Shown: piece after piece, positions 1 to 64,000 of the stretch
How positions within the stretch are numbered: the stretch's first letter is position 1
How the letters are laid out: each line of letters opens with the position of its first letter
Virus record (IMG/VR): IMGVR_UViG_3300027278_000006
Coordinates: 1 to 64,000 of that record
Source of the DNA: an uncultured virus (IMG/VR IMGVR_UViG_3300027278_000006)
Taxonomy: Duplodnaviria; Heunggongvirae; Uroviricota; Caudoviricetes
Length of the DNA stretch: 64,000 nt
Direction: 5' to 3' (one strand)
Made by a program: the position numbers and the translations under genes
The notes under the pieces: model-generated
The model's input: only the letters and a program-made list of their open reading frames with translations
Told to the model about the DNA's origin: nothing
Databases searched by the model: none

Positions 1-331
1 AAGTTACGATACCTATGGTGGCAGTTACAATACCAGAAGAAATTAGTACTGTTCCTAATGTACTAATTCCAGATACATAAAGTCCCGTAATGGAACCAAT
101 ACCGCCTATGACCGATGTAGAAACTCCAGAATTATTGGCATAATCAAGTGTTCCGGTAATAGATGATGCATTAATATTAATTAATTTAGAACCATCACCA
201 TAATAAGTTACGATACCTATGGTGGCAGTTACAATACCAGAAGAAATTAGTACTGTTCCTAATGTACTAATTCCAGATACATAAAGTCCCGTAATGGAAC
301 CAATACCGCCTATGACCGATGTAGAAACTCC
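1..331. repeat. 127-bp identical direct repeat (1-127 = 205-331), period 204 bp, in frame
   Basis: Direct comparison; encodes GVSTSVIGGIGSITGLYVSGISTLGTVLISSGIVTATIGIVT twice. Confidence 0.9.
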
Positions 332-1684
332 GGCATTGGTTGCAAAGGTTGATATACCGGCATTAGTAGCAAAGGTTGCTATACCAGCTCTATCAGCATA
401 AGTTGCTATACCAGCATTAGTAGCAAAGGTTGCTATACCAGCTCTATCAGCATAAGTTGCTATACCGGCATTGGTTGCAAAGGTAGCACTCGAAGCGTTA
501 CCAACAAAACTTGATGCCGTAATAATTCCAGTAGTATTAACGCTTACATCAGGTCCTATACCAGCATCAATAATATAAATCTTACCACCCATAGATCCGT
601 GAGCAGTGCATTGATAATACAGAATACCCGGTGCATCAAATTGAACATTCCAAGTTAGTGTTCCGTTAGAGATATTATTGCTTGGAATACCATCATCGTA
701 TTGAGTTCCAACAGAACCATTTGGAGTGCTTTGAATCCTAAATGGATGAGCACCCATTGTATTCGTAAACTTATATTGTTGTCCCCTTACCAAATATAAT
801 ACTGGATCAGATTCTGCACCAGTAAATCCAGGTCCAGTGAAGGTGTAATCTGAACTTCCAACAGCACCTAAAATCCATTCTGATGTAAAGGTTGATATAC
901 CGGCAATAGTTGCAAAGGTTGATATACCGGCAATAGTTGCAAAGGTTGATATACCAGCATTGGTTGCAAAGGTTGATATACCAGCATTGGTTGCAAAGGT
1001 TGATATACCAGCATTGGTTGCAAAGGTTGCTATACCGGCATTAGTAGCAAAGGTTGATATACCAGCATTGGTTGCAAAGGTTGCTATACCGGCATTAGTA
1101 GCAAAGGTTGCTATACCAGCATTGGTTGCAAAGGTTGCTATACCAGCTCTATCAGCAAAGGTTGATATACCAGCATTGGTTGCAAAGGTTGCTATACCGG
1201 CAATAGTAGCAAAGGTTGATATACCAGCATTGGTTGCAAAGGTTGATATACCGGCACTAGTTGCAAAGGTTGCTATACCAGCTCTATCAGCATAGGTTGC
1301 TATACCAGCTCTATCAGCATAAGTTGCTATACCGGCACTAGTAGCAAAGGTTGCTATACCGGCATTGGTTGCAAAGGTTGCTATACCAGATCTATCGACA
1401 TAAGTTAATATACCAACATCAGAAGCATTAGACCATATAATACCGCTACCAGTTGTTTGAAGTACCTGACCCGAATTTCCTGCTACATTAGTACTATCAT
1501 AAAGGGCACCAGTAAGTCTTGCACTACCCTGAATGTGTAGAGATTGTGTTGGATTTGTAGTTCCTATTCCAACATAACTGGAAATATAAGCACCACCAGT
1601 AACTTCCAATACTGTTAAATTTTCAGTATAAGAAGTAATACCAATCTTAAGATTTCTTTGGCGGTCGCTAATATATTTTGCCAT
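1..1684 (-). CDS. Repeat-rich virion structural/tail-fibre-like protein (3' end runs off the window; missing from ORF track)
   Basis: ATG at 1684 gives MAKYISDRQRNLKIGITSYTENLTVLEVTG..VGIGTTNP.., open to position 1; many GI(A/S)TFATNA decapeptide repeats; cupredoxin-like motif HPF..LYYQCTAHGSMGGKI. Confidence 0.8.
   Translation of the reverse strand, partial: MAKYISDRQRNLKIGITSYTENLTVLEVTGGAYISSYVGIGTTNPTQSLHIQGSARLTGALYDSTNVAGNSGQVLQTTGSGIIWSNASDVGILTYVDRSGIATFATNAGIATFATSAGIATYADRAGIATYADRAGIATFATSAGISTFATNAGISTFATIAGIATFATNAGISTFADRAGIATFATNAGIATFATNAGIATFATNAGISTFATNAGIATFATNAGISTFATNAGISTFATNAGISTFATIAGISTFATIAGISTFTSEWILGAVGSSDYTFTGPGFTGAESDPVLYLVRGQQYKFTNTMGAHPFRIQSTPNGSVGTQYDDGIPSNNISNGTLTWNVQFDAPGILYYQCTAHGSMGGKIYIIDAGIGPDVSVNTTGIITASSFVGNASSATFATNAGIATYADRAGIATFATNAGIATYADRAGIATFATNAGISTFATNAGVSTSVIGGIGSITGLYVSGISTLGTVLISSGIVTATIGIVTYYGDGSKLININASSITGTLDYANNSGVSTSVIGGIGSITGLYVSGISTLGTVLISSGIVTATIGIVT
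331..485. repeat. Shorter block of 30-bp coding tandem repeats
   Basis: About 5 units of the same decapeptide repeat as 886-1412. Confidence 0.85.
886..1412. repeat. 30-bp coding tandem repeat array (about 17 units)
   Basis: Unit GCAAAGGTTG(A/C)TATACC(A/G)GCATTGGTT with variants; encodes AGI(A/S)TFATN / AGIATYADR on the minus strand. Confidence 0.95.
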
Positions 1685-1685
1685 T

Positions 1686-2027
1686 TTAGTTGAGTGTCTC
1701 TAGAATGCTTCCAATAAATTTAATATTAGAACTGTTACTTGCAGATAAAACAAGAACATCACCAGATTCTAAAGTCAGTTTTCCTTGAATTAAAGAAACA
1801 GAATCATTTCCTTGAACAGGAAATTGTTTTACGATTTCAGTGGTAACTGCAATACCGACAGTCGTTCTTCGATGAGAAAATGAAATTGTATGAGTATTAG
1901 AATCAACATTTGCAATTTGTGCCAAAAGCACAACACCAGTATATCCAACAGGTGCCGTATAAATACCGACTGGATTTGTTGTTGCTACTTTTGTAACTGT
2001 CTTGAATACATTTAATGGTAATGCCAT
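1686..2027 (-). CDS. Hypothetical virion-associated beta-rich protein
   Basis: 113 aa, tightly packed between two fibre-like genes. Confidence 0.65.
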   Translation of the reverse strand: MALPLNVFKTVTKVATTNPVGIYTAPVGYTGVVLLAQIANVDSNTHTISFSHRRTTVGIAVTTEIVKQFPVQGNDSVSLIQGKLTLESGDVLVLSASNSSNIKFIGSILETLN

Positions 2028-2033
2028 TTTTAA

Positions 2034-4928
2034 TTATCCTCCTAGTGCTAGAATGAATGGTGTTACGGTTGAAAATAAACTCTTAGAATAGAATGATCCA
2101 GAAATAGTTCCCGATTGTTGATTCACCACAACACCTTCACCAATCCTAAAGTTACCAGACTGATCAGTGCTGGTATAAACAACCAATCCACCATTTCTAA
2201 TATCAACTTCATTATCTTGAATTGCAACTCCACCGGTTGCCGGTAGTGCTTTTGCAATTTCATTTCCAGAACCAATATACTCAAATGAATGACCAGATGC
2301 AAGAACTCTACTTTGCTTATAAAATGGAACTTCTGTTCCGGGGCTTACTACATAAGGAATGTTTTCACTGATAGTAACTGTGCAGATTCCGGCAGAGATT
2401 GGAGACGAACTAAGAATTGGATAATAAGATTGTAATAAAATTGTCGTTGCCGTTGCTGTATTTATCCCAACATCAGGCGAACTAATTGTAACCTTAGGAA
2501 CTGACGTATATCCCCTACCACTTGAGATAAGATCAAAACTGGTTACTGAACCATTAGAAATATTTGATACTGCTTGTGCCGTGACTCCCCAACTTGTATC
2601 AGGGTCTGCAATCGTAACTGTTGGTTGAGAGGTATATCCGGTTCCTCCAGATCCAACTATAATCTTAGAGACTGTATAATATAAATCACCAAAATAAATT
2701 ATCTGGCCATCAAAAGGACGAATGACACTAATCTTTGCGGTTCCGCCAGAATTATAATAATGTGCTTGAGTAGCAATACCAATATTGCAAGTAAATACGG
2801 TGCTTGCCATCGAAACTGCCGTTAGATTCAATTTACTTGTGGCAACTCCAACAGAACTAGAAGTAACTGCACCAATAAGATTATCAATAAATGTCTGAAC
2901 ATTTGCACAAGATGCAGGATCAGTATTTGTAGGATCTCCGACAATAGTTAGGTCCTGAGCATTCAACTGGTTCGTAATTGCTTTTTTGGAATAATCTCTA
3001 ACTCCATTAAATGCTGAAATGGATTCTGCAACTTCCCCTACAAGTCCATTTATTAAAGGATCACCATTTATATTAAAGTATCCTTTAATAAAATTACGAG
3101 TATTTTTATTCGTATAGTCTCTTACATCTAGAGAAACTGCATCGACCAAGTATCCAATATCTCTATAGCACTTGTTTCCACCTGTTGTAAATGTTCCGTA
3201 ATTATCAGAACTAGAAATACTTATCAAACTTCCGGCACCAATAACTGTCGTAACAATACCGACTAGATTATCAATATTAGATTGAACATCAGAACATGCC
3301 AAAGGATCAGTATTTGCATAAGTAGTACCTCCACCATTATAAGTAGAAGTTCCTGTCGAAATTGTTAAATCAGAATAAGCAGCACCTACAAGAGAATTTG
3401 TAATTGCCTGTTTCATTAAATTTCTTGACTGATTAAAAGCATAAATGGATTCATTTACTTCACCAACCAATCCATTACTAATAGGATTTCCATTTGCATT
3501 AAAATATTGTCTTACAAATTCCCTAACATAATGATTGCCGCCAGTGAAAACATCTGTGGAAACTGCATCAACAAAATATCCAATATCCCTTTTGCACTTA
3601 TCCATTGTGGTTGAAATGCCCGGATAAACATTATAAGTATTCGTCCAGGCAGTTCCAACAATTACACTCCTATTATTTTGAATCAGGCGATAAGAATCAT
3701 AATACCTAGATCTAGAATTTGTTTGCGAATCACCAGGAAAATAAAAATCGGGATGATTGATTGCAATTGCTGCCAGAGACTTATCCTGAATCTCCTGCTT
3801 GTTTGCCTGTATCAAATTATAAGCATCATAATATCTTCCAGGTGCAACAGTCTTTGTATCAAATACATATCCATTTTGACCACTTGGATAGTATCTAATT
3901 CCTGGTTCATAAGGACAAGTAAATCCAAGTCCGGCAAGAGTGATTCCCATTCCAACTGAGAATTGATGAGGGGTACTTGTGTATGCGGTTAAAAGACCAG
4001 TTGTATTATCATAAAGTGCATTTGTAATATTGAGAGTCGGAACACTTAAATCTACCGTAAAAGTATCATCATTTATTGATGATGGAGAACCTGTAATGAT
4101 TCCGGTATATTTAAGAGGACCTACACCATCGGCAACTAATCCGTAAGTGCCGAATGATGAGTTAGAGTTTGTAAGATCACAAGCAGCACCTGTTCCACAG
4201 AACACTGCAATATCACTACAAATTGTAAAGAGAGAAACTAACTGTGCATATCCCTCATTCGTAATTGAGATTCCAATACCACCTTGATTGTATTGAGTAT
4301 AAGAGTCAAGAACCATACTCTTAGTTGGTCCAATTGCCTTAGAACCATCAATTCTCATTCCAATACTTCCGGGAATAAAATTGGTTCCGTTCTGAACATA
4401 AGGTGATTGGTCGAAATATCCTATTTGATCTGGATTAAAAGAAAATATTGCCCCACCAGGATCCATCGTTCCTGTATAAGACATCTCTGCAACATAAACC
4501 CCATTTTCTACATAGAACAAATCTTTATCTGGGTTTTGTGGTGATACCGATACTTCTCTTAAACTATCACCGACAACTGAGACTTGTTCTGGAATGGTTA
4601 GGGGATTATTTTCTATATAAGTTCCGGCACTAACTTTAATAACTGATCCTGTTGTTGCCTGTGTGAGTGCTGCTCCGATTGTTTTTTTGGCATCTCCAAG
4701 TTTGAGTCCTGTGTTTGTGTCGTTTCCGTCTTTTGTGACATAAATGATATTTGTAACTGTTGTTCCGGCACCAATGCGGATAATATCCGTACCTATTCCA
4801 GGACGCTCTCTCTTGGCAGTCAGTTCGCCATCATAAGTATTGTATGCTAATTCAGCACTTAAGAGTTGACCTGCTGTTGGCCTTTTGCCAGGCACAGCAG
4901 ATCTTTTAATCCTTATGGGAGTTGACAT
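2034..4928 (-). CDS. Large virion structural/fibre protein: beta-helix-like N-half plus two phycobiliprotein-like helical domains
   Basis: N-terminal IRIKRSAVPGKRPT fibre-type motif, YVTKDGND..G entry motif, GGTGYTSQPTVTI repeats, KCxRDIGY twice; TATAAATA at 4980-4987. Confidence 0.75.
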   Translation of the reverse strand: MSTPIRIKRSAVPGKRPTAGQLLSAELAYNTYDGELTAKRERPGIGTDIIRIGAGTTVTNIIYVTKDGNDTNTGLKLGDAKKTIGAALTQATTGSVIKVSAGTYIENNPLTIPEQVSVVGDSLREVSVSPQNPDKDLFYVENGVYVAEMSYTGTMDPGGAIFSFNPDQIGYFDQSPYVQNGTNFIPGSIGMRIDGSKAIGPTKSMVLDSYTQYNQGGIGISITNEGYAQLVSLFTICSDIAVFCGTGAACDLTNSNSSFGTYGLVADGVGPLKYTGIITGSPSSINDDTFTVDLSVPTLNITNALYDNTTGLLTAYTSTPHQFSVGMGITLAGLGFTCPYEPGIRYYPSGQNGYVFDTKTVAPGRYYDAYNLIQANKQEIQDKSLAAIAINHPDFYFPGDSQTNSRSRYYDSYRLIQNNRSVIVGTAWTNTYNVYPGISTTMDKCKRDIGYFVDAVSTDVFTGGNHYVREFVRQYFNANGNPISNGLVGEVNESIYAFNQSRNLMKQAITNSLVGAAYSDLTISTGTSTYNGGGTTYANTDPLACSDVQSNIDNLVGIVTTVIGAGSLISISSSDNYGTFTTGGNKCYRDIGYLVDAVSLDVRDYTNKNTRNFIKGYFNINGDPLINGLVGEVAESISAFNGVRDYSKKAITNQLNAQDLTIVGDPTNTDPASCANVQTFIDNLIGAVTSSSVGVATSKLNLTAVSMASTVFTCNIGIATQAHYYNSGGTAKISVIRPFDGQIIYFGDLYYTVSKIIVGSGGTGYTSQPTVTIADPDTSWGVTAQAVSNISNGSVTSFDLISSGRGYTSVPKVTISSPDVGINTATATTILLQSYYPILSSSPISAGICTVTISENIPYVVSPGTEVPFYKQSRVLASGHSFEYIGSGNEIAKALPATGGVAIQDNEVDIRNGGLVVYTSTDQSGNFRIGEGVVVNQQSGTISGSFYSKSLFSTVTPFILALGG

Positions 4929-4979
4929 TTATCGCAATCGGTATTTATCAAAATTAGACAGTATATACTGTCTTGGAGT

Positions 4980-4987
4980 TATTTATA
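4980..4987 (-). promoter_or_regulatory. T4-type late promoter TATAAATA
   Basis: Exact match about 50 nt upstream of the 964-aa gene. Confidence 0.75.
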
Positions 4988-4992
4988 AAACC

Positions 4993-5364
4993 TTATGAGG
5001 CATTATTTTTTCTTGGACGATAAGAATAAAGATTAGTTGGCAATGGAGGTTTCATCCAATTTTCTATTTTATCAAATCGTTCTTCACTATAAAAATCTTG
5101 CTGTACATACCATAGTTTCCAGTGCTCGTGCCCCTTAGATTGATTACAAGAATGACAAGAGCACACTACATTCGTAGTAGTATCTAATCCACCTTTTGAT
5201 TGAGGAACTATGTGATCTATTGTAAGATTATCTTCGGACTCACAATAGGCACACTTATGATTCCAACTCTCTTTGATATCTTTTCTCCATATTCGTTTAG
5301 CATCCCCAGAACTTGCTGTACAAAGATTAAACAGATACTCTTTAGGCGAATGGAGAGGTCCCAT
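4993..5364 (-). CDS. HNH endonuclease
   Basis: CAYC..TIDHIVPQSKGG..NVVCSCHSCNQSKG. Confidence 0.85.
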   Translation of the reverse strand: MGPLHSPKEYLFNLCTASSGDAKRIWRKDIKESWNHKCAYCESEDNLTIDHIVPQSKGGLDTTTNVVCSCHSCNQSKGHEHWKLWYVQQDFYSEERFDKIENWMKPPLPTNLYSYRPRKNNAS

Positions 5365-5367
5365 AAG

Positions 5368-5466
5368 TTACTGCGACTTATGATTATTTAGAGTTATTAA
5401 GATGGTTTCTTTTAAACAAATCCAAATATAACTAAACTGTTCTGATAATGTTGTCTTATGATTCAT
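5368..5466 (-). CDS. Possible small ORF (32 aa)
   Basis: MNHKTTLSEQFSYIWICLKET..; ATGA overlap with upstream ORF. Confidence 0.35.
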   Translation of the reverse strand: MNHKTTLSEQFSYIWICLKETILITLNNHKSQ

Positions 5467-5549
5467 TCTTCCTTATTTCTCCCATAATTGAATCCCCAAT
5501 AAATGATATACAAATCAAAGAAAACATTAAACCAATTGATATTTTGCAT
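5463..5549 (-). CDS. Possible small hydrophobic ORF (28 aa)
   Basis: MQNINWFNVFFDLYIIYWGFNYGRNKEE; TGATG coupling to 5549-5863. Confidence 0.4.
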   Translation of the reverse strand: MQNINWFNVFFDLYIIYWGFNYGRNKEE

Positions 5550-5863
5550 CATACCACTACAGGTTTTTGTTGACCTTCTGGAAGTTTGATTTGAGGCAGT
5601 TGATTGATTTTATCAACCATCCACTCATATTGATGGTCCTGATAAGGTTTGGTATTGATAGCAATTTCATTCGTAGGAAGTGCTTTGGGTATTTCAATAT
5701 CAATCACCTGACCCATCAGAAACTTATTACTTGTGATTTGGCGATTATGTGCATCAAGGTCAAACATCAACATTGCATCTGACCACTCGGCACAATCTAC
5801 AATCTTTCTTCCAGTTCTTCTATCAATTACAGAAAAATAATCTTCGGTATTATACTTTTTCAT
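5549..5863 (-). CDS. Hypothetical protein
   Basis: 104 aa ORF on the main coding strand. Confidence 0.65.
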   Translation of the reverse strand: MKKYNTEDYFSVIDRRTGRKIVDCAEWSDAMLMFDLDAHNRQITSNKFLMGQVIDIEIPKALPTNEIAINTKPYQDHQYEWMVDKINQLPQIKLPEGQQKPVVV

Positions 5864-5919
5864 TTTTTGAAGTCTTTTGATTATTATAGGTCATTTATGA
5901 GTTTTTGTAAAGGAAATAA

Positions 5920-6621
5920 TCAATACTTTTCCAAACAATATACACCATTTTTCTCCACAATCGCAGAGGTGCTATCACACCAATCTCCACAACACATATA
6001 CATCACCTTACCAAAGTTACGAATATTTCCAGAATGTATGTGCCCACAGATTACACCAGAATATTTCTTATCTCTTTGGGCACAATAAGAAGCAATATCG
6101 GTCTCATATTGATTGATATAATTCTTTCCACGCACACTATTCTTCAGAGCATAAACCAAAGAAAACCGAAAGAATCTTTCCAGAAATAAACTTAATGGTG
6201 TAATCAATTCATAACCTTTATTGAACATCAGTTGCTTCCAAGACCCAGAAGAATACTCCGAATACTTATCTCCGTGAATACAAAGAAACTTATTTCCCTT
6301 TGAGTCCTTATGAACATACGCATCAACCATCTTAAAGTTCTTGTGCTCAAAGTCACAATACCTTCGTAGCATACCTTCGTGATTACCAAGAATATAAACA
6401 ATCTCGGTTCCTTTCTTTGCGAGATTGAGTATTTGATGAACGCATTCAGTATGTTCTTTGGTCCAACGAGTATTATATCTTTCCATACAATGAATATCAA
6501 TAACATCACCAACTAAAACTAATTTCTTAGTCTTAAGTTCTTTTAGAAATTTTAGAAACTTTTCAGTATTACATCTTGGAGTTCCTAGGTGAATATCACT
6601 GATAAAAGTTGCGTCGTACAT
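5920..6621 (-). CDS. Calcineurin-like metallophosphoesterase (LpxH/UDP-2,3-diacylglucosamine hydrolase-like)
   Basis: ISDIHLG, LVGDVID, ILGNHE, IHGD, ICGHIH motifs. Confidence 0.85.
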   Translation of the reverse strand: MYDATFISDIHLGTPRCNTEKFLKFLKELKTKKLVLVGDVIDIHCMERYNTRWTKEHTECVHQILNLAKKGTEIVYILGNHEGMLRRYCDFEHKNFKMVDAYVHKDSKGNKFLCIHGDKYSEYSSGSWKQLMFNKGYELITPLSLFLERFFRFSLVYALKNSVRGKNYINQYETDIASYCAQRDKKYSGVICGHIHSGNIRNFGKVMYMCCGDWCDSTSAIVEKNGVYCLEKY

Positions 6622-6647
6622 AAAGAGTTATGGTTTTATCTTATGTA

Positions 6648-6713
6648 TCATAGCAGAGATATTATGAAAAGGAACATACCGAATGCTATGAAGGATGTGA
6701 GGATTGTGAGCAT
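6648..6713 (-). CDS. 21-aa hydrophobic microprotein, copy A
   Basis: MLTILTSFIAFGMFLFIISLL; same length and frame as the paralogue at 7713-7778. Confidence 0.6.
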   Translation of the reverse strand: MLTILTSFIAFGMFLFIISLL

Positions 6714-6725
6714 TTATCTTGTGTA

Positions 6726-7682
6726 TTATACAGAGACTACTGTGAGAATGATTGATGGAATAGCAGGAACAACTCCACTTGCGGTCCTTGCTTTGATTTG
6801 AATATGATCGTCAGTAGAACTCCACATAAGTTCATAATAATCATTTGCAGAAGCAGATACTACAAAGTTCCAAGCAGCAACAACTTCGGAATTGGTTCCT
6901 TGAACTGCTAATTCTGTTGCACTATTTGGAACATCTACTCCATTTTTTTTCAACCAAATATAAACATGTGCTAGAGAACCTTGTGATTTATCAATTTGTA
7001 AAGAAAATTGAATATTATATATTCCAGAGTTTGCAACGACAATATGAGAACTATTTGCGATAGATACTTGATTTGATATATCAGTTGTATTGATTGTAAC
7101 TGGTTGATATGTATTAACTCCTACTGCATTTTGTGTTGTGGTATCATAAAAACTTCCATAATATCCCGTAACAATACCAACAATATTTCCTGAATTGATA
7201 TTAACAAATTCTGCTGTATTTGATGAAGAATCCCATTGTAAAAATTTTGAATTATAATTACTTGAATTGGTTGCAACACCAACAACATCATCCAAGTATC
7301 TTATTTGAGTTTCACCACCTCCACCTAATGTAGAGAGTTGTTGCTGAATACGAGAAAGGAAAGTGCTGTAATGTTTCTGAAGATCATCAAAAGTGGCAAA
7401 CTTTTGATCTAATGGTGTAATTGGATCATTCTTATGTTTAGTATCTGATGGTTCAGATAATAAACCTAATGATTTTTCTATTAAAGTATCTTTTTTTACT
7501 TCTACTACTTCAACAATTTGAGGTTCTTGTATTTTCTTTTGAATAATTTTTTTCTTTTTGGGTTTCAGTTGCTCAATAAAAAGTGTCTCAAAAGAATCAC
7601 CAACTAAAGATTCTATCTCTAGTTTTTTCTTTTTATTTTCTTCTGCAACTATTTTAAATAATTCTGAAAGTTCTTCCATCAA
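6726..7682 (-). CDS. Hypothetical late protein; coiled N-terminus, C1q/BclA-like beta C-terminal domain
   Basis: RIQQQLSTLGGGGE; YGSFYDTTTQ..GIYNIQFSLQ..WNFVVS..DYYELMW; TATAAATA at 7700-7707. Confidence 0.65.
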   Translation of the reverse strand: MMEELSELFKIVAEENKKKKLEIESLVGDSFETLFIEQLKPKKKKIIQKKIQEPQIVEVVEVKKDTLIEKSLGLLSEPSDTKHKNDPITPLDQKFATFDDLQKHYSTFLSRIQQQLSTLGGGGETQIRYLDDVVGVATNSSNYNSKFLQWDSSSNTAEFVNINSGNIVGIVTGYYGSFYDTTTQNAVGVNTYQPVTINTTDISNQVSIANSSHIVVANSGIYNIQFSLQIDKSQGSLAHVYIWLKKNGVDVPNSATELAVQGTNSEVVAAWNFVVSASANDYYELMWSSTDDHIQIKARTASGVVPAIPSIILTVVSV

Positions 7683-7712
7683 AAATTATATTTCTTAGAT
7701 ATTTATATTCTA

Positions 7713-7778
7713 TTATATCAGAGACATTAGAAAGAGGAGCACTCCGAATGCTATGAAGGCTGTGAGGATTGTTAGCAT
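7713..7778 (-). CDS. 21-aa hydrophobic microprotein, copy B
   Basis: MLTILTAFIAFGVLLFLMSLI; starts 1 nt after the endonuclease stop. Confidence 0.6.
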   Translation of the reverse strand: MLTILTAFIAFGVLLFLMSLI

Positions 7779-7779
7779 C

Positions 7780-8301
7780 TTATTGGTGCTTTTGTAGGTA
7801 TTTAACTGCACTACTTAATGTATTTAAGTTGTCTCCAACCAATCCTAACATTCTGTTGCAGTTACTACAAAGTAATCCCCGGACTTTACCTGTCTTATGG
7901 TCGTGGTCTACATAAAGGTTGTTACTATCTTTTCTACCATTAGTATTTGGATTAAAGCAAATAGCACATACTTCATTCTGTTCTTGTAAGATGTTTTTGT
8001 ATTGCTCCAATCCAAAATCTTCACCATAAGTATATTTTAACATATAATTCTTCTTATCATCATAAGAAGGTTTTTTATCCTTATAATCTTTACTATAACA
8101 TTCCTTACATCTCTTATGACCTTTGTAGTATTCGGAAATTAGTTTTTCTACACCACATTTATTACAAGTAATGTGAGTTTTATTAGACCAGTTTTCGGCA
8201 TAGGTTTTTTCTTCACATCTAATGCACCTTCTACGACCTTCTCTAAAATCAGAAGTGGGAAGTTCTTTGGTGCAGGTTCTACAAATCTTCGTGGTTCTCA
8301 T
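7780..8301 (-). CDS. Free-standing EndoVII-family (F-CphI-like) homing endonuclease
   Basis: CAIC..LYVDHDHKTGKVRGLLCSNCNRMLG; two N-terminal CxxC..CxxC repeats; immediately downstream of psbA; TATAAATA at 8323-8330. Confidence 0.85.
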   Translation of the reverse strand: MRTTKICRTCTKELPTSDFREGRRRCIRCEEKTYAENWSNKTHITCNKCGVEKLISEYYKGHKRCKECYSKDYKDKKPSYDDKKNYMLKYTYGEDFGLEQYKNILQEQNEVCAICFNPNTNGRKDSNNLYVDHDHKTGKVRGLLCSNCNRMLGLVGDNLNTLSSAVKYLQKHQ

Positions 8302-8354
8302 TATGGTGTTTAATCTTTTAACTATTTATAAAATCTTAAAGTCCATTATAGCAT

Positions 8355-8382
8355 AAAAAAAGAGACCCGTAAAGGATCTCTC
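8355..8382 (-). terminator. Intrinsic terminator after psbA
   Basis: AGAGATCC-TTTAC-GGGTCTCT hairpin followed by a U-run. Confidence 0.75.
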
Positions 8383-8389
8383 AATTATA

Positions 8390-8461
8390 TCAACCAATAG
8401 AAGGAGCAGTTAGAGCAACCGAAGTTGTTTCTGCAGCCGCCAAATCTAAAGGAAAGTTGTG
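8390..8461 (-). CDS. psbA: PSII D1 exon 4 (codons 337-359 plus stop)
   Basis: HNFPLDLAAAETTSVALTAPSIG*. Confidence 0.95.
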   Translation of the reverse strand, partial: HNFPLDLAAAETTSVALTAPSIG

Positions 8462-8719
8462 CAATTGTGTTATCGTAGTGGTTCTTTATCCTCTACTTCT
8501 TACTATCGCTAGTAAGTTCAGACTATCTCTTCATCCTTATGTTTATTAAGGAGTCGGGCATTCGTGGGTGGATTATTGTTGGGACTCACCACCTAGTCGT
8601 TAGACCTTTCAGAAAACTTTAACCCTTTCTGACTTGGTACGGGATTGTCTCATAGAGAGTTTCCCCGTTTAACCCGATTTTACTAATGCCTATTACTAGG
8701 CAAGAACACCAACAAATCT
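8462..8719 (-). mobile_element. Group I intron 3 in psbA (258 nt, no ORF), after Ala336
   Basis: Exon ends in U, intron ends in G; P1 GAACGCU/GGUGUUC with U-G at the splice site; core CUAACGACUA..GAAGAGAUAGUCUG. Confidence 0.92.
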
Positions 8720-8837
8720 AGCGTTCCGTTCATGCATGACCTCAAGGCCGAGACCAGCACGATTTAAAATGTCCGCCCAAGTAGGAATTACTCGGTTTTG
8801 ACTATCAACGATGGACTGGTTAAAATTAAAACCATTA
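8720..8837 (-). CDS. psbA: PSII D1 exon 3 (codons 297-336)
   Basis: (L)[39 protein letters not shown]. Confidence 0.95.
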
Positions 8838-10200
<1,363 letters not shown>

Positions 10201-10845
10201 ATGCATTGCGGAGAAAAGACTTCCTCCAAAAACACCAGCAACACCTAACATATGAAAGGGATGCATAAGGATGTTATGTTCTGCCTGGAAGACAAGCATA
10301 TAGTTAAAAGTACCAGAAATGCCCAAAGGCATAGCATCAGAGAAAGAACCTTGACCGAAAGGATACACAAGGAATACGGCACTCGCAGCAGCAACAGGTG
10401 CTGAGTAAGCAACACAAATCCAAGGACGCATACCTAGACGGTAAGAAAGTTCCCATTCACGACCCATATAAGCATAGATGCCAATGAGGAAGTGAAATAC
10501 AACAAGTTGGAAAGGTCCACCGTTATAAAGCCACTCATCAAGTGAGGCAGCTTCCCAGATAGGATAGAAGTGAAGACCAATCGCATTAGAAGAAGGAACA
10601 ACGGCACCGGAGATGATGTTGTTTCCATACATTAGAGAACCGGCAACTGGTTCACGAATGCCGTCAATGTCCACTGGGGGAGCACCAACGAAAGCGATAA
10701 TGAAGCAAACCGTAGCAGCAAGAAGGCAAGGAATCATAAGGACTCCGAACCAACCAACATATAGACGGTTGTTAGTGGAAGTAATCCACTCACAGAAATC
10801 GTTCCAAGTATTTGTGGAACGTTGTTGAGCAATTGTAGCAGTCAT
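10201..10845 (-). CDS. psbA: PSII D1 exon 1 (codons 1-215); Glu130 (D1:2-like)
   Basis: Canonical D1 sequence; exon is exactly 645 nt ending at His215. Confidence 0.98.
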
Positions 10846-10894
10846 TTAATTAAAAGGGTAAATATGAGTTCGGGGGACGAACTGGGTACAGTAT

Positions 10895-10962
10895 ACTCCA
10901 CGACACCCTCTATCGTGGATATGAGGGATGCTTTACTTCTCGTGATCCCGGTTGGAGAAGAC
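10895..10962 (-). ncRNA. PhotoRC-II-like structured 5' leader of psbA
   Basis: CUUCUC/GAGAAG stem, GGGAU/AUCCC pseudoknot, UCCACGAUA-GAGGG-UGUCGUGGA hairpin; position upstream of phage psbA. Confidence 0.7.
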
Positions 10963-10989
10963 ACGGTTCTTAACCCCGTGTATGTATAT

Positions 10990-11018
10990 ATAATAACACT
11001 GTCAGCAAATCCTGTCAA
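10990..11018 (-). promoter_or_regulatory. Sigma70-like promoter of psbA
   Basis: TTGACA-N17-TATTAT. Confidence 0.75.
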
Positions 11019-11063
11019 TAGGTCCAATTACCTAACTGGCACAGTATAAATAAGAACCCTTTG

Positions 11064-11225
11064 TCAGCAGGAATATTCGTTAATTTTATCCAGAACCATA
11101 TTCAAGTATTGGTCCGCAAGTGCTTTGGGGTCTGAGGTATAAGTAATCTGTTCGTTCTGAAGTTTCTGCTTCAACTTTAGGACCTGATACTTCATTTCTT
11201 CTTTAGTCAATTGTCCTCTGGGCAT
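11064..11225 (-). CDS. Small hypothetical protein (53 aa)
   Basis: MPRGQLTKEEMKYQVLKLKQKL..LNMVLDKINEYSC. Confidence 0.6.
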   Translation of the reverse strand: MPRGQLTKEEMKYQVLKLKQKLQNEQITYTSDPKALADQYLNMVLDKINEYSC

Positions 11226-11353
11226 ACAAAAAATCCTTCTCTCCGTATTTAGAAAGAAGGATTGATATTGCTATTTTTTATTTGAGAGTTTCAATACATT
11301 TAGTAGTATTGCCGATATAAGTATTCCACAGAATATTGCGATAATATCAGAAG

Positions 11354-11473
11354 TCACCATACTCCCGGAAGAATTTGCCCGGTGGTAAGATAAGTACCTA
11401 CAGCAATTACGAATCCAAGCATAGCAAGTCTTCCATTCCAAAGTTCGGCAGTTTCAGTAAATCCAAATTTCAT
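11354..11473 (-). CDS. hli: High-light-inducible protein (39 aa)
   Basis: MKFGFTETAELWNGRLAMLGFVIAVGTYLTTGQILPGVW with ExxNGRxAMLG; GGAG RBS. Confidence 0.92.
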   Translation of the reverse strand: MKFGFTETAELWNGRLAMLGFVIAVGTYLTTGQILPGVW

Positions 11474-11484
11474 TTTGTTTCTCC

Positions 11485-11571
11485 TTAGTAAGTGTCGGAA
11501 AGTTGATTGATAGAGTGTGCCAGAAGCACAAGAAAAGAAATAATCGTTACGGTAAAAATGAGTTCGTTCAT
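11485..11571 (-). CDS. 28-aa single-TM peptide between the hli genes
   Basis: MNELIFTVTIISFLVLLAHSINQLSDTY; TGATG coupling to upstream hli. Confidence 0.55.
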   Translation of the reverse strand: MNELIFTVTIISFLVLLAHSINQLSDTY

Positions 11572-11780
11572 CAGATTACACCAAAGAATAGGTGTCCTGT
11601 GAGTGCATAAGAAACAACTGCGGCAACAAATCCTAGCATCGCCCATCTTGAATTTGCTTTTTCTGCCTTCTCTGCATAAGTCTCAAGTGCATAACGCTCT
11701 GCATCAGTTGGAGACACATACATTTCAGGTTCCTTTGCGAACAGGTTTTGTTGCCCGTGCTCATTGGTCGTAACGGTCAT
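11571..11780 (-). CDS. hli: High-light-inducible protein (69 aa)
   Basis: N-terminal NLFAKEPEMY; AEKANSRWAMLGF. Confidence 0.9.
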   Translation of the reverse strand: MTVTTNEHGQQNLFAKEPEMYVSPTDAERYALETYAEKAEKANSRWAMLGFVAAVVSYALTGHLFFGVI

Positions 11781-11804
11781 CGTAGTTTCATTAAGAACTA
11801 TGTC

Positions 11805-11833
11805 ATTATATAGGCAAAGGAGGGCAATGTCAA
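11805..11833 (-). promoter_or_regulatory. Sigma70 consensus promoter of the hli operon
   Basis: TTGACA-N17-TATAAT. Confidence 0.85.
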
Positions 11834-11853
11834 GTGCCCCGAGTCAGAAGACC

Positions 11854-12645
11854 CTAACTTGGTGGCGGGGAGGGATTTGTGATTCTTCCCAGATAAGGGT
11901 CATAGTTCATCAGGTCATCAATTGTCATATCAGCACCCTGGTTCTCCCAAAAGTTGAGGAGACCATCGTGACTCTGACGATGAAAGACATCAATGTGCTC
12001 AGGATGAATAGAAGAACCTAAAGAAATCTTATAAAGGAACAGAGGAATAGAAAAGGTATTGCCAGAATTGTAAATCAAGTCGTCCGCAACTGCTCTGGGT
12101 TTTACACCATTATCTAACTTATACTTATCTCCACGAACATGATGCCTTAGAATCTTTTCGGCATGGTGACGAGTAATCATATAAGCAGCAGTTGAAAAAT
12201 CATTCACAAATCTCTTATGAAGTTTTACATGCAAATCACCAGTACAGATAATGGCAAGTTGAATTACATCATAATCATAAGGAACCTTGGCAATAATATC
12301 ATTCCAGGTAAAGTTCCAGCATCTGGCAAGTTGTAAATCCACATCATCTTCCATAATAACTGCATAAGGACTGTCAGAGGTCTCTATCCAGTGCTGGAGT
12401 GCCTTGAGATGAGAAGTTGTACACCCAATCTCACCAGAGGTCATATTCTCAGGATAGCGACCTTTTATAATATCACTCAGGTCATCTTCTCTTCCATCAT
12501 ACGCAGAGATACGAGTATAATCTTCAATCTCCCAATACTTAAACTGCTCTTCCATATATTCCTTTCTTTCTGGTTGCCCATCAAGATTAAGATAATATAC
12601 CGGAGAAAGATTTTTTAATTTATATGCCGCTTTATTTTTATCCAT
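11854..12645 (-). CDS. Glycosyltransferase family 25
   Basis: YYLNLD..ER, RISAYDG, GEIGCTTSH, IMEDD. Confidence 0.85.
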   Translation of the reverse strand: MDKNKAAYKLKNLSPVYYLNLDGQPERKEYMEEQFKYWEIEDYTRISAYDGREDDLSDIIKGRYPENMTSGEIGCTTSHLKALQHWIETSDSPYAVIMEDDVDLQLARCWNFTWNDIIAKVPYDYDVIQLAIICTGDLHVKLHKRFVNDFSTAAYMITRHHAEKILRHHVRGDKYKLDNGVKPRAVADDLIYNSGNTFSIPLFLYKISLGSSIHPEHIDVFHRQSHDGLLNFWENQGADMTIDDLMNYDPYLGRITNPSPPPS

Positions 12646-12646
12646 A

Positions 12647-13285
12647 TTAATGATGAACGAAACACTTAATTCCTAATTTTTTAAGATTAGAAGTATAAAC
12701 TTGTCTTTCTTTTTGTTTATTGATAATTCCCACATTTCCTTCATGAAACCACATACGCTCATGCCATTCAATATACATCTCTTTGATATAATGTACATAT
12801 TCAGATTCAATAATTTTAGGAAGAACTACAAATTCAGATCCTTCAATATCACATTTAATGTAAATCTCTGCCTCAGAATCTTTATTACAAATACTCTCTA
12901 AGATATCATCAATATCAACACATTCAACATCATATTGAAAAACATCAAAAATCACACCATTACCAATATCAATCAATGGATTAGTATCTAAAGCATTTGA
13001 TCCAGTAGTGTATCCCTCCATAAAATCAGATTTAGTTTGATCTTTCCAAGCACCTTTATGCCCATTAAAGGTTATTGTTCCACTTTCATCCATAACTGCC
13101 TTTTTATTAAATTCAAAATATGCATAATTATTTTTTATAGTTTCAATAATTTTTTCAGATTCTTCATGAACTAAAATATTGGGCTCATAGGAATAAACAT
13201 TCCATTCTTTATTAATATTCAACTTTTCGGTAAATTCCTTTAAACCTTCTAATTTATGAGCACCAAGATCTAGAAAATGTTTCAT
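12647..13285 (-). CDS. FkbM-family methyltransferase
   Basis: FLDLGAH..G, SYEPN, IKCDIEGSEF, IEWH. Confidence 0.8.
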   Translation of the reverse strand: MKHFLDLGAHKLEGLKEFTEKLNINKEWNVYSYEPNILVHEESEKIIETIKNNYAYFEFNKKAVMDESGTITFNGHKGAWKDQTKSDFMEGYTTGSNALDTNPLIDIGNGVIFDVFQYDVECVDIDDILESICNKDSEAEIYIKCDIEGSEFVVLPKIIESEYVHYIKEMYIEWHERMWFHEGNVGIINKQKERQVYTSNLKKLGIKCFVHH

Positions 13286-14055
13286 TTTAAAAGTTCCCCT
13301 ATAATTGTATTAAAGATCTCAGTTTTTTTAAATAAAGGATCATTAGAATCTCTCCAGTTGGAATGCCAGTTAGTTGCGGCACGGTAGTGAAGGAACTTAC
13401 CACCTAAATGCAATTCAAAGTTATAACCTTTGGTTACTTCATCATTTTGAATTTCAATATCCCCAAAATGAGTTGGGTATAGTGGGAACTCTTCATCAGT
13501 TTTTTTCATCTCAATATTATTTTTCTTAAAATAATAATACGTATGCCCACCAACATCGGTCATCTCACCTTCAACAACACCATCAGAAAAATTAATATCC
13601 AAATCAGTTATCTTAGGCATATTAAAAAACATTATCCCATTCCACATATAAGTAACTTCTCCCCTCTTTTGTGGAAGTCCTGCAATAATAGCATCACTCA
13701 TATAATCCTCAATATTAAATTCATCAATCAAAAACAAATCAGAATCACAGAAGAAAACAATATCATCTAAATGATTTTTTCTAATGATATTATCATAAGT
13801 CCACTGAACCGTATCCGCACATGCTTGAGCAGGATTCATTGGATTTTTTCTTTCTGGTTTTTTATAATAAGAAAACTGATTTTCCAAACAAATTGACTGA
13901 AATTGATCAGAAATCTCAGAATCAATTGAATCGTCTACAATATGAAACTGATAATCTTTTTTAAGAAACTTTTGGAATAGTTTATTTTGTAGACTCACAA
14001 AATCAGGACGATTTACTACTGAAGTAAAAATTTGAACTACCATAATATTATACAA
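13282..14055 (-). CDS. Putative GT-A fold glycosyltransferase
   Basis: FFCDSDLF DxD motif, YMWNG; island context. Confidence 0.5.
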   Translation of the reverse strand: MYNIMVVQIFTSVVNRPDFVSLQNKLFQKFLKKDYQFHIVDDSIDSEISDQFQSICLENQFSYYKKPERKNPMNPAQACADTVQWTYDNIIRKNHLDDIVFFCDSDLFLIDEFNIEDYMSDAIIAGLPQKRGEVTYMWNGIMFFNMPKITDLDINFSDGVVEGEMTDVGGHTYYYFKKNNIEMKKTDEEFPLYPTHFGDIEIQNDEVTKGYNFELHLGGKFLHYRAATNWHSNWRDSNDPLFKKTEIFNTIIGELLK

Positions 14056-14758
14056 TTTTTAATGGATGATATGTACTTGGAGCCCCACTTAAATCGGGTA
14101 CACCTTGCAATCTAGAAAGGTCACATTTAACACTATCAAAAAATCTTTGAGCATCACTCACATGAATTCCAATATCTGTTACTTTACAACTAGTAACTGC
14201 ATTATTATATCCACTCTGTTTAAAGAAAGGATTGTTTACAGAATAGATATTAAAATATTTTTGAACTTCAGCAAACCCAGTATCTTGATTATATCCAATG
14301 ACTTCAGAAGCATGGTGTGATATTCTTTGACACATTCTAACATATTCTTGAGTCAAATACAATATAGCATGTCCACTAAGCATATTGTAGACCCTAACGA
14401 TATTGTCATCAACAATATCATAATGAACGAAAGGTCCAGAAAAAGAGAAGTATCTTGCCCACTGTGATGTTCCAAGATAAACAGCATCTGCATCATCAGG
14501 AACTTCTATGATAGGTTCAAAGTTATATAAAAGGCAATCATCCTCAAACAAAACAAATGGAGGATCAATTTCACATAACCCAATATAGTGAGCACCAGCA
14601 CATCCTGCCGGAGGATTGTCTGGTCTATAATTACCCTCAACTTTAATTCTAGTCTCAAAACCACATTTATCAAGAAGTGTTTGCATCTTCTCATTTTTTT
14701 CTTCGTGCTGTTTGAGATTCATATAAACAGCAGGAATTTTTCTCAAATCAATTTTCAT
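14048..14758 (-). CDS. GT25-like glycosyltransferase
   Basis: VYMNL, GCAGAH, LFEDD, YNMLSGHAILY. Confidence 0.6.
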   Translation of the reverse strand: MKIDLRKIPAVYMNLKQHEEKNEKMQTLLDKCGFETRIKVEGNYRPDNPPAGCAGAHYIGLCEIDPPFVLFEDDCLLYNFEPIIEVPDDADAVYLGTSQWARYFSFSGPFVHYDIVDDNIVRVYNMLSGHAILYLTQEYVRMCQRISHHASEVIGYNQDTGFAEVQKYFNIYSVNNPFFKQSGYNNAVTSCKVTDIGIHVSDAQRFFDSVKCDLSRLQGVPDLSGAPSTYHPLKIV

Positions 14759-15471
14759 ACTGGATACTGTCCCATTTGAATTTTTTCTTGATTAAAAGAA
14801 CTTTCTTTTTTCAAAGCAACTATTTTTGGTTCAAATGGATATTGGGGATGATTGATGAGTTCTTCTGGAAACATATAACTTGGAGACAATGCAGTTGGAG
14901 GATTCTCATTAAAGTATTTGTTCAAATGACTCTCATCATGCCACTTTGCTATAATACCATTTCTATCATCTTCTTCAACTCTTTCAGCAATAGTCTTTGC
15001 CATCTTTAAAAATATGGAAGACTTTCCACCAACAAATGCGGCAGCATAATACTTATCATAATTTTGGTCAGAAACATATGCCGTAGATTCTTTTCGTTTT
15101 TCGTATGGATATATTTTCTTTGATTCCAAAATCTTATATGGGTGAAGAACCCCAACAAGATCTTGCAATACCTCTTCACCAACAGTGTTAACAATACCAA
15201 CATCGGCATCAAACAAATAAAGATAGTCAAAATCTTTCAGATATTCTGATTCTGAATTAATATAGTTATATTTTTTAAGAGCAGGTTCTGGCCAAGGTTT
15301 ATGCCCTATTTGAGAAACCTTTACATTATCAGAAGTTTCTACTTCATGATCAGTAAAAAGAAGGCATTGAATATCATGACCATCAAGAAAGTTTTTCTCA
15401 ATATCATCAAGAAGTCTTTCAACAAACTGAATGTATTTGTTTGTTGCAATAGTAAGAATACAGATTTTCAT
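14755..15471 (-). CDS. Glycosyltransferase family 6 (ABO/alpha-1,3-Gal(NAc)T-like)
   Basis: IATNKY, LFTD, FDAD, WHDESHLNKYF, LSPSY. Confidence 0.88.
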   Translation of the reverse strand: MKICILTIATNKYIQFVERLLDDIEKNFLDGHDIQCLLFTDHEVETSDNVKVSQIGHKPWPEPALKKYNYINSESEYLKDFDYLYLFDADVGIVNTVGEEVLQDLVGVLHPYKILESKKIYPYEKRKESTAYVSDQNYDKYYAAAFVGGKSSIFLKMAKTIAERVEEDDRNGIIAKWHDESHLNKYFNENPPTALSPSYMFPEELINHPQYPFEPKIVALKKESSFNQEKIQMGQYPV

Positions 15472-16253
15472 TTTTTTCCAACTATTATTGTATTTTTATG
15501 ACTGCCATAATCAAAATAATTATCTTCAAGTTTAAACCCATCATCTTTCAATTTTGATATGAGAATATTATAATTATTCATGGAATCATTGGTAATCAAA
15601 TTGTATGTAATATAAATTATTTTACTATTTTTAATAATTTTATTGTAATAATTTAGTTGAGTTTCAATCGTAAGTTCGGAGAGAGAATAATTACTAATAA
15701 AAAGATCAATATTAGAAATATCCTCCAATTCATTACAGGGAACGAATTTAATTTTTGGGTATATTTCAGAGAAATTTTTTAAGTATTTTTCTTGAAGCAA
15801 TACTGTTTCGGGAAGATCAATATTTAAATACTCATTAAAGTTACATAGAACGCTCAAAGTTTTACACAAACCACCATACCCACCACCAACTTCAACAATT
15901 TTAGATACACTTTGATCATCACAAAGAAAAGATAAATCTAAACAATTTTTAATATATCTAAGAGTGGTCGGTGATATTTTACCGTCCCCATAGAAAAATT
16001 GATTTGGATTTCCTATTTGATCATTTTCTAAAAATTTATTCAAATATTTGTCATAGATTTCTTTGCCAACTTTTTGAATATGATCATAATATTGTAATCC
16101 CAATTCATAATGAACATGCTCCAGAATAACATTATATTCTTTGGACGATTTAAAATTATCAAATATATTAGAATCTTCAATAATTTTTTTACAAGTATTA
16201 ATATATTCTCCACTATCTTTGGAATCAATATCCCACCCATAATTAGTATCCAT
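15468..16253 (-). CDS. Putative sugar O-methyltransferase
   Basis: SPTTLRY, IVEVGGGYGG, IDLPE, FISNYSLSE. Confidence 0.75.
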   Translation of the reverse strand: MDTNYGWDIDSKDSGEYINTCKKIIEDSNIFDNFKSSKEYNVILEHVHYELGLQYYDHIQKVGKEIYDKYLNKFLENDQIGNPNQFFYGDGKISPTTLRYIKNCLDLSFLCDDQSVSKIVEVGGGYGGLCKTLSVLCNFNEYLNIDLPETVLLQEKYLKNFSEIYPKIKFVPCNELEDISNIDLFISNYSLSELTIETQLNYYNKIIKNSKIIYITYNLITNDSMNNYNILISKLKDDGFKLEDNYFDYGSHKNTIIVGKK

Positions 16254-16259
16254 AAATTT

Positions 16260-17069
16260 TTACCTTAAATAATTTAAATAAATGAAGTCTTCAAGAATTT
16301 CATATTGTTTGACTTTTTTGAAATTTTCTGTTATTGCATCAATTTTATTATAATATATTTCCTCTGATATGTCAAATTCTTCAGATAATTTTATTATACC
16401 ATCACAGTTAAAATAATTGCAAATATCTGGAGATCCCATATAAACAGGTATTGTACCTGTCGCAAAACAATCAAGAATTTTTTCTGTGAAATACGATTCA
16501 TAAAAACCGTTCTCCACAACAACTGAAAACATATAATCACACAATCCTTGCTCCTTATTATCTATCTCATTAAATCCCCTACCATAAATATCAACTTGAT
16601 CTCCTAGCATTTCAACCCATTCCAATCTTTTTTTGTGCCCTTCGGTAAAATTTTTATTTGATGTAATGAAAGAAATCATTTTAGATTTTTGATGTAATTT
16701 ATAATCTTCAATCCAAAATCCTTGAGCAGGACACCACTTGAATCTACTATCTAATGATAGGAGTTCCTTATCATGTGTAAAAATATATTTAAATACTTTA
16801 AAATACTCATCTTTATTCCTTTTTATTTCACCTACAATTCCTCTTTGATAATCTAATGATTTAGATTCCATCAGCCACCCATATTTGTTGCCAAGAATAT
16901 TATCATGCATTGCATTAAAAATATATCGATCAACATACATTGTATCATCAGCGGACAAGTCATGTACCCACTCTATGTAATTGGATATCTTTCCATGCAC
17001 AGAATAACCAGTATGCCCACCTGTCGTATGACTAAATGTATCTCCAATAAGATTAAATTTATTTTTCAT
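16260..17069 (-). CDS. GT10-like (alpha-1,3-fucosyltransferase family) protein
   Basis: YMFSVVVEN..YFTEKILDCFATGTIPVYMG. Confidence 0.75.
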   Translation of the reverse strand: MKNKFNLIGDTFSHTTGGHTGYSVHGKISNYIEWVHDLSADDTMYVDRYIFNAMHDNILGNKYGWLMESKSLDYQRGIVGEIKRNKDEYFKVFKYIFTHDKELLSLDSRFKWCPAQGFWIEDYKLHQKSKMISFITSNKNFTEGHKKRLEWVEMLGDQVDIYGRGFNEIDNKEQGLCDYMFSVVVENGFYESYFTEKILDCFATGTIPVYMGSPDICNYFNCDGIIKLSEEFDISEEIYYNKIDAITENFKKVKQYEILEDFIYLNYLR

Positions 17070-17073
17070 TTTT

Positions 17074-17793
17074 TTAAATAATAATTTTTAGTTTTTTAAT
17101 CATTTCACTTTTACTTTCTTCAAATGCTCTATCTTTTTGAACCATTAGTTGCACTGTAGAATATGGATTCATAGAAAAATTATATTTTTTTCGTATTTCT
17201 TTAGACCATTTTACATCCTCCCCCTGACCCCAGATAAGAGTTTCATCTAATGGAAATTCTAACATAACATCCCTTTTTCCAACCCAATAAGCACCAGAAA
17301 AATACATATATTTTGAAAGGTGGATCATATCATATGGTATTAAAGCACCTCTATATTCTGCAACTAAATCATCAATTGGATGATGCCCCGGAACAGGTAT
17401 ATCAGTATCATTACCATTACAAACCCACAAAACCCAATCACGATATCTAGTTCCATCGAGGTTTAAAATACGATTCATACAAACTTTATAATCGTCACCA
17501 TACTTTAACCACCCATCATACCAGTCCGGATTAAAATAAAAATAATCATGCAAATACACTATATTTTCATATGTAGCAAGTTGTGTTATTATATTTTTCT
17601 TTTTGGTAATCCATTTCGATTTTATATCTTCGTCAAAAGGAATTATCCTAGTATTAGTTCTTTTTAAATTACAATTTCCAACGATAATAATCTCATACTT
17701 GGGAATATTTAAAGATTCAATACTATCAATAATCCTACCAATTCGATCATCAATACCGGAAGTAATTATTCCAAAAGTGAATTTCATTAGCAA
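17074..17793 (-). CDS. GT-A fold glycosyltransferase-like protein
   Basis: YEIIIVG, KKN, VYLHDY, GEDV. Confidence 0.6.
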   Translation of the reverse strand: MLMKFTFGIITSGIDDRIGRIIDSIESLNIPKYEIIIVGNCNLKRTNTRIIPFDEDIKSKWITKKKNIITQLATYENIVYLHDYFYFNPDWYDGWLKYGDDYKVCMNRILNLDGTRYRDWVLWVCNGNDTDIPVPGHHPIDDLVAEYRGALIPYDMIHLSKYMYFSGAYWVGKRDVMLEFPLDETLIWGQGEDVKWSKEIRKKYNFSMNPYSTVQLMVQKDRAFEESKSEMIKKLKIII

Positions 17794-18260
17794 TACTCAT
17801 GATAATTTATTTTTTTTACATAATCTGAACATATTCCAAAACACTTCTGCTGAGCAATTTTAAAAATATCATCTACTGAGATATTCCATTCTGGCATAAC
17901 AATAACTGATTTAAATACATATTCTTTTCCGGGATAAATCCATCCAATACTTTTACTGGTGATTGTATAGCAATCATTTTCATGCCAAAAGTAATTAAAT
18001 TCTATTGTAGAACTTAACATTTTTTCAAGTGCTTCTGGGTTTTTACAGTGAATCCAAAGAACATCCTTATATTTTCTCAACCATTCAATAGTTACAAAAT
18101 ATTGAGGATCATCATGACCAAGATAATATTCATTATCTTCAACTCTCAAATCAATTTCAACATCAAATCCTTCAGAAATTGCTTTTTCAATATAATCAAC
18201 ACTGTTTTCTCTAATTGGATTTGGACCATCAGTATTTCCACGATGAGCAATCAGTTTCAT
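17787..18260 (-). CDS. Short glycerophosphodiester phosphodiesterase-like protein
   Basis: IAHRGN..EN, GFDVEIDL, GHD, WIHCKN, GICSDY. Confidence 0.75.
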   Translation of the reverse strand: MKLIAHRGNTDGPNPIRENSVDYIEKAISEGFDVEIDLRVEDNEYYLGHDDPQYFVTIEWLRKYKDVLWIHCKNPEALEKMLSSTIEFNYFWHENDCYTITSKSIGWIYPGKEYVFKSVIVMPEWNISVDDIFKIAQQKCFGICSDYVKKINYHEYC

Positions 18261-19639
18261 CCTTTATAGTGCTCCAAGAAATAATTTAGATCTTCAGGAG
18301 TTCCAATGCCCCACATTCTTTCAATATCTTTGATACGAACTTTCTTACCATCACCAATTGCTTCATTGAAGACTGGGCAGACATAGAACTCACCATTGGT
18401 TCTGACATTCTTCTCAATCATCTGTTCAGCATATTTTACATAGTCAGAACCTTTCTTCCAGAAATAGATACCGACTGTTGCATTATCACTGATTGGTTTC
18501 TTCTCCGCAACCTCTGATACAAAACCATCATCACCAACCTTGGCATAAGACCACTTAGGATGAGTTGCCTTGAAGCTAACGATACCACCATCAATACCAT
18601 CTGCATTAAAGGCATACAGGCACTCGTTACTATTCCACTCTACAAACTGGTCAGAGTTTGCCATTACCAATGGAGCATCATTATCGATGAACTCTTTGGC
18701 AAGCAGAGTAGTGCAGGCAGCACCTTCGGTAAGACCATCCACCTGAACGATATTGCAGTTAGGGGCAATCAGGTTTAGGAGATATTGAAGACTATACTTT
18801 TCATAGTGATCCTTCTGAACAATAAAAGTATAGTTTGCTTCGATGTTAAGGTTCTCAACAACAACCTGAATCATTGGTTTACCATCCACTTCAATCAGTG
18901 GTTTGGGGAAGGTATATCCAGCATTCGCAAAGCGACTACCAGCACCTGCCATAGGAATAAGAACATTCATCTTATCAGACTTCCAAGGAATATGACTTAC
19001 CGTTGTTTGCGTCAAAATATCAATTGCTTCTTCAATCTTTTTCTCGGTCATATGCTGACGGTTCTCAATAGGAATTAGATGTGCCTTACTATCCAGAGCA
19101 CCCTGCCTTCCAATATGACTATCTTCAAAAATTACAGTGTCCTTAGGAAGAGCATTACAAGCAGTCATACACTTCCAGTACATCTCAGGAAATGGTTTGT
19201 TACGGACTACATCTTCATTGCTGACATAGTAATCAACAAACTCCAATACTCCCAATTTTAGTAGAACCAATTTAACCGTATTACGAATACTATTACTAGC
19301 TACGCAAATTTGAAACCCTTCATCTTTGAGTCTTCTAAAGTAGAGCATCAGTTCAAAGTCATTCTTTAACTTTGAAAAGATCTCAAAGGTTGCTCTCTGC
19401 TTATCTTCCCAAATCTGTTGATGAGTATCTACAGGAAGACTCTTCTTCTCGGTCAGCATTGCCAACTTACGAGAAGTAGGGAGACCATCATAGAGACTTA
19501 GATGCTCATCACGATTGACAATATACTTCTTATCTACATTTTCAAGAGCACAATTGAGTGCCTCATAGTGCATTTCTCTACTATCTATTAAAACCCCATC
19601 GAGGTCAAAAATTACTAACTTATTCATACAAATTACCAA
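18257..19639 (-). CDS. HAD phosphatase fused to sugar nucleotidyltransferase
   Basis: FDLDGVL..KP..FEDS (HAD) plus LIPMAGAGSRF..PKPLI (NTP transferase). Confidence 0.85.
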   Translation of the reverse strand: MVICMNKLVIFDLDGVLIDSREMHYEALNCALENVDKKYIVNRDEHLSLYDGLPTSRKLAMLTEKKSLPVDTHQQIWEDKQRATFEIFSKLKNDFELMLYFRRLKDEGFQICVASNSIRNTVKLVLLKLGVLEFVDYYVSNEDVVRNKPFPEMYWKCMTACNALPKDTVIFEDSHIGRQGALDSKAHLIPIENRQHMTEKKIEEAIDILTQTTVSHIPWKSDKMNVLIPMAGAGSRFANAGYTFPKPLIEVDGKPMIQVVVENLNIEANYTFIVQKDHYEKYSLQYLLNLIAPNCNIVQVDGLTEGAACTTLLAKEFIDNDAPLVMANSDQFVEWNSNECLYAFNADGIDGGIVSFKATHPKWSYAKVGDDGFVSEVAEKKPISDNATVGIYFWKKGSDYVKYAEQMIEKNVRTNGEFYVCPVFNEAIGDGKKVRIKDIERMWGIGTPEDLNYFLEHYKG

Positions 19640-19643
19640 TCAT

Positions 19644-20519
19644 TTATAAGTAGACAGCTCGACCGTCATTTCTATGGTATGTCATAATTATATCATCTTT
19701 TTTTATTTGATGCTTATTTTCATTATATACGTCATGTATCAACCACAATGGTTTATATGAAAATTTTTCATTTATTTCAAAATAAGTTTCAATAGGCATT
19801 GATTCCATACTCCAATTCCTCATAATACCATACTCTTTTAAATTAATTAAGTCATAACCTTTATAAAGAACACAATAATAAATGTACGGTATGTAATCAA
19901 ATACCCACCAAGTTAACTTATTTACAAATGTTTCATAATTTTCAAAATTTATAAATTCAAAGAATTCTGAAGCAATTTTAGTATCATAAATTGGAATATC
20001 AGAAAACCAAAAATAATGAGTCAAACCACACGTTTTATTTTTTAATTCTTCATTATTTTGATCAAAAAATTTTGAAGGATGCCCCATTATATCCTTTGCT
20101 ATTTCTAACCTATTTTCATTTAAGGATGCTCCAAAAATTTTCTTTTTATCACAATACTGTTTAAATTTTTCATATACATTATCTATAGATACAAATTCAA
20201 TTTCAGAATCAACTGCTGCAATGTATTCATATCTATTCTTCAGCATGTTTATAGCATAATATTTTTTAAAAGTAATTATTGTATTAGAATTGACAATATT
20301 AGAAATAAAATTACGATTAAATTTTTCTTCTAATACTATAGTATTATATATTTGATTCAAATTACATGACTTTAAAATATCTAAATCTTCATTATAAGAA
20401 AGAATAAAGTAGATATCAAAATCCAAGTCATTTGGGAGACTATCAAGAAAATTTAAATACCCATAATGAGGAGGATAAACCGGAATAACAAAGGCAACTT
20501 TGTTTGATTTTAATTTCAT
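19644..20519 (-). CDS. Hypothetical protein (possible glycosyltransferase)
   Basis: VAFVIPVYP, VDSE; island context. Confidence 0.55.
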   Translation of the reverse strand: MKLKSNKVAFVIPVYPPHYGYLNFLDSLPNDLDFDIYFILSYNEDLDILKSCNLNQIYNTIVLEEKFNRNFISNIVNSNTIITFKKYYAINMLKNRYEYIAAVDSEIEFVSIDNVYEKFKQYCDKKKIFGASLNENRLEIAKDIMGHPSKFFDQNNEELKNKTCGLTHYFWFSDIPIYDTKIASEFFEFINFENYETFVNKLTWWVFDYIPYIYYCVLYKGYDLINLKEYGIMRNWSMESMPIETYFEINEKFSYKPLWLIHDVYNENKHQIKKDDIIMTYHRNDGRAVYL

Positions 20520-21481
20520 TATTGTTGATAACCTAATTTATAATGAATTTTTTTAAGCAAATTAGTTTCATAATCAAGACCATCAATCATACCAATACCC
20601 CACACATTATGATTGGAATTATGAATAGTATTATAAGTCAAATGAATTGAAAATCCATTCTTGATGTAGAAAGTCTTTTTATTAAATGTATTTTTAAAAC
20701 TATTAAATGCAACTTCATCAAAAGCATCACCTCCAGACATATTAAGAAAACTTTTCCAATCCTTAGTTTTAACAAGAAAAACACTATTTGTATAATAAGG
20801 ACGATTAAATTCTTCAATAGAGTAATCTTGCTTATCAATTATTTTATCAAAGTTATCTACAATATAATCATTTAAGATAACTTGCGATTCTGCACAAATA
20901 CGAATAGGATGAATCCCTTTATAATAATGATCTATTCGACTAACACCTTCATAAAAAGCAGAAGGATTCCAAGATGATGCTTGAAGTGTATATTCATTAA
21001 GAGGAGAATAGTCTACACCCCAAAGTCCATTTGGCATATCTCTTTTTAAGAAATAAGAATAGATTTCATTTTTAATAAATTCATCAGTAATAAAAGATTC
21101 TATAAATTCATCCACCAAAGGAATATTGTTTGAAAGTAATGGTGCTAGAATGAAATTATCATCAGATTCTAAAATATCAACATTTTCAATCATATAATCC
21201 CATACATGATTACCAATAAAGCAATCTTCATCTAATTTTACAGAATATTCTGTATTTTGGGAAACGGCATATTGTATTTTTGACATATAGTTATATCCGG
21301 AATTAAATGAAACTATATTTGTTTCTATACCATCAAGTATTTCAAAATCAGCATTATGAGTTGTAAGAATATTAACTCTAATTTTTGATTTATTTTGTTC
21401 TTTGATTAAATTAAGAAAATGTTTTGTAATATTCCAAAAATTATTGGAACGATCATGAGCAAGATAATTAATAGTTATCAT
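20519..21481 (-). CDS. Hypothetical protein (possible glycosyltransferase)
   Basis: VKLDEDCF DxD-like motif. Confidence 0.55.
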   Translation of the reverse strand: MITINYLAHDRSNNFWNITKHFLNLIKEQNKSKIRVNILTTHNADFEILDGIETNIVSFNSGYNYMSKIQYAVSQNTEYSVKLDEDCFIGNHVWDYMIENVDILESDDNFILAPLLSNNIPLVDEFIESFITDEFIKNEIYSYFLKRDMPNGLWGVDYSPLNEYTLQASSWNPSAFYEGVSRIDHYYKGIHPIRICAESQVILNDYIVDNFDKIIDKQDYSIEEFNRPYYTNSVFLVKTKDWKSFLNMSGGDAFDEVAFNSFKNTFNKKTFYIKNGFSIHLTYNTIHNSNHNVWGIGMIDGLDYETNLLKKIHYKLGYQQ

Positions 21482-22172
21482 TTTTTACCATTGATAGGTT
21501 TACGATATTTAATGGTGTACCATAAAAATTATGTATATAAGAAACAATATTTTCAAATCCGGAGTATGAAAACATTTTCTCTACCAATTCTATATTAAAA
21601 GTGTGGTGATGTACAACTCTTGTAAGATAATTTATTTCACATAGTTCATAAAAATTAACAAGTCCACCAGCACTCCAATCATGTAATTTTTTTTGTTCTT
21701 CAATATGGGTTGTATCATTTTCACCAATATTTTTTTTATAGTCTGAAATTAAATGCTCTAAGGTTGTTAATGGTCTTTTCCTATCAAAACAAAAATCTTT
21801 ATTAGGTATGATGGATAAAACATACCCATCAGGTTTTAAAACATATTTTTTCCACAAATTTAAAGTATTGATAGGATTGGCAAAATGCTCTATAGCATGA
21901 GAGGTAACTATAAAATCATATCTTTCCGACAAAGAAAGTTGTTTTTCATTTGTACAATCAATGTCAAATTGCTTTCCAATTTTTTCGGAATAGGTAAAAT
22001 TTGACCCTATATTGGATTGAAAATAATTATTATTCAATATATTACCACCATCAAGATTTACATGAGGATATAAGTGTAGGTTATGTTCTGGCACACTAAA
22101 AAGTCCAGTTGGTCCACCAAACTCTATTCCTTTTTTATTTCTTAAAGTTTCTACAATTAATTGAAATGACAT
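21468..22172 (-). CDS. Class I SAM-dependent methyltransferase
   Basis: GIEFGGP, YDFIVTSHAIEH, LKPDG. Confidence 0.8.
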   Translation of the reverse strand: MSFQLIVETLRNKKGIEFGGPTGLFSVPEHNLHLYPHVNLDGGNILNNNYFQSNIGSNFTYSEKIGKQFDIDCTNEKQLSLSERYDFIVTSHAIEHFANPINTLNLWKKYVLKPDGYVLSIIPNKDFCFDRKRPLTTLEHLISDYKKNIGENDTTHIEEQKKLHDWSAGGLVNFYELCEINYLTRVVHHHTFNIELVEKMFSYSGFENIVSYIHNFYGTPLNIVNLSMVKNDNY

Positions 22173-22190
22173 AATTTTTTTGTAGGGTAT

Positions 22191-22796
22191 TTAACTCCTG
22201 ATTAAAAATATTAGATCGTCCCACCTACCTTTCTTATCACGTAAATCAATACATTCAACACAATACTCAACTTGATTATCAATAGATTCGCAAACTTCTT
22301 TAGATTTATCAATTAAAATATCAAAATGCTCTACACTTTGAATATCTTCAATTATAAAAAGTCCATTTTGCTTCAATTTCGGCAAATAAAATTTAATAGA
22401 TTTTAATTGACTTTCCAAAGTATGAGGACCATCATCAATAATAATATCAAATTGTTTGAATTTTTTAGAAAACTTTTCATCATATGCATCACCAAAATGC
22501 ATGATTATGCCATCAATATTTTTATATCTTTGATCTATTTTTTCATCCGATATATCAACTCCAACAACAGATTTGGAATTTAAAAAATACTCTTTCCACA
22601 GTTTTAAGGAACCACCAGTTTCTATTCCAATTTCCAATAAATCAATTTTACTTTCTTTATAAGGTTCAAATTCCTTTTCATAAAAATTTTCAATGTAGCT
22701 ATGATAACTATTTTTATCAGTTCCTCCTTCAGTATAACCTTCATTTAAGAAGTCAGAATCTAAATTAAATTTATTCAAAATTTCAACCAATTTCAT
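22191..22796 (-). CDS. Class I SAM-dependent O-methyltransferase
   Basis: GTDK..HSY, LLEIGI..GGSL, DIIIDDGPH, IIED. Confidence 0.8.
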   Translation of the reverse strand: MKLVEILNKFNLDSDFLNEGYTEGGTDKNSYHSYIENFYEKEFEPYKESKIDLLEIGIETGGSLKLWKEYFLNSKSVVGVDISDEKIDQRYKNIDGIIMHFGDAYDEKFSKKFKQFDIIIDDGPHTLESQLKSIKFYLPKLKQNGLFIIEDIQSVEHFDILIDKSKEVCESIDNQVEYCVECIDLRDKKGRWDDLIFLIRS

Positions 22797-23455
22797 TTTT
22801 TATACTCCATTGTATCGTATCTATGAAGATGTCTTTCATATACATTTATATATGAGTTCCAAAGACTTTTTAATTTACCATTGCCCATACCAATCCAAAA
22901 TTCGCAGTTGTGCCTTATGGATAGTATGGGAGGAATCTTTGGAAACTTAATTTCATCTATAGTTGGAAGTTGTTTAATATATGAAGAATTTGCCCACCAA
23001 AAATTTCCAGAATAATGAGTCGCTGGTTCACTTACCAAATCAACACCACAAGAATCATACTCATCCAACATATCAAAACACTTCTGATATTGATTGACGT
23101 TGAAATAAGTCATATACTGACGCCAATCATCAATACACAAATTATCTGGAGTCGTTACTCCTTTTGTGTGGAGGTATAAAATTCCATACTTTTCATTCAC
23201 CGAATCTGAAAATGTTTTGATTAAATTTAAAGTAAAAAATTCTCCAGACTCAATATAAGGATCTTTATAAATTTTAATTTTTTTATGTGAGGGAAAGATC
23301 AATTCACCATCACCAACAATGCAAAGATTTATCAATTTAACTTCATTAATTAGATTAGATTCTAGTATTTGTGAATAAATTTCATCAAAAATTTCTTGAT
23401 ATTTTCCAATGGTAGCTATGTGAAAATATATTACGCTTGGAATGTTGACTTTCAT
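22793..23455 (-). CDS. Hypothetical glycan-related protein
   Basis: YLHTKGV, HYSGNFWWA, CEFWI. Confidence 0.55.
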   Translation of the reverse strand: MKVNIPSVIYFHIATIGKYQEIFDEIYSQILESNLINEVKLINLCIVGDGELIFPSHKKIKIYKDPYIESGEFFTLNLIKTFSDSVNEKYGILYLHTKGVTTPDNLCIDDWRQYMTYFNVNQYQKCFDMLDEYDSCGVDLVSEPATHYSGNFWWANSSYIKQLPTIDEIKFPKIPPILSIRHNCEFWIGMGNGKLKSLWNSYINVYERHLHRYDTMEYKK

Positions 23456-23481
23456 AGTGAAATTTTTTCAATACTTATTTT

Positions 23482-24279
23482 TCAAATTACAATCCATCCT
23501 TGGCGATACAGATCCTTAGTGTCATGTGATAACGGCATCCCAAACCAATTTTTAGGTGCTACAGTTTTTTTACTGTTTGCTAACCACGAACCCCACCAAC
23601 TAAAAGAACTATTTACAATTATAGCATAAGAACATAGAGACATCAAGCAAAGATCTACTCCAGTACTATTCCCTTCTGAGAAAATAAAACGATCTTCTTG
23701 AAACAATTCTTGTTCTTTACACCATTCAATTTCATCAGAGAAAATCATTATTGGGATATCTTCTGGCATATGAGAGAGTCCTTGAGAATAATATTCTAAA
23801 GACTGGACCGGATGATGAGAATATTTTAAATAATCTCCCCTACGCACATGGAGAGACACTACTTCAGTATCACCAAAATTTGATTTGAAGGATTCTTGTG
23901 TTGGTTCTTTTATTTCATCAACAAAAGTAAATGCGGTGCGAATATCTTCTTCAATGTGTTTGAAGTATTTTTCAGTCTGAAAATATCCATAAAGACTGAT
24001 ATTATCAGGACAATTATTCCATAAGTTTTGATCCAATTCAAAACATGATTCTGTTATTTTCGGGAAGTTTGTTACATATTTTGGTGCTTCTGGAATCTTA
24101 AAACACTCAAACATAGTGATATCTGAATTAAAGACATTAGGATCCCGTGTTGCTACTACTTCTCTTGGAGGAAGACAATACTCATATCCGTGCTTTGCAG
24201 CAAGACCACGAAGAGAAGTATATTGAAACATCTGGTTTCCAAGTCTACCCAGATTCCCCAAATCATCATTAGCAAGCAT
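23482..24279 (-). CDS. Glycosyltransferase family 11 (alpha-1,2-fucosyltransferase-like); probable start 24279
   Basis: GRLGNQMFQY, GYFQTEKYF, HVRRGDY, NSSFSWWG. Confidence 0.9.
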   Translation of the reverse strand: MLANDDLGNLGRLGNQMFQYTSLRGLAAKHGYEYCLPPREVVATRDPNVFNSDITMFECFKIPEAPKYVTNFPKITESCFELDQNLWNNCPDNISLYGYFQTEKYFKHIEEDIRTAFTFVDEIKEPTQESFKSNFGDTEVVSLHVRRGDYLKYSHHPVQSLEYYSQGLSHMPEDIPIMIFSDEIEWCKEQELFQEDRFIFSEGNSTGVDLCLMSLCSYAIIVNSSFSWWGSWLANSKKTVAPKNWFGMPLSHDTKDLYRQGWIVI

Positions 24280-24309
24280 ATATTTTTTATATAATAGAGT
24301 AATTATAGC

Positions 24310-24339
24310 AAAAAAGAGGAGTTTATGCAACTCCTCTTT
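24310..24339. terminator. Strong hairpin with flanking A/T runs
   Basis: AAAGAGGAGTT-TATGC-AACTCCTCTTT. Confidence 0.7.
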
Positions 24340-24345
24340 GGGGTC

Positions 24346-24540
24346 TTTAGGCTCGCCACTTATTCTTTGACTGGAAATAAGAAACCAGGCGGGAGTATTC
24401 TCCATCCGCACCACCAATTTTTTAAGGAAATTGGAAACCTATTGAGGGGTCATTTTGGATCCACCAGTGCTTTTAGAGTCTCTCCGTGACTAAAGGGGGG
24501 TTCATCACCGACCAGTACTTTTAGAGACTCTCCGTGTCTT
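24346..24540 (-). ncRNA. Tandem structured RNA modules; 3' pair resembles the cyanophage wcaG RNA motif
   Basis: Two H-type pseudoknots each followed by UGGYG, preceded by two 32-nt covarying repeats. Confidence 0.6.
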
Positions 24541-24781
24541 CATCATCATAATCTTTTACATAACAAGGAACTCTATCAGGATCCAACCAACGGGCATATT
24601 GATGGTCTTCCATAGCAGTCAAACATTGCATTTGATTATCAAACAGATAGATATCATTCCATCGTTTTGTATAATAGTCTTTTTTCTGAAGGCGATAATC
24701 GGGTTTGCCGTTGAGTTCAATAATACCCCTTTCAACAAACCGATATTCTTCCTTTTCAAGAATAACTTTAGATTGAATCAT
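24521..24781 (-). CDS. Hypothetical cyanophage protein
   Basis: 86 aa; GKPDYRLQ..WNDIYLFDNQMQC. Confidence 0.7.
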   Translation of the reverse strand: MIQSKVILEKEEYRFVERGIIELNGKPDYRLQKKDYYTKRWNDIYLFDNQMQCLTAMEDHQYARWLDPDRVPCYVKDYDDEDTESL

Positions 24782-24912
24782 TAGTTGATGTAAATATAAT
24801 CTGAGTGTTGTTGCTTAAAAATATCAATTTGTTCTTGTGTCTTAAAAAACTTACGCAAAAGAGCATTTGGAAATTTTGCGTATTGGTACTTAACTTCGAT
24901 TAGATTTTTCAT
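24781..24912 (-). CDS. Small hypothetical protein (43 aa)
   Basis: MKNLIEVKYQYAKFPNALLRKFFKT..; stop/start overlaps on both sides. Confidence 0.5.
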   Translation of the reverse strand: MKNLIEVKYQYAKFPNALLRKFFKTQEQIDIFKQQHSDYIYIN

Positions 24913-25127
24913 TTTGTTACTTCAACGGTCTCAAGGTCTTGGACAATATAATCGATTAGAATATCATAATTATCGAGAGGGTCGTCAGAAAAAATAACTC
25001 CTTCATTTTGATAGAACTTACGGACTTTCTTGTAAAGTTTCGGATTCTTTACATCAAGATAAAAATCACCATTCGCTGCGGCACGAAGAGTACTAATATC
25101 TTTCTTGAATTTGATAGTCAGAGACAT
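24909..25127 (-). CDS. Hypothetical cyanophage protein
   Basis: 72 aa downstream of a consensus promoter. Confidence 0.7.
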   Translation of the reverse strand: MSLTIKFKKDISTLRAAANGDFYLDVKNPKLYKKVRKFYQNEGVIFSDDPLDNYDILIDYIVQDLETVEVTK

Positions 25128-25150
25128 CGCTTTGATTTGTTTACCTTGTT

Positions 25151-25202
25151 ATTATAGAGTGATTTGAGTTTTATGTCAAGTGTGCCAGTCATGAAACTGG
25201 CA
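25151..25202 (-). promoter_or_regulatory. Sigma70 promoter with upstream palindrome TGCCAGT-N6-ACTGGCA
   Basis: TTGACA-N17-TATAAT; palindrome 3 nt upstream of the -35 box. Confidence 0.8.
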
Positions 25203-25203
25203 A

Positions 25204-25275
25204 TCGGGGTGACTGGGATCGAACCAGTGTCTTTTTGCTCCCAAAGCAAACCGTCTACCTCTGACTTACACCCCG
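25204..25275 (-). tRNA. tRNA-Pro(UGG)
   Basis: Cloverleaf; anticodon loop UUUGGGA; no encoded CCA. Confidence 0.9.
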
Positions 25276-25300
25276 TTATTTTATATAGTCTTCAATTAAA

Positions 25301-25382
25301 AGGAAAATAATAGAATCGAACTATCAGGCGTGAACCTGGCATCGCTTTCAAGGCGATTTACCAACCATCGGTGCTATCTTCC
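25301..25382 (-). tRNA. tRNA-Ser(UGA), non-canonical 8/4 fold
   Basis: 8-bp acceptor GGAAGAUA/UAUUUUCC, 4-bp T stem AUAG/CUAU, long variable arm, loop CUUGAAA. Confidence 0.75.
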
Positions 25383-25393
25383 AATAAAAACTA

Positions 25394-25654
25394 TCAACGG
25401 ACATCAAAATCAAGTCGTCTTACTTTACGCTGACGCCTTGCTTCTTGGAAGGCAAGGTCTTCATTCGTAAGAACAGTAGACTTTTCTTTGGTACTCATAT
25501 AGTTTATCATAACAACCTTTGATAAGTCAAGTGCAGCAACATTTTCATTATTGCGAATGGTTGCCATATTAGGGCATCCACACGCAACTGTTTTTCCAGA
25601 CTTTCCTTCTATCTCACTTCCGCAAGACTTACATCTAATTTTTAAGTTTTCCAT
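25394..25654 (-). CDS. Small zinc-ribbon protein
   Basis: CKSC..CGCPN. Confidence 0.7.
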   Translation of the reverse strand: MENLKIRCKSCGSEIEGKSGKTVACGCPNMATIRNNENVAALDLSKVVMINYMSTKEKSTVLTNEDLAFQEARRQRKVRRLDFDVR

Positions 25655-25666
25655 CTTTATAATTAA

Positions 25667-26101
25667 TTATTCAGTAAATGAACGAAGCATCCAAACGAAC
25701 TTGCCGTGTGCTTCGTTTAAATCATCAACAAGATTGACAGTTCCTCTTGACTTTTGTGCTTCTGCTTCTTCAGCAACTTCACCTAACATATCTATAATCT
25801 TTTTGTGTCCCTCAAGTAAATCTTTAATCATTTCCATTTCAGAAATATTAGTTTTTGCTTCCTCAACACCAGATACTTCCAGAACTCTAGATAAAGAGCT
25901 GATAGGTTTAATAGTCAAAAATCTCATATGTTCTGAGATACGATCAACTTCTTCTTGAATTTCTGCGTATTGGTCCCCAAACAAATCGTGAATCTGTTTA
26001 AAGTCAGGTCCTACAATATGCCAGTGATATACCCAAGTTTTTTGGAATAGCAAAAAAAGTGATGCCTGAGTATCACTTAATAATTTATAAAGTTTTTCCA
26101 T
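25667..26101 (-). CDS. dps: Dps/ferritin-like protein
   Basis: YHWHIVGPDF..IHDLF..VDRISE; TATAAATA at 26121-26128. Confidence 0.88.
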   Translation of the reverse strand: MEKLYKLLSDTQASLFLLFQKTWVYHWHIVGPDFKQIHDLFGDQYAEIQEEVDRISEHMRFLTIKPISSLSRVLEVSGVEEAKTNISEMEMIKDLLEGHKKIIDMLGEVAEEAEAQKSRGTVNLVDDLNEAHGKFVWMLRSFTE

Positions 26102-26129
26102 TACACCAATACTTTTTAGGTATTTATAA

Positions 26130-26201
26130 TGGGCGATACTGGGATCGAACCAGTGACCTAATCCGTGTAAAGGATCCGCGCTACCTCTACGCTAATCGCC
26201 C
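26130..26201 (-). tRNA. tRNA-Val(UAC)
   Basis: Cloverleaf; loop UUUACAC. Confidence 0.9.
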
Positions 26202-26207
26202 GTAAAG

Positions 26208-26372
26208 TCAAGACTGATTCATCATATATTCTACCGTAGTTGCTATATCATTCATAGCATCACGGAGATTTTCTCTTTGACCAGATTCTTGTTTACGAAT
26301 TGGACGAGAACTATCACAGAGAGTCCACCTCCACTGATTCATTTCGGAGCAGAACCACAGATTAATTTTCAT
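26208..26372 (-). CDS. Small hypothetical protein (54 aa)
   Basis: MKINLWFCSEMNQWRWTL..QESGQRENLRDAMNDIA. Confidence 0.65.
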   Translation of the reverse strand: MKINLWFCSEMNQWRWTLCDSSRPIRKQESGQRENLRDAMNDIATTVEYMMNQS

Positions 26373-26556
26373 TCTTATAGTGTTCTAACTTAATCCAATT
26401 TATAAGAGCATTTACTTCCATCATCTTTTGTTCATCTTGTTTAATGGCGATATCAGAAGGAAGTTCTCCAAAGTTAATGATTAATGGAATTGTAGTTTTA
26501 TAGTGTTCTAATGCTTCGATAGCAAGTTTTCTATCACGCTGGGAAATAAGAGACAT
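26362..26556 (-). CDS. Hypothetical protein
   Basis: 64 aa; GGAGG RBS; promoter TTGACA-N17-TATAAT at 26578-26606. Confidence 0.7.
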   Translation of the reverse strand: MSLISQRDRKLAIEALEHYKTTIPLIINFGELPSDIAIKQDEQKMMEVNALINWIKLEHYKNEN

Positions 26557-26618
26557 AATCCTCCGAATGCTATTTTGATTATACTAAAGAAGGGAGTCGT
26601 TGTCAACTCCCTTCAATA

Positions 26619-27584
26619 TCATTCACCAATAAGTTTCACGGCAGATTGTGCTCGTGATTGGATTGCGTCCTTGAGAGGAACATATCCAAGGTCATCAGCA
26701 AGTGCCTGTGCCTTATCACTCAACATATAATTAATTGCTTCTCTGATAGATGCTGCTTTAGGACCATTACCAGTCTTATAGGCAAGAACATAAGTCAAAG
26801 TGGCAATAGGATAAGCACCGCTGGCAGAAGGATTGGGATTTTGTCCAGCAAGATTTTTATCTAACTGAATACCATTCAGTGCCTTGGAACCAGAAACATA
26901 ACTGGGGAGAACAAACTCACCAGACTTATTCTGAACTGCTGCTGCTTTCAGATTACCTTTCACAAAGGATTGGTTGAGATAACCAATTGAACCGGGAGTA
27001 GTTTGGAGAACACCAGCAACACCTTCATTACCTTTACCACCAACACCAACTTTCCAATTTACAGATTTACCGACACCAAGAGTCCATTCCTTGGAGAAGG
27101 ACTGAAGTGACTCTGTAAAGGCAGCAGTGGTTCCAGAACCATCGGAACGGTGTGAAACATAAATCTTACCACCAGGACATCCAAGTTCCTTCCAGTTATC
27201 AATAGAACCCATAAAGACTGATACTACTTGTTTCTGAGTCAGTTTCAGTTTACAAGAAGGATTGTTATAGGCAAGAGCAATAGTTCCACCAACAATCGGA
27301 ATTTGAACTACACCACGAGAAACCTTTGCTCTGTCCTTATCAGAGATGGGGTCATCAGTTGCTGCGAAGGTTACTGTTTGGTCAATAAATGCCTTACGAC
27401 CAGCACCAGAACCAACTGCCTGATAGTTTACTTTAGGACCACCAGATTTGGCAAGAGTGGAAAACCATCGTTGGTAAATAGTTGCTGGGAAAGTAGCACC
27501 AGCAACAGCAAGACGGTCAACTCCGGCAAGTGCGACAGTAGGAGCAAAAGCAAGACCGGCAACAATAATATTTTTGAGTTTCAT
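26619..27584 (-). CDS. pstS: Periplasmic phosphate-binding protein
   Basis: Signal peptide; GATFP, VGSGAG, HRSDGSGTT, GKGNEGV, YPI. Confidence 0.95.
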   Translation of the reverse strand: MKLKNIIVAGLAFAPTVALAGVDRLAVAGATFPATIYQRWFSTLAKSGGPKVNYQAVGSGAGRKAFIDQTVTFAATDDPISDKDRAKVSRGVVQIPIVGGTIALAYNNPSCKLKLTQKQVVSVFMGSIDNWKELGCPGGKIYVSHRSDGSGTTAAFTESLQSFSKEWTLGVGKSVNWKVGVGGKGNEGVAGVLQTTPGSIGYLNQSFVKGNLKAAAVQNKSGEFVLPSYVSGSKALNGIQLDKNLAGQNPNPSASGAYPIATLTYVLAYKTGNGPKAASIREAINYMLSDKAQALADDLGYVPLKDAIQSRAQSAVKLIGE

Positions 27585-27607
27585 AAAAAGTGAATAACTA
27601 CAGAGTA

Positions 27608-27652
27608 ATTCTAAGGTAAAGGGAAGATAAAATCAACTAAGATTTGGTTAAG
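27608..27652 (-). promoter_or_regulatory. Putative Pho box and -10 element upstream of pstS
   Basis: CTTAACCA, CTTAGTTG, TTTATCTT, CTTTACCT at 10-11 bp spacing, then TAGAAT. Confidence 0.6.
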
Positions 27653-27665
27653 AAGTTCATAACAT

Positions 27666-27692
27666 AAAAAAGCACCCAAAGAATGGGTGCTT
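27666..27692 (-). terminator. Terminator after the porin gene
   Basis: AAGCACCC/GGGTGCTT stem plus U-run. Confidence 0.7.
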
Positions 27693-27715
27693 ACACTCAA
27701 GTTATAAGTGATTTA

Positions 27716-29197
27716 TCAGAATGTGAACTTGGTCTGAACCACACCACCCCAAGAAGATTCTCCTTGATAACGGGCATTATTGCTCACATAGAAGATAGCA
27801 GGAGTGATGCTGATGTTGTCCGAAACTTGATACTTATAGAAGACTTCAAGCATCGCGGCATCTTCACCAACGAAGTCAGAATTACCGGGTTGACCAATAG
27901 CAACACCAGCAGTATTACCTTTGGCAAACACATCAGACCACTGAAGTCCAACGAACCAGGAATCAGAATCGGTGGCACCAGTTTTAGAACCTTTACCATC
28001 TACATCATTATATCCATAACCAACTGAGATAGAAGGAACGAATCCACTCTGAGAAGGTTGCCAGTAAGCATTCACAGCAACGCTATTGCTTTCCTGACCT
28101 GCGGCAAGGGCACCAGACCCGCCTCCAAGGGCGTTGAAGGTACGGACACGACTGCCTTCAGTACCATAACGGTAAGCAACGGCAGCACCCCACTGAGGAG
28201 CACGATAACCAACTTGTGTCATAAAGTTCAATCCACTATCTGAATTGAAGACACCAGTTTCAGTGTTATCACCATCTTGAGAGACATAGTTCAGACCAGC
28301 AAGGAAACCTCCCTGACCTTTTGGAACTTGTTGCTTCCATTGAGCACCAAAACCAGCACCAGTTGCCTTGTTATAGACACCAGAGGCACCACCAAGTTGA
28401 AAGAAGTCAAGGATTTCCGACTTATAAGCAGAAGGAACCCATGCCATCTCAGTGTTACGAACCAGAGGACCAGCAGTTAGAGTTACACTCTTACCAACTG
28501 GGAACTGATAGTACAGACGGTCAATCACAACTTGGTCGGCATAAGATTCTGCCTTATCAAGTTTGAAGAGTGAAGAACTGGAACCAAAAGGATCGCTACT
28601 GAAGTTACCAGAACGCAGACGAGTACGGAGCAAGTCCTTACCAGTGAAAGAGGTATCAAAGTTCAGACGAACATCATAGTTGAATGCAGTATTACCTACA
28701 TCAACACGTTTGTTAGTTTCAAGACCAGGAACACCGCCAAGAATAAAGTTTACTTCACCTTTGAGTTTGGTAGTGGTTGAAAACTGAGTTGCCTGCAGTT
28801 GTCCAACTTTGTTCTCAAGACCATCTACACGAGAAGTGAGTACAGTTAGTTCTGTATCAAATTCAGCAAGAAGTTTTTTGAGTTCATCTGTGGTTTCAGT
28901 TACACGATCAAGGCAGGCATTCAGCAGTGCTGCTGCCTCAAAACGGGTCATTGCCTGACCACCTTTGTATGTGCCGTTAGGATAACCTGCTACGCAACCA
29001 TAACGCTCTACAAGATTGCTAAGTGCCTGATATGCCCAATCAGTAGGTTGGACATCAGTAAATTGTGTAATGCTAGTGACTTGTTGTGCCGAAGCATACT
29101 TGTTGACATCCTCAGTATTGAGTTCTGCGGCATTCACAGCAGGAGCAACAAGACTCAGTGCAACAGGCACAAGCATCATTTGTTTGAAAAATTTCAT
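27716..29197 (-). CDS. Cyanobacterial outer-membrane porin (Som/OprB type with SLH domain)
   Basis: Signal peptide, DVQPTDWAYQALSNLVERYGCVAGYP SLH, coiled coil, FSTTTKLKG, terminal F. Confidence 0.93.
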   Translation of the reverse strand: MKFFKQMMLVPVALSLVAPAVNAAELNTEDVNKYASAQQVTSITQFTDVQPTDWAYQALSNLVERYGCVAGYPNGTYKGGQAMTRFEAAALLNACLDRVTETTDELKKLLAEFDTELTVLTSRVDGLENKVGQLQATQFSTTTKLKGEVNFILGGVPGLETNKRVDVGNTAFNYDVRLNFDTSFTGKDLLRTRLRSGNFSSDPFGSSSSLFKLDKAESYADQVVIDRLYYQFPVGKSVTLTAGPLVRNTEMAWVPSAYKSEILDFFQLGGASGVYNKATGAGFGAQWKQQVPKGQGGFLAGLNYVSQDGDNTETGVFNSDSGLNFMTQVGYRAPQWGAAVAYRYGTEGSRVRTFNALGGGSGALAAGQESNSVAVNAYWQPSQSGFVPSISVGYGYNDVDGKGSKTGATDSDSWFVGLQWSDVFAKGNTAGVAIGQPGNSDFVGEDAAMLEVFYKYQVSDNISITPAIFYVSNNARYQGESSWGGVVQTKFTF

Positions 29198-29256
29198 ATA
29201 GTTCGTTAAGATTTACAACTACGAAGTTTATTTAGCTCCCCTGATATTTTAGGGGA

Positions 29257-29327
29257 AGCGGATACACGGATTTGAACCGAGGATAAAAGTTTGGAAAACT
29301 CTTGTGTTGCCACTACACCATATCCGC
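29257..29327 (-). tRNA. tRNA-Gly(UCC)
   Basis: Cloverleaf; loop UUUCCAA. Confidence 0.88.
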
Positions 29328-29329
29328 AA

Positions 29330-29402
29330 TGTTGAGAGTGGAAGGTTTCGCATCCTTCTACCGTATCCCTTATCGGGGTGCCTTACTTTTGGCATCACTC
29401 TC
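29330..29402 (-). pseudogene. Degenerate tRNA-like element (Ile-GAU-like)
   Basis: Perfect acceptor GAGAGUG/CACUCUC, D and T stems; anticodon arm CCC-CGAUAA-GGG is shortened. Confidence 0.5.
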
Positions 29403-29852
29403 GGCGGGGAAATTATTTTTATTCCCCCAAGTTTTTGTTTGAGAATGACAATTGGGACAAAGAAATCTTAGATTTTCCATCCTATTATCATTAGAAACTC
29501 CGTTTATATGGTCTAATTGAAGAGAAAGTTTTTGTCCATTCCAATCAATTATACCACATTCGGAACATTTATATTTGAAAATTTCTTCTTTAATAATTCT
29601 ATTCCTAAGAGTTGATCTATCGCAAGTAGAATTTTCACAAAACATTTCCTCAAAAGTATAAGGAATAGTGTTCCTACTTCTTTTTTTAAATTGAGGTTGT
29701 ATATTGTGATGTGCAAAATCTTTTTTTAAAGTAGCATAAGTAGTGCTACTTTTATTAAGACCCAATCTCCTTACGACCTCAGCCATTGATTGAGATGCTT
29801 CAACTGCATTTAATAATTCAGTTTTAGTTCTCATTTTACTTAGCACATACAC
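29370..29852 (-). CDS. HNH endonuclease within the tRNA array
   Basis: CSECG..LQLDHING..DNRMENLRFLCPNCHSQT. Confidence 0.88.
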   Translation of the reverse strand: MYVLSKMRTKTELLNAVEASQSMAEVVRRLGLNKSSTTYATLKKDFAHHNIQPQFKKRSRNTIPYTFEEMFCENSTCDRSTLRNRIIKEEIFKYKCSECGIIDWNGQKLSLQLDHINGVSNDNRMENLRFLCPNCHSQTKTWGNKNNFPAESDAKSKAPR

Positions 29853-29893
29853 TTCCTATTTAGGGAAGTATGCTCCTCCACACGGACTCATGA

Positions 29894-29922
29894 ATTATAA
29901 GACATAACGAATATTATGTCAA
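29894..29922 (-). promoter_or_regulatory. Sigma70 consensus promoter
   Basis: TTGACA-N17-TATAAT just 3' of tRNA-Thr. Confidence 0.75.
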
Positions 29923-29993
29923 GCCCCTGATCCGATTTGAACGGACGACCAACGGTTTACAAAACCGTTGCTCTACCACTGAGCTACAAGGGC
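29922..29993 (-). tRNA. tRNA-Thr(UGU)
   Basis: Cloverleaf; loop UUUGUAA. Confidence 0.92.
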
Positions 29994-29996
29994 GGA

Positions 29997-30158
29997 TGGG
30001 TATCGAGTGTCCGACACCCGCAGAAGACACTTTCTGCAAAAAACACCAAACCTTATTCTTCCTGTTTTTCAGGTAATTTCCAAATCGGTTGGGAGTTTCC
30101 TCCCGAAGTTTGTTTAGCGTTTTTGTTTTGGAAGACCCAGACATTTCCAGACCTTCCA
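29997..30158 (-). ncRNA. Multi-stem ncRNA with kissing loops between tRNA-Asn and tRNA-Thr
   Basis: At least six stems; loops AGUGUC and GACACU are complementary. Confidence 0.65.
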
Positions 30159-30159
30159 A

Positions 30160-30232
30160 CTCCCCGAGTTGGGCACGATCCAACAACCTCAGTGTTAACA
30201 GCACTTTGCTCTACCAATTGAGCTATCGGGGA
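30160..30232 (-). tRNA. tRNA-Asn(GUU), atypical T loop
   Basis: Cloverleaf; loop CUGUUAA; T loop AUCGUGC. Confidence 0.85.
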
Positions 30233-30332
30233 ATGATGGGGCAAGTGTGATATATCTCATAAGGATATAACAGGGACTTACCCTCGTTTGCTACCGGCAT
30301 TCTGGTTTATCTTTCCAGTGCAAAGTAGCAAG

Positions 30333-30405
30333 CGTCCCGTGTAGGATTCGCACCCACGACCGATTCTTTAGAAGAGAATTGCTCTGTCTCCTGAGCTAAC
30401 GGGAC
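30333..30405 (-). tRNA. tRNA-Arg(UCU)
   Basis: Cloverleaf; loop CUUCUAA; T loop UGCGAAU. Confidence 0.88.
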
Positions 30406-30519
30406 ATAAAGGGACCTCCCTGTTTGAGCATCGTTGAGAGGCTTGGGAGGTGTGGGATTTATAAGAAGTTTGGACCTCCTCCACCCGTCAAACTACTATA
30501 AGGCATCAGGGCACTAAAG

Positions 30520-30708
30520 TCAACCCTTTGCTTCCTTACGGGCGTTCTTCTCTTCGGTAATCTCGCCTCTACGGGTCTTGACCAGTTTGGCAACTTCCTG
30601 AAGTGCCTTACGGGCACGAGTACCAGCGGCACTATTACCAGCAGTGAACTTTTCGTCTTCTACTTTCCACGCTTCAATAGCAGTCAGTAGTTCTTGTGAT
30701 ACAGACAT
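30520..30708 (-). CDS. Small basic Hc1/histone H1-like family protein
   Basis: EKFTAGNSAAGTRARKALQE. Confidence 0.7.
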   Translation of the reverse strand: MSVSQELLTAIEAWKVEDEKFTAGNSAAGTRARKALQEVAKLVKTRRGEITEEKNARKEAKG

Positions 30709-30750
30709 AATAATCTCTATAAAAATAAGATATGTTTATATATACGACTT

Positions 30751-31152
30751 TTAGTTACATCCAGACACCCAAGGAGCACATAAACGCATTTCTCCACCGA
30801 GTGATTTACATTCTTCAGTATAACACACAGATTCATCTACAGGTTTCTCTGAAAATATTGGAGCAGGAATCTCTACGGGTTTTTCTCCAGTTTTTCTCCA
30901 ATACTCATCAATTGCACTATCAACATCCCTCACAATTCTTCTTTTGAGTTTTTCATCATCTTTGATAATAAACTCATTTAGTATAGTTTGTGGAAAATAT
31001 TTTCTTTGTATCTCATCCAGTAAATCCCAAAGTTGATTGCTAGGAATACTAGAGCACTGTGAGAGTATTACAATCACAGAAGATAATACGACTCCTATAA
31101 TTGCATATTGCTTAATATCAGGTTTCTTCTTGCCGAAATTGAAATTGAACAT
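30751..31152 (-). CDS. Hypothetical membrane-anchored protein
   Basis: N-terminal TM segment, C-terminal Cys cluster. Confidence 0.65.
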   Translation of the reverse strand: MFNFNFGKKKPDIKQYAIIGVVLSSVIVILSQCSSIPSNQLWDLLDEIQRKYFPQTILNEFIIKDDEKLKRRIVRDVDSAIDEYWRKTGEKPVEIPAPIFSEKPVDESVCYTEECKSLGGEMRLCAPWVSGCN

Positions 31153-31189
31153 AAAAAAAGGAGGGTTATGAGTGCCCTCCTATATTTAT

Positions 31190-32119
31190 TCAATTTTTGT
31201 TTTTTTCTCTTTTTGCTTTTGCTTTTGCAAGTGTTCTTTGTCTTGCTGCTTCTCTTTCGGACATTGGAATATCAATATTCGTCAAAGCACCAACTCTTTC
31301 TTTTGGGGGTTCAATCTCTGCCTCACAAATACTCTCTCTCCACTCTTCACTCATATTCACCATAATAGATTCTGCTGCTTCTGGTGTTTCGGCATAACCC
31401 TCATCAAGAAGGTGTGAGAGAATGATGTCGTAGAGGTCATAACTATCGGCCATTTTTATTCCAGAAATACCATGTCCTTGCGCCCCACCAACTTGATATC
31501 TACCAGTTCCTGATGGAGAACCAACGCCTTGTGCTGATGAACCACCACCTCTTGAACTTTTGGTTGGTTTTACTTGTGGTTTTGTGGTTGAATTTGGTTT
31601 TCTTGGATCTGATAATCTATTTAACGCAGATGTAAATTCACCCATTCTATCTGTCATCCAATTTGATGTAGATCCTCTTCCCGGTCTAGGAGCACTAGAA
31701 CCAGAAATACTACGAGGGTTTGGTTTTGTGGATGATGGTGTAGATGGTTTTGTTACTGTAGCAGGAGTTTTGGTAGGTAATCTAGATGAAAATGGTTTCC
31801 ATTGTGAATTTCTTTCTGGAGAAAATGTGACACCTCGGCCTCCTGGTTTTATTTTCAGTCCACCTGGATCAAATGTTGGTTTTTGGAAAGGTTTATTTGG
31901 ATTTTCAGTTGATTGTGAGACAACATTTGCGGTTCTTTGATATCTGGCATATTCTGGGGTATTGCTGGAAAATCTATCATTAGAAACTGAAGACAATCTC
32001 CCTTCAAGATTTCCCATACGAGTTTTTACTCTTGGCACATTTACAGGTTTCCAATCTTCATCAAGTTCATAAACTTCCATATATGCTTCTTGAAGATTGC
32101 GAAGTTCTTGTGCGTCCAT
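31190..32119 (-). CDS. Late low-complexity protein with LLDEGYA..MSEEWRESI module
   Basis: Module shared with 36089-37090 and 38438-39634; TATAAATA at 32139-32146. Confidence 0.75.
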   Translation of the reverse strand: MDAQELRNLQEAYMEVYELDEDWKPVNVPRVKTRMGNLEGRLSSVSNDRFSSNTPEYARYQRTANVVSQSTENPNKPFQKPTFDPGGLKIKPGGRGVTFSPERNSQWKPFSSRLPTKTPATVTKPSTPSSTKPNPRSISGSSAPRPGRGSTSNWMTDRMGEFTSALNRLSDPRKPNSTTKPQVKPTKSSRGGGSSAQGVGSPSGTGRYQVGGAQGHGISGIKMADSYDLYDIILSHLLDEGYAETPEAAESIMVNMSEEWRESICEAEIEPPKERVGALTNIDIPMSEREAARQRTLAKAKAKREKNKN

Positions 32120-32268
32120 TTTATGAATACTTTTTAGTTATTTATAAATCATACCTCGTTTCCATTCAACGCCGGTACATTCTTGCTGACATTATTATTT
32201 ATACAAGAAAGGAGTGCCGAAGCACTCCAATCTCACCTGAAAAGTGTCAGCAAGTCAGGTATATGTAT

Positions 32269-32919
32269 TTAGGAGTCAATCACAGTTAGAACTAACTTAT
32301 TTGAGTAGTTATAAGCAAAATCAGTTCTTGCTCCTTTATGTCCCCACCCCAACCAAGTATATGCTAAACGCATATAATATTCAATAGGTTTTCCTGGGAC
32401 TTTCAATCTATCTTCAATACCTCTCCATTGTGGTTCAGTAATAATATAACGAAGTTGAGTATCAAGTGTGGAAGGGTCTCCACCAATACGAGCAGCAAAC
32501 TTACCAAGACCATTATATCTTGGAGCATCGGTAAATTGAATAAGACCATAACCACCACTTGTACAAGCACCATAAGACACTATAGCACCACCCTCACATA
32601 CATTAGGAGTGAAGGTAGATTCTTGTCGGATATTGCCCATAATGGTTGCTATGGCATTTTTGTCAGTAATTCCACGATTCTGTAGAAATTCTACAGTCTT
32701 CGTTTCATTAGTATTACATCCTTTACAAATTAGTCTTTTTTCTTTTGGTTTAACTGGAGCAACCTCTCTGGTCGCTGTCTTTCGTGTAGGATCCTCTTGA
32801 ATAATAGAGAATGGTGGCGGACCACTCACGGGTGGAGGAGGAAACACTTGGGGCAGTGTTGCCGTGCTGGTTGTAACCATTGCCAAAAGGGGAAAGGCTA
32901 CAGTAAAAAATTGTTGCAT
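32269..32919 (-). CDS. Phage-tail-lysozyme-like cell wall hydrolase (probable start MQQFF at 32919)
   Basis: IMGNIRQES, GYGLIQFT, TLDTQLRY; hydrophobic N-terminus. Confidence 0.75.
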   Translation of the reverse strand: MQQFFTVAFPLLAMVTTSTATLPQVFPPPPVSGPPPFSIIQEDPTRKTATREVAPVKPKEKRLICKGCNTNETKTVEFLQNRGITDKNAIATIMGNIRQESTFTPNVCEGGAIVSYGACTSGGYGLIQFTDAPRYNGLGKFAARIGGDPSTLDTQLRYIITEPQWRGIEDRLKVPGKPIEYYMRLAYTWLGWGHKGARTDFAYNYSNKLVLTVIDS

Positions 32920-33052
32920 TAATTTTAATAGAATTCGGCATCCGTATAGAAGAGGGGTATACCACCTCTCTCGAAGGGCATCTTCCACGGCTCTAAGTGT
33001 CACATCACAGACTCATTATGACAAAACCCACCTTTTGAGTGGGTTCCTTTGC

Positions 33053-33104
33053 ATTATATGAGATTATTTAGGTTCTGTCAAGTGTGCCAGTTTGAGAAGT
33101 GGTT
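33053..33104 (-). promoter_or_regulatory. Sigma70 promoter with upstream ACTGGCA half-site
   Basis: ACTGGCA-CAC-TTGACA-N17-TATAAT. Confidence 0.75.
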
Positions 33105-33160
33105 GGGGGGTGAATAAGTCTCCCAAGAATCTAAATACTTCAAACTGCTTTTCACATTTT

Positions 33161-33355
33161 ATGCCACGAGAGTGGAATACACCTCATAGAGAGCACTGGA
33201 ATACACCGATACACAATATTCTAAAGGCAATAGATAATCACACTCACGAGTACTTCAGGAGTGGTGATGAATGGCATCTAAATAAGGCACAAGAACTCAG
33301 AAAATATGTTGCTGAGTTGAAGGAATGGATACATAAAACCGAAGGACGATTATGA
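33161..33355 (+). CDS. Hypothetical protein (probable start 33161)
   Basis: MPREWNTPHREHWNTPIH..; first gene of a short plus-strand block. Confidence 0.7.
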   Translation: MPREWNTPHREHWNTPIHNILKAIDNHTHEYFRSGDEWHLNKAQELRKYVAELKEWIHKTEGRL

Positions 33356-33645
33356 AATTCAAATATCCAACACTTGATAATATAGTTCCTGTGATGGTTG
33401 CATTTGTAGCAACAGCAATTGTCGGAATGACTTTCACAAATTATGTAATATGTAATTTCAAAGTGATGAGTAGTTTACATTATCTGTATCTGGTAAAGGC
33501 ATTTGATAAAAGTGGAGCAAAACCTCCAAGTAAATGTGACGATAATACATCAGAATCAATTCAAGTTTTGATGTCTCTTCTGGCAACTATTATTGCTTTG
33601 AAGGCAAACTTAAATAAAAAACCTGAAGAAAAAGAAAATGACTGA
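33352..33645 (+). CDS. Two-TM hypothetical protein
   Basis: Two hydrophobic segments; ATGA overlap. Confidence 0.6.
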   Translation: MKFKYPTLDNIVPVMVAFVATAIVGMTFTNYVICNFKVMSSLHYLYLVKAFDKSGAKPPSKCDDNTSESIQVLMSLLATIIALKANLNKKPEEKEND

Positions 33646-33754
33646 CCCAGTATGGAGTGTAAATATACTATTAGGTATTGGACTTGCCGGTGCTGCTTAT
33701 ATCATTTACTATATACTTAAATTAGCATACGAAGAAGATAATGTATCACTATAA
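33638..33754 (+). CDS. Small single-TM protein (38 aa)
   Basis: MTDPVWSVNILLGIGLAGAAYIIYYILKLAYEED.. Confidence 0.55.
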   Translation: MTDPVWSVNILLGIGLAGAAYIIYYILKLAYEEDNVSL

Positions 33755-34082
33755 AATCAAGAAGATAGAAAGAATTGTTGATGGTGACACATTAGATGTT
33801 TCAATAGATTTGGGATTCAATCTTACAACTGTTCAAAGAGTTCGTCTCAAAGGTATTAATGCCGCAGAAACAAGAACCAAAGACCTTAAAGAAAAAGCAG
33901 AAGGTCTTGCGACAAAAGCGTGGTTAGAAAAAGAACTGTCCCGAGAAGGTGAATGGGTAATTGAAACTTTCAAAGAAGATAAGTATGGAAGGATACTTGG
34001 CACTCTTTATTTTGTTGACGATCCAGTCACAATCAACGAAAGGATGTTGAACGAAGGTATTGCCAAACCTTATTCAGGATGA
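33741..34082 (+). CDS. Thermonuclease (SNase) family protein
   Basis: RIVDGDT, RVRLKGINAAE, DKYGRILG. Confidence 0.9.
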   Translation: MYHYKIKKIERIVDGDTLDVSIDLGFNLTTVQRVRLKGINAAETRTKDLKEKAEGLATKAWLEKELSREGEWVIETFKEDKYGRILGTLYFVDDPVTINERMLNEGIAKPYSG

Positions 34083-34685
34083 CCATAATTTTGCTTCTGC
34101 AACTCTTCTTCTTAATAATCCTGCTTCAACATTAGTTCCAGGATTACGATAGAGTTTAAGTGCTTCAGGAACTTTATCCCATTCCTTATTCTTTAGGACT
34201 CTTGTAATAGTATTGAAGTCAGGATGACCATAAAAATCTCCGAGATTGTAAGCAAAGGATAAAAGTGCTCCGCGTTGATTGTCATTCATCTCACTCCAGT
34301 AAGGTATTTTTTGAAGAGCAGGAATAAACTCCCGGCGAAGTTGATAGTAGAACAAATCATCTGCTTCTTCTTGAGTAATTTTATTCCCAATCATAAATCG
34401 CGTTCCATCCTTTCTACGAGTGCTGCCCCACCCAATCGTGATGGGCAACCCACCTGTAAGAGGATCATAATATGCTTTGAGATGACAATCTTCAAATTCC
34501 TTGATAAGGGCAACACCTTGAAGTGGTAGTCCATCAAGTGTTGGTTCTATCTTTTGGTTTCTATAAATCCTAGCAAACTCATCCAATATTTCTTTGTGAA
34601 CTGATGCCTGAAGAAATGCCCAGGCACGATTTTGATGCTCTAGGTCTTTATGGTTTTTTGCAGCATCTACAAATTTGATAGTCAT
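34074..34685 (-). CDS. GH24 lysozyme (probable start MTIKF at 34685)
   Basis: LIKEFE..LKAYYD..TIGWGST, ALLSFAYNLG, GLLRRRVAE. Confidence 0.9.
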   Translation of the reverse strand: MTIKFVDAAKNHKDLEHQNRAWAFLQASVHKEILDEFARIYRNQKIEPTLDGLPLQGVALIKEFEDCHLKAYYDPLTGGLPITIGWGSTRRKDGTRFMIGNKITQEEADDLFYYQLRREFIPALQKIPYWSEMNDNQRGALLSFAYNLGDFYGHPDFNTITRVLKNKEWDKVPEALKLYRNPGTNVEAGLLRRRVAEAKLWSS

Positions 34686-35380
34686 TTGAAAATCCTTCCC
34701 CAACCAGTTTTATCTTTATTATTTTCTAACCAACGATACTGAAGGTCTGACTTCTTATATACGGCACCTTTACCATTCGTGACTGCTCCTGTGTATCCAT
34801 CATTCAAATCCCCATATGGGTCATTACAGATATAAGATTTTCCATCAGGACTTTTTCCTATTACACACAGCATATGCCCGCCAGTAGGAGAAGATAAAGT
34901 GCCACGATGGAGTATGCCAATAACAACGGGTCTCCCAGCAGACAACTCACGATCAAGGTCAGCAAACCCAAGATTATACCTAAACTCAGACTTAACTCCG
35001 TAAGAAGCAAGAACTTTGGTTTGAACTGAGTGGTCAGTTGTATCACCGACTGCGAATACTTTCTGAACATAAGCATCATCACCTTTTGCTCCTACTAAAG
35101 TTCCTGGTTTAAAATACTCAAGGCACATAGCACAGGAAGAACTATTACAAGTACGATTAGCGTCTCTATAATTATCTGTTTGAGGATAGTAAGGAACATT
35201 CAAAATTCCTGGAATTACTACTTCTAGTTTTGTTCTAAAAATCTTCACCCAATTAGCAGTATCCTCCATCAGGTCTGGAGATTTACCCACCAAATCTACT
35301 TCAAGTTGCTCTACTGCCGCAACGTGTTTTGGATTCTTTGGGTCGTAGTACTGAAAGAAGTTATGAAGGTCTATTCGCAT
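34682..35380 (-). CDS. C39-like cysteine peptidase
   Basis: VPYYPQ..TCNSSSCAM, GGHMLCVIG, NDPYG. Confidence 0.85.
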   Translation of the reverse strand: MRIDLHNFFQYYDPKNPKHVAAVEQLEVDLVGKSPDLMEDTANWVKIFRTKLEVVIPGILNVPYYPQTDNYRDANRTCNSSSCAMCLEYFKPGTLVGAKGDDAYVQKVFAVGDTTDHSVQTKVLASYGVKSEFRYNLGFADLDRELSAGRPVVIGILHRGTLSSPTGGHMLCVIGKSPDGKSYICNDPYGDLNDGYTGAVTNGKGAVYKKSDLQYRWLENNKDKTGWGRIFK

Positions 35381-35382
35381 TA

Positions 35383-35566
35383 TTAGTCTCCTAAGTATTC
35401 AAGTGAAAAAACATCGTGTTCTGAGATATCGGGGTTCATCCATTCTCTAAACTCTGCCTGAATTGCCTGAGCGTCTTCGACACTCTTATCTTCACATAAT
35501 GTATGTATGCGATCAACTGCCCAATCGTGAGAAGACCTAAGAGTTTGTTCCAGTAGCGTCATCATA
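35383..35566 (-). CDS. Small hypothetical protein
   Basis: MMTLLEQTLRSSHDWAVDRIH..EFREW. Confidence 0.6.
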
Positions 35567-35980
35567 ATAGTCTTTCCGAAAATATCTAGAGAGAATATTG
35601 CTATTATAGTATGCCGGAACCCCAGAGTCAAGTGATTCGGTCAGTACATTATTTAGAAAAAGTTGTCTTGTTTCCTCAAAGTTACATTTACCTTTTGTCT
35701 TATGAAGACTTATAATTTCTCTACTGAAGAACTCCTTGCCGTATTTGATTATATCTTCTTTTAATTCTGGGCAAGAACCATAATAATTTTTCCAATCAGA
35801 TTCTGACTTTACTTTTCTCTTTTTTCCTTTTGGGGTTCTGAACTGCCAAAGGTACTTGCGTCCAATATAATTTCTACCGGTGGTCTTACAGGATATGAGA
35901 TATACGAATCCAAAATAATCTTCTATATGGTTTGATTCAAAAATCTCCCCATTATATCTCCAAGGATTCTCATAGCTCAT
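35537..35980 (-). CDS. GIY-YIG-like protein (T4 NrdA.1-like)
   Basis: GFVYLI..TGRNYIGRK..ESDWKNYYGS..YYNSNI. Confidence 0.75.
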   Translation of the reverse strand: MSYENPWRYNGEIFESNHIEDYFGFVYLISCKTTGRNYIGRKYLWQFRTPKGKKRKVKSESDWKNYYGSCPELKEDIIKYGKEFFSREIISLHKTKGKCNFEETRQLFLNNVLTESLDSGVPAYYNSNILSRYFRKDYYDDATGTNS

Positions 35981-36088
35981 TTAGTAGTCTTATAGAGCTA
36001 TTATTTATCCTTCAACGGAGACAAACCTAGTCTAGCAATAAAAAAGCACCTTGTCAAGAGGTGCTTTGAGTTATGTTAGGATTTTAGA

Positions 36089-37069
36089 TTATAAACCTAA
36101 CATTTTCTTCAGTTGTTCTCTTTTTGAATCTTCACGCTTATTGCGTTCTCCAAATAAATCGTCTCTACGACTTTTTAGACGACCTCCCATTCTTTTTGCC
36201 TTCTCTTCTCTTTCGCCTCTTGGAAGTTTATTCAATCCTTTACTTCTACCTTGATGTTGATTATCAAGAACATTTTGTGCTTTATAAGTCGTCTTTACAC
36301 CTTTATCAATTTGCTTATCAGATTGGTCTGCCGCTGTCTCAACAATAGTTCCAATAGTTTCGGCATCCATTACCAACATTACATAATTTGCCTCTTCTAC
36401 GGTGTCTGTGTGCCCTTGTGAGAGGAGATACTCAAGCACAAGGTCATAGGCATCATATCCATAAGAGTCGGTAGTAAATGTCTTTTTACCAGTATCATCA
36501 TAAGTTACACTACCCTTTTTTCCACCAAGAGTTGCTGCATATTTTGTTCCGGAAGTAACTGTTCCTCCTTTACCACCGGCAGCGTTCACTACTTTCCCTG
36601 TGGATTCTCCAGGTTTCTCTGAAGATGAGGGTTCTACTTTTGCAGATGGTGTTGCTGGTTCTCCTCTAAGTGCTGGTCCGAGTTTTCTTGTTTGCTCCAA
36701 ACCTTTACCTACTGCTGTTCTTCCAGCTCCTCTTGTAAGTAATTCATCTGCTGTTAATGCACCAAGACCAATAGCTCCATACTTTCCACCCTTAGTTACT
36801 ACATTTTTTAATACAGGTTTTGCTCCAACCTTTGCTACATTTAATCCTCTTGCCCCATAACCTAATAATGCTTTACCTACAGCTGCCCAATTCTCAGTTA
36901 CATAATTCTCATACATCTCTTCCCAAGTATAATCACTTAGATCATAACCTTCTTCTAAAAGTGAATTAACCCAGTTCTCAACTTCTTCCCATACTTGCTC
37001 TTCTGTCAATTCTTGGGGAGCATATACTGCTTGATATGCCTCCATCAAGTCTACAATTTCTTTTGACAT
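36089..37069 (-). CDS. Late low-complexity protein, paralogue of 38438-39634 (probable start MSKEI at 37069)
   Basis: Identical N-terminal module LMEAYQAVYAPQELTEEQVWEEVENW..; TATAAATA at 37092-37099. Confidence 0.75.
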   Translation of the reverse strand: MSKEIVDLMEAYQAVYAPQELTEEQVWEEVENWVNSLLEEGYDLSDYTWEEMYENYVTENWAAVGKALLGYGARGLNVAKVGAKPVLKNVVTKGGKYGAIGLGALTADELLTRGAGRTAVGKGLEQTRKLGPALRGEPATPSAKVEPSSSEKPGESTGKVVNAAGGKGGTVTSGTKYAATLGGKKGSVTYDDTGKKTFTTDSYGYDAYDLVLEYLLSQGHTDTVEEANYVMLVMDAETIGTIVETAADQSDKQIDKGVKTTYKAQNVLDNQHQGRSKGLNKLPRGEREEKAKRMGGRLKSRRDDLFGERNKREDSKREQLKKMLGL

Positions 37070-37103
37070 ATGAATAAACACTATTTTCAATTATTTATAA
37101 AAA

Positions 37104-38360
37104 TTAACCTCCCGGCTTCAATTTAACACCAAGTTGTTTGTTACGAGAAGCATCACTTGTAGCAGCTGTCTTAAGTTTTGCGGCAGCAAGTTTAGCATCA
37201 TTTGCCTTATAAGCACCGGCAAATAAAGACCTACCAACTCTTTCTAATGGATTGGATGATGTCTGAGCAAGAGATTTTGTATCTGGTTTTTTATAAACTG
37301 CTTTTCCACCTTTATATGCAAGATATCCGACACCCTGCTTTCCTGTTTTTGGATCCGTAACAACAGAAGTCTTACCCAATTGAGCGGTTTTTCCGCCACT
37401 TGTAATCGTATTCTTTTTAGTATCAAAGGAAGTCTTTCCGCCGGTTCCAACTAATGCACCACCAGATTGACTCTTACGATTATCAGTTGCAATTTGCTTT
37501 CTTCCTACTGCATTTGCTCCGGCAACAGTATCAAATGCCTTACCTGCAGCAGCGGCTCCTGCTGCTTGCCCAGCATATCCACCGACTGCGGTTCCAACTG
37601 GACCAGCAAGAGATCCTGCAGCACCACCGGCAATACCACCACCAACAGCTCCTAATGCTGATGCTGTGCCTTTGGCTAGAGATCTTAACCACCCAGAACC
37701 CCTAGATTTCTCAACTGCGGTATCAACTACACCGGATAAAACACCACCAGACTTCAATCCCGGAACACTACCAGGTTTGAAGTTTTTAATATTTTTTGCA
37801 TTATTTTTTACCGTCTGAAATGCACCGGGACCTTTTCCTGGATTTGTTGTGCTTCTTGGAGTTTCAGTTCTTCCAGTACCAGGACCTCTGTACTGATTTG
37901 GGTTTCTTCCGGAAGATGGGGTTGTGGTTGAACTTGATGGAGGAGGTGAAGATGTTCCTCTTCCACCACTTCCACCAGAAGGTTGTGAAGGTGGAGTGGA
38001 TGATTTAGGAGGTGTTTTAGTTTGTTGTGTCGTATCAGAAGGTTGTGAAGGTGGAGTGGATGATTTAGGAGGTGTTTTAGTTTGTTGTGTCGTATCAGAA
38101 GGTTGTTCAGGTTGTGGTTGAGGTTTTCCACCAAAAGGAGAATCTGCTTTGTTACCACCAGGAACTGTAGTATTCTTAGACCTATTACGCAATAATTCTT
38201 CTTTAGCTTTTCTTCTAGCCTCTGCTCTTTCCTTATCAGGATCAAAACCCCTTTTAAGGTCTCTTTGTCTTATTCTTTCCTGTTCGGCAGCATCTCCAGT
38301 ATATGTAGCGTCTTTTACAGCATCTCGTGCCTCTATCATAAACTCTCTAAAACTTTTCAT
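37104..38360 (-). CDS. Late basic protein with CTS-like N-terminus and glycine zipper
   Basis: MKSFREFMIEA; GAVGGGIAGGAAGSLAGPVGTAVGG; TATAAATA at 38381-38388. Confidence 0.75.
   Translation of the reverse strand: MKSFREFMIEARDAVKDATYTGDAAEQERIRQRDLKRGFDPDKERAEARRKAKEELLRNRSKNTTVPGGNKADSPFGGKPQPQPEQPSDTTQQTKTPPKSSTPPSQPSDTTQQTKTPPKSSTPPSQPSGGSGGRGTSSPPPSSSTTTPSSGRNPNQYRGPGTGRTETPRSTTNPGKGPGAFQTVKNNAKNIKNFKPGSVPGLKSGGVLSGVVDTAVEKSRGSGWLRSLAKGTASALGAVGGGIAGGAAGSLAGPVGTAVGGYAGQAAGAAAAGKAFDTVAGANAVGRKQIATDNRKSQSGGALVGTGGKTSFDTKKNTITSGGKTAQLGKTSVVTDPKTGKQGVGYLAYKGGKAVYKKPDTKSLAQTSSNPLERVGRSLFAGAYKANDAKLAAAKLKTAATSDASRNKQLGVKLKPGG
37976..38106. repeat. Perfect 60-bp tandem duplication in CDS
   Basis: 37981-38040 identical to 38041-38100. 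Confidence 0.95.
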
Positions 38361-38437
38361 TTATTTCTTACTTTTTTAGTTATTTATAAAAAAACCCCTC
38401 CTGGTGGAGAGGTCTTGTGATTACTTGAAAAATAATA

Positions 38438-39634
38438 TCAACCTTCTTTTTTTGGCATTTTAGCACCAGAAGTGTGCCTTTCAGTGCCTGCAGCATCTCT
38501 ATAAGTTTCTCTTTCTCTTCTTGGTGTTACATAACCTACTCCAGGGACATTTCCAGTTTGTCCTCTATCTCTGGCAGCATTTCTTTCTGCTGCTCTTTTC
38601 GCTGCTCTTTGGCGATTCTTATCGTAGTTGTCACCCTCATTTAAAATACTCTCTCTCCACTCTTCACTCATATTTGCCATAATAGCAAGTGCCGATTCTT
38701 CAGTATCGGCATAACCTTCATCAAGAAGATGACCTTTGATTACATCAAATGGGTCAAAATGAGAAACCATACTGCCGGGTTTTTTGGAACCAAGTGTAGG
38801 TGCCTTTGGTGTGGATGGAGTTGGGGTTGTTTTTGCAGCGGCAGGAGTTGGACTAAATGCTGGTGGTTTTTCCATTACCTTAGCAGCAGTTTGTTGAAGT
38901 GCTCCACCAGCAGACTTTGCTGCCTGAAGTGCTTTCTCTGGAGATGCTCCCGATGCTCTTGCCGATTGTGCTGCCTTCAATTCGGCAGATGTTGGAGTCC
39001 TTCTCTCAAAGGTAGTGCCCCCAAGTTTACCCATTGCAGGTCCTGCTGGTTTTGTGGGTGTTGGTGATACTTTAGCGGGAGCACCGGCAGAAGGTCTAGG
39101 AGCACCGCCAGAAGGTCTGGCGGCAGCGGGTGCTGGTGCTGCTGGTTTTGTGGCAGGAGCAGGAGTTCTAGTGATGGGAACAGGAGTAAGTCCAGGAGTT
39201 CTATTGGCAGGAGCGGCAGGAGCAGGAGTTTTTACTTGTGTGGATGGGGGAGCATATCTACCAAATCCACCAGTATTTTGGAAAGTTGGGGATGCAGGTT
39301 TCCTTGTTGGTTGTCCGTAAATACCTGTAGTTCTTGGTGTGGCGTCTGCACCGGAACTTGTTATAGATTTAATGGCATTACCTACAGCAGTATCTAACTT
39401 ATTAGGTTTAGTTTTAGTATTTCCCCCCAGATTAGTTCCATAAATTTCTTCCAAATACTCTTCATACATCTCCTCCCAGGTATAATCACTCAGGTCATAA
39501 CCTTCTTCAAGAAGTGAATTGACCCAGTTCTCAACTTCTTCCCAAACTTGCTCTTCGGTGAGTTCTTGAGGAGCATATACTGCTTGATATGCCTCCATCA
39601 AACCATATGCATCAGTACCAGTAAGTCTAGACAT
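38438..39634 (-). CDS. Late Pro/Ala-rich protein carrying both shared modules
   Basis: N module as in 36089-37069; C module LLDEGYA..MSEEWRESI as in 31190-32119; TATAAATA at 39661-39668. Confidence 0.75.
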   Translation of the reverse strand: MSRLTGTDAYGLMEAYQAVYAPQELTEEQVWEEVENWVNSLLEEGYDLSDYTWEEMYEEYLEEIYGTNLGGNTKTKPNKLDTAVGNAIKSITSSGADATPRTTGIYGQPTRKPASPTFQNTGGFGRYAPPSTQVKTPAPAAPANRTPGLTPVPITRTPAPATKPAAPAPAAARPSGGAPRPSAGAPAKVSPTPTKPAGPAMGKLGGTTFERRTPTSAELKAAQSARASGASPEKALQAAKSAGGALQQTAAKVMEKPPAFSPTPAAAKTTPTPSTPKAPTLGSKKPGSMVSHFDPFDVIKGHLLDEGYADTEESALAIMANMSEEWRESILNEGDNYDKNRQRAAKRAAERNAARDRGQTGNVPGVGYVTPRRERETYRDAAGTERHTSGAKMPKKEG

Positions 39635-39681
39635 CTTTTCTTATAAGTTCTTTATAGTTTTATTTATAAAAAAAGAGAGCC

Positions 39682-39843
39682 TCAAGGACTCTCATTAGTT
39701 TTATTATTCAACCAAATATAAGAATAGTCGTGGTCTCCAAAAAGCACATCATCATATTCGGCAGCATCCTTATAAGATTTTATAATTTCTTCTTCACACC
39801 ACTCATCGTAATTTCCATCACTATTGAGTATTTTTGGTGTCAC
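39682..39843 (-). CDS. Small acidic hypothetical protein (53 aa, GTG start)
   Basis: GTGA overlap with the nrdB stop. Confidence 0.5.
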   Translation of the reverse strand: MTPKILNSDGNYDEWCEEEIIKSYKDAAEYDDVLFGDHDYSYIWLNNKTNESP

Positions 39844-41021
39844 AACTTGAATCCGGAGAAAGTATTAGCACCAACATCCTGTTTAATACCACCAATCACA
39901 TAGGATTCTTTTTCCGTTTCCATAGGTGCCTCCTGAAGTTCTCTTGAATTCAACCAGTGTGAGGTCCAAGGAAGAGGATTATTCTTCGCAGGAATATCAT
40001 AAAGTGGGCGAAGACCAATTGCCTTCATTCTGCGGTTGGCAGTCCATTCGACATACTGGCAAAGAAGTTTATCATTCAGACCAATCATAGAACCATCCTT
40101 GAACAAATATTCTGCCCAGAGTTTTTCTTGATTGACTGCATTCTCAAAAGTCTTATAGACCCACTGCTCTTCTTCCTGTGAGATTTTCTTCATATCAGGG
40201 TCATCACCCTCCTTCCATTTGTTGAGAATGTTCTGAGTAATGACCAAGTGCTGACTCTCATCACGGGCAATTAGACCGATGATTTTTGCACTTCCCTCCA
40301 TAAGTTTGAGTTCGCCAAATGCAAAACTGCAAGCGAAACTGACGTAAAAGCGAATACCTTCAAGAATATTAACGTTTGCAACTGCTCTGAAAAGTTTTCG
40401 TTTGAGTTCATATCTTTCTGCCTGTGCGTAAGGAACTGATTCTTGGGCGTATTTCCAAAGTTCAGAAGTTCCATAATGTTGAGCACTATTGATGAAATCA
40501 TTATATGCTTCGGTGACACTCACGGCACGTTCTAGGATTCTTTCATCACGAAGAATTGTATCAAAGACATCCGCAGGGTCCGAATAAACATTCTTAATGA
40601 TATAGGTATATGAGCGACTATGAATCATCTCCATAAACTCCCAGACCTTCATACATGCTTCCAATTCAGGAAGAGAGCAGTAGGGAGCAAATGCCATACC
40701 GGGACCTCTTCCCTGAACCGAATCAAGCATAATCTGATATTTCAGATTACTGGTGAAAATATGTTTTTGTTCTGGACGTAATGTTTGATAATCACCACGA
40801 TCTTTCTGAAGAGATATTTCTTCAGGTCTCCAAAAGTATCCAAGTTGTTGCTGAGTTAATTTATCAAAGATTGGATACTTGTAAGAATCATAACGCTGGA
40901 TGCCCAGAGGTGCTCCAAAAAACATCGGTTGCTTTTTAGTATCTACCTCTTCAGAGTTAAAAACTGTCATTTGATTGACCACATTCTTCTCCGCTAGTTT
41001 TGTCTTAAAGTTAAAATCCAT
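39840..41021 (-). CDS. nrdB: Ribonucleotide reductase class Ia beta subunit
   Basis: FWRPEEISL, LDSVQGR, EMIHSRSY, LEGIRFY, RDESQH. Confidence 0.97.
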   Translation of the reverse strand: MDFNFKTKLAEKNVVNQMTVFNSEEVDTKKQPMFFGAPLGIQRYDSYKYPIFDKLTQQQLGYFWRPEEISLQKDRGDYQTLRPEQKHIFTSNLKYQIMLDSVQGRGPGMAFAPYCSLPELEACMKVWEFMEMIHSRSYTYIIKNVYSDPADVFDTILRDERILERAVSVTEAYNDFINSAQHYGTSELWKYAQESVPYAQAERYELKRKLFRAVANVNILEGIRFYVSFACSFAFGELKLMEGSAKIIGLIARDESQHLVITQNILNKWKEGDDPDMKKISQEEEQWVYKTFENAVNQEKLWAEYLFKDGSMIGLNDKLLCQYVEWTANRRMKAIGLRPLYDIPAKNNPLPWTSHWLNSRELQEAPMETEKESYVIGGIKQDVGANTFSGFKL

Positions 41022-41066
41022 AATTTTTATTCTCTAAATTAACTCACACTTTTATATTTACTCAGG

Positions 41067-43367
41067 TCAGATTTTGCAACTTTCACAGTCGTTTTCATCA
41101 GAACTCATAATGTCATTCAGGAGTGATTGAAGGTCTTCTTTTGATTCTTCAACCACTTCATCGGTCTTAATGTCATAAGTATTCTGATAATAACTTGTTT
41201 TCCATCCCAATTTGTAAGTTGTAAGAAGGTCTTGTGCCATCACCGACACAGGTACTTCATTATTGGGATAATTTTCTGGATTATATGACCAGTTTCCAGA
41301 AATTGCCTGATCAAAGAACTTTTGCATAACAGCAACAATATTGATATAACCAGTATTGCTAGGCATATCCCAAAGAAGCGTATAGTTGTTCTTAAGAGTT
41401 TGATACTGGGGTACAATCTGTTTGAGCGGACCCTTCTTTGATTTCTTAATGGACAAGTATCCCCGAGGTGGTTCAATTCCATTTGTTGCATTTGACACAA
41501 CGGAACTGCTCTCCGAAGGCATTTGTGCCGACAGTGTTGAGTTCCGTACTCCATATTGCTTAACTTGTTCCCTAAGACTATCCCAATCATATTTCAAATT
41601 ATTCGGAACAATTTCATCAACATCTCTCTTGTATGTATCAATCGGTAGAATACCCTGACCATACTTGGTACGATGAGAATACTCACAGGCACCTTTTTCT
41701 TTCGCAAGATTTACGGTTGACTTAATCAGATAATATTGGAATGCCTCACTCAAGTCGTGAACCAGATTCCAAGATGCAGGATCCTCATATTTGACGCCGT
41801 GCTTAGCAAGGAAGTGTGCCAAACCAATATAACCTATCCCAAGTGATCGGCGCCTCTTGGTGAAGTTCTCTGCTGCCTTTACGGGGTAATTTTGATAGTC
41901 AATAATCTCATCCAAAGCACGAACAGAAAGATCGCAAAGTTCTTTCATATCATCAAAGTGCTTTAGTTTTCCAACATTTATCGCAGATAGAATACAAGTT
42001 GCGACTTCTCCATTCTCATCATCAATATGCTGTATTGGAGTCGTGGGTTCGGTGATCTCCATACAAAGGTTACTCATATTAACCTTATCCAGATAAGAAC
42101 TATGAGAGTTGCAGTGGTCAATATTCATAATGTAAATACGACCGGTCTCTGCTCTTTCCTTCAGAAGATCCAGAAAAAGTTCTTGTGCTCCAATAGTTTT
42201 TCTTGGAATAGACTCATCTTGCTCCGCATTTACATATATCTCATCGAATGAATCTGTACCAAAAGCATCATACAATCCGGGAACTGAGTGTGGGGAGAAA
42301 AGTGTGATCTCCTGATTCTTGATGAATCTTTCATAGAACAGTTTGGATATTTGAATTCCATAATCCAATTTACGAACACGATTATCTTCAGTTCCTTTGT
42401 TATTTTTGAGAACTAGAATGTCTTCTATTTCTTGGTGCCAGATAGGAAAGAAAACTGTAGCAGAACCACCTCTGATGCCGTTCTGAGTGCAGCATCGGAC
42501 AGTTGCTTCAAACTTCTTAAGGAAGGGCACCACGCCTGTGTGTTGTACCTCTCCGCCTCTGATTTTGCTGTTGATGCCACGAATTCTACCAGCGTTAATA
42601 CCGATACCAGCCCTTTGTGAGACATATTTACCAATAGCCACATCGCTGCTAAAGATGCTATCGAGGGTGTCATCAACATCAACGAGAACACAAGATGCAA
42701 ATTGACGAAGCGGAGTTCTGACTCCTGCCATAATCGGCGTTGGGATGTTGATTTTGTGCTTGCTGATTGCGTCATAATATTTTTTAACGTAATCCAAACG
42801 AGTTTCCTTTGGATATTTAGAGAAGATGGTAGCAGCAATCATCAGGTACATAAACTGAGGAGTCTCATAAAGAGCACCAGAACTTCTATCCTGAACCAGA
42901 TACTTATCAACTACCTGACGGAGACCCGCATAAGTGAAGAGGTAATCACGCTCATGAACAATAAAGGATTGAAGTTTATCAAACTCTTCATCACTATAAA
43001 GACTTAAGATCTCTTCATCATAGACACCCTTATCAACACAATTATGAACGTGTTCAATCAGAGTAGAGCACTCGTGCATACGACCGAATAACTGCTTGCG
43101 GAGAGCGAACAGAAGGAGTCTGGCAGCAACAAACTGATAGTTAGGATGGTCAAGGTCAATCAAGTCGCTTGCAGAGCGAATTAGAATCTCCTGAACCTCC
43201 GATGTAGTAATGCCATCATAAAACTGAATACCGGACTTCATTTCAACCTGAGATGCCGATACTCCTGCCAAGTCCTTACATGCTTCTTCTACCATTAGGT
43301 GAAGTTTGTTTAAGTCAAGACCCTCAATCGATCCGTTTCTTTTAATAACCTTTGTTCCGTTGCTCAT
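41067..43367 (-). CDS. nrdA: Ribonucleotide reductase class Ia alpha subunit
   Basis: ATP cone VIKRNG, PTPIMAG, SNLCME, C-terminal CESCKI. Confidence 0.97.
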   Translation of the reverse strand: MSNGTKVIKRNGSIEGLDLNKLHLMVEEACKDLAGVSASQVEMKSGIQFYDGITTSEVQEILIRSASDLIDLDHPNYQFVAARLLLFALRKQLFGRMHECSTLIEHVHNCVDKGVYDEEILSLYSDEEFDKLQSFIVHERDYLFTYAGLRQVVDKYLVQDRSSGALYETPQFMYLMIAATIFSKYPKETRLDYVKKYYDAISKHKINIPTPIMAGVRTPLRQFASCVLVDVDDTLDSIFSSDVAIGKYVSQRAGIGINAGRIRGINSKIRGGEVQHTGVVPFLKKFEATVRCCTQNGIRGGSATVFFPIWHQEIEDILVLKNNKGTEDNRVRKLDYGIQISKLFYERFIKNQEITLFSPHSVPGLYDAFGTDSFDEIYVNAEQDESIPRKTIGAQELFLDLLKERAETGRIYIMNIDHCNSHSSYLDKVNMSNLCMEITEPTTPIQHIDDENGEVATCILSAINVGKLKHFDDMKELCDLSVRALDEIIDYQNYPVKAAENFTKRRRSLGIGYIGLAHFLAKHGVKYEDPASWNLVHDLSEAFQYYLIKSTVNLAKEKGACEYSHRTKYGQGILPIDTYKRDVDEIVPNNLKYDWDSLREQVKQYGVRNSTLSAQMPSESSSVVSNATNGIEPPRGYLSIKKSKKGPLKQIVPQYQTLKNNYTLLWDMPSNTGYINIVAVMQKFFDQAISGNWSYNPENYPNNEVPVSVMAQDLLTTYKLGWKTSYYQNTYDIKTDEVVEESKEDLQSLLNDIMSSDENDCESCKI

Positions 43368-44335
43368 ACTTTCTTCCATTCGGTAAACTTTACTTTTGCT
43401 TCTAAACCTGAGTGAGTATTTAATTTTAACACATCCATAACCGAAAGTCCAGCAAGCACCATATCGTTAATGTCTTTTTGCTGAATAGATTTGGACCATA
43501 CTATAATTTTGTTTCCATCTTCAATAATCTTATTCATTCTACTACATATTTCTCGATTTCGTGGTTCGTTATCAAAGACATAAACAACATCCTTAAAGTT
43601 ACAGGATGATATATCAACATCGGCACCACACATAGCAATTCCATTCTCTACAAACTCAGAGTCAAATGGTCCTTCGACAATATAAACCGTCTCATTTACA
43701 TTTACCTTATTGAGTCCATAAAGTTTGGGAATCGAATCATCCAAGATGACGGTAATGTATTTAACATTGTTCGGTCCTAGTGCTCTTCCTTGAAATCCGA
43801 AGACTTCTCCTTCCCTAGTGTATAGTGGTATGACTATACGACTCTCGTCCTTTACAATCCTACTATATGTGGGTTTTTGAGTATTCACCCACTCCTGAAA
43901 CTTGTCAGCAAAATAAAACTTTTCTGGATTGAGTTTTCTTTTTTCCAAGTATTCTTTAGCAATTTGATTTGATGATGCTTTTGGAAGGTCTAGTTTCTTG
44001 GAAAAAGTTGGTTTTGAGAATTCAAACTTTGGTTCTTCAACCACGAAGTTCTTACCAGTATATCCTTCCTTAAACTTCTCCATCGTATATTGTTTATGAA
44101 GAGTAGGGTCTAATTCTTTGAGAAAATTATTGAAGGACATACTTGCCCCACAGTTATGACACTTAAAGTTTGTATTAGTCTTTACGGCATACAAATACCC
44201 TCGTGTCTTACTTTTATTCTTTTGAGAATCTCCACATAGGCAACATCTGAAGTTATAGAGGTCTGCTTTAACTCTTTTAAATTTCTGAAGGCGTGAAGAA
44301 ACTAATCCAATATACTTGGAATCAATCAAGTCCAT
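43364..44335 (-). CDS. DNA primase (T4 gp61-like)
   Basis: NFRC..CGDS..KCHNCG, FQGR, VEGPFDS, DNEPRN. Confidence 0.95.
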   Translation of the reverse strand: MDLIDSKYIGLVSSRLQKFKRVKADLYNFRCCLCGDSQKNKSKTRGYLYAVKTNTNFKCHNCGASMSFNNFLKELDPTLHKQYTMEKFKEGYTGKNFVVEEPKFEFSKPTFSKKLDLPKASSNQIAKEYLEKRKLNPEKFYFADKFQEWVNTQKPTYSRIVKDESRIVIPLYTREGEVFGFQGRALGPNNVKYITVILDDSIPKLYGLNKVNVNETVYIVEGPFDSEFVENGIAMCGADVDISSCNFKDVVYVFDNEPRNREICSRMNKIIEDGNKIIVWSKSIQQKDINDMVLAGLSVMDVLKLNTHSGLEAKVKFTEWKKV

Positions 44336-44345
44336 TATGAGGGTA

Positions 44346-44789
44346 TTATTTTGCTTTCTCTATTCTAATCTGTTCTGCGTCTGGTGTCAAGACATCCACA
44401 ACCATACCTGACTGAGAAAACACAAAAGAAATTATTACTAAAGCACCTACAACTAACCAACGAAACTTTGTTACGTCATCAACTTTTTTATCTACCGATT
44501 CTATGCGGTTATCTATCTTTTTTTCTAATGATTCAAACCTTTCGATTACTCTACCGTGCTCTTCTGTATTTTTATCCTCCATCACTCGAATTCTACTAAA
44601 AATTACCTCATCAGTCTTATTAGTATTATCTAACTTTTCTTCGTGAACTGCTAACATCTTTGAGATGTTTTGACTGGTCTGCCCCATTATTTGAATGGCT
44701 TCATCTATCTTTTTCATCATAACCTCATAGGAAGTAAGACGTTCTTCTAGAACTGCAATTTTTGTTTCGTTAGATGATTTGTTAAACAT
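44346..44789 (-). CDS. Coiled-coil protein with C-terminal TM segment
   Basis: KMLAVHEEKL; FRWLVVGALVIISF. Confidence 0.7.
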   Translation of the reverse strand: MFNKSSNETKIAVLEERLTSYEVMMKKIDEAIQIMGQTSQNISKMLAVHEEKLDNTNKTDEVIFSRIRVMEDKNTEEHGRVIERFESLEKKIDNRIESVDKKVDDVTKFRWLVVGALVIISFVFSQSGMVVDVLTPDAEQIRIEKAK

Positions 44790-44852
44790 TTTTTTGTTGG
44801 TGGATATTGGGTTCTACAAAACAAAAAAATCAAGTAGTGGTCTTGCTATTAT

Positions 44853-45065
44853 TTATTTGGGTTTTCTTCTTTGCATTCTGGCAAGATTTTTGAAGAATGG
44901 GTTCCAATTCCTCCTCTTTCCTTTTCTCAAATCTACTGGAGGACTATCACCCGCCTCTGCGGTTCCTGCTATTTTTCCACCAACAAGACTATTGGTAGGA
45001 GCACCAGTTACCATACCCTCTTCTTTGAGAGTGTGGATAATATCAATAATCTTGTTTATATCCAT
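44853..45065 (-). CDS. Small hypothetical protein
   Basis: MDINKII..LKEE..APTNS; TAATG coupling. Confidence 0.65.
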   Translation of the reverse strand: MDINKIIDIIHTLKEEGMVTGAPTNSLVGGKIAGTAEAGDSPPVDLRKGKRRNWNPFFKNLARMQRRKPK

Positions 45066-45436
45066 TAGATTTTCTGCAATTGAGACAGACACTCAGAATC
45101 TTCAATAATTTCGTGTATCTGAGTTTTGGGATATTCCGGTAAACGATTTAAGAAAAGTAAAAAACTTTTAATAGACGGCCAAAGTTCCTTTTCTAAGTTA
45201 TAGAATAACAAAGGAACTGTGGCATCATTAAAAACATTAAAGAGGATAATAAGATGATTTAATATTAAATGCGTCTTTAATTCGCCAGTATTTTTATATC
45301 TTTTTAATAATCTCTTTACATATCTTATTCTTTTCAAGTCAGACTCAAAGTCCTCCATCGTTACTGATTGGGGATTTTCATAATACTTAATGGCAAATAA
45401 TATATAATTATTCTCATTCAACTCATCAAATCTCAT
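45065..45436 (-). CDS. Conserved T4-like cyanophage hypothetical protein
   Basis: FAIKYYENPQ..DLKRIRYVKRLL..LILNH. Confidence 0.75.
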   Translation of the reverse strand: MRFDELNENNYILFAIKYYENPQSVTMEDFESDLKRIRYVKRLLKRYKNTGELKTHLILNHLIILFNVFNDATVPLLFYNLEKELWPSIKSFLLFLNRLPEYPKTQIHEIIEDSECLSQLQKI

Positions 45437-45437
45437 A

Positions 45438-46205
45438 TCATGCTTTAATTGTTAAAGTAGTAGTTCCAATACCAACACCAGATGTTGTTCCTGCACCTGC
45501 AATATTTTTAACAAGTCCGACAATAGTTTTATCTACTGCGGCACCACCAGAAGCATCAGTAATAACACCAACAACACCACCAGTAGTTGCAATTCTAAGA
45601 ACAGTTCCAATACCAGTATTAGGAGCAGTAAATGCAAATCCAACTCTATTAGTAATTTGTCCGTTAAAAGTGATTACAGTTTGTCCTATTCCGGGAACAT
45701 TAACTTGAACTGGAACTCCTGTAGAAGCTGCAGTAGCAACAATATTTGCTCCAGTAGATTGAGAAATAAGAACAGTTGCTCCAGCGGAGCAGTATACCAT
45801 TTCGTTCCATACTATATGAACATATCCAGTAGTTCCGGTTCCAATTCCAGTTGTTCCACCGGCACCGATGCTAATTGGAGAAGCAAGATTAGGATCCTCA
45901 AAGAAAACAGCAATTGGAGTTGCTTGCCCTAAACCAGTTGTACTTGTTCCAGCACCAGCAGTATTTAATCCAGCTACAGGAACTAAAATAGAATCCCAAT
46001 AGCGAGTAGAAATTCCAGAATTACTAGTAGTCTTATAATGTCTTTGAATCCATCCACGATTATCTGCAAAACAATTATAAGGACTTCTGGTTCTATCAGT
46101 TGCTTCGAATTGACCGTTTGCAGCAGAATAGTTGCCCAAATATTTTGGAATCGCGTAATTATTTGCTGCAGTTTCAGCGTTTGTTGAAATGCCCCAAAGT
46201 GACAT
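45438..46205 (-). CDS. Probable virion structural protein
   Basis: MSLWG start, Gly/Thr-rich; TATAAATA at 46238-46245. Confidence 0.7.
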   Translation of the reverse strand: MSLWGISTNAETAANNYAIPKYLGNYSAANGQFEATDRTRSPYNCFADNRGWIQRHYKTTSNSGISTRYWDSILVPVAGLNTAGAGTSTTGLGQATPIAVFFEDPNLASPISIGAGGTTGIGTGTTGYVHIVWNEMVYCSAGATVLISQSTGANIVATAASTGVPVQVNVPGIGQTVITFNGQITNRVGFAFTAPNTGIGTVLRIATTGGVVGVITDASGGAAVDKTIVGLVKNIAGAGTTSGVGIGTTTLTIKA

Positions 46206-46295
46206 GTTTCTTACCTACAAAATTCTTTTTCTAGTAATATTTATAAAAAAAGGAGACCCTAATATTTGGTCTCCTTATTATCAACCCCGTTTAGT

Positions 46296-46481
46296 TCAGG
46301 GAGTAGGATCTACTGCACCTTTTTTCTTAAGATTTTGCTGAACTTGAAGAATAACGTATGAAACTAAACCATTTGCCTTTAATTTTGGAACTGCACCAAG
46401 GAACTCAGAAACAACTAAAAGAATAGTTGCTACTGCTGCCTCATTAGCAATAACCCAAGCCCAGAGAGCTGCGACTGACAT
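46296..46481 (-). CDS. Small hydrophobic protein
   Basis: GAGG RBS; TM-like segment. Confidence 0.6.
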   Translation of the reverse strand: MSVAALWAWVIANEAAVATILLVVSEFLGAVPKLKANGLVSYVILQVQQNLKKKGAVDPTP

Positions 46482-46520
46482 AATTACCTCGTGTGAAGAG
46501 TATCCTGTATTATTTAGGAA

Positions 46521-47948
46521 TTAATCGGATTCTCCAGGTCTTGCTCTATAGTCTGTTTTAGGTTGTTTATTCATTTGCCTTTGTTGTTCGGGAGTATGAC
46601 CTAGTGGTTTTCTTTTTAGTTTTGCCTTTGGGGGGTCACCTGCAACTCTTTCTCTGCTACCATCAGAATTTACTCTCATATAATCCTCCAATACCTCACC
46701 TTCTGGTTCATAAGACATCTTAAGACCCATCGCCCTTAAATAATTTCTTCTAAGGTTATCCTTTGTCTTCGAAGAACGGGGGTCTTCCTCTTCACCATTC
46801 TTTTTTTTCTTATCATCAGAACCACAATCCATTTCTTCCTTTACTTTTTCTGGAAGACCTTTGTGCTTGGTTTTGGCAAATTTTTTGAGTTCTTTTCTTC
46901 CCATTTTTGCCATTTGTTTTACAGCGTCACTCGCATCAGGCATATTTCCATCAAGATATTCAATAGCCATAGCAGCAAGTTGTTGCTGATTTTGACTTAC
47001 TGCTTTTTCTTGAAGAGAATGAACCTTTTTAAGAAACTTTGAGTACCCAGTTTCAGCAATCAATTCACCTTCAAGTTCATTATGTGCCACTATTCTAACT
47101 TTTTCATTTCCACCCTGAATAGGAGAAATAGTTACTTTATTCTTAACTTTTCCCTTTATATAATCAAGTGTTTGGGTGTTAGAATCTTCGGTTTCTGCTT
47201 CGTGAATGAACTCTTCTTTACGAGTTGCGATGGCATTACCAATCGCACCACGCCTCTTCATTAGATACTTATCAGACTTATCTTTATCCCCATCATTATC
47301 AACATCACCGTCTTCTTTACCTACGGGGTCTAATCCTTTACCTGCAGCAACTCTTGCGGTCTGAGAACCTTTCTTTCTCTCACCCTCATAAGGTTCGCCA
47401 TATTCGGTCATCTCAACTGATTCAATATTTGGATTGGCACGAAGTTGATTGATTTTCTCACGGGTTGCCATTCTCACATAAGACCTTTTAGTATTCTTAT
47501 CAGTAACTCTTACCTTATACTTTCTGTGCTCTGGACTGTCTAATTCTTCAAGATAAGTTAGAGAAATTGATTGCTGTTCTTGTTCCGTTCCTTCCACAAA
47601 AACTTTAAAAAGTGCTTTGGCAACATTATCAGATGCCGCATCCTTAAAAATAGGATTAAAGTCTTCTGCCTTCATACCACCACCTTCTTTACCGAATAGT
47701 TTTGCCTTGACCATCTTTCTTTCCTCACCTCCCATACTGCTATTTTGCATATATTGAGAAAATGCCTGAGGAAGTGGAATATCTTCTCTTCTTGCTCTAT
47801 AACGAATATCATACACTGCCTGCTTTGCCTTTTTCTCTGGAGACTTTCCAGAACTTTCCTTTTTATCGTTCTTGTCAGTAGGACCAGAATCGGCAGCAGC
47901 AGGGGCAAATTTTCTTGCTGGCAGATCTTCGGCAATATGATTTTTCAT
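46521..47948 (-). CDS. Late charged protein with DxDxDG motif
   Basis: DPVGKEDGDVDNDGDKDKSD; KFAKTKHKGLP; TATAAATA at 47983-47990. Confidence 0.75.
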   Translation of the reverse strand: MKNHIAEDLPARKFAPAAADSGPTDKNDKKESSGKSPEKKAKQAVYDIRYRARREDIPLPQAFSQYMQNSSMGGEERKMVKAKLFGKEGGGMKAEDFNPIFKDAASDNVAKALFKVFVEGTEQEQQSISLTYLEELDSPEHRKYKVRVTDKNTKRSYVRMATREKINQLRANPNIESVEMTEYGEPYEGERKKGSQTARVAAGKGLDPVGKEDGDVDNDGDKDKSDKYLMKRRGAIGNAIATRKEEFIHEAETEDSNTQTLDYIKGKVKNKVTISPIQGGNEKVRIVAHNELEGELIAETGYSKFLKKVHSLQEKAVSQNQQQLAAMAIEYLDGNMPDASDAVKQMAKMGRKELKKFAKTKHKGLPEKVKEEMDCGSDDKKKKNGEEEDPRSSKTKDNLRRNYLRAMGLKMSYEPEGEVLEDYMRVNSDGSRERVAGDPPKAKLKRKPLGHTPEQQRQMNKQPKTDYRARPGESD

Positions 47949-47968
47949 ATTAAGACTTTACTACTTTA

Positions 47969-49300
47969 CTATTTTCTATACTTATTTATAAACTCCCTGA
48001 TATTAGATACTTTATAACCACGATAGGGTTTTGCTCCGTATTGTAGATTTGTTTCGGGTGCCTCTGGTGTCATATCCGCAACATACTTGTAGAATCCAGA
48101 AGTTCCAACTAAAGTATTTGGTTTTCCGGGTTCTCTCATCTTTCTATCCATTTTAACTTCGGTATATTTTTTGGTTTCCATTACATCCTTAATCCAAGAC
48201 TTAAACATCATATTAGATTCAGTTACACAAATCAGATAATTAGTTCCACGACGAATGATTCTTCCAACAAGTCCAGTATTCAGATTCTCAACCAGTTGAC
48301 CGATTTGGAATATTTTTTCGGAAACATAATTCTCACGAAGAGTCTGGTAATCAAACTTAGGGGCAATTTCCCAGAGATTCCAGTTCTCATTAATACCCAT
48401 AGATGCTCTTACAGAATCAAATAATTCTTGTGCCGATTTACGCTTCATATCTGGAGGAAGACCTTCTCTAAACTTACGAAAATCTCCTTCGGCAGCGGCA
48501 AGTCTCATTCTGGATGCAGACATTCCCTCAACACCTTTGGCATCAGGATCGCGGTCTCCGGCAGAAACTACTTCAATCGCATCAAAGGCATATAATTGAC
48601 CATTATAGTTATTGGATAATTTCTCAAACTCCTTTACACGGTCGGAACCACCCACGATTCTAACATTAGTATATCCATCATTATGTGCCTTTTTAAGAAC
48701 ATCAAAAATAGTCTTATTTGCGGCATCATTCACAATTCTTTCACTATGAGCAGGAAACATCTGTCTCATATATGAAATCTTTGTATCAGGGTCCAGTGGA
48801 TTCTTTTTCTTATCCTGACTTCTGGATGGATAGATTAGATAGTCTCCACCATCTGCCTGAGATGAAGCAGCAGCAACATCCATTAATTGCTGGTGCCCGA
48901 CCGTAGGAGGATTAAAACGACCAAAAGCAATCGTAAGAGTTCCTTTGGTCTTAGGAACTGGTGGAGGAGTTTCTACAGGTTGTTGTGGTTCCTGTGCTAC
49001 CGGTTGTTGCTCTGGAGCAGGTTCCGGTTGGGGTTCTGCTTGGGGTTGGGGTTGCTGTTGAGCATTTGGGTCATTATAACTCGGTGAAGGAACATCCTTT
49101 TCGTGTGGGGTTTGATTTGGGTCCTTTCCTACTCTCTGACGCTTATTATAAAACTTTAACTTTCCACCTTCGGTCTTGGCAACAAACTCATTAGTTCTTC
49201 TATCATACCAACCACCGTGCCCGTCACCCTGCAACCCAAGACGCTGAGCTTGGTCTGATGCAGAAGTTGCTTCTGATATGAACTGAAAGAAACTTTTCAT
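47969..49300 (-). CDS. Cytidylyltransferase-family nucleotidyltransferase
   Basis: FGRFNPPTVGH, GGSDRV, SAGDRDPD, MSASRMR. Confidence 0.88.
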   Translation of the reverse strand: MKSFFQFISEATSASDQAQRLGLQGDGHGGWYDRRTNEFVAKTEGGKLKFYNKRQRVGKDPNQTPHEKDVPSPSYNDPNAQQQPQPQAEPQPEPAPEQQPVAQEPQQPVETPPPVPKTKGTLTIAFGRFNPPTVGHQQLMDVAAASSQADGGDYLIYPSRSQDKKKNPLDPDTKISYMRQMFPAHSERIVNDAANKTIFDVLKKAHNDGYTNVRIVGGSDRVKEFEKLSNNYNGQLYAFDAIEVVSAGDRDPDAKGVEGMSASRMRLAAAEGDFRKFREGLPPDMKRKSAQELFDSVRASMGINENWNLWEIAPKFDYQTLRENYVSEKIFQIGQLVENLNTGLVGRIIRRGTNYLICVTESNMMFKSWIKDVMETKKYTEVKMDRKMREPGKPNTLVGTSGFYKYVADMTPEAPETNLQYGAKPYRGYKVSNIREFINKYRK

Positions 49301-49548
49301 TACTTACTTAATTTTTTCTTACGAATATTCGCCATTATTGCTTCTTTATTAGCAACAATATAGTTTAATCCATTTTTTCTAATCTTAATATATTTATTCT
49401 TTAATACTTCCGACTTATTTGATTTGATTTCCTTATCAAGAGTGAAGTAAAAATACTTGATAAAATCATTCATTACATCTTTAGGTAATGATTTTTTAGT
49501 GGTAAAAATATCAATAATATTATCAAGGAATGCTTGGAGGTCTTTCAT
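49300..49548 (-). CDS. Hypothetical protein
   Basis: 82 aa; TAATG coupling. Confidence 0.6.
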   Translation of the reverse strand: MKDLQAFLDNIIDIFTTKKSLPKDVMNDFIKYFYFTLDKEIKSNKSEVLKNKYIKIRKNGLNYIVANKEAIMANIRKKKLSK

Positions 49549-49551
49549 ATA

Positions 49552-50475
49552 TTACACAAATTTCTGTATGCTTCTACCACCGATTGGTTGAATAATAACT
49601 CTGGCACCTCTTATACCGTGGTCACTTCGGTCTCCTTTATAAACGCCTAAAAATACAGGTTCATAACTTGCATTTATTCTATCACCATTATTTATTTTAT
49701 GTCCAGTACAAGTTAATTCATAATATCTTCCTCTACTTTGAACATTTAAAACTCCCTGCATAGTAACATCTACATTATTTTCACCCTTTGGACCCCCAAA
49801 TCCATTACCATAGACTGCCAATTTTTTAAGTGTTTCATCCTGTATTTTTCTTCCTACAGTTGTTGCTGGAGGCATACCGTTTGGAAACATTTCAAGTAAA
49901 GTATTAATAAATGCCTGAGTTTCTGGATGATTATTAATTGTTGGTTCCACTCTTGCAGACGTTCCAGACCACTGTTGAAATGCTTTAGGTCCAGAACCTG
50001 CCTTATGAGAAACGTGCCCAACATACCCAGATATTCCTCTAAAATGAAAATCGCATTTAGGTGTTCCCGGTGTACTTTCACAAAGTCCCACCTGGTAAGT
50101 TGTGGCACCAACTTTTAGTGGTATAAAATCTGTACCTAATTTGTCAAATATATCTTGTAATTGCTGATTTACTCTTATAATCTGAGCGTCTTCTTGGGCG
50201 GTTGTTGCCTGGGTTCTTCCAGAAAATTCAGAGTCTTTATATAATTCAGTTAATCTTACAGTTGAACCAGAAGAAGTTGGGAGAACTATGGATTGACCAG
50301 ATTTAAACTTATTAAATTTAGTAATATCTGTTAATTCAGTTACGATAGTTTTACTTAGTTTTATTTTCTGACCATTAGATTCATTCAATACAAAATCTTT
50401 ACCAGTTCTAATTCTGGTTAAAAAAATATTAAAGTTATTTCTTTTTCCCAAATCATTCACGGATAAGGTAGCCAT
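49552..50475 (-). CDS. Hypothetical protein, possible PD-(D/E)xK-type nuclease
   Basis: TPKCDF..VSHK..FQQW motif; AT-rich. Confidence 0.55.
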   Translation of the reverse strand: MATLSVNDLGKRNNFNIFLTRIRTGKDFVLNESNGQKIKLSKTIVTELTDITKFNKFKSGQSIVLPTSSGSTVRLTELYKDSEFSGRTQATTAQEDAQIIRVNQQLQDIFDKLGTDFIPLKVGATTYQVGLCESTPGTPKCDFHFRGISGYVGHVSHKAGSGPKAFQQWSGTSARVEPTINNHPETQAFINTLLEMFPNGMPPATTVGRKIQDETLKKLAVYGNGFGGPKGENNVDVTMQGVLNVQSRGRYYELTCTGHKINNGDRINASYEPVFLGVYKGDRSDHGIRGARVIIQPIGGRSIQKFV

Positions 50476-50516
50476 AAGTATTTTATTTTTATTTAGTGCT
50501 CAAGACTCCCGAAGGG

Positions 50517-50699
50517 TCATTCACCAACTACAGCACCAATCTTTTCATCAAGGTCTAAAATCACGGCACGAATGTCAGAAATACGAGGAGGAACAGAAAG
50601 TTCATCATAGGTATAACCTTTTTGATTCTCAAAAAGAATTTGACGAACGGCAGCGGCAGTCCGAACATCCATCTTAACAGATACTGTTTTAGTCATCAA
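50517..50699 (-). CDS. Small hypothetical protein
   Basis: 60 aa coupled to mazG. Confidence 0.6.
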   Translation of the reverse strand: MMTKTVSVKMDVRTAAAVRQILFENQKGYTYDELSVPPRISDIRAVILDLDEKIGAVVGE

Positions 50700-51106
50700 A
50701 TGTCTCCATCTTCACGATTTTCACTATAATATACATCAAAGAATCCGTCCGGATAACGCTTCATCAGTTTATCAATATTGGTCTGAATTACTTCATCAAA
50801 AGAGACATCAAGAGCAATACACGCTTGTGCCACATACCACATCGTATCACCCAGTTCCTTAATCAAGTGAGTTCGGGTCTCATCATTCCAAGACTTACCT
50901 TGGAAAACCATTTTCTTTACAATCTCCAAGAATTCACCACCCTCGGCATTAATACCAACAGAGGCAGTCAGGAGACGCTCAATATTAGCACCTTTCTCAT
51001 CCAACTGAACCATACGGTCAGAAAGAGCAAGGAAATCTTTGGATGCATCAGAAGTTACGGCATCTACGAAGTTCTGATACTTATTAAAATCAACTCGTTG
51101 TGTCAT
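50696..51106 (-). CDS. mazG: MazG-like nucleotide pyrophosphohydrolase
   Basis: AEGGEFLEIVKK..ELGDTMWY..NIDKLMKRYP. Confidence 0.9.
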   Translation of the reverse strand: MTQRVDFNKYQNFVDAVTSDASKDFLALSDRMVQLDEKGANIERLLTASVGINAEGGEFLEIVKKMVFQGKSWNDETRTHLIKELGDTMWYVAQACIALDVSFDEVIQTNIDKLMKRYPDGFFDVYYSENREDGDI

Positions 51107-52482
51107 GAAAATTTAAATCCCTCAAATGATTTTTTTGGTTTATTTTCTTCATTATTATACTCCTCTTCTTTACCACTGTCAAGTATGTCATTTTGTGCCG
51201 ATTGTTCCACATCATAAAGTCTCATCTTGGCACGGTCAATTCCAACAACGAAACGCTTAAAGATTGTTGGGTCATTATATCTGTTTTTAAGTTGCTTCAC
51301 CATAATCTGCCCTAGACCTTCAAGTTCCTCTGTACTAATCAGAGCAAACATAAGGTCGGCAGTAGCAGGAAGACCGAACGATTCAGAAGTATCGGTCAAT
51401 TCTACATCGGAAGAACCAAAACCGCTCCTAGTCGTCTGTGTCGCACTCATAATAGGAACATTAAACTCTACTGCCAAACCACGAAGTTCTTCGGCAATAG
51501 ACTTAACCAAAGTATAAGAATTGATATTACTACCACTCTTAAATCGTGAAGATGAACAGATATTCAAATAGTCAATAAAGATAATATCAGGTCTAAATGA
51601 TTTCTTCAGAGCAAGTTCATTCAGAAGTGCCTTGAAGTGCCCGGAGTGTGCCGAAGCAGTAGGATATTCTTTGATTACCAAAGAACCCCGAGTCTTCTTG
51701 GAAATACCATTTACTTTATTCTCAAATGCTGAGCGTGGTAAATCAATCAGTTGTTGAATTGGAACATTAAGAAGATTCGCATCAATTCTTTCGGCAATTC
51801 TTTCTTCTGCCATTTCAAGAGTGATGTAAAGAACATTTCTATTCTGTAGTAAGGCAGAACTGGCAACATGACACATAAAGAGAGATTTTCCCACACCCGT
51901 TCCGGCAAGAGCAATATTCAGAGTCTTATTAGGCAATCCACCTTTTGTTATTTTGTTGAAATATTCTAAGTCAAATTCAATCTTATCTTCTTTACGATGA
52001 TAGAACTCATATCGTTCCTCATAATTCTGAAGATAATCGTGACCTATATTATTATCAAAAGATACTGCCAGAGCATCAGAAAGAATACTGGGAATAGCAT
52101 CTCTACCTTTTTTATCATCCTTACCATCGGCAATATGAATGGATTCCATAAGTGCCAAGTAAATAGCACGGTCACGACACCACTTTTCTGTAGTATCAAG
52201 AATCCACTGCTTATCCACAGGACTGTTATTAAGTTTAGAAAGTAATTCTACAATTTCTTTATTTTCAGTTTCTGTTAAATCTCTACGATTATCAATCTCA
52301 ATATTGAGTGCTTCTATTGTAATTGAAGAACCATACTTAACGATAAACTCAACAATTTCCTCAAAAACTATCTTTTCTACTCTTTGTTCGTAGTACTCTG
52401 GTTGAATAAATGGAATAACTTTTCTGGCATAATCTTCATTAAATACTAAGTTTCTAAGGATTGTAAGTTCAAGTCGTTCCAT
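51103..52482 (-). CDS. Replicative DNA helicase (T4 gp41-like)
   Basis: AGTGVGKS, TLEMAEE, IDYLN, ATQTTR, QLKNRY. Confidence 0.95.
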   Translation of the reverse strand: MERLELTILRNLVFNEDYARKVIPFIQPEYYEQRVEKIVFEEIVEFIVKYGSSITIEALNIEIDNRRDLTETENKEIVELLSKLNNSPVDKQWILDTTEKWCRDRAIYLALMESIHIADGKDDKKGRDAIPSILSDALAVSFDNNIGHDYLQNYEERYEFYHRKEDKIEFDLEYFNKITKGGLPNKTLNIALAGTGVGKSLFMCHVASSALLQNRNVLYITLEMAEERIAERIDANLLNVPIQQLIDLPRSAFENKVNGISKKTRGSLVIKEYPTASAHSGHFKALLNELALKKSFRPDIIFIDYLNICSSSRFKSGSNINSYTLVKSIAEELRGLAVEFNVPIMSATQTTRSGFGSSDVELTDTSESFGLPATADLMFALISTEELEGLGQIMVKQLKNRYNDPTIFKRFVVGIDRAKMRLYDVEQSAQNDILDSGKEEEYNNEENKPKKSFEGFKFS

Positions 52483-52490
52483 TATTTTAA

Positions 52491-53036
52491 TTAAAGATTT
52501 CGTTTATGATGTGGAACATCGAATACAAAAGTAATTCTAATGTTGTTGCCAATATTAACTGCCTTATGGGGTAGTTTATTATTGAACCAAAAGAGTGTTC
52601 CCGGTTCAATAATAATAGTTTCATCCCCAACAGTATACTCGTATTTTCCCTGAATGGAAAGGTGATATCTATCCTTCGTAAGATAATAAGTTCCTTCATC
52701 AATATGAGAACCCACTATTTCACCTACAGGAAGTGCCAAGAATCCACAACGACGGAGTTTCTTAAAATACTTTCCCAAGTAATTAAGAATCTCCGTGTGT
52801 TTTTCATATGCCGGAGTTTTAATACATATTTCAGTATTCCCAACATATTGACCTTCGGTTTCAACTCCACCCATTATAAGTTGTAATACATCCACAGTAA
52901 CAGTATATTCTGTGGGGTCTAGTTGTTCAGAGTCTTCAATATCTTTTTGAGAACCCCAGTCTTCGGGATATTGCTTAAGTTGTTCTAATATTTTAGAAAC
53001 ATTTACATTAGTTTTTATTATACGAATGTTTTTCAT
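52491..53036 (-). CDS. Asp/Asn beta-hydroxylase-like 2OG-Fe(II) oxygenase
   Basis: HID..RYHL..WFNNKLPH..N..R..VFD. Confidence 0.8.
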   Translation of the reverse strand: MKNIRIIKTNVNVSKILEQLKQYPEDWGSQKDIEDSEQLDPTEYTVTVDVLQLIMGGVETEGQYVGNTEICIKTPAYEKHTEILNYLGKYFKKLRRCGFLALPVGEIVGSHIDEGTYYLTKDRYHLSIQGKYEYTVGDETIIIEPGTLFWFNNKLPHKAVNIGNNIRITFVFDVPHHKRNL

Positions 53037-54034
53037 TTGCCATAACTAAACTCACCTTTAGCAATCACATCAAGTTTTTCCATTACTTCCGGTGTAAAAT
53101 ATTTTTCGGTATTTTTTAAGATTTCTTTGGCATAAAGTTTCTTACCATCAATCTCATAACGACCTGCTACATTCTTCCAGAGTCCACCAAGTTCACCAAG
53201 TTCAAGAAGACCGTAGTAACGATCAAGACCGCGATCATCATAATACAGACGGATTTCAACATCTTGATTCTCCTTACTTAAACGGGACTTTTGAGTCTTT
53301 GCCCTGATAATGTTTCCAATTACTTCCGTTCCATCTTTTTCCTTTGACTTAGAAAGATAGATAATTGTGGATGCGGCATATTGCAATCCAGAACCTCCAG
53401 ACATTTGCTTACCACCATAAAGAGACATCGACTCATAGGTGTGATTTGTCACTAGCATAGGAATCTTTGCCTGACCCAGTTTGAGAGTCAGCATACGGAA
53501 GGCACCTTTGATAAGTTGTGCCTTAGTCATATCTCTTGTATCCTTCTCTGCCAAGGCATCATTAATTTCTTTATTAGTAGAAAGCATTCCCAGAGAATCT
53601 AATACAAAGATACAAGGGTTTCTTTCATCCTCTTTTTTCTTTAGGTAAATATCAACTGCCTTGAGTGTCTTGGTACGGAATTCTTCTACCGTAACTACAT
53701 TGACAACCACCAGACGACTTGTGTCAACTCCCCTACTTTCCAAAAGGGATTTTGTGATTGCTGCTTCAGTATCAAAATACAGACAGTATCCAGTAGGATT
53801 ATTATCAAGGAAATTTTTAACGACGGCAAGACTGAAGAAAGTTTTTCCAGTAGAAGTTTCACCAGCGATTGCAGTAATCTTATTCCCAGATACACCACCA
53901 AATATACTGCCGGATACAAGAGCATTAAAAATGTACGAACCCGTATCCACATAAGTTTCAGTTTCATCAATATCCGAAGCTAGTTGAGTGTATTCTCCAC
54001 CAATCTCCTTCACTATATCTTTCAAAAAATCCAC
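53033..54034 (-). CDS. uvsX: RecA-like recombinase
   Basis: AGETSTGKT, FDTE, LDSLG, GGSG. Confidence 0.93.
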   Translation of the reverse strand: MDFLKDIVKEIGGEYTQLASDIDETETYVDTGSYIFNALVSGSIFGGVSGNKITAIAGETSTGKTFFSLAVVKNFLDNNPTGYCLYFDTEAAITKSLLESRGVDTSRLVVVNVVTVEEFRTKTLKAVDIYLKKKEDERNPCIFVLDSLGMLSTNKEINDALAEKDTRDMTKAQLIKGAFRMLTLKLGQAKIPMLVTNHTYESMSLYGGKQMSGGSGLQYAASTIIYLSKSKEKDGTEVIGNIIRAKTQKSRLSKENQDVEIRLYYDDRGLDRYYGLLELGELGGLWKNVAGRYEIDGKKLYAKEILKNTEKYFTPEVMEKLDVIAKGEFSYGK

Positions 54035-54037
54035 AAT

Positions 54038-54175
54038 TCATTCCTCCTTTTGTTTTTGTTTATTGAGATAATTCATTTTATAGCACCAGAGTTTTTGGTA
54101 AAGAGCAGTATCTCCACCAATCCTCATAGCACTAATAATAGTATTCAGTTCTTTTTCGTTAATAGGTAAATTCAT
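54038..54175 (-). CDS. Small hypothetical protein (45 aa)
   Basis: MNLPINEKELNTIISAMRIGGDTALYQKL..; TGATG coupling to the polymerase. Confidence 0.6.
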   Translation of the reverse strand: MNLPINEKELNTIISAMRIGGDTALYQKLWCYKMNYLNKQKQKEE

Positions 54176-56676
54176 CAGGTAAAAAATGAATCAAGATTTG
54201 TTGTATGTTCGGTTTTCCACCCAATAGAATCCAAAATAGACTTGAGTGGGTCCAAGAAACTCTTCTCAAATTGTAATTCATAATCAATATATTTGTCAAG
54301 TCCCAATTCTTTTGGAAATTCGGAGATAAAGGAAATGACATTCTCCTGTATAATATTGGGTTTTTTTAAGAAAATATACTTAACTTTCTCACCATTATTA
54401 ATAAGTGAATATTTGTTAGTAAGTTTTTTTTCTTTTATGTGATGATTAAACAAAAGAGACCCACGAACGTGAATTGGAGTTCCCTTACTATAGATTCCAG
54501 AGTTAGAACTATACTTACGAATATCAGATGCTGTTCTGGGAAAAGCAATTTGCTCCGGTGGAAGAGATTTAAATTCTTGGAGACACTTATCAATAAATCT
54601 AATCACCTCATCTTCGGTTCCGCTCATCATAATCTTAAGACCATCCTTAATCATCTTGCGACAAGGTGCCGGAGTTGAAGACTTGACTGCCTCAATACCC
54701 ATCATCTTCAATTTAGGTTCAGAATATCTAACTCCTTCACTATCCCAGACATTGAGAATATAACGCTTCTTCGCAGTCCAAATTCCACGGTCGGCAATAT
54801 TCTCCCGCTTCATCTGCATTTTCTGATCATAGGCATTCATATACTCCGCCAGTTCTTGGTAGCAACCTTCAATATACTTTTCAAGTTCCACCTTACAGAT
54901 CTTATCAAGGAACGAAACAACGCCTTCAGTAGTTTTCTCTCTTCCCTCGTATACAGTTTCAACCAAAGGACCCATATTAAGATAGATGGAGTCAGTATCA
55001 GAAGCAATAACATAATCAAAGTCCTTAGTTTTAAGAAGTTTATTGAAATATGTATTCATCTTATTTTCAATCCAACGAATAGCAACTTGCCCCGAAAGAG
55101 TAATTGCTTCGGCATTTGCTAGTTTAAAGTACCTAAACCATTCATTCCCGACACTTCCATAGGCAGAATTGAGAGCAATCTTTTTTGCCATTTGGATATT
55201 GTTACATCTAGAAATTTCCTTCTCCAATTCTTTTGTTTTTTTCTTCTCATATTGTTTTTTTGCCTCAATCATTTTTTCCTTAAAAATGACACGATCATTA
55301 TACATTTTCTCCATTAGTTCTGGAAGAAAACCACGAATGTCCTTACGATACATAGCACCGTTAGGACAGACCGCATAGTCCTTATACATTTCAAAGGTAA
55401 GTTGTTGATTAAGAATCTTATCTACAGTTACGGTAGGATGTCTTTCATCAACAAGAGTTTCTGGACTCACATTAAATTGCATAATTAAATGTGGATATAG
55501 ACTATTTAAGTCAAAATTTACAACCCAATCATAAATTCCAGGAACAGGTTCTTTTACATAAGCACCAGCATACTTAGAATCCTTATCAGTTTTTTCTTTT
55601 GGGGGGATAACAATATCCCTCTTCTTCAAATAGTTGTAGATAATAGTATCCCACATACGAACTTGTGAAAATACATCCTCATAATTTACCTTTCCATCAT
55701 ATGCCATCGTAAGGGCAAGTTCAATCAGTTTCATCTTGTCTTCCAAACGGTCAACAAGTTCTACGTCGATAATGTTATACTCTACGAATTTCTGCCAACC
55801 CTTAGTATAGAAGTCTTTGAATGTATCAAACTCGGAGTGGTCAAGTTTTTTTTGCCCAAGTTCCACACTCACAATATGATCTAGGCGATAAGATTCCTGT
55901 GCTTTATATGTAAATTTTTTATAAAGTTTGATATAATCAAGTTGACTAATACCTCCAATATCATAGGAAATATGCTTTCTTCCAGAGATATAAGTTTCAT
56001 CCTCAGTTACAAGTCCCCAAGGTGACATTCTCTTCATCAGTTTTTCGCCCAAAATTCTTTCTAGACGACGAACTAGATATGGAATATCATAAAGTTCACT
56101 ATTCCAACCAGTAATAACTTCTGGAGTATTTTCCTCAATCATCCACCAGTGGATAAAATCATTTAAAAGACTATGCTCATCAGAAAATGCTCGGTAAGAA
56201 ACATTAGTTTGTTTATTGTCAAATGGACCCAACCCCCAAGTACGAATCTGTTTGGTATTATAGTCTTGAAGTGTAATAAGCAGCACTTCTTCTGCAGCAT
56301 TTTCTACATCTGGAAATCCATTTTCCGATGCAACCTCAATATCAATTGTTGTTAGTTTAATTTTACTAATATCAAACTTAATTTCATTTTCTGGATATTT
56401 ATCGGAAATGTATTGATAAATGTACTTCTCATTTCCATAGATTTTAAAATTTTCTACCCCATTATACGTTTTAAAAAACTCTCTACAATCTCTCACAGAA
56501 CCAGGTTGAACTGCTTCAACATATTCACCATTCAGTGTTTTATATTTGGTTGGTTTTTTAGACGGAACAAAAAGAGTTGGAGAAAACTTCTCACGGGTCA
56601 TAAAATGTCTACCATTTTCATAACCACGAACCAAGAAGTGGTCCCCAACCATTTGTACGTTTGTATAAAAATTCAT
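54175..56676 (-). CDS. Family B DNA polymerase (T4 gp43-like)
   Basis: DIEV exonuclease motif, DLNSLYP, KIALNSAYG, SDTDS. Confidence 0.97.
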   Translation of the reverse strand: MNFYTNVQMVGDHFLVRGYENGRHFMTREKFSPTLFVPSKKPTKYKTLNGEYVEAVQPGSVRDCREFFKTYNGVENFKIYGNEKYIYQYISDKYPENEIKFDISKIKLTTIDIEVASENGFPDVENAAEEVLLITLQDYNTKQIRTWGLGPFDNKQTNVSYRAFSDEHSLLNDFIHWWMIEENTPEVITGWNSELYDIPYLVRRLERILGEKLMKRMSPWGLVTEDETYISGRKHISYDIGGISQLDYIKLYKKFTYKAQESYRLDHIVSVELGQKKLDHSEFDTFKDFYTKGWQKFVEYNIIDVELVDRLEDKMKLIELALTMAYDGKVNYEDVFSQVRMWDTIIYNYLKKRDIVIPPKEKTDKDSKYAGAYVKEPVPGIYDWVVNFDLNSLYPHLIMQFNVSPETLVDERHPTVTVDKILNQQLTFEMYKDYAVCPNGAMYRKDIRGFLPELMEKMYNDRVIFKEKMIEAKKQYEKKKTKELEKEISRCNNIQMAKKIALNSAYGSVGNEWFRYFKLANAEAITLSGQVAIRWIENKMNTYFNKLLKTKDFDYVIASDTDSIYLNMGPLVETVYEGREKTTEGVVSFLDKICKVELEKYIEGCYQELAEYMNAYDQKMQMKRENIADRGIWTAKKRYILNVWDSEGVRYSEPKLKMMGIEAVKSSTPAPCRKMIKDGLKIMMSGTEDEVIRFIDKCLQEFKSLPPEQIAFPRTASDIRKYSSNSGIYSKGTPIHVRGSLLFNHHIKEKKLTNKYSLINNGEKVKYIFLKKPNIIQENVISFISEFPKELGLDKYIDYELQFEKSFLDPLKSILDSIGWKTEHTTNLDSFFT

Positions 56677-56930
56677 CAGGTAGTTAGTTCAAGATACTTT
56701 GTAACAATTTCCGGAGTAGGTTCTGCGATTGTAAGAATACTATCAGAATGAATCATTAGTTCAGTCTGATTAGTAACTTCTGGCCAGGGTCTCATATCAT
56801 CTATACTCAAAAACTGATATGGATTGATTAGTTTACAATCAGGTTCTCCAAGTTCAGAACCAACTTCAATAATCTCAGTAATTAATACCGTATCAACCTT
56901 CAATAGAAGACACTTCACATTCCGTTCCAT
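56676..56930 (-). CDS. Small hypothetical protein
   Basis: GEPDCKLINP; C-terminus similar to that of the neighbouring gene. Confidence 0.7.
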   Translation of the reverse strand: MERNVKCLLLKVDTVLITEIIEVGSELGEPDCKLINPYQFLSIDDMRPWPEVTNQTELMIHSDSILTIAEPTPEIVTKYLELTT

Positions 56931-57228
56931 TTACCTTTTCCTCATACATTTTTTTAATATCTTTAACTGGTTCAACAATTGTTACAACCCAATCGGGACG
57001 AACTGGAATCTCATTATCACTTGTAAAGAGAATCCAAGAAGAAAATGTTACACTTACAGTACCATCTTCGGATCCTATTGGTTCTTCCGTCAAGAAAATT
57101 GAATTACTGACCTGCATTTTATGTGGATTTGTGAATAAGTACCCACACACTTTATCTTCAGAAATCAATTCCTTAATATCGGCAATTACTGATTCTCCAG
57201 ATTTTAATAGAGCAATTTTTACAGACAT
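56893..57228 (-). CDS. Small hypothetical protein (probable start MSVKIALLKSGE)
   Basis: LLKSGESVIAD..WVVTIVEP; promoter TTGACA-N16-TATAAT upstream. Confidence 0.7.
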   Translation of the reverse strand: MSVKIALLKSGESVIADIKELISEDKVCGYLFTNPHKMQVSNSIFLTEEPIGSEDGTVSVTFSSWILFTSDNEIPVRPDWVVTIVEPVKDIKKMYEEKVNGTECEVSSIEG

Positions 57229-57335
57229 TTTTAGTTTTCCTCTCAATTCATTATAGCATAAAAAAGGGAGGTGTCAACTGGTTTTTGCCAGTTACCTCCC
57301 TGCGGCAACGATATTTTTGGGGCAGCCTCAAGTAT

Positions 57336-57770
57336 TTATAGGTACTCTTTTCTGCTGTGGTGTTCTGGAACAATCTTACCTAGTCGAATGGTAAGTAGTC
57401 CGTCCTCAAAGGTGACTTCTCGGACTTCGGTGTCGTCTGATAGTGTCCATGCTCTTTTGAAACTTCGTTGAGCCAGACCCTTGTGGACAAACGTCCTATC
57501 CGATTCAGTATCTGATTTTTGCCCTTCGACAAAAAGTTTTCCATACTCTGTGAAGACATTTACTTCTCCTCTCTTAAATCCTGCAAGTGCAATCTCTAAA
57601 TGAGACTCTACATTATTTACCTGAATTAGATTGTAGGGTGGATAGTTATTTGTAGTTTCGTGAAGATTGAATAGACGATCAAAATATTCGTCCATTCCAA
57701 TACTATTGCGAGTAATCCTATCCATTAGAGCAGGAAGATCCGCAGCAGTATATCTCGTAAGATTAGTCAT
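57336..57770 (-). CDS. hsp20: Small heat-shock protein
   Basis: NYPPYN, LEIALAGF, HKGLAQRSF, FEDGLL. Confidence 0.95.
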   Translation of the reverse strand: MTNLTRYTAADLPALMDRITRNSIGMDEYFDRLFNLHETTNNYPPYNLIQVNNVESHLEIALAGFKRGEVNVFTEYGKLFVEGQKSDTESDRTFVHKGLAQRSFKRAWTLSDDTEVREVTFEDGLLTIRLGKIVPEHHSRKEYL

Positions 57771-57879
57771 TATGGTAGCTCCTTTTTAAAGCGAGTTTGT
57801 GTTTTGTGGACCCCGAAGGCGTCCTTACTATTATATATGAGTTCATAATAAAAAAGGGAGTGTTGAACTCCCTACTTTA

Positions 57880-58320
57880 TTATTCGGTTTCTTCAACCTT
57901 TTTCTTCTTAGAACCAATATTATACTTAGTCTCTAGAATCCAGTCACCTTTTTCCTTATGCGGGAGAACTTTAATTTGATTTAGAGGGGCAATATCCTGA
58001 ACCTTGCTCACATCAACTACTTCAACCAATCCCCAATCAGCAATTAACTGAACGATACGATTACGACGCTGAATATCATTTACAGTTAAGTTTGCGTGTT
58101 TGCCATCCAGAGCAAAAAGTTCTTTAAAGTGTGTAATAAAATAACGACCTTGCTTATGAAGAATGTGACAACTCTGATAAAGTTTCTTCTCTTTTCTTGA
58201 GGCAACTCCAATACGAGTCAAAGTTTCACGAACTTTTAAGAAATCATCTGGTTCATTCAGAATGACTTCTATCATCATATCAGGCGACCATTGTACAGTG
58301 GGTTCTTGAACGACACTCAT
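57880..58320 (-). CDS. regA: Translational repressor
   Basis: DDFLKVRETLTRIG..LYQSCHILHKQG. Confidence 0.95.
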   Translation of the reverse strand: MSVVQEPTVQWSPDMMIEVILNEPDDFLKVRETLTRIGVASRKEKKLYQSCHILHKQGRYFITHFKELFALDGKHANLTVNDIQRRNRIVQLIADWGLVEVVDVSKVQDIAPLNQIKVLPHKEKGDWILETKYNIGSKKKKVEETE

Positions 58321-58703
58321 TTTGTTCCTCCAGTTTCAAATTTCGATTTAATAAATGTTAGTTGTTCTTTTGTTAGAATCCTCAAAGCCTGCTGTGCCTT
58401 TTCATTACTATAACCATAATAACGCTTGACAATATCAAGATCTTTGATTTTATCTTTACGAATCCAAGGAGAATATCTCCTCTTAACTCTCAGAATATTT
58501 ATAAGAAAGTCATATTGCATTTTTTTAGGAAGAAAATGATACTGATTCAATTCATTAACAAACATAATACAATCAATTTCTCCGGAAAGACACCGATTGA
58601 TAATATATGGTGCATACCCCTTCTCAGTTGAAGGGTCTTCGTCAATCAGGTTCTTCTTTGTTTGATTGATCGAGTTCAACCAGTCCTTCAATTCAGTCAC
58701 CAA
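58317..58703 (-). CDS. Clamp loader small subunit (T4 gp62-like)
   Basis: YIINRCLS..QYDFL..YYGYSNEKA. Confidence 0.88.
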   Translation of the reverse strand: MVTELKDWLNSINQTKKNLIDEDPSTEKGYAPYIINRCLSGEIDCIMFVNELNQYHFLPKKMQYDFLINILRVKRRYSPWIRKDKIKDLDIVKRYYGYSNEKAQQALRILTKEQLTFIKSKFETGGTK

Positions 58704-59604
58704 TCAATCCCTCACTTTTTAATCTATTGTAATTATAACATCCATCAAAATTAAATTGGATTTTGGGAGTTTTTGTGTAATTAAATAATAGCAGTTCTTT
58801 ACGTTGTTTTTGATCTCTCATATATTCACCTACTGAACGCATCGTATAAGTTAAATCAAACTCAGCGGCAGTCCAGTTCGTAAATCTATCTTTTACAAGT
58901 TGATCTGAATTATAACTCACTAATTGATCCATATTATTAGAATCGCAATCAGCAGCAAACTTATCGTGATCAAATCCTTTGTGCATTGATCCCTTACGCC
59001 CATAGAGATTATCCTTAATGTCATAAGGAGGATCGAGATACATAAAAGCACCTTTGTTTCCATCCATTAGATAATCATAGGAATAATTAGTTATACGCCA
59101 ATTTGCAATCAGTTTAGAATACTCCGAAAGTTTTTCAATACCTCTCAGTGAAAAATTGCTATTCGATGCTTGTGGAGAAAAAGAAGAACTTTCGGTAAGA
59201 CCACTAAAGGAGCACTTATTGACGATATAAAATCTGACTGCTCGCTCAAAATCTCCAGTCTTAGGATCATTTAGGATAGTTTTAGAGATGTCAAACAACC
59301 CCCTTGCAGAATCAGGATCAGGGCAGGCACTCTTAAAATGTAAGAGATGGTCCTTAAGTTCCGTTCCAAACATCTGGAGTTGCTGCCAGAAGATTACAAG
59401 CGGAGAATAAAGGTCATTCACCCAAATCTTGAGGTCTGGATATTTTTTAGTAATATGAATTGCCACAGAACCACCGCCAAGAAATGGTTCTCGGAACTCA
59501 TCATAATTACGAAGATCTGGGAAATAAGGGTCCATCTTGGTACAAGCACGGGACTTGCCGCCAGGATACCGCAAAGGGGTTTTAAGAGATTTCTGTGTTT
59601 TCAT
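58693..59604 (-). CDS. dam: D12-class N6-adenine DNA methyltransferase
   Basis: LRYPGGKS, EPFLGGGS, YLDPPY. Confidence 0.88.
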   Translation of the reverse strand: MKTQKSLKTPLRYPGGKSRACTKMDPYFPDLRNYDEFREPFLGGGSVAIHITKKYPDLKIWVNDLYSPLVIFWQQLQMFGTELKDHLLHFKSACPDPDSARGLFDISKTILNDPKTGDFERAVRFYIVNKCSFSGLTESSSFSPQASNSNFSLRGIEKLSEYSKLIANWRITNYSYDYLMDGNKGAFMYLDPPYDIKDNLYGRKGSMHKGFDHDKFAADCDSNNMDQLVSYNSDQLVKDRFTNWTAAEFDLTYTMRSVGEYMRDQKQRKELLLFNYTKTPKIQFNFDGCYNYNRLKSEGLIGD

Positions 59605-59812
59605 AATCAGATTTGTGATACTTCAAGTATTCCCAAAAGGTAAGTTTCATTTCTTTATGCGTCATACCACAGTGCTTTGCTGCAGCAGGAAGAGTCATTT
59701 TAGCACGAAAGAGTGCTTCATTTGCCTCTTTCACATTCTCTGGAGTTGTTTTAACAGGTTCTTCTTTAAGATTCTTATATGAGATTTTATACTGGTTCAC
59801 TTGAAATTGCAC
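59582..59812 (-). CDS. Small HTH-like hypothetical protein
   Basis: LPAAAKHCGMT..EMK. Confidence 0.6.
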   Translation of the reverse strand: MQFQVNQYKISYKNLKEEPVKTTPENVKEANEALFRAKMTLPAAAKHCGMTHKEMKLTFWEYLKYHKSDYENTEIS

Positions 59813-60744
59813 TCCACCATTATTTCAGTCAAGCAAGCAAGAAGATTTATCTCTTGGTCCGCAACAAATGCCGATTGATATTGATACTTTGCCACAACTA
59901 ATACTGCGGCAGCAATAGAAGGTCCATCAAGAACATCGTACAAGGAGTCATAGATACGACGCAAAATGATATTGGTGTCATTATCCAAATTGGAAACAAC
60001 CCACTTACGAACTTCGGAAAAGTTCTTTTCTTTCAGATACTTGTTTAGTTCATTTACGGAGATGTCCGAAAAGGATGCCAAAATACCCGAATCAATTTCA
60101 CCACTAACAGAATATCTTTGACATTCGTTGGTGACCCGTCTGAAGTCTGGGAAGTGTTTGTTTATTAGTTCCGCAAGGACCTTCGGATCATATCTGACGC
60201 TCTCCTTATCCAGGATGTTTTGTAGACGCTTGAAGAAGGATCCTGCCAACTTAGTCTTTTCTTTTCCTTTGATTGTGAAGTCAATGACGGCACATCGGGA
60301 GTGAAGAGGTTCAATGATTTTGTTTTTGTAGTTGCAGGTGAAGATGAATCGACAATTACCAGCAAATTCCTCAATAAACGCCCGTAAGAGGAGTTGAACA
60401 TCGTTACTTGTGTTATCTGCCTCATCAATAAGGACGACTTTGTGTTTAGCATCTGACGAAAGTGAGACGGTCGAAGCGAAGTTTTTCGCATTGTTTCGGA
60501 CAGTATCGAGGAATCTACCTTCGTCGGATCCATTGATGACATAACAATCTACCCCCAATTCATTACATAGTGCCTTTGCCACAGTGGTTTTTCCCACACC
60601 AGCAGGACCACAAAGAAGCAAGTTAGGCAGTTCGCCACTATTTAGAAAATCTTGAAACGACTTTTTAGTCTGTTCGGGAAGAATACATTCTTCAATTGTT
60701 TTTGGGCGGTATCGTTCGCACCATAAGAAATCACTCATAATCAA
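59797..60744 (-). CDS. Clamp loader ATPase subunit (T4 gp44-like)
   Basis: ERYRP, GPAGVGKTT, IDEAD, SRC. Confidence 0.95.
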   Translation of the reverse strand: MIMSDFLWCERYRPKTIEECILPEQTKKSFQDFLNSGELPNLLLCGPAGVGKTTVAKALCNELGVDCYVINGSDEGRFLDTVRNNAKNFASTVSLSSDAKHKVVLIDEADNTSNDVQLLLRAFIEEFAGNCRFIFTCNYKNKIIEPLHSRCAVIDFTIKGKEKTKLAGSFFKRLQNILDKESVRYDPKVLAELINKHFPDFRRVTNECQRYSVSGEIDSGILASFSDISVNELNKYLKEKNFSEVRKWVVSNLDNDTNIILRRIYDSLYDVLDGPSIAAAVLVVAKYQYQSAFVADQEINLLACLTEIMVECNFK

Positions 60745-61257
60745 TCAAATCCATTCAGGTTTTCTTTGTGGCATACGAAGATAATTAGATGCAACCCAAG
60801 GTTTGGATGCAATATACATCTTGTAAGCAGTAAAAGTGTCAATGCTTGTGTCAAATTTATATTCATCGGGCATAGCACGGGCAAATGGTGTTACATTAGT
60901 AATCTTCCCCTTAGGAAACAAATAGTAGGCATCTACAAGAGTATTGTAGCACGAATGGGTCTTACCATACCGCAACGTATATTCATCACACAGATTCATA
61001 CCCCACTTAATTAGCCAGTAGGCATTATCAATAGTCTTTGCTGCCCATTGAGTACAGGGATGATTACGGAAAGCACCTTTCTCCGTTGCATATGGAGTTC
61101 CATCTTTTTTAGGAAGAGTTCCATAATCGTGTCCCCACTTTGTTGATGCTACAATAGAGAGCATTTGACAGCATTCAAGCGGCATTTTAACTATGTGTTT
61201 GTCCGGAAGACAAATTGCAGACTCTGCCGGAAATTCAGAAGTAACAAAAATATTCAT
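60745..61257 (-). CDS. Pyrimidine-dimer glycosylase/endonuclease V-like protein
   Basis: MNIF..DKHIVKMPLE..QML, NHPCTQW, EYTLRYGKTH. Confidence 0.7.
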   Translation of the reverse strand: MNIFVTSEFPAESAICLPDKHIVKMPLECCQMLSIVASTKWGHDYGTLPKKDGTPYATEKGAFRNHPCTQWAAKTIDNAYWLIKWGMNLCDEYTLRYGKTHSCYNTLVDAYYLFPKGKITNVTPFARAMPDEYKFDTSIDTFTAYKMYIASKPWVASNYLRMPQRKPEWI

Positions 61258-61661
61258 CAGAAACAATATTTCTTAAGATGGTAAAGAACTTCTTCTGGTT
61301 TATCTTCTAGATAATATGCCTCTGTTTCATAAATGGCATATGAACCAGTTGCCTTTACTGACCGCATAACATCATTTAGTTTATACTGGTTCAGAGAAGC
61401 AGATATTCCCAGTTTACCACCCTTACACGCCTGTGCAACGTGAACTGCTTCGTGATACACAGTTTCATTTACATAATGCTTTACTGGACTAATTGTGTTT
61501 TTGATATTATCTAAACAAATTATAAAGTCGGGAGACTTTAGAAGTCCAAATAACTGCTTGTCTCTACAGACTGGAGCATTTTCTCTAACATTATAATTCT
61601 TTAGCATAATTTTGCTAATTATTTCCTGACCAGCAGGAGTCAAATAGAGTAGAAATTCCAT
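61257..61661 (-). CDS. HExxH zincin-like hypothetical protein (start MEFLLY at 61661)
   Basis: TVYHEAVHVAQAC..ETEAY. Confidence 0.7.
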   Translation of the reverse strand: MEFLLYLTPAGQEIISKIMLKNYNVRENAPVCRDKQLFGLLKSPDFIICLDNIKNTISPVKHYVNETVYHEAVHVAQACKGGKLGISASLNQYKLNDVMRSVKATGSYAIYETEAYYLEDKPEEVLYHLKKYCF

Positions 61662-61677
61662 AATAAAGAAGAAAGAA

Positions 61678-62367
61678 TCAATTAAAAGTGCTGTCTGGTT
61701 CCAGAGCAATCCAGTAAGAAAGATTGTGCTTCGTGTTGGTAAATTGTGACAGAAGTTTCCGTGACACAACCACATTATAGGCACCAGAAACAATCTTACT
61801 GATGTTCTCAACCTTGAAGTTGAAAGTAAATTGTTCGTCAGTTTCACCCACAACGATAGAGTATTCGTTAGAAGTATCATTCTTCTTATCACGAACCACC
61901 AGACGAATCACACCGGCATCACCAATTGCCGAAATATCAGGCAACTGATAAACTCCTGCTGCTTTCACCAGTTTCTCCAGAGAACCAGTTTCCAACTGAA
62001 AACACACATCTTCGGAAGGAAGTTTGATTTCTTTTTCTGGAGGAGAAATGATTACGTTAGGGTCGGCATAGAAATACTTGACCCTACGCTTACCTTCACG
62101 AATGGTAATATAAGAATCTTCGGTAAAATCAAGGTCTGGGTCCTGATGAAGACTCAAACCATTCAGGAACTGATTCAGGTCATAAACCGCAAATTCACGA
62201 GGGAAATCTTCGGTAATTTCTGCCTCTGCCAAAATGTTCTTGGCAATAGAAATTGTGCGAAGTTTATTACCCTGCTTTACGAGAATAGACTGATTGATAC
62301 CGGCAAAGTTCTTGAGAAGAGTCAGAGTATTGTCAGAGAGTTTCATAGTGTTTTCTTTCAGTTTCAT
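61678..62367 (-). CDS. Sliding clamp (T4 gp45-like)
   Basis: LKNFAGINQSI, YDLNQFL, YWIALE. Confidence 0.93.
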   Translation of the reverse strand: MKLKENTMKLSDNTLTLLKNFAGINQSILVKQGNKLRTISIAKNILAEAEITEDFPREFAVYDLNQFLNGLSLHQDPDLDFTEDSYITIREGKRRVKYFYADPNVIISPPEKEIKLPSEDVCFQLETGSLEKLVKAAGVYQLPDISAIGDAGVIRLVVRDKKNDTSNEYSIVVGETDEQFTFNFKVENISKIVSGAYNVVVSRKLLSQFTNTKHNLSYWIALEPDSTFN

Positions 62368-62372
62368 AATAA

Positions 62373-62816
62373 TCAGCGATTGAATTCGGAGAGTCCATTA
62401 TCTTTACGAGTATAATGCCCGTCAAAGTGGAGAAGTAGCATAGCATAGTGAATGACTTTCATCAAGTCACGCTTATTGCGACCATCCTTGTCCCCATAAC
62501 GAGAACCATACTTCAGGATGTTTGCCTGACAGAAACCTGCTGCCAGTTTTTTTGCTGCCATCAGGTCAATAGTCTGAATATCGGCATAACCATCACTATC
62601 ACCACAGTAATGACCGTGATAGGTAGTAGTCACATATTCTTCAACATCTTTAAGGATTTTATCTTCGTTGTATTTCCAAAGATGATTTGTTTTATCAGTC
62701 ATAGTAACAGGAGTTTTTGTAACATTAAGTATGCCAGTCTCACCATTCATAGTGAGATTGAATTTATTGATAAGATTTTGTTCGTCTTCAGGTCCAAACA
62801 TAAGGGGAGAAGTCAT
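62373..62816 (-). CDS. DUF3310-like protein
   Basis: TY..HY, IQTID, FCQANILKY..RYGDKDG..DLMKVIHY. Confidence 0.65.
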   Translation of the reverse strand: MTSPLMFGPEDEQNLINKFNLTMNGETGILNVTKTPVTMTDKTNHLWKYNEDKILKDVEEYVTTTYHGHYCGDSDGYADIQTIDLMAAKKLAAGFCQANILKYGSRYGDKDGRNKRDLMKVIHYAMLLLHFDGHYTRKDNGLSEFNR

Positions 62817-62837
62817 AATTAACCTCCCCCAATTATA

Positions 62838-63983
62838 TCAGAAGGGAAGGTTAATGTCAATCTCCCTACCACCCTCAATAGTCAGTTCAAGAGTTTCGGA
62901 AGGCATTACAAAATCGGCATCAATCTTATCGTACAGTTCCAAGAAGGCAGTTTTGGTTTCATCATCAAAACGATTGATACAAACCTGAATTGCTTTTGCC
63001 TTATCACCAAAGATGCTGTAGGCACGGACGATATGAACCAGTCGGCGGGTAGAGATAATTTCTTCAATACCACCATCATAGAATGTCTTACGGATTACGT
63101 CACCCCAATCTGCCAACCGCTTACAAAAATCATCAATCTCGGTAAGACCCAGAGATGCTGCGATTCCCTGAAGGATGCGAATCTCAGTAGCAGCAGCAGG
63201 ATATGGTTGCTCAAAGGTCACGCAGAACCGCTCTAGGAACGCTTCGTTGAGCACGTTGGTGCCGATGAACCTACCGTCCTCAGAACCCTTTCCCTTGGTG
63301 TTTGCGGTGGCAATCACGTTGAATCCGGGAGCAGGTTTGACGAACCGTCCGATTTTTTTCAGGAACACACCCTTACCTTCAAGAATGGATTGAAGGCACA
63401 GGATTTTATTGGAAGCAAGGTCAACCTCATCCAGAAGCAATACGGCACCACGCTCAAGTGCCTCAATCACAGGACCGTTGTGCCAAGCAGTTTCACCATT
63501 CACGAGACGGAAACCACCAATCAAATCATCCTCATCGGTTTCAATAGTGATATTCACACGGATAAGTTCCCGCTTTAGTTGAGCACACGCTTGCTCCACA
63601 CTGAACGTTTTACCATTACCCGAAAGACCCGTAATGAACGTAGGATAAAAAAGACGGGACTGAAGAATTTTTTTAACATCAGCAAAACTACCAAACTTGA
63701 CGAAGGTATCATCTTTATCGGGAATAAGGTTTTGCTGATGCTCAGGAAGAACCGCAACATTTTGGAAAGAACGCTCAATCTCTTCTACACGCTCTTGAGT
63801 CACTTCAAGGTTCCATTTGCCACGGGAAGTTTTGTATTGTGAGAGTTTATTGCTTACGGTTTGATAGTTGAGCGAACGAGAGGCACAGAAACCCTTGAGG
63901 TCGCCAGAAGTAATTTCAGTACCATAAAGTTCTTTGATTGCTTCAATCAGTTGGGCGTCATTCACGGCAGTTTTGCGAGGCAT
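62838..63983 (-). CDS. cobS: CobS/MoxR-like AAA+ ATPase
   Basis: GLSGNGKT, LLLDEVD, TANTKGKG, AFLERF, ISTRRL. Confidence 0.88.
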   Translation of the reverse strand: MPRKTAVNDAQLIEAIKELYGTEITSGDLKGFCASRSLNYQTVSNKLSQYKTSRGKWNLEVTQERVEEIERSFQNVAVLPEHQQNLIPDKDDTFVKFGSFADVKKILQSRLFYPTFITGLSGNGKTFSVEQACAQLKRELIRVNITIETDEDDLIGGFRLVNGETAWHNGPVIEALERGAVLLLDEVDLASNKILCLQSILEGKGVFLKKIGRFVKPAPGFNVIATANTKGKGSEDGRFIGTNVLNEAFLERFCVTFEQPYPAAATEIRILQGIAASLGLTEIDDFCKRLADWGDVIRKTFYDGGIEEIISTRRLVHIVRAYSIFGDKAKAIQVCINRFDDETKTAFLELYDKIDADFVMPSETLELTIEGGREIDINLPF

Positions 63984-64000
63984 AATCTAGTTAGGTGGTT

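Follow-up and report, generated by a model that had tools for sequence, protein, structure and literature searches.

Clusters of tRNA genes in phages are commonly interpreted as codon-usage or anti-nuclease devices alone. Spacers of E. coli tRNA operons (3'ETS-leuZ and internal spacers) act as sRNA sponges. Within the tRNA cluster of phage T4, the RNA genes rnaD (119 nt; species 2) and rnaC (139 nt; species 1) are located directly after tRNA-Arg. Both RNAs have been confirmed by Northern blot, and their functions are called unknown where PMC9697503 deals with them. ROOL and GOLLD, as presented in PMC12286853, are phage and prophage RNAs that are often found near tRNA islands and form homo-oligomers via RNA-RNA contacts. 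The manA motif is described as a riboswitch candidate in the 5' UTRs of mannose/fructose, nucleotide or photosynthesis genes (PMC2864571), and in cyanophage S-CREM1 the order wcaG, manA, abiF is listed near a tRNA array (Table 4 of PMC9964418). No paper on an RNA that follows a cyanophage tRNA-Asn was found in our literature search. Here, we describe a cyanophage tRNA cluster that carries a conserved non-tRNA passenger, which would extend the T4 RNA C/D phenomenon to cyanophages.

The window, meaning the whole stretch of 64,000 nt analysed here, makes up the first 64 kb of an IMG/VR virus record that is 128.5 kb long. On the minus strand of the window, Rfam models identified seven tRNAs, two group I introns, and wcaG, PhotoRC-II and abiF RNAs. 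The nearest cultured relative is the freshwater Synechococcus phage S-SRM01 (Kyanoviridae, freshwater reservoir, 240.8 kb). The tRNA region aligns with S-SRM01 over 98% of 561 nt and other cultured phages match its tRNAs alone, which on sequence grounds identifies the window virus as a T4-like cyanophage. The two group I introns (8499-8729 and 8846-9072, minus strand; 63 and 88 bits) are separated by 117 nt, and the PhotoRC-II RNA and the wcaG RNA (96 bits) are located on the minus strand at 10883-10973 and 24345-24442. Two host-like proteins flank the tRNA array and are both annotated in S-SRM01 too: a cyanobacterial-type outer-membrane porin (SLH + OprB, 493 aa; 27716-29197, minus strand) and a 62-aa Hc1 histone-H1-like protein (30520-30708, minus strand). 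The features of the Asn-Thr region are as follows.

30495-30523, minus strand: promoter-like site TTGACT-17-TATAGT (consensus scan, 10/12 matches), upstream of the abiF RNA and tRNA-Arg
30160-30232, minus strand: tRNA-Asn(GTT), the 5' flank (Rfam tRNA model 56.1 bits; ARAGORN 30159-30233)
30129-30158, minus strand: module A, a 12-13 bp hairpin, UGGAAGGUCUGGA-AAUG-UCUGGGUCUUCCA
30039-30124, minus strand: module B1, a 13-bp closing stem P1, AAAAACGCUAAAC/GUUUGGUGUUUUU, followed by an internal loop
30020-30037, minus strand: hairpin D1, GCAGAA-AGUGUC-UUCUGC, with a 6-bp stem
29998-30019, minus strand: hairpin D2, GGGUGUCG-GACACU-CGAUACCC, with an 8-bp stem
29922-29993, minus strand: tRNA-Thr(TGT), the 3' flank (Rfam tRNA model 69.7 bits; ARAGORN concurs)

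Since the Rfam tRNA model trims tRNA-Asn to 30160-30232, the Asn-Thr spacer comprises 29994-30159 (166 nt, minus strand). Hairpin A begins 2 nt past the tRNA-Asn discriminator, G at 30160 (the junction reads ...CGGGGAG-UU-GGAAGG), and D ends 4 nt ahead of tRNA-Thr, the 5' end of which is the expected RNase P site. CCA is encoded by neither tRNA. As to coding potential, the spacer is overlapped solely by ORFs that run across tRNA genes.

Like T4 rnaC and rnaD, the spacer RNA is placed inside a tRNA cluster on the tRNA strand, starts 1-2 nt past a tRNA gene and is of similar size. A homing endonuclease gene is also found in both arrays, segB in T4 and an HNH ORF in the window. This HNH ORF (160 aa; Pfam HNH, 23.9 bits; 29370-29852, minus strand) is located between tRNA-Thr and tRNA-Gly, in parallel to segB of the T4 tRNA cluster, and is absent from the corresponding position in S-SRM01. 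No homology was detected: models R1 (for D) and R2 (for B1) gave no match in the whole T4 genome at E≤1. T4 rnaC has a tRNA-like T-arm, whereas the window's spacer RNA has none, and T4 rnaC and rnaD end their array, whereas the spacer RNA sits between two tRNAs. The modular shuffling of the spacer RNA reported below has not been described for the T4 RNAs. The spacer RNA appears to be a new RNA family within a known but unexplained kind, that of T4 RNA C and D. ROOL and GOLLD are several-fold larger (GOLLD often >800 nt), have integrated tertiary folds, and show no sequence or model match here. The E. coli tRNA spacers are likewise transcribed spacers freed by tRNA processing, and there an own trans function is known; however, they are short, largely unstructured, base-pairing and bacterial, whereas the window carries 166 nt of stable predicted hairpins in a virus.

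Known RNA families were searched with Rfam 15. No match to the spacer was obtained at the gathering score in the window, nor at E≤10 in 29200-30700, where tRNA and abiF alone score, nor at E≤0.1 among 16 homologous loci in which modules A, B1 to B4, C and D are all represented. The first-pass annotation had suggested either the manA motif or a new class. The manA model (RF01745) is among those unmatched at all three settings, and manA is therefore excluded as far as a covariance model can tell; the new-class option survives. The location also differs, as manA lies in the 5' UTR of a protein-coding gene and the spacer RNA lies between tRNA-Asn and tRNA-Thr. What the two share is their occurrence in T4-like cyanophages, with manA near the tRNA array in S-CREM1. 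Neither ARAGORN nor the Rfam tRNA model calls a tRNA inside 29994-30159. For the 10,006 viral structured-RNA candidates catalogued in PMC10690425, neither a 12-nt motif nor two sample numbers had a match in the part of the supplements covered, and six full contig ids were not found in file 4.

The Asn-Thr spacer encodes a real, conserved and tightly folded RNA on the minus strand. Every helix that had been listed from the letters alone is found on this strand and is recovered in both the MFE and the centroid structure (ViennaRNA). The whole spacer folds with an MFE of -62.6 kcal/mol, compared to -39.2 ± 3.9 for 200 dinucleotide shuffles (z -6.09), none of which folds as well. The opposite strand reaches -43.4 kcal/mol (z -2.09), a weaker fold that is expected because the minus-strand fold is rich in G.U pairs. 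Folded singly, A, B1 and D have z of -3.5, -4.5 and -4.7. The proposed single complex ncRNA of 160 nt is thus confirmed as a genuine structured RNA on the tRNA strand that spans the whole Asn-Thr spacer, is better read as three modules that are shuffled independently, and would be released by tRNA end-processing. Homologues were collected and checked for covariation, which gave a positive result for A and D and one covarying pair for B1.

Module A (MFE -13.0 kcal/mol) has four G.U pairs, and its apical GGAAAUGUC is conserved. Its covariation was analysed in 74 distinct homologues; 6 of 80 distinct post-Asn 36-mers were left out, as they start directly with C or D. In this set 97.6% of cells are paired and 7 of the 12 pairs are changed on both sides. 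The covariation score is 0.393, compared to 0.206 for shuffles, and is reached by none of 500 shuffles; sliding the partners by 1-3 columns makes the signal collapse. Hairpin A starts 1-2 nt past tRNA-Asn in nearly all of the 74 variants.

In module D, the R1 model matches 29998-30037 with 65.6 bits (E 3.3e-15), its sole match in the 128.5-kb record. Among 32 distinct sequences that were gathered with no constraint on D, pairs changed on both sides number 3/6 in D1 and 5/8 in D2, so that 8 of the 14 stem pairs covary, and 98.0% of cells are paired over the whole tested D structure. A set collected by pattern, from which 2 of 35 distinct D 40-mers (L103 and L113) were left out as having no D2, gave 2/6 and 4/8. 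The D1 loop, A-AGUGUC-U, is near-invariant, and the D2 loop, G-N-CACU, is complementary to it. The exact complementarity of AGUGUC and GACACU reported earlier for the window was confirmed. In the 32 sequences, 186 of 192 loop-loop cells pair and 6 are unpaired. None of the six loop-loop pairs is changed on both sides: three never vary, two vary on one side, and one departs via unpaired cells alone. Two loop-1 U-to-C changes are uncompensated, and the fifth pair is mismatched in 4/32. The second base of loop 2, facing a fixed U, is G in 21 sequences, A in 7, and U or C in 4. As the loop-loop pairing is conserved but none of its pairs covaries, the sequence evidence on a D1-D2 contact appears neutral.

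The 6-bp loop duplex has a predicted energy of -6.4 kcal/mol, or -5.8 kcal/mol with the common G.U. In a loop-loop contact with all pairs formed, the new helix stacks between the two stems. The D1 and D2 stems abut with a 0-nt linker, while in an intramolecular kiss their bases would be about 20 bp apart, and we infer from this that a 6-bp kiss within one molecule seems implausible on steric grounds. The D loops may instead make a head-to-tail contact between molecules, or both may be read by a protein.

In module B1 (MFE -26.8 kcal/mol), the internal loop is followed by a 3-bp UUC/GAA helix, which was absent from the helices listed in the first-pass annotation. The junction contains P2 (GGGAG-GAAA-CUCCC), P3 (CC-GAUUU-GG) and P4 (CCUG-AAAAA-CAGG), of which P3 is weak, with just 2 bp (CC/GG) in the window. 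The R2 model matches 30040-30123 (72.7 bits, E 4.6e-15), its sole match in the window. RNAalifold predicted 27 pairs from 20 distinct B1 sequences. One pair covaries, in the UUC/GAA helix (U-A in 12 and C-G in 8 of the 20 sequences), and six P1 pairs vary on one side in a wobble-compatible way; this pattern recurs in a further set of 12 distinct sequences. Indels are confined to the tips of P2, P3 and P4. Because just one pair changes on both sides, the B1 structure is plausible and less secure. In several relatives (e.g. L001:1835-1850, L036 and L054), the GAAA tip of P2 is swapped for a perfect palindrome, CUCUAGAG, CCUUAAGG or CCUUGCAAGG, the central four bases being self-complementary in all three. 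These palindromic tips could be a dimerisation loop or a DNA-level site.

A search was performed to retrieve related elements from IMG/VR and metagenomes. In IMG/VR, pattern scans recovered the hairpin-A core at 24 loci and the twin-hairpin core at 76, and a degenerate twin-hairpin pattern gave 75 metagenome loci, of which 2 are chance matches. Scans anchored on hairpin C yielded 91 loci and those anchored on B1 yielded 52, with many contigs recurring between scans; 5 of the 52 B1-anchored loci (L269, L276, L278, L280 and L319) are chance matches in coding regions and were left out. Counted by sequence from the upstream tRNA to the end of D, 106 distinct viral or metagenomic elements were obtained.

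Comparison of the distinct spacers side by side indicated that the order of modules is fixed and their content variable. Module A comes first, directly after tRNA-Asn, and D comes last. The middle position holds B1, one of at least three unrelated alternatives (B2, B3 and B4, the last of which carries a T-arm-like GGUUCGAUACC), or nothing. A further hairpin, C (CACUGC-CCUCUAAU-GCAGUG), is often present in relatives and is absent from the window. Among the C-anchored loci, D is present in 91/91 and B1 in 26/91. In total, 85 distinct elements fall into 22 architectures defined by regular expressions, e.g. A-C-D, A-B2-C-D and A-B3-D. Some loci have no A, no D or no middle module, the shortest spacers being 79-107 nt. 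The A-B1-D arrangement of the window, which lacks C, is a minority form with 4 distinct sequences. Linkers between modules are A/U-rich. Modules A, B1 and D fold independently and are exchanged like cassettes among related phages.

The position of these elements among the tRNA genes is also largely fixed. In the 177 loci with an A or D pattern, the nearest upstream tRNA is Asn in 141, Arg in 7, Phe in 2, Leu in 2 and Met in 1, and none was detected in 24. Three of the loci that depart from Asn (L020, L029 and L045) have, before hairpin A, a tRNA-like stretch of non-canonical form, with the anticodon GUU and an enlarged D region, which was missed by ARAGORN; another conserved non-tRNA module of about 85 nt (AAUGUAGGAAGUGCAAC...CCCUCCUAC) precedes this stretch. 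Of the 106 distinct elements, 99 are followed by a tRNA (Thr 46, Val 25, Leu 17, His 6, and others). The gap between the end of D and this tRNA is 3-5 nt in 77 of these 99, whichever tRNA it is, and D lies 77-178 nt from it in 21. Both the 128.5-kb record that contains the window and the complete genome of S-SRM01 carry one copy of the element.

The spacer recurs in S-SRM01, where four helices show compensatory changes and two insertions are present; there the element has the architecture A-B1-C-D and spans 184353-184558 of MW015081. Identity to S-SRM01 is 93% for A, 84% for B1 and 85% for D, and 73% for tRNA-Arg, 53% for tRNA-Asn and 76% for tRNA-Thr. Judged by these values, the spacer RNA appears to be under tighter constraint than the adjoining tRNAs. 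Among GenBank phages, blastn of 165 nt at E≤1 found, beyond S-SRM01 (2 records), just a 38-nt match in the tail-fibre gene of S-TIM5. None of five marine or estuarine Kyanoviridae genomes matched the D model at E below 0.5; two weak matches have E of 0.59, the best value there, and 0.99. In these genomes the gene after tRNA-Asn is a CDS or, 2 nt on, tRNA-Val. A host origin was also considered. The D pattern has 0 matches in 185,579 prokaryote species genomes, in exact-pattern scans that divergent copies would escape. Four matches of the B1 pattern in prokaryote genomes have neither a tRNA nor a B1 context and are attributed to chance. The spacer RNA thus appears restricted to viruses.

No terminator-like site was predicted on the minus strand between the promoter-like site at 30495-30523 and tRNA-Thr. 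In public sequencing data, 24 runs, 22 of which are registered as RNA, have some words in common with the region, and four of the 24 were aligned. Two 151-nt contigs identical to the window, with a depth of 2, were found in one metatranscriptome (X1). One starts at 30159, immediately after the Asn discriminator, and extends to 30009. The other (30147-30297) bridges the junction of tRNA-Asn and A and therefore derives from unprocessed precursor or from DNA. These contigs are a weak hint of a spacer transcript, as they are assembled sequences from libraries in which DNA is possible, and RNA ends and levels lie beyond them. In the aligned runs other than X1, 30049-30153 is uncovered, which is uninformative on expression. 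In a relative found in a second run (X2), C-D comes directly after tRNA-Asn.

Taken with these data, the spacer RNA is probably a phage-specific, modular structured ncRNA that is excised, remains stable on its own, and acts during infection by binding or titrating a factor of the host or of the phage. Its structure, the covariation of A and D, its conservation beyond that of the adjoining tRNAs, its fixed placement and its confinement to viruses are observed; transcription, excision, stability and trans action would proceed as follows. A polycistronic minus-strand precursor would run from the promoter-like site through the abiF-motif RNA, tRNA-Arg, tRNA-Asn and the spacer RNA to tRNA-Thr. A cut of RNase Z type at the 3' end of the CCA-less tRNA-Asn, after G30160, and an RNase P cut before tRNA-Thr, between 29994 and 29993, would free an RNA of about 166 nt. 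The freed RNA would have a 2-nt overhang followed by hairpin A at one end, and hairpin D2 followed by a 4-nt overhang at the other. The terminal hairpins may protect it, a layout expected of an exonuclease-resistant stable RNA. Overhang requirements of exonucleases come from E. coli enzymology and may not hold in cyanobacteria. As the stems drift and compensate while the apical GGAAAUGUC, A-AGUGUC-U and G-N-CACU stay fixed, the loops would be recognition surfaces for a trans partner, either protein or RNA. The spacer RNA would then be a functional analogue of T4 RNAs C and D. As the modules can each be dispensed with, function may reside in the single hairpins and not in the 166-nt RNA as a whole.

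The main rival explanation is a cis-acting processing or insulator element that guides or orders the RNase Z, RNase P and RNase E cuts, or blocks tRNA misfolding, with the excised piece as a by-product. The strict spacing to both tRNA ends, seen for A in nearly all 74 variants and for D in 77/99 elements whichever tRNA follows, fits such a role in tRNA maturation equally well, and the A/U-rich linkers agree with it. Against it, other array spacers are short and contain nothing alike (the Ser-Pro spacer here is 25 nt and the Asn-Val spacer of S-RIM44 is 2 nt), and marine cyanophages process tRNA-Asn with no such element, as the five genomes negative for the D model indicate. Moreover, an insulator needs no invariant loop sequences, and in 21/99 elements D is far from the next tRNA. 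We consider this cis role rather unlikely. The twin hairpin may instead be a self-assembling RNA, in which D1 and D2 stack base-to-base into a dumbbell; through its complementary end loops, molecules would link up head-to-tail as dimers, rings or filaments. Nearly all loop-loop cells remain complementary, the loop duplex has a predicted energy of -6.4 or -5.8 kcal/mol, and the 0-nt linker, by our reasoning, counters an intramolecular kiss. The homo-oligomers reported for ROOL and GOLLD near phage tRNA islands offer a precedent (PMC12286853). However, none of the six loop-loop pairs covaries, the two U-to-C variants of loop 1 are uncompensated, the fifth pair is mismatched in 4/32 sequences, and both loops could contact a protein instead; we regard self-assembly as decidedly improbable.

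Two further explanations carry little weight. A DNA-level operator, origin or recombination site could be built on the inverted repeat AGTGTC-N14-GACACT and the other palindromes; the repeat has invariant half-sites at a distance of 20 bp, is followed downstream after about 100 bp by a perfect sigma-70-like promoter, and the P2 tips of relatives are perfect DNA palindromes. Yet the compensatory changes in A, D1 and D2 keep pairing and not sequence, the fold is strand-specific through its many G.U pairs (z -6.1 vs -2.1), and the half-sites are unequally conserved, with U fixed in one facing N in the other, so a DNA-level site is very unlikely. Least probable of all, with hardly any chance of being right, is that the spacer holds a described family, manA or other, or a decayed tRNA or tRNA-like gene. 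The four-helix junction of B1 and the presence of manA near the tRNA array of cyanophage S-CREM1, as listed in PMC9964418, speak for a described family; Rfam matches limited to the flanking tRNAs and abiF speak against it. Against a decayed tRNA, ARAGORN finds no tRNA in the spacer, and the spacer RNA is better conserved than the real tRNAs alongside.

An abiF RNA motif (RF03085) is located at 30414-30450 on the minus strand, 8 nt upstream of tRNA-Arg, and scores 57.2 bits, where the gathering score is 37. The S-SRM01 copy is 86% identical, with changes in the stems, and the motif is present in two other relatives (L021 and L078). No Abi_2/AbiF protein was found in the 128.5-kb record, which is about 60% complete. 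The motif is also reported in cyanophage S-CREM1 (PMC9964418), and in Clostridioides difficile it is presented as an RNA antitoxin that binds AbiF (PMC12373285). As it acts as an antitoxin in C. difficile, the orphan copy borne by the phage could, by analogy, be an anti-AbiF decoy. An RNA counter-defence theme for the whole operon, drawn by analogy from the orphan abiF RNA alone, is worth testing. A bolder version, which we regard as a long shot, is that the operon is an RNA "arsenal" of the orphan abiF RNA, decoy cassettes after tRNA-Asn and self-assembling D multimers. If so, each cassette would decoy a host RNA-binding defence or processing protein, and D dumbbells would join head-to-tail into RNA-only multimers, a miniature counterpart of ROOL and GOLLD. 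Modules that act as decoys or self-assembling units would add an RNA layer to phage counter-defence. With more than 100 variants, clear covariation, a cultured member in S-SRM01 and cassette-like evolution, the role of such RNAs becomes testable.

A second conserved non-tRNA element, GAGGGUAAGUCCC...AUAUCACACUUGCCCCAUCAUU, was identified in the Arg-Asn spacer (30233-30283, minus strand). It is 92% identical to S-SRM01, above any flanking tRNA, has no Rfam match, and occurs in just a few D-bearing leader types. Short contigs of high depth cover it in two metatranscriptomes. Pairing of the D1 loop with its ACACUU tail was considered and rejected: the element precedes tRNA-Asn in 6/89 D-bearing leader/loop combinations, and a tail variant, ACGUUU, is unmatched by any D1 change. 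On the other side of the spacer, a perfect promoter-like sequence, TTGACA-17-TATAAT (29894-29922, minus strand), starts at the last base of tRNA-Thr and is conserved in S-SRM01. Its spacer is an inverted repeat (GACATAA...TTATGTC), and similar palindromic promoters are found after tRNA-Arg in L020 and L045.
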